NCBI GenBank assembly: GCA_030614005.1
Contig: JAUWKS010000033.1
Location: 1 to 32,000, forward strand
Reading direction: 5' to 3'
DNA length: 32,000 nucleotides
From: Candidatus Heimdallarchaeota archaeon
Lineage (GTDB): Archaea; Asgardarchaeota; Heimdallarchaeia; JABLTI01
Position 1 is the first letter of the stretch; the number at the start of each line of letters is the position of its first letter. Made by a program: the position numbers and the translations under genes. This document shows positions 1-32,000 of the stretch, one piece after another. The notes under the pieces were generated by a model that worked only from the letters and a program-made list of their open reading frames with translations, made no database searches and had not been told where the DNA came from.

Positions 1-239
1 AACTTTCCATCAAGCGAACCAATGAGTATTTCCAAGTCGCCATCTTTATCTAAGTCTACTAAAGTTGGGGAACCTCGTATTTCTCCCCCAGTGGTATAAT
101 GCCAGAGTAAGGATACACCAATAGCAGTAGTACTGGGTGGATCTATCTCTGGAGGTAATCCTCCGTAAATTTGATCTGTAACAATAAATGCTGTCATTAT
201 TATTATAAGAAAAAGTGGTATTGCTTTAATATTTTTCAT
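1..239 (-). CDS. Secreted FG-GAP/VCBS-like repeat protein, N-terminal part (runs off the window start; absent from the ORF track)
   Basis: Hand translation from ATG at 239: MKNIKAIPLFLIIIMTAFIVTDQIYGG...LWHYTTGGEIRGSPTLVDLDKDGDLEILIGSLDGK. Signal-peptide-like N-terminus; SPxxxDLDxDGxLEILIGS is the FG-GAP-type Ca-binding beta-propeller blade pattern. Frame open to position 1. Confidence 0.8.
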   Translation of the reverse strand, partial: MKNIKAIPLFLIIIMTAFIVTDQIYGGLPPEIDPPSTTAIGVSLLWHYTTGGEIRGSPTLVDLDKDGDLEILIGSLDGK

Positions 240-473
240 CTTTGAACATCCTATATTAAATTTATTAACCTAGTTTCTTTTCGAAAATATAATAGGAATA
301 ACTAATACTTACATATCAAACTATTTAGTATTTTCTAAAATAGTACTTTGTGAGTTGTTAATATAATCTAAGAAACACAAAAAAAATACCTCTTTAGTAG
401 AGATTAATTAATTAATAAAATTTTACAAGACTATTTAAGAAATATTTTATACCAAGTCTGATTAAAGCATCTT

Positions 474-1376
474 ATGTTTCAGAAAGGACGAGATTATGTT
501 ATCCAATTACAAGATGGTCGAGATTTTGGATATTCACAAATAGGCAATCCCAAAGGTAAACCAATAATATTTTTCCATGGTTGGCCAGGTACGAGGCTTG
601 ATATTTCTTGTTTTCATGATGAAGCACTAAAATTAGGAGTGAAAATAATATCAATAGATCGTCCTGGGTGTGGACTTTCTACTTACCAGAACAGAAGAAA
701 AATGAACGATTTAGTACAAGATGTAGTCGAATTACTTGATCATTTAAAAATTACAAAAATATCTGTTCTTGGTTTTTCAACGGGGGGATTTTACGCTTTA
801 GACTTGGCAAAAGCATATCCAGAAATAATAGAAACTATTGGAATTGTAAGCGGAGTGCCTTACTATCAGTTAGAATACAAAAATAAGAATCTCCCAAGTT
901 TGTTAAAATTAGTAAAATTCATCTCGAAATTTCCTCTTCTTGTTAGATTCATCTCAAGAATAATGACCGATACAGGGTTAAATGGTTATAAAAGAAATCC
1001 AGAGAAAGAATACAAAAGAAGTCTGAAAAAATTAACTCCAATTGATAGAGAAACTTGGGAAAAAGAAAAAATCAAGTCATGGCTTATTGAACAATATTTA
1101 CCAGACTTGCAACAATCACCCAGAAGAGGAATTGCTCATGACCTTGTTTTATTAATGACTTCATTCTCTAATCAAGTAAAACGTCCTTCTGAACCTATAG
1201 TAAAATATCCTGTCTACTTTTGGCATGGAGAAGATGATACAATAATTCATCCTTTATCTTCCATTCAACAAGAAAAATTGTTTGAAAAATCCGAACTAGT
1301 ACTCTATCCAAGAGAAGGACACAAAATCATTTACACTCATTTTGAAGAAATAATACAAAAAATAACCTCAAAATGA
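474..1376 (+). CDS. Alpha/beta-fold hydrolase
   Basis: HGWPG oxyanion motif, DRPGCG, nucleophile elbow GFSTG, acid in WHGEDD, His in EGH. Confidence 0.9.
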   Translation: MFQKGRDYVIQLQDGRDFGYSQIGNPKGKPIIFFHGWPGTRLDISCFHDEALKLGVKIISIDRPGCGLSTYQNRRKMNDLVQDVVELLDHLKITKISVLGFSTGGFYALDLAKAYPEIIETIGIVSGVPYYQLEYKNKNLPSLLKLVKFISKFPLLVRFISRIMTDTGLNGYKRNPEKEYKRSLKKLTPIDRETWEKEKIKSWLIEQYLPDLQQSPRRGIAHDLVLLMTSFSNQVKRPSEPIVKYPVYFWHGEDDTIIHPLSSIQQEKLFEKSELVLYPREGHKIIYTHFEEIIQKITSK

Positions 1377-1448
1377 GAAGGAATTAAAGAGCTCTTCTTT
1401 ACATTATAAAACAAAAATATTAATTAAAAATCAAATGAATATGAATCT

Positions 1449-3182
1449 ATGAGCTCATTTTCATTAGAAAAAAAAGAAGATATCTCTATTGTACTCTGTG
1501 GGGCAGCAGGTCAAGGGATAAAGACTGTGGAGCAATTTTTAACACACGCTTTATTCCAAGACGGTTATAATGTTGCAACCACAAAGGAATATATGAGTAG
1601 GGTGAGAGGTGGCACAAACTCTACTGAAATACGGATTTCTTCAAACAGGGTTTCTGCTTTTGTTGATAGAATAGATATTTTTATTCCATTAAATAAAACA
1701 GCAATTGCCAGGCAAAGAAAAAGAATTACTTCTGATACCATTATTATTGGAGAACCAGAGAATATTTCAAATGAGATTGACTTAGCAAAACACAAAGTCA
1801 TTGAAGTATCTTGGTCAAAAATCGCAGAAGAAATTGGAAATAAAATCTATTCTAATGTAATTGCTGCAGGTCTGATTGCTGAACTTTTCAACTTGGATAA
1901 GGAAATTGGTAGAAAATATCTCCGAGATAGGTTTGCTTCAAAAGGAGAAGAGATTATTGAGAATAATTTCAAAGCATTTAACAAAGGGTGTGAAATTGCT
2001 GATGAAATTATCAAAGAAAAAGGTTTGAAAATTGCAATTAAGAAAGATCCAAAAAATAGCAAAATGTCGATGTACGATGGTGCGTCAGTAGTAGGTATGG
2101 GAGCTATTGCAGGTGGCTGTAATTTTATTTGTTCCTATCCAATGAGCCCATCCACTGGTGTGTTGATCTTCCTTGCTAAACACTCTGATGAATTCGAAAT
2201 TTTAGTTGAACAAGCGGAAGATGAAATTGCTGCGATAAACGCAGGATTAGGTGCTGCGTACGCAGGCGCACGTGCCCTTGTTTCTACCTCTGGTGGAGGA
2301 TTTGCTTTAATGGGTGAAGGAATTAGCCTTAGTGGGATGATCGAAACACCAATAGTCATTCATGTTGCTCAGCGACCAGGACCAGCTACTGGATTGCCAA
2401 CACGAACTGAACAAGGAGATTTAGAATTAGTTCTCTACAGTGGACATGGAGATTTCCCAAGAATTATTTTAGCTCCTGGATCTTTAGAGGATGCTTTCTC
2501 AGTAACACAAAAGGCATTCAACATGGCTGAGAAATATCAAACACCGGTTATAATCCTAACTGACCAGTTCTTTATGGATCTTTACTATAACTTCTCACCA
2601 CCTGATATTTCACAATTTACTATAGAAAATACCGTTGTGAAAACAACAAAAGATTATCAAAGATACAAACTAACAAAAGATGGAATATCTCCAAGAGGAA
2701 TACCCGGTTTTGGTGAAGGTTTAGTACGAGCAGATAGCGATGAACATGATGAGGACGGATTTATTACAGAGGATCTTGACGGTGTTAGAATCAAAATGGT
2801 TGAAAAGAGATTCAATAAACTCGCTGAGATAACCAAAAATGTCATCCCTCCAGATTTGCTTGGAAGTAAAGATTACAAAACATTGGTTATTGGGTGGGGC
2901 TCAACTTATACAGCGATAAAGGAAGCAATAGAAACCATCGGTAGAGATGACATTGGTTTTCTCTATTTCAAACAAGTATATCCTCTTCATCCGGATACAA
3001 GAAAATGGCTCAAAAAAGCTGAAAAACTAATCATTGTTGAAAATAATGTTACAAGTCAATTTGGTAAATTGATCCATCTTTTCGCTGATATTAAAATCAA
3101 AAATAAAATATTGAAATTCAATGGAATGCCTTTCTCTGTTGAAGAATTAATAGAGAAAATAAAGAAAATTGTGGAGGCCTAA
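1449..3182 (+). CDS. korA: 2-oxoacid:ferredoxin oxidoreductase alpha subunit (gamma-alpha fusion); substrate not determinable
   Basis: GAAGQGI...YMSRVRGG gamma domain, YPMSPST, EDEIAA, STSGGGF, QRPGPATGLPTRTEQGD, GWGST. Confidence 0.95.
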   Translation: MSSFSLEKKEDISIVLCGAAGQGIKTVEQFLTHALFQDGYNVATTKEYMSRVRGGTNSTEIRISSNRVSAFVDRIDIFIPLNKTAIARQRKRITSDTIIIGEPENISNEIDLAKHKVIEVSWSKIAEEIGNKIYSNVIAAGLIAELFNLDKEIGRKYLRDRFASKGEEIIENNFKAFNKGCEIADEIIKEKGLKIAIKKDPKNSKMSMYDGASVVGMGAIAGGCNFICSYPMSPSTGVLIFLAKHSDEFEILVEQAEDEIAAINAGLGAAYAGARALVSTSGGGFALMGEGISLSGMIETPIVIHVAQRPGPATGLPTRTEQGDLELVLYSGHGDFPRIILAPGSLEDAFSVTQKAFNMAEKYQTPVIILTDQFFMDLYYNFSPPDISQFTIENTVVKTTKDYQRYKLTKDGISPRGIPGFGEGLVRADSDEHDEDGFITEDLDGVRIKMVEKRFNKLAEITKNVIPPDLLGSKDYKTLVIGWGSTYTAIKEAIETIGRDDIGFLYFKQVYPLHPDTRKWLKKAEKLIIVENNVTSQFGKLIHLFADIKIKNKILKFNGMPFSVEELIEKIKKIVEA

Positions 3183-3185
3183 AAA

Positions 3186-4034
3186 ATGTCTGATAATATT
3201 TTCGATTTAGGTGAAATAGATATCTCATGGTGTCCAGGATGCGGGGATTATGCCATCCTACGAACATTAAAAGAAGCACTTGTGGAATTGAACATCAAAC
3301 CAAAAGATCTTGTTATGGTTTCAGGTATTGGTCAAGCAGCAAAATTACCTCAATATTTGAAATGTAATTATTTCAATGGTCTTCATGGAAGATCTCTACC
3401 TCCAGCTTGGTCAATTAAAGTAACAAACCCTGAACTAACGGTTATAACTGAAAGCGGGGATGGTTGCTCATATGGTGAAGGCGGGAACCACTTAATTCAT
3501 ACGATAAGAAGAAATCCCAATATTACTAACATCGTTCATAACAATATGATCTATGGGTTAACAAAAGGACAAGCATCTCCAACATCACAATTTGGTTTGA
3601 AAACTGGTGTGCAAGTCGATGGAGTCATTCTTACTCCTTTTAATCCATTATCTTTTGCAATAGGACTTGAAGCATCATTTGTTGCAAGAACTTATGCTGG
3701 AGATCAAAAGCATATGAAAGAAATGATGATAAAAGCAATCGAACATGAAGGGTATGCTTTGCTAGATATCCTCCAACCATGTGTTTCATTCAATAAAGTA
3801 AATACATACAAATGGTTCAAGGAACGCATCTACTATCTCGAAGAGTCTCATAATCCGAAAGATAAACTTGAAGCAGTAAAAAGAGCTTCAGAAACAGATA
3901 GATTTCCATTGGGAGTATTCTATATTAAAGATAAACCAACCTTTGAACAAAATCATGATTTGTATCAAAAATCTGATGAAGCACTCTATAAAAGAAAACG
4001 AGATCTCAAGAAATTCGCAAAGAAGTTCTTCTAG
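3186..4034 (+). CDS. korB: 2-oxoacid:ferredoxin oxidoreductase beta subunit
   Basis: WCPGCG, SGIGQ, HGR, TPP-binding GDG...[20 protein letters not shown]; starts 3 nt after the alpha subunit stop. Confidence 0.95.
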
Positions 4035-4066
4035 ATCTCCAAAACCTTCTTTTTTTTATTAGAAAA

Positions 4067-4543
4067 TTATCCACCTGGACTACCGTGGAATGGAGCATAT
4101 TTGTACATCCAATCTTCCAACATATCTTCTGTGAGAGTTTCCTTTTCAATCAGTGCTTTTAGCAATGTTTTGAGGAAAGTATGATGTCGAACTTCATCTT
4201 TGTGAATTTCACTGATGACAGTTTTCACTGAATCTGAAGGAGGATCTTTCAATATTTCTTGATAGGTTTCAATGGCTTTTGCTTCCAATTCAATATGTTT
4301 CTCAATGGTTGCTTTTATCTCATCAAAACTCTCTTCTTCGATCAATGGAGTTGGACCTATGAGCATACCTTTCAATGCACCTAAAAGTAAAGCATGTTTC
4401 TTAGAGTCCATCGTAATACCTCTAATCAACTCCCTAACAAGGATATTCTTAATGTTATCAACACTGGCATTGGAAATTTCGATAATCTCTTTTTCCAAAG
4501 CTATTTGTTCATCAAGAAACTCAATTAATTTTTCTTCATCCAT
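4067..4543 (-). CDS. Small ferritin-like (four-helix, di-iron) protein
   Basis: Two repeated helix pairs with carboxylate/His ligands (LEKE...DSKKH; LEAKAIETY...DEVRH); C-terminal PFHGSPGG. Confidence 0.75.
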   Translation of the reverse strand: MDEEKLIEFLDEQIALEKEIIEISNASVDNIKNILVRELIRGITMDSKKHALLLGALKGMLIGPTPLIEEESFDEIKATIEKHIELEAKAIETYQEILKDPPSDSVKTVISEIHKDEVRHHTFLKTLLKALIEKETLTEDMLEDWMYKYAPFHGSPGG

Positions 4544-4757
4544 AATGTAACACCTTTTAGCTATTAATTAGTAACAATAACAAACATTCCATTTAAAACC
4601 TATTCCTAAATAATCTGAGATAAAAGAGTTTATTTTTTCTTAGTAAAATAAAATAAATAAACAAATAAATAAATAGTTAACAAAAATCAAGCTGCTGCGA
4701 TGGATTAAAAAACAGTAAGGGTATAACAAAGATAAGTAATAATTCGAGTGTTTGATT

Positions 4758-4916
4758 ATGGTAATAACACCTGATGGTCCTTGGTTTTATCTAATTATCT
4801 ACGGTAGTTTTATGGTTTTTATTTTTATTGTTGGAATGATACTTTCTCTCACTCAAAAGAATAAGGGAAAGGGTAAAGAACAAAAAACAGAAGACGATAA
4901 CCAGACACCAATTTGA
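4758..4916 (+). CDS. Small single-TM membrane protein, 52 aa (below the ORF track cut-off)
   Basis: Hand translation: MVITPDGPWFYLIIYGSFMVFIFIVGMILSLTQKNKGKGKEQKTEDDNQTPI. One TM helix followed by a basic/charged tail; fills an otherwise empty 480-bp gap. Confidence 0.6.
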   Translation: MVITPDGPWFYLIIYGSFMVFIFIVGMILSLTQKNKGKGKEQKTEDDNQTPI

Positions 4917-5026
4917 AATCTGATTAATAATCTATTGTAGAGAAATCCTTTAACTTTAATTTCTTTCACAGAAGCTTTTATTATAGTAAGAGAATTAGTT
5001 CCATAGACTAAACTGAGGTTTAAAAA

Positions 5027-5329
5027 ATGCATGAAGATTTAGACTTTGTAATTGAATCAGGAACTAAAAAACCAGCAGACATAACAATTTACGCATTATC
5101 CACTTGCGGTTTTTGTAAAAGTGCTTTGAACTTTCTTCGCGAGAATGATATTGCTTTCAAATATATCTATGTAGATAAACAATCATCTCAAGTTAAAGTT
5201 CAGATTAAGAAAGATTTACGAGATAATTATGAAGAGAGATTGGGCTTCCCCTACTGTGTTGTCAATGGTGGAGAAAAAGTTATGGTAGGATTCAAAACAG
5301 AAAAATGGGAAAAAGCCTTTCTAGTGTAA
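5027..5329 (+). CDS. Glutaredoxin/NrdH-like redoxin
   Basis: YALSTCGFC (CxxC), cis-Pro motif GFP, VGF..W at the C-terminus; GAGGT upstream. Confidence 0.9.
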   Translation: MHEDLDFVIESGTKKPADITIYALSTCGFCKSALNFLRENDIAFKYIYVDKQSSQVKVQIKKDLRDNYEERLGFPYCVVNGGEKVMVGFKTEKWEKAFLV

Positions 5330-5350
5330 TATAATAAATCGTACAATAGT

Positions 5351-5710
5351 GTGATGAAGATGCCCGTGCCTAAAAAACTGAAGACCAAAGAAGAAGTCCG
5401 AAAATTTGTTGAAATGGTTGCAAATAAACAAGGTTGGTATTTGCACCCCGATGAGAAATTTTTAGTTATGTTAATTGAAGGCTTACAAAGTAATTACAAT
5501 GAACATGGCTATTTTGGTTGTCCTTGTAGGTTATTAGAAGGTGACAGAGAACACGATAAAGACCTTCTTTGCCCTTGTGACTATTGCAATCCTGATCAAT
5601 TAGAATATGGTCATTGCTATTGTGGACTCTATTGTACTCACGAATTCCATGCTTCTGGTAAGACACCAGACGGAATACCAGAAAGACGACCAGAAGAGAA
5701 ATGGTTCTGA
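5351..5710 (+). CDS. Ferredoxin:thioredoxin reductase catalytic-subunit-like protein
   Basis: GCPCR, LCPCDY and HCYCGLY: three CxC motifs of the FTR [4Fe-4S]/disulfide site; directly downstream of the redoxin. Confidence 0.9.
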   Translation: MMKMPVPKKLKTKEEVRKFVEMVANKQGWYLHPDEKFLVMLIEGLQSNYNEHGYFGCPCRLLEGDREHDKDLLCPCDYCNPDQLEYGHCYCGLYCTHEFHASGKTPDGIPERRPEEKWF

Positions 5711-5737
5711 TAGTCTTTCTAATTTTGATAAAGTGTA

Positions 5738-6385
5738 CTATTTTTTCCTTTTAAAATGGATAACTAACATAATCAAAGCTGAAATTATTAATCCAAAGAT
5801 AACCTTGCTTGTAATAGAAATATTGATTGTTGATACGTAGGAGAAATCAAAAGATGGTACACCATTTCGTATCCTCATCAATGCTCTTGTTGAATTTAGC
5901 ATCGTTTCACCATAGCCATAGAGGTATAACCAAAGAATATACGTCCCATCTGGGATTATTTCAATTCCCCCTTCATCAAGAAACAAATAACTTACAGATG
6001 TTATCTTTCTTTCTCCTGCTGGAATTGTTTCATTCATTTCTGCCGGGAATATACTACTACAATAGCATTTAAAACGAAAGGTTAGTTTTTCATTCTTTAG
6101 ATTTATCGAGGCATTCGTTCCAAACATTTGTTCAGGATATGTTGGAAATACTAGCTCAATAGGACCATTTGGATTGTTCACCGTTGCATTGGTTGTTATC
6201 TCAATAGCTGATTTATTCTCATCACTATAGTCCTCTATCCATTTCCATTTTATATCAGTAATATCTGTTTTGATATTTTGAAATTCACCACTAGTTTCTA
6301 GGATCGGATTAACAATACTATTAAAACAACATACTATACCTACAATTACTAGCGATAAAACACTCTTCCTTATCATTCTCCTCAT
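5738..6385 (-). CDS. Hypothetical secreted/surface protein with C-terminal TM anchor and basic tail
   Basis: N-terminal basic plus hydrophobic signal; ends VIFGLIISALIMLVIHFKRKK. Confidence 0.7.
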   Translation of the reverse strand: MRRMIRKSVLSLVIVGIVCCFNSIVNPILETSGEFQNIKTDITDIKWKWIEDYSDENKSAIEITTNATVNNPNGPIELVFPTYPEQMFGTNASINLKNEKLTFRFKCYCSSIFPAEMNETIPAGERKITSVSYLFLDEGGIEIIPDGTYILWLYLYGYGETMLNSTRALMRIRNGVPSFDFSYVSTINISITSKVIFGLIISALIMLVIHFKRKK

Positions 6386-6581
6386 TTAATAATAACTCAA
6401 ACAGCTTTAATTAGTTTTCTTCTTTTCGAATTACTACTAATCCTTCAGGGTCAATTGATATTGTGGACTCTATTGTACTCTAGAATTCCAAGATCATTGG
6501 TATCAATACTATCAACCAAAAACAAGATAATTAATGATGAATGATATAATGTATGTATTTATGAAGTGTTGAGGGTTTTAA

Positions 6582-7142
6582 ATGAAAAGAAAAATGGATT
6601 TACTGAAAACGATAATGCTACTGTCATTATTCTTTCTTTCTTTCTCCTTTTTTGTACAAGAGATAAAAGCAAAAGAATTTGATAATTGTCAGCTTTATAG
6701 AATCAATCAATATATCGAAGAAGAATTATCTATTGATTGGGATTGTTCTCGATCACTGGCAACACCTTATGTATACGCCAGTGGAATAGTTTTTGTGAAT
6801 ATGACACTTCTACCTACTTCTAATTCAAATGTTTCACTTATATTTGTAGATGATGAGAGAGTTACCTGGTCACCGATACCATTGGATAACTTTACTCTAA
6901 ATCAAGGTGAAAGTTATTCACAAACCTTTGCCTTGGTAAGCAGTGGAGTAGGTTATTCAGGTAGCATCCATTTTTCCTGTGCGGTGTTACAAGAAAATGC
7001 TACTGCAACCATACTCTGGGGTTACAATGTTCTGATTAAAGGCACTTCTCCGGTTTCTTTGGGTTTCATACCTGTTTTAATTGGATTAATACTTCTATCT
7101 TCGAGTTTCTATTTACTAAAACGAAAATCTAAGAAGAATTAA
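6582..7142 (+). CDS. Hypothetical secreted/surface protein with C-terminal TM anchor and basic tail
   Basis: Signal peptide ending IKA; beta-rich body; ends LGFIPVLIGLILLSSSFYLLKRKSKKN. Confidence 0.75.
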   Translation: MKRKMDLLKTIMLLSLFFLSFSFFVQEIKAKEFDNCQLYRINQYIEEELSIDWDCSRSLATPYVYASGIVFVNMTLLPTSNSNVSLIFVDDERVTWSPIPLDNFTLNQGESYSQTFALVSSGVGYSGSIHFSCAVLQENATATILWGYNVLIKGTSPVSLGFIPVLIGLILLSSSFYLLKRKSKKN

Positions 7143-7395
7143 TCCCTTTATTTTTTTTAAAATCTTTAAACTTCATTCCTTTTCCTCATAAAATCTCTAT
7201 AAGTTACTTATTTCTCAGTGTATTTCTTTTCCGCTGATTTGCCCTTTTATATTCCTCATCTGCACTTTTTAGTAATTATTGACTTACTAAACCAAAACTT
7301 AAGGAGGTCTATCCGATAACTCCAAAAAAAGATTGGAAGCAAAAACAAATTTAGTCATTTATAAAGAATAGTTAAGAACAAGGACCTATATTTCC

Positions 7396-8337
7396 TTATT
7401 CTTGATTTACAATTAATCCTTTGGAGTCAATGGTAATTGTTGATAATGCTTTTCCCTTCGTTTGATTTAGTGCTGTTGTTATTTTATCTCGAGTATCTTC
7501 TGTAACCAATGCAAGCATATTATCACCTACCCCTGCTCCTGAGAGTTTAGCACCAAGTGCATCATTATCAATTGCAGCCGAAATCAATTCTTCAAGTATA
7601 GATGAACTAACATTTAACGCTCTTAGCAAATCTTGATTTTCGTTCATCAAATTACCCAAAGTTCTTTGATCATTCTCTAATATTGCTTCTTCTGCATTAA
7701 TTACAATTTCCCTTATTCTATCGAATATTTTCTTGGCTTCAATAGGATCTTTGTATTCATAATCACGAACTTGCTGAACAATAGGTCCACTTGGAGCTTT
7801 AAACCCAGTATTGCCCACAACAAATTTTACATTCTCATAAGGCAATGACTTCGGCTTCCTGCCCATTTGAAATTTTATAATACCGCCATAAAGTGAGGTA
7901 GCAATATCTAAACCACTACCGTACCCTTTGAAATCTTGGTTGAAATCAATGCAAATCTTCAGGAATTCAAGTCTGGATGGCATGATATCGAAGTAGGTAA
8001 AAAGTGCTCCATATAGTGCAACAATAAGCGCTGCCGAGCTTCCGAAACCAGATTGAATATCAGACTCAATAACGATATCAAGTGGTTTTTCTGAAAGACT
8101 GTATTTTCTAAAAAAAGTAGCAATAAGACTTGAAACCATATCCAATTTCATCGTTGGATATTCTTCTTGATAAACATTGAACTCTTTACTAGTGAGTAAA
8201 ATTTTATGCACTTTGCATTTTGAGAGAGTAACTGTTAAACGCTTGTTTACAGCAAATACAATTGCCGGTTTTCCTCGGCTACTAGCATGTTCTCCAAAAA
8301 GAATTAATTTTCCTGGTGCTGAGCTAATTATTTTCAT
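7396..8337 (-). CDS. GHMP kinase of the mevalonate pathway (MVK scaffold with phosphomevalonate-kinase-like motifs)
   Basis: PGKLILFGEH, SGFGSSAA ATP loop, GSGLDIATSLYGG, GAKLSGAGVGD; co-oriented directly after mvaD. Confidence 0.85.
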   Translation of the reverse strand: MKIISSAPGKLILFGEHASSRGKPAIVFAVNKRLTVTLSKCKVHKILLTSKEFNVYQEEYPTMKLDMVSSLIATFFRKYSLSEKPLDIVIESDIQSGFGSSAALIVALYGALFTYFDIMPSRLEFLKICIDFNQDFKGYGSGLDIATSLYGGIIKFQMGRKPKSLPYENVKFVVGNTGFKAPSGPIVQQVRDYEYKDPIEAKKIFDRIREIVINAEEAILENDQRTLGNLMNENQDLLRALNVSSSILEELISAAIDNDALGAKLSGAGVGDNMLALVTEDTRDKITTALNQTKGKALSTITIDSKGLIVNQE

Positions 8338-8367
8338 CTAATCATCCTTCGTTTGTTCGAGTATTAT

Positions 8368-9378
8368 TTAAAATAAATGTTCATTTACAACTTTAACCCC
8401 TGGTCCTGGTTTACTCGAGATTATTTTCTCTGGGAGAATTTTTTCCTCAAGCTGTTTTACTATTTCATGCTCAAATTTTGGTATTGTTAAAATGTGTAAA
8501 TTTGCTCCAGTATCTATTGTATAGTAAGCATCTATTTTTTCTTCGCGAAGATTTTCAACGAAATGCATCACTTTTACAGTGTCAGGTGTCCAGAAAATTT
8601 GCGGAGGATTTGAAGTGATTGCTACAGAATGCATTGAAAGGCAATCCATTTCAGCAACTGACCCTAATGAATTGAAATCTCTCTCTTTTATAGCCAATCT
8701 GATTTTAGCAAGATTTGTATCCAAAGTATCTAAACGAGATTTAAAGAAAGGACTTGTCTTTATTGATAATTTCATAGCATCTCGAGTGCTCATTTTTCTT
8801 TCAGGTGTTTTCAATACAACAACGATATCTCGTATATCAAACCAATTTTCATCTGCTAATTGGATAGCGTAGGATTCATTTTGTTCGTTATTGGCAATCC
8901 ATTCAACATAACCACCATAAAAGGATCTACAAGAGGACCCCGAACCTCTTCTAGAAATCATTGATAATTCTTTTTTGTCTAGCTTCAAACCAGCTGCATT
9001 TGTTGCAGCGGATGTTAGTGCTGCAAAACCAGAAGCAGAAGAAGCCAATCCGGCAGCAGTTGGAAAATTGTTTTCAGAATAAACCTTGGCTTTAACATTT
9101 GTTTGAGAGATTTCACGTATAATTGCAAGATGGTCTACAACTCTCTTCAAAGGTTTACCAGTTTGTTCAGTGCCATTCAAAATGAAATTATCTTTAGTTA
9201 ATTCTTCTGAAAATTCAACTGTTGTAGTAGTTGTAAGTGCTTCTGTTGTGAATGAAATACTGTTGTTCATTGGTATAATCAGTTCTTCATCTCGTTTTCC
9301 CCAGTATTTGATTAGTGCAGTATTGGAATGGGCTATGGCTGTGGTTTTCGTTGTGATCACGCTCTTTAGTATAATCAA
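8368..9378 (-). CDS. mvaD: (Di)phosphomevalonate decarboxylase; alternative GTG start at 9360
   Basis: AHSNTALIKYWGK, NNFPTAAGLASSASG, RRGSGSSCRS, YYTIDTGAN. Confidence 0.95.
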   Translation of the reverse strand: MIILKSVITTKTTAIAHSNTALIKYWGKRDEELIIPMNNSISFTTEALTTTTTVEFSEELTKDNFILNGTEQTGKPLKRVVDHLAIIREISQTNVKAKVYSENNFPTAAGLASSASGFAALTSAATNAAGLKLDKKELSMISRRGSGSSCRSFYGGYVEWIANNEQNESYAIQLADENWFDIRDIVVVLKTPERKMSTRDAMKLSIKTSPFFKSRLDTLDTNLAKIRLAIKERDFNSLGSVAEMDCLSMHSVAITSNPPQIFWTPDTVKVMHFVENLREEKIDAYYTIDTGANLHILTIPKFEHEIVKQLEEKILPEKIISSKPGPGVKVVNEHLF

Positions 9379-9503
9379 TACGAATTACTAGTAAATAAAG
9401 TCTATTCAATTACTTTCTATTTTACCTATTTCTTATGTAAACACTTAATTAATCTATCAAACCACAATACTTCTTAGTTATTGTAAAAAATGGGGGATTT
9501 CAA

Positions 9504-10787
9504 TTGGAAGAAAAAATTAGCTCAGATTATGTACCACATAATATCAAAAAAGATTTAAATTTTTTTAAATTAAGCATAGTTATTGGAATAATTGTCTTAA
9601 GCATTTATACAATACGTAAATTCATAAATATCCTATCGATATTTATAATAGAAGGATATAGAATTTTACCTAGTTTTATTTTTTACTTTATACAATCTGC
9701 TATAATAATAACAATGATTCTTATTACTTTAAGCAGTCGAAAAGTTGCGAATATTATACCTGAAAGATCACAAGAAAAAATGAAAAATTTCAGCTTTATT
9801 TATTTCTGTATGGTAATTTTACAACTGTTATATTTAATCTTTGAAATCTTATCGTTATCTCAACTTCTACTTGGTGTTATTGTGTTCTTCATATTCTTGA
9901 TATTTGACATTCTCTTTCTAATAGGCTATGGTGCTTCACTCTACATTTTAGGACAGATGTTTGAGTTAGAAAAGGAATTTTTCGAGAATAAAACGAGAAA
10001 GCTATACTCATTTTATGGTATAATTGCTGTTTATGGAATAATTATGATATTAATTGTTTTTAAATTAATCTTACCATCATATAGTATTAACTTAAGAGAC
10101 TTCATCATAGGTGTAATGGGCATTATTATGTTTGGAGAGATTTATACAATCATAAATAAAATTACATCAGAAATGTTTGATTCAAATAGAGTTGCAAAAT
10201 TTAATGCTGAAAATTTGGTGCAAAATGAACAAATTTCGAAATCTGATACCAGCCATCCTAATGATAAATTATCAAATAAAGATAAGAAAATTACCACCTT
10301 ACTTTGTTTGTTTTTTGGAGAATTAGGGGTGCATAGATTCTATGTTGAAAAACCCCTCTCAGGATTATTATATCTCTGCACAGGAGGAGTTTTTTATTTT
10401 GGTAAAGTATATGATTTCATAAGGATCCTTACAGGAAAATTCACTGATGGTGATGGTAAGTTAATAACAGACAGCTCAACAACAGCACAAGTTACTCAGC
10501 AACCTTCTATACAACATCAATTAGCTACCTCTGAACCAAATATTCAAAATATAAAGCAAGAAATGGATACAGAAATAGAAGCTGTAATAGAAGCTAAACT
10601 AGAGGATAAAATTAACCTTATGACTTCAGGTGAAGTAATTGATCTAAATGATATTGCTAAACAATATAGTTGTAGTACAGAACAAGTGAAGTCAATTTTA
10701 AGGAAACTTCTCTCCAAAAGAAGAATTTGTGGTTCCTTAAACCTCGTCAAAGATATTTTTACAACAAAAGAAATTCAAATAAAATGA
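9504..10787 (+). CDS. Multi-pass membrane protein with a TM2 domain and a C-terminal winged-helix (PCI-like) segment
   Basis: About 6 N-terminal TM helices; TM2 motif LLCLFFGELGVHRFYVEKPLSGLLYLCTGG...YDFIRILTGKFTDGDG; tail IDLNDIAKQYSCSTEQVKSILRKLLSKRRICGSL. Confidence 0.75.
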   Translation: MEEKISSDYVPHNIKKDLNFFKLSIVIGIIVLSIYTIRKFINILSIFIIEGYRILPSFIFYFIQSAIIITMILITLSSRKVANIIPERSQEKMKNFSFIYFCMVILQLLYLIFEILSLSQLLLGVIVFFIFLIFDILFLIGYGASLYILGQMFELEKEFFENKTRKLYSFYGIIAVYGIIMILIVFKLILPSYSINLRDFIIGVMGIIMFGEIYTIINKITSEMFDSNRVAKFNAENLVQNEQISKSDTSHPNDKLSNKDKKITTLLCLFFGELGVHRFYVEKPLSGLLYLCTGGVFYFGKVYDFIRILTGKFTDGDGKLITDSSTTAQVTQQPSIQHQLATSEPNIQNIKQEMDTEIEAVIEAKLEDKINLMTSGEVIDLNDIAKQYSCSTEQVKSILRKLLSKRRICGSLNLVKDIFTTKEIQIK

Positions 10788-10932
10788 AAGTAGAGATGAT
10801 TAAATCTCCTATTCTTTCTTTTTTCTCTTTATTAAAACCGATTTGCTCTATATCTTTCAATTTAACTGACAAATTTTTATTTAAATAAAGTACATCACAC
10901 TGCTTCCTTGTTAAGCACAAATTACAAAAATA

Positions 10933-11673
10933 ATGAAGAGCTACTCTTTTATTATGTCTGAAAAGAATTTTGTAAAATTATGTGGAGTAAGCTCTATTAT
11001 CAGTGCATTTGCATATATTGGCACGGTTATTTTTTCTAGTGTAGCAGGAGTAGTAAATCCTGAAAACCTCACAGGAATGGCTGCTTTTTTGCAAAACTGG
11101 TATGATGCAAGAGTGCTGATGTCCGCTTATGGATGGTTCGGTATTTTAGGGTCACTCTTTACTTTACCTCTCATAGTAGGAATGTATCAAGTACTAAGAA
11201 AACAAGCACCTTGGCAATGGGCACCTATTGCAATTATCTTTCATGGGGTACTATTGCTAACTATTGCATATACTATACCTCTAGTGATTTCCTTTAATTT
11301 AGCTCCAAGATTTGTTACTGAAACTCAACCAGAACTATTATCTTCAATAATGGTTACAACAGAAGTATTACGAACTATAGAAGATGTTTGTGTAAAAGTT
11401 GGAACAATTTTAACCCTACTAACAGGAATAAGCATTATGGCAATCATCGATTGGAAAGAATCGAGATTCCCAAGAGGAATAAATATTCTAGCAATTGTAA
11501 CTGGTATAATCAGTTTATCTTTCCTTGGAACTTTTACCACAACTGGAATAGTTTACACTATCTTCAATATAACGTCCATTGTTAGTTTAGGATTGATGCT
11601 ATTGTGGATGATAGCAATAGGAATAGTAATGATTTTACCAATGAAAGCTGTTGAAAGTGAAGAAGAGAAGTGA
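10933..11673 (+). CDS. DUF4386-like multi-pass membrane protein
   Basis: About 6 TM helices with G-rich packing pattern; recognisably homologous to 13511..14269 (shared LAPxFV...PE). Confidence 0.6.
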   Translation: MKSYSFIMSEKNFVKLCGVSSIISAFAYIGTVIFSSVAGVVNPENLTGMAAFLQNWYDARVLMSAYGWFGILGSLFTLPLIVGMYQVLRKQAPWQWAPIAIIFHGVLLLTIAYTIPLVISFNLAPRFVTETQPELLSSIMVTTEVLRTIEDVCVKVGTILTLLTGISIMAIIDWKESRFPRGINILAIVTGIISLSFLGTFTTTGIVYTIFNITSIVSLGLMLLWMIAIGIVMILPMKAVESEEEK

Positions 11674-11796
11674 TTCTCTCTTTCATTTCTACTTTTTTTC
11701 AAGAATTTTGAATGAAAAATTGTTTCTTCAAACTAATCAATAAAAAACGAATTTCTATCCAAATAAATAAGTAAACAAAATAGAAAAAAGAAAATT

Positions 11797-13293
11797 TTAT
11801 TTGAATGAAATTTCTGAACAAGAATGAGTAGAGATTTTCTTTCGTTTCCGATTCAAAAGAATAGGAATTATAATTGAAATAGTAAATGACAGTATCAAAA
11901 ATGGTAATCTAGGCATCGAAATAATCCTTGTCTCATTTATTGTATGATATTGTATCTCAGGAGCTACTACTACTAGAGAAGCGGTTTTTATTCCAAAGTG
12001 ATCAATTTTCCAAAGAAATACTTGAAAACCATTTTGTCCATCATTCACATACCATGAGATAATCATTTCAGATTCCATATCAAGAATAATCTTAAGATCA
12101 AAAATAGCTGGACCCCAAAAACAATATTCATTCTTTAAAAATCGAATTAGTAATTTTGTTTCTATGTGAGATTGATTTTGAGTTGGACTAAAGAGTGAAT
12201 AATAAATTTCAACGGGATCGTAAATTGCAATACTCGCAGATAATGAAGCTATGTGAGTAGAATTCAAACAAACAGTTGTATCTGTGAAAAAATGATCATT
12301 CAAAGTTCCTGAATCACCCAAACTTCCATCAGAATTTAACAGAAATGATTCATGATAGTAAAACTGTGTAGTATCATTATGCACTCGCCAACAGAAATAG
12401 AATGTATTTTCAACCTTATGCAAACGAGCATAGTGGATGAGCATATCTGTAGTATCAAATAGTAAATTTCTACTCTGTTCTATTATACTTGTTGCGCCTA
12501 TAGTATATTTAATGCTAGAAATACTCTCAGAGTCATCATCTACACAGAGAACTAGAGCATCTCCTTCACTATCTAATAATAAATCTTGAACTTGACCCAG
12601 TTCTGTAGGGATTTCAGTTGAAGCTTTGATATTTCCGTCATTATTCATCAGATAGTAAAAATTATCCTTTATTAACAGATGAATTGAATCCGTTTCATCT
12701 AGTAATAATCCTCTAATTGAATCGTGAGGGCAATAATTTGAATTCCCAGCTTGTTCAAACGTATGTACAATTTTTGGTGTTATTATTGTTTCTAAGTTTG
12801 TATTTAATTTTTGATAAAAGATATTTATTCTTTGAGGTATACTAAATTCAATTAAACACCAGAATAAATGCAAGTTATTTACAGAATCGATAAGTAATTG
12901 ATGTAATCCAAGATCATATTCATTATTTAATGCTAAAGAATCTGTATCAAGCACTATTTGAGAACCCTTTACAAGACTTAGATTGGAAGAAAATTCTGAA
13001 ATTAATAAGTTCTTTTCTCCTTCTCGCCACATAATAAATATGTGGTTATTACTTGAACAAACTGTTCTTGGATTATGAACCTCGGCAGTATCTCCTGAAA
13101 TAAGATAATCGGATCCATTCTCAGCAGTAATTTGATTGGATATATCCAACTCTCCACTATCATTTCTTATAGTGTCAGGTGTATTAACAATTATTTTCAT
13201 TGGGTGAGATTTAGTTTGAACTGAATCAAATGAAACTAAAATTAGGATTATTACCAGAATAAAAAGAGTAATTATTTTAGATATCCTTTTCAT
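11797..13293 (-). CDS. Hypothetical secreted beta-rich protein with C-terminal TM anchor
   Basis: Signal peptide; repeated short strands ending in W/F (HIFIMWRE, NLHLFWCL, FYFCWR, IISWYV) suggest a beta-propeller; TM followed by NRKRKK near the C-terminus. Confidence 0.65.
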   Translation of the reverse strand: MKRISKIITLFILVIILILVSFDSVQTKSHPMKIIVNTPDTIRNDSGELDISNQITAENGSDYLISGDTAEVHNPRTVCSSNNHIFIMWREGEKNLLISEFSSNLSLVKGSQIVLDTDSLALNNEYDLGLHQLLIDSVNNLHLFWCLIEFSIPQRINIFYQKLNTNLETIITPKIVHTFEQAGNSNYCPHDSIRGLLLDETDSIHLLIKDNFYYLMNNDGNIKASTEIPTELGQVQDLLLDSEGDALVLCVDDDSESISSIKYTIGATSIIEQSRNLLFDTTDMLIHYARLHKVENTFYFCWRVHNDTTQFYYHESFLLNSDGSLGDSGTLNDHFFTDTTVCLNSTHIASLSASIAIYDPVEIYYSLFSPTQNQSHIETKLLIRFLKNEYCFWGPAIFDLKIILDMESEMIISWYVNDGQNGFQVFLWKIDHFGIKTASLVVVAPEIQYHTINETRIISMPRLPFLILSFTISIIIPILLNRKRKKISTHSCSEISFK

Positions 13294-13510
13294 TATAATA
13301 AGTGTCTCCCAAATATATTATGATCTTTTTATAATTAAATTATTCTATATTTTTAAATTTTTAAATAATTTTTGAGAGTTTTTAACGATGAAAAAAGAGC
13401 AACTGAAGAAGAAAAGCAATTTTTTGTTATTTATTCTCTTTTTTCATCAAATTAGCTAAAGTATGATTCCTTTTATATTGATGGCGCACTAATGATATTT
13501 GTAGTAGCAA

Positions 13511-14269
13511 TTGCTGAAGACTAATTGGTTGGAGAAATCGTTATTGAATAAAAGTCGAGAAACACTTACAATCATTGGAGCCATATCGGCAATAATTGCT
13601 ACAATATGCACAATAGCAGTTATAGCTTTAAGTTTTGTTATGACCAATAGTATTCAAACTCCAGGAATAGAAGCCTATATTGTTATGATAAATGACTTGT
13701 CTACTTTAAACCTGTTGGAGGCGATATTTGGCATTATGAGTGGAGTATTCATTATTCCTGCAGCAATTGGCTTTTTGTTCTTTCTGCGATCGAAAATAGA
13801 CGAAAGAAAACAAAAAATACTCATTTTACCAACGATTACATTTATTCTTGGAAGTGGATTATTAATAGCACTTTATATAATTAAAATAAAAATTATTTTT
13901 GAACTGGCACCAAGTTTTGTTGCAGCGATAGAACCGGAAAAAACACAATTATTAACTCAATTCAATGAGTTAAATTTAATCATAGATATTATTCAATCAA
14001 TAGCTTATATTTTCGTTTATACTTTAGGAGCAGGTACTTACGGATTACTTATTGTAAAAATTGATGAATTAAAAGGCACTCTTGGTTGGACCGCTATTTC
14101 AAGTGGTATTTTTGCTCTACTAGTTTTTGGACTATTTATTGATGGTACATTTGGAGTAATCTTGCAACTTGGTGCTCAAATAGGATCAATAATGTTCTTC
14201 TTTTGGTTGATCAGTATGGCCTATGCTATTCTCTTTCTGCGAAGAGAAGCAAAGAAAGAAACTCTCTAA
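13511..14269 (+). CDS. DUF4386-like multi-pass membrane protein (paralog of 10933..11673)
   Basis: About 6 TM helices; FELAPSFVAAIEPE vs FNLAPRFVTETQPE. Confidence 0.6.
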   Translation: MLKTNWLEKSLLNKSRETLTIIGAISAIIATICTIAVIALSFVMTNSIQTPGIEAYIVMINDLSTLNLLEAIFGIMSGVFIIPAAIGFLFFLRSKIDERKQKILILPTITFILGSGLLIALYIIKIKIIFELAPSFVAAIEPEKTQLLTQFNELNLIIDIIQSIAYIFVYTLGAGTYGLLIVKIDELKGTLGWTAISSGIFALLVFGLFIDGTFGVILQLGAQIGSIMFFFWLISMAYAILFLRREAKKETL

Positions 14270-14336
14270 ACGAGCACTTGCCATTTATAGATTAAATAGA
14301 AAAAAAGTAGCAAAAATGATTAGCTACATAAAATAT

Positions 14337-15026
14337 TCATCTGCTTAATTTTATAGAAAACTCTATCGCATAAACTATCTGATTTATACTTAAACAGAGA
14401 ATACCAATAAAATAGAACAATCCACTTAGAGCACCTATGTTAAGAAGAGCTAGAATTAAACTAATTCCAATAACAGGAATCCAAACAGGTAAAACATATG
14501 CAGAAATTGCTTTCAAGTTAATAGTACTTTCTCCTTCAGCTAGTTTACTCTTTGTAAATGTAACAACAAACTGCACTAGTATTACAAGAATCATTTTGAG
14601 AGTAACATAAGAATAGCTGATATATGCATAATAAAATACCATATCAGTGAAAGTAACAGTGACAATTGTGTATAGAATTACATCTATTATATTGATGAAC
14701 ATTATAAAAATAAAAGTCATAGCACCAATTAATAATGGTATTTTTGCAGAACCTTGTACCAATCTTGAAGTACCAATAAAACCTATTGTTAAAGTAAGCA
14801 TTCCAATGAGTAATATATAACTATAAATCATAGTTCCGATATGCGCAATTAATATAGTTATAAGTCCAACACCTCTACAATGAAAAATAATTTCAATTAT
14901 AGAATAGAAAATTAGAAATAAGTGGCTAATACCAATAATTATTGTACCAGTCTTTATTAACTTCTTTAACCAATTAACCTCATTAGGAGGATTTGAGCGT
15001 TTGATAGTATTTTCTTCAACGTACAT
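14337..15026 (-). CDS. Hypothetical multi-pass membrane protein
   Basis: About 6 hydrophobic segments; candidate TTTATATA box at 15064-15071. Confidence 0.65.
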   Translation of the reverse strand: MYVEENTIKRSNPPNEVNWLKKLIKTGTIIIGISHLFLIFYSIIEIIFHCRGVGLITILIAHIGTMIYSYILLIGMLTLTIGFIGTSRLVQGSAKIPLLIGAMTFIFIMFINIIDVILYTIVTVTFTDMVFYYAYISYSYVTLKMILVILVQFVVTFTKSKLAEGESTINLKAISAYVLPVWIPVIGISLILALLNIGALSGLFYFIGILCLSINQIVYAIEFSIKLSR

Positions 15027-15176
15027 TTAGTAATGTTCCCCAAACCCATCTGACATTATAGAGTATATAAACGCTTACAAAAAAATCATGACAAAAATAA
15101 TTGTTTTAACCAATGTTGGTAAAAAGACAAATTACTTTTAAAAGATAAATAGCAATTATATTAGGGGGAAATTCGA

Positions 15177-16976
15177 TTGTTTTCCAAGAAAAAACTCAAA
15201 TTAACAATTATTAGTTTTATACTCTTATCGGGATTTCTAACAATTGGATCTAATCGTTACTTTTCTGTTTCAGGAACAGATTGGTCGATAGAAGATACAT
15301 TTACTGCTAATGGAGATATTTTCCATACAGATATTACTACAGCAGTTAATCCGAGTGTAGTTCATATTCTCTTGAATTTTACAACTGCGACAGAAGCAAC
15401 TATATCACTTTCTGTTTATAATATAACTGCCGGAAATAATACTCAAATTTGGAATTCAGGATATGTGGCTTACACTGAGAGATTCGAAAAATCAATTCAT
15501 CTCAATATTACTGTGGAATCGACAGGAGGATCATATCCTGCTGAATTTAAGCTATTTATTCATGAGAATGAAATTGAATTATTAACAGATGAAGAAGAAT
15601 ACACTTGGAAAGAAACTTTTTACGCAAGTGGAGATTTCAACTATCTAGAAATCACTTATACTGAAATGACAATTGTTAATATTCACACTCAATTAGATAT
15701 TACTGGATTAGATGATTTTGAGCTTCACACCAAAGTTTCTCCAGATTATTATGAAGGATGGATGTACTTGGATGGTCCTGAAGAAGAAGAAACACATCTG
15801 ACCTTTCAAGCAGATCCTGGAGATGTATGGACAATCTATTTTGAGCTAATTGGGAATCCGGATTATTTCCCAATGAATTTTACAGTATATATAGACACAA
15901 CAGACAAAGTTATTGTTGATTCAACAACTGAAACGTACACTAATTCGTTATCAGAAGAAAACCAAGTTGATCTATATTCAATTGATGTTACTGAAACACC
16001 TCAAAAACTTCGCTGGCATTATGTTGCTAATTATACTCTTACAATAGACATCTATAATGAAACCGAGCAATTATATCATGACTGGGATGAAGGAGATCAT
16101 ATTACATTCGTAAATATTGATACTTACCTCTTCAAAGTTTCTTGGGAAACTCCAATCGCAGGTGTAAAAAACAATTATACTTTACGAATGCAATTAGGAA
16201 ATGTTGTAATTGATTTAGTACCAGAAACTATTACTATTATTGATGATATATTCTTTGGTGGACTTGATGAACAGCCTGGATTTACTGTGAATATTCCTTC
16301 AGGTGTTTACCAACTTAAAATAATTGAGCTAGGTGATCGTCATGAATGGGAGCTCGATTTTACTAATGGTTACACAGATAGCTGGAAAAATTATTACTAT
16401 ACAATAATCATAATCGTTCCACCATTTCCAATTCAGGTTCATAATTGGAAGGAGTTAGTTTATTCAAAACTAACGAACACAACTTGTTCCTTCAATTTTA
16501 TACTAGATCGACACGGGTCGAGTTCAGATTATGAAATTGGCTTTTTAATAAGAGAATATACACTACCAAATGACCTAGTGCAAGAAAACCTTGATGGAGA
16601 TCTTCGTAATTTTCAAGATTTCGATTTCTATCGAGTAAACCTACAAGAGACTCAATTTTTAAATATGAGTCTCAATAGCCAGATATTTCTAGCACAAGAA
16701 TTGTCTGTTGAAATCTTTGATGAGGATTTTATTCATCAAGGTATTTGGGAAATAAATCATTCCTCTTATGGAATCTTTGAACCCACATTTGCTGGGTATT
16801 ATTATCTGAAAATTATGCCCAATGATAATGACACATATTCTTATTCTCTTACAATTAAAATTTTAGAAGTAACGAAAAAAGGTTCTGGATTGAATTTTGG
16901 ATATTCGTTACTAAGTATACTATCATTAGAATTAATAATAATGATTTATATGAAAAAGAAGTCACAGAAAAAATAG
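15177..16976 (+). CDS. Large acidic modular surface protein with PPC-like beta-sandwich domains and C-terminal TM anchor
   Basis: Signal peptide; repeated modules; GDLRNFQDFDFYRVNL...GYYYLKI is a pre-peptidase C-terminal (PPC)-like pattern; ends with TM then KKKSQKK. Confidence 0.75.
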   Translation: MFSKKKLKLTIISFILLSGFLTIGSNRYFSVSGTDWSIEDTFTANGDIFHTDITTAVNPSVVHILLNFTTATEATISLSVYNITAGNNTQIWNSGYVAYTERFEKSIHLNITVESTGGSYPAEFKLFIHENEIELLTDEEEYTWKETFYASGDFNYLEITYTEMTIVNIHTQLDITGLDDFELHTKVSPDYYEGWMYLDGPEEEETHLTFQADPGDVWTIYFELIGNPDYFPMNFTVYIDTTDKVIVDSTTETYTNSLSEENQVDLYSIDVTETPQKLRWHYVANYTLTIDIYNETEQLYHDWDEGDHITFVNIDTYLFKVSWETPIAGVKNNYTLRMQLGNVVIDLVPETITIIDDIFFGGLDEQPGFTVNIPSGVYQLKIIELGDRHEWELDFTNGYTDSWKNYYYTIIIIVPPFPIQVHNWKELVYSKLTNTTCSFNFILDRHGSSSDYEIGFLIREYTLPNDLVQENLDGDLRNFQDFDFYRVNLQETQFLNMSLNSQIFLAQELSVEIFDEDFIHQGIWEINHSSYGIFEPTFAGYYYLKIMPNDNDTYSYSLTIKILEVTKKGSGLNFGYSLLSILSLELIIMIYMKKKSQKK

Positions 16977-16994
16977 ACTTCTATTTTCCTTTTT

Positions 16995-17555
16995 TTATTC
17001 GATTACTACATCTACTTCCTCGTTTTCTAAATCATCTTTATCTTCTTCATCTTCATGCCAAAGATCATCATCTATTCGTTTACGATGTTCTTTTTGAGAT
17101 ATTTTACTTTTCATGGATTTATTTTTATCATGACCGATTTCAATTGAGGTGGTTATAGTTGATTTTATACTAATCCTACTTTTAAGATAACCTTGGTAAA
17201 TATCTGGTAAGCTATTAGCAATAGATGCGAGATCACCTTTTTGTTTATCACGCAAAACAGCAATAGATTTTTTAAAATGAGATTTAACTTTTTCTGGATT
17301 AAAATCATCCTTTTTAAAAACAGCTGTTAGAGATGCTAGTATAGCTTCTTCATTTGATGGAATTAGAAAAACATAACTTGCAAAAAAGCGTTTGCCAATT
17401 TTTGATGAAATGAAATCCCCTTCCATTGCTCCAAATGGTAAGCTCACTGCGGGTAAATTTTTGACTTTTCGTTTAAAGAGTAAATCAGGAATTATCCTGA
17501 TTATTTCCAAACCAGTCTTACTTTTTACAATCAGACAGATACATTCTGGTTTCAT
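16995..17555 (-). CDS. Hypothetical cytoplasmic protein, possible longin/uDENN-like fold, acidic tail
   Basis: Predicted order beta-beta-alpha-beta-beta-beta-alpha-alpha by residue pattern; SLPFG after helix 1; D/E-rich C-terminus. The CDS is likely; the fold is inferred. Confidence 0.65.
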   Translation of the reverse strand: MKPECICLIVKSKTGLEIIRIIPDLLFKRKVKNLPAVSLPFGAMEGDFISSKIGKRFFASYVFLIPSNEEAILASLTAVFKKDDFNPEKVKSHFKKSIAVLRDKQKGDLASIANSLPDIYQGYLKSRISIKSTITTSIEIGHDKNKSMKSKISQKEHRKRIDDDLWHEDEEDKDDLENEEVDVVIE

Positions 17556-17859
17556 TTTCTCAAACTCAAGATATTTTTGCTAGGATAAATTAAAATGTAT
17601 TTCTCTTATTTAAAAATGATTAGCGGTAAAAATGAACCTAAGTTCTATGTTAAAAAACTTTATTTATCTGTGTTTTATTGTATAAATGGAGGGTATTTTA
17701 ACTAAGTATAGTAATTTGAAGCTCTTATTTTGTCAAGAATCAAATTAGTATTGCTACATAGCTTAACAGAATACAATATTTACAGTCGCAAATAAAATCT
17801 GAAAATCAAATACTAACCGTTGTTAAGAGATTCTCAATATTTATTTTGGAGGGTAATAT

Positions 17860-18501
17860 ATGAAAAAGAAAATTATGATTGGAATTTTAGGCATATTACT
17901 ATGTATTATGATACTACAGATTTCTCCAATTAGAGGAGCAAATTTTAAAATCGATGATGATATTGCAGATCTAGAATATCACAATAATTCAACAGAGGGG
18001 AACCCAGGTCCGAATATTCATTCTGAAATTGATATTGCATCTGTGGAAATAGACGGAGTTTCAATATTAATTACTTTCGTTGAAACGCCCAAAGGGGATA
18101 ATGATACTAGATATATAGTTCGTGTCTATTGGGATGGTGATGATTTTCTTGGGAATTGGACAAAATGTCAATGGGGAGAATCATCAAACTCAATTCATAC
18201 ACATTTTGAAAATAGCACCAGTGGAGAAATACTTGATGAATATGTAGATGATGTAATAGGTGCAGCTGGCAAAATAATTGTTATACCTATATACCATACA
18301 GACTTGATTGCAAATATTATGGATCCACACATTGTTGCTGTTGATACCCAATTTAGGGTTGCTGTAGGAGAATCTTATACTGATGAGCTAGACTATGCAA
18401 CAGGTACCTTTCCCTTTCCTGGATTCACTTCATGGATTACAATTGGTGGAATATCTCTAATAGTAATGATAGGTTTACTAGTGAAAAAGAAGAAAAGCTA
18501 G
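17860..18501 (+). CDS. Secreted surface protein with PGF-type C-terminal sorting signal (copy 1 of a tandem pair)
   Basis: Signal peptide ending IRG; ends TFPFPGF-TM-KKKKS; GGAGGG RBS at 17848-17853. Confidence 0.85.
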   Translation: MKKKIMIGILGILLCIMILQISPIRGANFKIDDDIADLEYHNNSTEGNPGPNIHSEIDIASVEIDGVSILITFVETPKGDNDTRYIVRVYWDGDDFLGNWTKCQWGESSNSIHTHFENSTSGEILDEYVDDVIGAAGKIIVIPIYHTDLIANIMDPHIVAVDTQFRVAVGESYTDELDYATGTFPFPGFTSWITIGGISLIVMIGLLVKKKKS

Positions 18502-18626
18502 CTTTTTAGTGAATTCTTCTTTCTATACTTTTTTTAAATGATTAGCTGTTAAACTGAATTTTAAATAAATATTATAAAAAAACTTTATTTATATTGTTTT
18601 TCATTATTTATATTGGAGGGTATTAT

Positions 18627-19272
18627 TTGAGAAAAAAAAATATGATAGAAATTATTGGAATATTACTTTGTATTTTGATACTACAAATCTCTCCTATTCG
18701 AGGAGAAATTTTTAAAATCGATGATGATATTGCAGATCTTGAATATCACAATAATTCAACAGAGGGCAACCCAGGTCCGAATGTTCATTCTGAAATTGAT
18801 ATTGAATCTTTGCAAATAAACGGTGAAGAAATAGCAGTTTCTTTCGTTGCTACACCTATTGTCGATGAAGATATTTTTTATTTAATTCGTATCTATTGGA
18901 CAGGTGATGATTTTCTTGGGAACTGGACAAAATGTTGGTTGAAGGGCTCAGATAACTATGTTCATACTTTTATTGAAGATAGCTCCGGTGGAGAAATAAC
19001 TGATACACATGAATATGATGTAATAAGTATTGTTGGTTCTTCTTTAATTATGCCTTTATACAACATATCATTGATCACTAACATGTTTGATCCCTGGTAT
19101 TGTTAAGGTATGGACTCAATTAACCATTGTAGAAGGAGAAGAAAATTATGTTGATCATTTAGACTATGCAACAGGTACCTTCCCCTTTCCAGGATTCACT
19201 TCTTGGATTACTATGGGTGGAATATCCCTAATAGCAGTGATAGGTTTACTAGTGAAAAAGAAGAAAAACTAG
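18627..19272 (+). pseudogene. Copy 2 of the PGF-anchored surface protein, split by one extra base at 19092-19094
   Basis: TTG start after GGAGGG. The ORF-track pieces 18594..19106 and 19087..19272 join into one collinear paralog of 17860..18501 if one C of GATCCCTGGT is removed (giving DPGIVKV). Confidence 0.85.
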
Positions 19273-27180: not shown

Positions 27181-28371
27181 ATGCTTAATCATAGATTTTT
27201 AACTCAATATAAGGATCCTGAGAGCTTTGTGGAGGGTGCTGTTGAATTTATTCAAAAGCATATCAAAGATAAGAAAGTTTTTTGTGCTCTTTCAGGGGGA
27301 ATAGATAGTTCAGCTGCTTATCTTCTTTTAAAGAAAGCGGGTGTAAATGTCTTACCAGTCTTCATAGATCATGGACTAATGCGAATTATCCGAGGTAAAG
27401 AGGAGCGAGTTTGGATCAAAGAAACATTTCCAGATGTAAAAGTGGTTGATATTCGTGATGAATTTCTCCCGCAAATTTACGGAGAAGGAGACGCAGAGAA
27501 AAAAAGGAAATTATTCAAAAAAGCTTATTCAGGTACTTTTGACAAAATAATTAGAGAAGAGAACTGTCAGCTATTGACTGATGGAACCATTTTACCCGAT
27601 CTAGAGGAAAGTTTTGGTGTTGGAATGGATGAAATCAAAGAAAGCATGTCTTTTGATGATGAAACTGCTCTTCGTGAAGCTCAAAAAGGACTAGGCTTTG
27701 TGAAAAGTCAACACAATGTGGAAATACAATATGATGTTGAAGCCACTGTCCAACCTGTTGCTTCTTTGACAAAAAATCAAGTTAGAGAAGTGCTCCAGTA
27801 TTTGGATATGCCTGACGATGTTGTCTTTAGGAAAGCATTCCCAGGTCCAGCCTTAGCTGCTCGCATTGTTGGTCCAGTCACTGAGGAGAAACTGACATTC
27901 CAAAAGAAAATACATGATATTGTTGAATCTGCTGTTGATGACTTTTATATTGCAAAACATGGTAAATCTATGATTATCAATGAAAAAGGTGAACAAGAAC
28001 CATTCCAAGTTTTTGCAGCCACTTTTGAAGATGCAACAAATGCAGAAGTCACCGGGTTAAAAGATGGTAGAAGAACATACGATAAAGCCAAATGTGTTTC
28101 CGGTGATTGGAATTTTGATCAATTAGTGAAAGATGGTTTAGCCTTAACTGGTCACACTCGATTATTTTATCAATTAGGTGAAAAAGAAGATGGTAAATTT
28201 GATGCTGTTATTAGGTGTATAAATAGTATAGATGCTCGAACAGCATATATCACCAATTTACCTTATGAATTGCTCCAAGAGTTAAGTAGTAAGTTGTTAG
28301 AAGTGCCAGATGTTCGACGAGTTTACTTTGACGTAACAACAAAACCACCTAGCACAATTGAATATGTATAA
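27181..28371 (+). CDS. guaAB: GMP synthase ATP-pyrophosphatase subunit (subunit B)-like, enlarged
   Basis: PP-loop ALSGGIDSS, FIDHGLMR, EKKRK, GTILPD, KSQHNV, FPGPALAARI, C-terminal RVYFDVTTKPPSTIE. Confidence 0.85.
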   Translation: MLNHRFLTQYKDPESFVEGAVEFIQKHIKDKKVFCALSGGIDSSAAYLLLKKAGVNVLPVFIDHGLMRIIRGKEERVWIKETFPDVKVVDIRDEFLPQIYGEGDAEKKRKLFKKAYSGTFDKIIREENCQLLTDGTILPDLEESFGVGMDEIKESMSFDDETALREAQKGLGFVKSQHNVEIQYDVEATVQPVASLTKNQVREVLQYLDMPDDVVFRKAFPGPALAARIVGPVTEEKLTFQKKIHDIVESAVDDFYIAKHGKSMIINEKGEQEPFQVFAATFEDATNAEVTGLKDGRRTYDKAKCVSGDWNFDQLVKDGLALTGHTRLFYQLGEKEDGKFDAVIRCINSIDARTAYITNLPYELLQELSSKLLEVPDVRRVYFDVTTKPPSTIEYV

Positions 28372-28381
28372 ATAAAAAAGT

Positions 28382-28401
28382 CTAGGATTGAATAATCCTA
28401 G
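28382..28401 (-). terminator. Hairpin CTAGGATT-gaat-AATCCTAG between convergent genes; U-tract follows on the minus strand
   Basis: Perfect 8-bp stem with 4-nt loop; AAAAAAG immediately to its left on the + strand. Confidence 0.6.
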
Positions 28402-28406
28402 CATCT

Positions 28407-29237
28407 TCATTTCTTTTTCTTCTTTGAATATAAAATACTTGCAAAAGTCATTGAAATTATCCCAACGATAATTGGAAATATCTGCACAGGTGTAGTAGCA
28501 GTGCAACCAATTCTTAATGCATTGTAATCGAAATCACTGTCTGCTTGTCTAATCTGCGAATAGATTATCATTGCAACAGCATTATCGTCTTTATAATAGA
28601 AGAAGATTTCAATATCATCATTGAGTGCTAAAGCAGGGTCTTTTCCAGGAGTGTCTCCAGAATCTAAAGGAAATTCGAGTTCGTATTCATCATAGTTTAT
28701 TTTTGGATGAACTTTTCCTACACTGTCTTCAGTACCAGAAACGCTTACGTCATCCTCCCATATAAGACCAGCAACATCTTTTGTAACACCATCAATTGAA
28801 TCGTTGTTGTGTGCATAAATGTATTTTATATCTTGTTCTTTGCCATAGCCCCAACCTTCATCGTATATTCGAACTAGTGGTTCAGCTGTATTTGTTTTCA
28901 ATACGATTGCTAGCTGGTCATCTCCTTCGCCTTTATCAGTATCAGGAACGGTAACTGCAAAAATCAAGTTGTTTTCTTCAGTATACAAAGTCTTTACTAC
29001 TATGATAATTGTATCAGCTTGGTTGTCCAAATTGTAGAGAGTGATATTATAGGTCAAAGCAGGTGCCCATTCTGTGGTACCAATATGTCCATCTATTACA
29101 GGTGGAGTAGAGTTATAGCAAGTTAATATAAGGTCTTTTTTTACAGGAGCTTTTATAACAGCTACTGGAATTAAACATAGGAATATTAAACTAAAAATTA
29201 TCCCACTTATAGTTGATTTTCTTAAAAATGGTTTCAA
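28407..29237 (-). CDS. Secreted DOMON/CBM9-like sugar-binding-fold protein with C-terminal TM anchor
   Basis: Signal peptide; PPVIDGHIGTTEW is the typical CBM9/DOMON-like N-terminal motif; YELEFPL; ends with TM then SKKKKK. Confidence 0.7.
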   Translation of the reverse strand: MKPFLRKSTISGIIFSLIFLCLIPVAVIKAPVKKDLILTCYNSTPPVIDGHIGTTEWAPALTYNITLYNLDNQADTIIIVVKTLYTEENNLIFAVTVPDTDKGEGDDQLAIVLKTNTAEPLVRIYDEGWGYGKEQDIKYIYAHNNDSIDGVTKDVAGLIWEDDVSVSGTEDSVGKVHPKINYDEYELEFPLDSGDTPGKDPALALNDDIEIFFYYKDDNAVAMIIYSQIRQADSDFDYNALRIGCTATTPVQIFPIIVGIISMTFASILYSKKKKK

Positions 29238-29351
29238 TATACTTCCTCCAATGAAATGTATGTATGAATAAAAATACCTTTTTTTATATAAATATCTAAT
29301 GGAGATAATTTAGAAGGTCATTATTGAGAGTTTACATTGTAAAATAAAGAC

Positions 29352-29358
29352 TTTATAA
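29352..29358 (+). promoter_or_regulatory. Candidate archaeal TATA box (TTTATAA) with purine-rich BRE-like flank, upstream of the DUF362 gene
   Basis: AATAAAGAC-TTTATAA about 40-50 nt upstream of the start; in AT-rich DNA such matches are weak evidence. Confidence 0.35.
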
Positions 29359-29395
29359 CAAGCAATAGTATTTAATTCATATATATAGGTAATGT

Positions 29396-30295
29396 GTGAT
29401 CAAGATGACAAAAATAGCTGTTGTAGTCACAAAAGACAGAGCATTTGGTGTGAACAAATCTATTGAATTATTAGGGATAAATCCTGTTAAAGGCAAAGAA
29501 GTAATCTTCAAACCAAATTTTAACACTGCGGATCCTCCTCCAGCTTCAACATCAATGGAAACCTTCAAGCCACTGTTACTCAAACTAAAAGAAATGGGTG
29601 CAAAAACAATTACTGTTGCTGAAAGAAGTGGTCCAGCAAATACAGAAGAAGTCTTTAAAGAAAAAGGACTCTTCAAATTAGCTGAAGAAATGGGTTTTAA
29701 AATTGTTAATCTAGCAACAATACCAGAAGAAGAGTATATTTTAAAGAAACCAGAAGGAAGTCATTGGAAAGATGGTTTTCTATTCGCGAAGATTTACGAC
29801 GATGCTGAATGTATCGTTGAGACTTGCTGTTTGAAAACCCATCAATATGGCGGTCATTTCACACTTTCAATGAAGAACGCTGTTGGACTAGTCCCTCGAG
29901 ATAATTACCAATATATGAAAGAATTGCACTCTTCTGAACACCAGAGAAAGATGATTGCTGAAATAAATGGTGTGTATAAAGCTGATTTAATTGTTATAGA
30001 TGGTATCGTGACATTCATTGATGGTGGACCAGATAAAGGAACACGAAAAGAAGCCAATGTTTTCCTAGCAGGAACAGACAAAATCGCATTAGATGCTGTT
30101 GGTGTGGCAATTCTAAGAATTCTCGGAACAACTCCTGAAGTGATGAATGGAGCAATTTTTGATCAAGAACAAATTAAAAGAGCTGTAGAATTAGGAATAG
30201 GCATTTCATCACCAAATGAAATAGAATTTTTAACAGATTCTGAAGAAAGTATAGAATTGGTTAATCAGATTAAGGTTAAATTAACTGAAAAGTAG
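29396..30295 (+). CDS. DUF362 family protein (putative Fe-S binding, lactate-racemase-like fold)
   Basis: IFKPNFN, VAERSG, CLKTH, TLSMKNAVG, IDG...GGP, DKIALDAV. ATG 29405 is a possible start. Confidence 0.85.
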   Translation: MIKMTKIAVVVTKDRAFGVNKSIELLGINPVKGKEVIFKPNFNTADPPPASTSMETFKPLLLKLKEMGAKTITVAERSGPANTEEVFKEKGLFKLAEEMGFKIVNLATIPEEEYILKKPEGSHWKDGFLFAKIYDDAECIVETCCLKTHQYGGHFTLSMKNAVGLVPRDNYQYMKELHSSEHQRKMIAEINGVYKADLIVIDGIVTFIDGGPDKGTRKEANVFLAGTDKIALDAVGVAILRILGTTPEVMNGAIFDQEQIKRAVELGIGISSPNEIEFLTDSEESIELVNQIKVKLTEK

Positions 30296-30299
30296 AGAG

Positions 30300-30875
30300 T
30301 TAAGATTTTTCTTGGCTTTTCATTTTTCTTATTTTTTCAATGAACACTTTAACATCCTTTGGATTCTTAAGAATTAGATAATTGTCAGTTCCGAGTGCTT
30401 GTTTTACCTCTTCAATTATTCCTTTGATTTTGTAAACTTTATATCTAATACTAAATGATGATAGCTCATAAATTGCATACAAAGGTTTCTCTTTCGTGCC
30501 ACTTTCCTCAATTCTCTTAGGCAGATGAGTTGATCTATGAAAAGTTAATTTTGTATTTCTTGATAATGTTCGAGCAACAATTCTCCATAATGAAATGTAT
30601 AAAGGTAAATCTAAAACAATAGCAAAAGTTGCTTGAGGTAAAAGCATATCACGTACTTTTGAGTAATTACCATCGATAACCCATGATTTTCTAGAAAGCT
30701 CTTTTTTGACTATTTTACGAAATGCTTTCTTTGTTGGCATTGTCCAATCTGGAAACCAAAATAAATCATCCAAATGAATATAATCTATATAAAGAATTTC
30801 ACCCAATGATTTGGCTAAGGTGGTTTTACCACTACCCGAAGCACCATAGATAACTATTCGATTAAAATTAACCAT
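30300..30875 (-). CDS. P-loop nucleotide kinase, adenylate-kinase-like/FlaR (topology modulation protein) family; ATG 30875 preferred
   Basis: IVIYGASGSGKTT, HLDDLFW, WVIDGNY. Confidence 0.85.
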   Translation of the reverse strand: MVNFNRIVIYGASGSGKTTLAKSLGEILYIDYIHLDDLFWFPDWTMPTKKAFRKIVKKELSRKSWVIDGNYSKVRDMLLPQATFAIVLDLPLYISLWRIVARTLSRNTKLTFHRSTHLPKRIEESGTKEKPLYAIYELSSFSIRYKVYKIKGIIEEVKQALGTDNYLILKNPKDVKVFIEKIRKMKSQEKS

Positions 30876-31024
30876 TGAGCTATTCACACTCACATCCAAA
30901 AATTACTAATATATCTATTTTACGTTTATTAAAAAAAAAGGAAAAATAATACTGAAGAGATAAAAAAAATGGAAGAGAAAAGGAGCATTCCTTTCTCTCG
31001 AAACTCTTTTCCATTTACGAACAG

Positions 31025-32000
31025 CTAAGCAAGACGCCTGCGTCGAATGACAGCTACTACAAAAGTCAAGGCAATGCTAAATGTTACAATAGAAACAGCA
31101 ATAATAATACCACCTTCTTCGGTGATAGTAGTATTCTGACCTGGAATTGTTATAGTTGTTGTTGGGGGAGTCTCGGTAATATCCGGAGTATCAGAACCAT
31201 CAGTAGGATCGGAACCAAGAGCAATTTCAACAAAATCACTGTATGTATCACCATCTGTGTCAACAGCATTAGGGTTCGTTCCATGAATCATCTCAACATT
31301 ATCATCCAGACCATCGTTATCTGAATCCATATCATTAGGGTCAGTCAAATAACCATCTGTACCAGCGTTTACCTCCTCAAAATCATCCAAGGTGTCCCCA
31401 TCTGAATCTGCACTTGTAGGGTCGGTAAGGCTAGTATTTATTTCATAGGCATCAAGTAGAAGGTCGCTATCCGTATCATCATTGTTAGGGTTTGTAATCC
31501 AACCATCAACTCCAGCAATGACTTCCTCACCATCAAGAATTGTGTCATCATCCGAGTCATCATCAAGAGGGTCAGTAGAATAGATATTTACTTCTTCTCC
31601 ATCTAAAGCTCCATCATCATCGCTGTCAGGATCGTTAGGATTAGTAAAACTAATAGTAGTTTCATATGTATCTGAGAGGCCATCCCCATCGGTATCTAAT
31701 TCAGGGATATCTGATGAATTATTAGGGTCTGTACCAGCGATGAATTCATTGTAATCGGAATAGGTATCACCATCGGTATCAGGATTATTAGGGTCAGTAT
31801 TGGTTAAAATCTCATCACTATCTGAGAGTAAATCATCATCGCTGTCGGTGTCATTTGGGTCTGTTACATATCCGTCAGAACCGGTTGTTACTTCCTCTTG
31901 ATCATCAAGACCATCTCCGTCCATATCATCATTAGTAGGGTCAGTGGAATAAATACTGATTTCATCATCGTCTGTTAAACCATCCGAATCTGTATCATCA
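31025..32000 (-). CDS. Ca-binding thrombospondin type 3-like repeat surface protein, C-terminal part (continues beyond the window end)
   Basis: About a dozen DxDxDG(L)xDxxE...TDP repeats, then a Thr/Pro-rich stalk, a TM helix and RRRRLA. The frame is open upstream of ATG 31924 to position 32000 (DDTDSDGLTDDDEISIYSTDPTNDD). Confidence 0.9.
   Translation of the reverse strand, partial: DDTDSDGLTDDDEISIYSTDPTNDDMDGDGLDDQEEVTTGSDGYVTDPNDTDSDDDLLSDSDEILTNTDPNNPDTDGDTYSDYNEFIAGTDPNNSSDIPELDTDGDGLSDTYETTISFTNPNDPDSDDDGALDGEEVNIYSTDPLDDDSDDDTILDGEEVIAGVDGWITNPNNDDTDSDLLLDAYEINTSLTDPTSADSDGDTLDDFEEVNAGTDGYLTDPNDMDSDNDGLDDNVEMIHGTNPNAVDTDGDTYSDFVEIALGSDPTDGSDTPDITETPPTTTITIPGQNTTITEEGGIIIAVSIVTFSIALTFVVAVIRRRRLA

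Follow-up and report, generated by a model that had tools for sequence, protein, structure and literature searches.

A putative phosphomevalonate-kinase-type GHMP kinase and a diphosphomevalonate decarboxylase at the probable end of the mevalonate pathway of a Heimdall-group Asgard archaeon

Gene layout and the decarboxylase

The window analysed here, a stretch of 32 000 nucleotides from contig JAUWKS010000033.1 of a Candidatus Heimdallarchaeota archaeon, contains two adjacent co-directional genes on the minus strand, as are all features located below; coordinates are positions of the window. One encodes a decarboxylase of the diphosphomevalonate decarboxylase (DMD) type (8368–9378; 336 residues from a TTG at 9378 or 330 residues from a GTG at 9360) and the other a GHMP kinase of 313 residues (7396–8337) that has a phosphomevalonate kinase (PMK)-type acceptor site in a mevalonate kinase (MVK) fold and is a member of clade A of the phylogeny described below. 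The decarboxylase stop codon and the kinase ATG are separated by a 30-nucleotide spacer (8338–8367), in which a Shine–Dalgarno-like box, GGATGA, precedes the ATG. The adjacency of the two genes is kept in genomes of the same genus. They are probably transcribed together, and the pair is probably an operon that closes the mevalonate pathway of this archaeon.

The decarboxylase scores 309.6 bits on the diphosphomevalonate decarboxylase model TIGR01240 (cut-off 171.35) and remains below the cut-offs of the PMD model NF040704 (213.8; cut-off 475) and the MBD model NF040847 (69.1; cut-off 560). The segment NTALIKYWGKRD (9289–9324) supplies an Asn, a Lys and a Tyr together with the Lys of the YWGK motif (K21 in S. 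epidermidis), which is a mark of diphosphate-type enzymes. The GHMP ATP-binding loop, AAGLASSASG (9028–9057), is intact. In ERKMSTRDAM (8773–8802) the equivalents of R193 and M196 are kept, as is typical of DMDs (Thr and His in PMD), with K188 replaced by Arg and S192 by Thr. The catalytic Asp (D283 in S. epidermidis, D281 in SsoDMD), the role of which has been described (PMC9254496), lies in YYTIDTGAN (8500–8526) and is followed by Thr, where classical DMDs have Ala. The equivalent of R144 is also retained. At the marker positions of A. thermophila PMD, the wild-type structure (PDB entry 6n0x) has Asn and His (YWGN) and the engineered enzyme (PDB entry 6n0z) has Lys and Met; the decarboxylase of the window lacks the Asn and His of PMD at the K21 and M196 equivalents and has Lys and Met. 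These residues and scores support its assignment as a diphosphate-type DMD, neither a PMD nor an MBD, and are in line with the mvaD identity given in the first-pass annotation. The enzyme resembles bacterial DMDs more closely than eukaryotic ones.

Fold, motifs and relatives of the kinase

The kinase reaches 197.5 bits on TIGR00549, the mevalonate kinase equivalog model (cut-off 163.05; 215–294 bits for other Heimdall families), and its orthologue is the sole match above this cut-off in its own genome. It falls below the cut-off of every PMK model (TIGR01220, 66.4/165.7; NF040957, 51.8/500; TIGR01219, 21.5/377). The AF2 model (pLDDT 96) displays an MVK-like fold, and the closest solved sequences and folds are those of MVKs, with TM-scores of 0.86–0.91, an r.m.s.d. 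of 2.2–2.6 Å and 30–31% identity to the archaeal enzymes from M. mazei (PDB entry 6MDE) and M. burtonii (PDB entry 8TEB). We initially took the kinase for an ordinary MVK on the basis of the profile scores, a reading that was dropped after motif alignment and inspection of operon contexts.

Motif I, APGKLILFGEHASSRG (8272–8319), includes FGEHASSRG and retains Lys10, Glu16 and His17 as in MVK, with VVY changed to SSR (Arg21). Motif II, the ATP loop SGFGSSAAL (8026–8052), has the GFGSSAA of conventional PMKs, whereas MVKs have GLGSSA. The acceptor-site segment GYGSGLDIATSLYGG (7882–7926), which carries the catalytic Asp144, conforms to the PMK-type GSGxD(I/V)A and not to HGxPSGxDN of MVKs; motif III, KLSGAGVGDN (7519–7548), is of the PMK type SGAGxGD, whereas MVKs and the outgroup have TGAGGGG. 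The acceptor site therefore reads KGYGSGLDIA and SGAGVGD, and HGxPSGxDN and TGAGGGG, the states found in all 29 reference MVKs that were aligned, are missing. Comparison with four Asgard PMKs above the TIGR01220 cut-off shows that GFGSSAA, GSGxD(I/V)A and SGAGxGD are common to the kinase and to conventional PMKs, and these three motifs are present neither in MVKs nor in the galactokinase-like outgroup. Since the motifs are kept across 42 orthologues (47–100% identity) and in same-genus genomes, they are not due to chance. The stretches quoted in the first-pass annotation, FGEHASSRG, GYGSGLDIATSLYGG and SGAGVGD, were all located, and the contrasts that it drew hold on actual sequences: GEHxVVYG, HGxPSGxDN and TGAGGGG occur in the canonical mevalonate kinases of Asgard archaea and CPR bacteria, and GFGSSAA, GSGFDVA and SGAGGGD in conventional PMKs that score above the cut-off of TIGR01220. 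The description of the kinase in that annotation as PMK-like on an MVK scaffold agrees with PMK-type acceptor motifs in an MVK-like fold and is the best reading of the sequence.

The nearest large relative clade of the kinase, clade C, comes from CPR bacteria and Aenigmarchaeota, in which about 150 loci have the order MVK, clade C kinase, DMD. Since five genomes with this arrangement have no PMK above cut-off and zero IPK matches, clade C must, by the logic of operon and pathway, be a PMK, despite the name mevalonate kinase that it bears in its source. Clade C has the GEH of motif I and yet needs a separate MVK in the operon; GEH therefore does not imply MVK activity.

The maximum-likelihood tree, which is anchored on profile-labelled and operon-labelled sequences rather than on biochemically characterised PMKs or MVKs, separates clades A, B and C together with the four conventional PMKs from all MVKs plus the outgroup with a support of 100/99, and groups clades A and B with a support of 100/98. 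AU tests rejected neither the trees in which A+B join the MVKs (p = 0.157) nor those in which the conventional PMKs join the outgroup (p = 0.099). In the best tree the kinase thus falls with the PMKs, with the alternative topologies left standing. The kinase is most likely a member of a compact branch of phosphomevalonate kinases that resembles MVKs and is named mevalonate kinase in databases.

The database name could also be correct, in which case the kinase would be a divergent sole MVK and the PMK step would be carried out by another enzyme or be missing from the assemblies. The TIGR00549 score, with no second such match in the genome, the best PDB matches in both sequence and fold and the AU result for the MVK side are all consistent with this. 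We consider it quite improbable, in view of the PMK states that replace HGxPSGxDN and TGAGGGG, the relatives with the same motifs that share an operon with a true MVK, the position of the kinase in the tree and the lack of any other PMK candidate in the 12 genomes of the family.

Pathway gene content and a proposed route

HMGR, HMGS and IDI2 are present in the lineage. Searches for a canonical MVK found none in the 11 genomes of the genus, an outcome that the first-pass annotation had counted against its own proposal of a classical, eukaryote-type lower route. Of that proposal, the PMK and DMD part stands; the sequence MVK–PMK–DMD as stated does not, as a mevalonate 5-kinase was not found in the genus. 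Isopentenyl phosphate kinase (IPK) occurs in 0/12 genomes of the family and in 63/70 elsewhere in the class, and AcnX and UbiD of the archaeal route were not found in the genus. Lacking IPK, the genome needs a direct route to IPP. Neither a conventional PMK nor any other PMK candidate was found in the 12 family genomes; the animal-type PMK (PF04275) was not found either, which is a weak negative because the PF04275 control also matched nowhere. MBD is absent from the genus. An M3K-like gene, coupled to an M3P5K-like gene, is present in all 11 genus genomes and in none of 71 others; both proteins score under the curated cut-offs (147.6/440 and 134.6/250, respectively). Given this pair, the entry steps in the genus are probably Thermoplasma-like. 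Two candidates for missing enzymes were rejected. The sole IPK-like match is an MfnE-like kinase adjoining MfnF, and the only further MVK-like matches, two paralogues of 358–363 residues, have a galactokinase NCGIMDQ-type motif and occur class-wide beside canonical MVK.

Clade B, the sister of clade A, has no member among 300 sampled Asgard genomes. In one of its loci (L134, Ga0307419_10000306) the genes for M3K, M3P5K, DMD and the kinase follow one another on one strand, and in another (L136) the order is M3P5K, DMD, kinase. An Arg at position +3 or +4 after the GEH of motif I is present in 70/70 sequences of clades A and B and in 0/199 of clade C. Because A and B form one clade, the association of this Arg with M3K represents a single evolutionary event. 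The suggestion in the first-pass annotation that SSR could form a phosphate pocket is plausible. SSR is not a PMK-defining feature, since it is missing from CPR-type and conventional PMKs; it tracks the partnership with M3K and M3P5K.

We propose that the gene pair ends a mixed mevalonate route in which a kinase of the PMK branch and a true DMD lead to IPP, and give this about an even chance of being right. The substrate of the kinase would most likely be MVA-3,5-BP, because an M3K-like/M3P5K-like pair occurs in the genus and a canonical MVK does not. The M3K-like enzyme would convert MVA to MVA-3-P and the M3P5K-like enzyme MVA-3-P to MVA-3,5-BP; the GHMP kinase would then place a second phosphate on C5 to give 3-phospho-MVA-5-PP, with Arg21 of the SSR motif as a candidate ligand for the 3-phosphate. 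The DMD would convert this product directly to IPP and may need just the elimination/decarboxylation half-reaction. A DMD that gives IPP directly fits a lineage that has lost IPK.

A classical route, in which the kinase would be a PMK acting on MVA-5-P and the DMD would run the full ATP-dependent reaction, appears unlikely to us, although several observations favour it. The ATP site of the DMD is complete and its catalytic residues are all there; since its ATP loop is intact and the K188 position is basic, the enzyme would not need a pre-phosphorylated substrate, which would make M3K redundant. The clade C relatives would, by operon logic, act on MVA-5-P, and the kinase, which retains the GEH of MVK motif I and exceeds the TIGR00549 cut-off, could itself be the source of MVA-5-P as a bifunctional MVK/PMK keeping Lys10, Glu16, His17 and Asp144. 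Clade C likewise has GEH, however, and its operons contain a separate MVK. A non-orthologous 5-kinase might serve instead, for example the M3P5K-like P-loop kinase with free mevalonate as its substrate. The classical route leaves no role for the M3K-like gene, although this gene is coupled to the M3P5K-like gene and confined to exactly this genus, and although clade B has M3K, DMD and the kinase together in a single operon.

The presence of the M3K-like and M3P5K-like genes and the absence of MBD and IPK would also agree with a Thermoplasma-type pathway with two replacements, in which the DMD-like enzyme would decarboxylate MVA-3,5-BP to isopentenyl phosphate and the GHMP kinase would take the place of the lost IPK; isopentenyl phosphate, like MVA-5-P, is a C5 phosphate monoester. 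This arrangement is very unlikely, given that the β-phosphate-binding residues (the YWGK Lys, R193 and M196) are retained in the decarboxylase, that its ATP loop is intact and that it scores 69 on the MBD model, against a cut-off of 560.

Under the mixed route, M3K, M3P5K, a PMK-type GHMP kinase and an eliminating/decarboxylating DMD would form a fifth combination of steps that reaches IPP without MVK, MBD or IPK, with the motif I Arg as a specificity switch; we suggest this tentatively, for the Heimdall genus and for the uncultured lineage with the four-gene operon. If this is true, the four known mevalonate routes would be joined by a testable variant from this genus, and pathway engineering would gain a naturally occurring set of enzymes. 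A large CPR/DPANN/Asgard kinase clade annotated as 'mevalonate kinase' would, by operon and pathway logic, consist of phosphomevalonate kinases, and reconstructions that trust those names would miscall the mevalonate variant of an organism. The claim of a 'eukaryote-type' lower pathway in Heimdall archaea would be tempered by the CPR/DPANN-type kinase, the missing MVK and the bacterial-leaning decarboxylase. The connection that the first-pass annotation drew with the origin of the eukaryotic isoprenoid pathway is weak, with a score of 21.5 bits against 377 for the kinase on the ERG8 model and a decarboxylase closer to bacterial DMDs.

Comparison with known systems

The presence of these genes has already been published. 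Zhu et al. (2024; PMC11052028) reported a DMD/PMK pair in contigs of Heimdallarchaeia o__JABLTI01, described a 'mixed combination' with Thermoplasma-type genes and found the JABLTI01 'PMK' closest to the MVK outgroup. The gene pair is that of the window and the co-occurrence that of the genus; their report proposes neither a substrate nor a step order and leaves aside the absence of MVK and IPK from this lineage, the operon of four genes and the Arg of motif I.

Hoshino & Gaucher (2018; PMC6107057) described PMVK as the second kinase in the MVK–PMVK–DPMD clusters of Patescibacteria and Aenigmarchaeota. This clade C 'PMVK' is, like the kinase of the window, compact (about 310–330 residues), with an MVK-like fold, GEH, GFGSS, GSGxD(I/V)A, SGAGxGD and a DMD neighbour; the two are 33–38% identical and lie on the same side of the tree. 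Clade C has GEHAVVYG, without the Arg, and GDC, and a canonical MVK is always in its operon, whereas the clade of the window kinase has GEHASSRG and GDN in a genome that lacks MVK and has M3K and M3P5K instead.

Conventional PMKs of the TIGR01220 type (e.g. that of S. pneumoniae) share the acceptor-site motifs, the adjacency to DMD and the side of the tree with the window kinase, but are longer (350–380 residues), with two insertions and GEW or GEY in motif I. Those above cut-off here are enzymes of another Heimdall family (f6) and of genome G302, and in loci L029 and L030 the order is DMD then PMK. The archaeal MVKs (6MDE and 8TEB) have the fold, the length and the catalytic set of Lys, Glu-His, Ser and Asp in common with the kinase, which has other states in place of HGxPSGxDN, TGAGGGG and VVY; the MVKs of other Heimdall families adjoin IPK, and the window kinase does not.

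In the Thermoplasma-type pathway (M3K Ta1305, M3P5K Ta0762, MBD and IPK), the pairing of M3K and M3P5K and the lack of MVK are matched by the M3K-like/M3P5K-like pair of the genus. The genus differs in lacking MBD and IPK, and its exit would consist of a kinase followed by a decarboxylase (PMK-type enzyme and DMD), and not the reverse.

The kinase–decarboxylase gene pair

The decarboxylase gene (8368–9378, minus strand; 336 aa when translated from a TTG start, 330 aa if a GTG at 9360 is used) and the kinase gene (7396–8337, minus strand; 313 aa) of the window are co-directional with a gap of 30 nt, and a GGATGA box precedes the kinase ATG. Every motif quoted in the first-pass annotation is present in the window. 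The flanking genes are unrelated to the pair and encode a glutaredoxin, the beta chain of a ferredoxin-thioredoxin reductase, and membrane proteins, of which one has a TM2 domain and the others are unannotated. The glutaredoxin gene is followed directly by that of the catalytic beta chain (5027–5710, plus strand), and the 427-aa multi-pass TM2 protein (9504–10787, plus strand) is encoded divergently upstream of the decarboxylase.

The decarboxylase scores 309.6 bits on the diphosphomevalonate decarboxylase (DMD) model TIGR01240 (cut-off 171) and falls below the cut-offs for phosphomevalonate decarboxylase (PMD; 213.8 versus 475) and for the decarboxylase of mevalonate 3,5-bisphosphate (MBD; 69 versus 560). 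Among solved structures, DMDs of bacteria are its top relatives (E. faecalis 5v2l, 254 bits), with eukaryotic DMDs at 160–172 bits. The marker positions hold YWGK, S-T-R and M, and the carboxylate Arg, ATP loop and catalytic Asp are also present (residue roles are given in PMC9254496); in the same structure-match output, which separates the two specificities cleanly, wild-type Anaerolinea PMD 6n0x has YWGN and GH and its engineered form 6n0z has YWGK and GM. Judged by these sequence features, the protein is a diphosphate-type enzyme. Three small departures also occur in the decarboxylases of a sister clade (clade B, below): Arg occupies the K188 position, Thr stands in for S192, and the residue following the catalytic Asp is Thr.

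Motifs, relatives and phylogeny of the kinase

The kinase passes the mevalonate kinase (MVK) model TIGR00549 (197.5, cut-off 163) and lies far under the cut-off on all phosphomevalonate kinase (PMK) models. Its closest PDB sequences are MVKs, archaeal MVKs give the best superpositions with its AF2 model (pLDDT 96; TM 0.86–0.91) and its orthologues are named mevalonate kinase in public sources. Aligned with anchor sequences of its own archaeal class (canonical MVKs adjoining isopentenyl phosphate kinase, IPK, and four PMKs passing TIGR01220), the kinase is a mosaic. Motif I, which in MVKs contributes to the mevalonate site (PMC10910542), retains the MVK-like GEH but has SSR where VVY stands. 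Motif II (GFGSSAA) is PMK-like, as are the acceptor segment, GSGxD(I/V)A rather than HGxPSGxDN, and motif III, SGAGxGD rather than TGAGGGG. The PMK state of motif III is derived, since the galactokinase-like outgroup has the MVK state.

The 605 homologues fall into three groups: clade A, the window's own (Heimdall/Asgard, 47–100% identical, GEHASSR); clade B (∼309 aa, 38–47%, GEH(A/V)(S/G)R(H/Y)); and clade C (∼320 aa, 33–38%, GEHAVVYG), from CPR bacteria and Aenigmarchaeota. In nearly all of ∼150 loci with flanks, the clade C kinase gene stands in the middle or at the end of an MVK/clade C/DMD cluster. Five genomes with such a cluster and a DMD-type decarboxylase were searched: none has a PMK over the cut-off, the top match being the clade C protein itself (72–83 bits), and none gave any match to IPK. 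By this gene content clade C must be the PMK of its clusters, in agreement with the listing of MVK, PMVK and DPMD in CPR by Hoshino & Gaucher. In 70/70 sequences of clades A and B, GEH is followed by an Arg at +3/+4, against 0/199 of clade C; because A and B form one clade, this pattern represents a single event in evolution, not a statistical association.

Separately, many CPR decarboxylases of MVK/PMK/DMD clusters, encoded after the clade C kinase (L052, L054, L059, L063, L070, L077, L099, L102 and L114), keep YWGK and have T and H, as in PMD, at the positions of R193 and M196; at L052, L063, L070 and L102, Asn replaces the catalytic Asp. One Aenigmatarchaeota locus (L049:11111–12337, plus strand) encodes, adjoining MVK and the clade C kinase, a third kinase that is PMK-like, very divergent and placed on a long branch.

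A careful maximum-likelihood tree of 74 sequences, anchored on profile-labelled and operon-labelled ones, separates clades A, B, C and conventional PMKs from all MVKs and the outgroup (UFBoot 100, SH-aLRT 99) and groups A with B (100/98). AU tests left two other topologies unrejected, one joining conventional PMKs to the outgroup (p = 0.099) and one joining A+B to the MVKs (p = 0.157). The phylogeny supports the PMK-side reading without being decisive; the case for a PMK-type kinase rests on operon logic together with the derived motifs that are shared.

Pathway genes in the genome, the class and clade B

The window genome (3.62 Mb, 126 contigs, 90% complete) was compared within 82 metagenome-assembled genomes of the class. 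It encodes the upper-pathway enzymes HMGS and HMGR as well as IDI2, and its GHMP members are the window pair, two galactokinase-type paralogues, pantoate kinase, beta-RFAP synthase and a protein like Thermoplasma mevalonate 3-kinase (M3K). The two paralogues (358–363 aa; G000:C123:29783–30874, plus strand, and G000:C71:112937–114013, minus strand) have an NCGIMDQ-like motif and score below both GalK and MVK cut-offs; such kinases are kept across the whole class, alongside canonical MVK.

The first-pass annotation had proposed looking for a separate canonical MVK, for IPK and for phosphomevalonate dehydratase (AcnX). The first was not found in the window's genus, and neither of the others in the window genome, where UbiD is likewise not found and the nearest IPK match is an MfnE-like kinase adjoining MfnF. 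Each other family of the class has one canonical MVK (215–294 bits), mostly adjoining IPK; within the window's family IPK exceeds its cut-off in 0 of 12 genomes, against 63 of the 70 others. Conventional PMK is restricted to one other family, in which a few genomes have it after DMD and near a separate MVK. In the genus, the kinase orthologue is the sole match over the MVK cut-off in 9/11 genomes, missing from the two least complete; it adjoins DMD in eight of the nine, with ∼3 kb between them in the ninth (L026, G073:C74:16951–21828). The M3K-like gene, whose product has Thermoplasma M3K Ta1305 as its top solved relative, occurs in 11/11 genus genomes and 0/71 others, overlapping by 4 nt a gene like 3-phosphomevalonate 5-kinase (M3P5K).

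Five genomes of two other families (G032, G033, G038, G039 and G040; f4, f5) carry DMD-family genes (245–265 bits on TIGR01240). These are probably PMD-type, as four of the five have canonical MVK and IPK matches; G039 has neither.

Clade B links the two gene pairs. On one metagenome contig (L134, Ga0307419_10000306), M3K, M3P5K, DMD and kinase lie on a single strand, their junctions being short or overlapping; L136 has M3P5K/DMD/kinase, and L133 and L135 have DMD/kinase. Canonical MVK is in no clade A or B locus, and M3K or M3P5K in no clade C locus. At L134 a HAD-family hydrolase gene (3651–4322, plus strand) has a 4-nt overlap with the kinase stop, coupling a predicted phosphatase to three kinases and a decarboxylase; two further HAD-like genes follow on the opposite strand.

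Proposed route and comparison with known pathways

As no route ending in isopentenyl phosphate is usable and the decarboxylase is diphosphate-type, something must make a 5-diphosphate, and the window kinase is the one candidate whose acceptor site is PMK-type. The entry steps would come most simply from the M3K-like and M3P5K-like enzymes, in which case the kinase would act on mevalonate 3,5-bisphosphate and yield the intermediate that normally arises in the DMD reaction. In a Leishmania MVK structure the motif I His reportedly contacts the C3 hydroxyl through its backbone, so the Arg four residues on would be a reasonable candidate 3-phosphate ligand. Less likely rival readings are a classical pathway in which the 5-kinase is bifunctional or non-orthologous, a kinase that is simply a divergent MVK, and an MBD/IPK replacement.

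The link to the origin of the eukaryotic pathway raised in the first-pass annotation finds little support: the kinase shows no ERG8 affinity (21.5 bits), and bacterial enzymes are the nearer ones to the DMD. Zhu et al. (2024; PMC11052028) listed 'DMD/PMK' contigs for Heimdallarchaeia o__JABLTI01, with that 'PMK' nearest to MVK, and reported that genomes with Thermoplasma-type genes also have PMK and DMD. New here are the evidence placing the kinase with CPR/DPANN PMKs despite its MVK annotation, the finding that the genus has cleanly lost both MVK and IPK, clade B's operon of four genes, and the motif I Arg with three co-varying decarboxylase substitutions.
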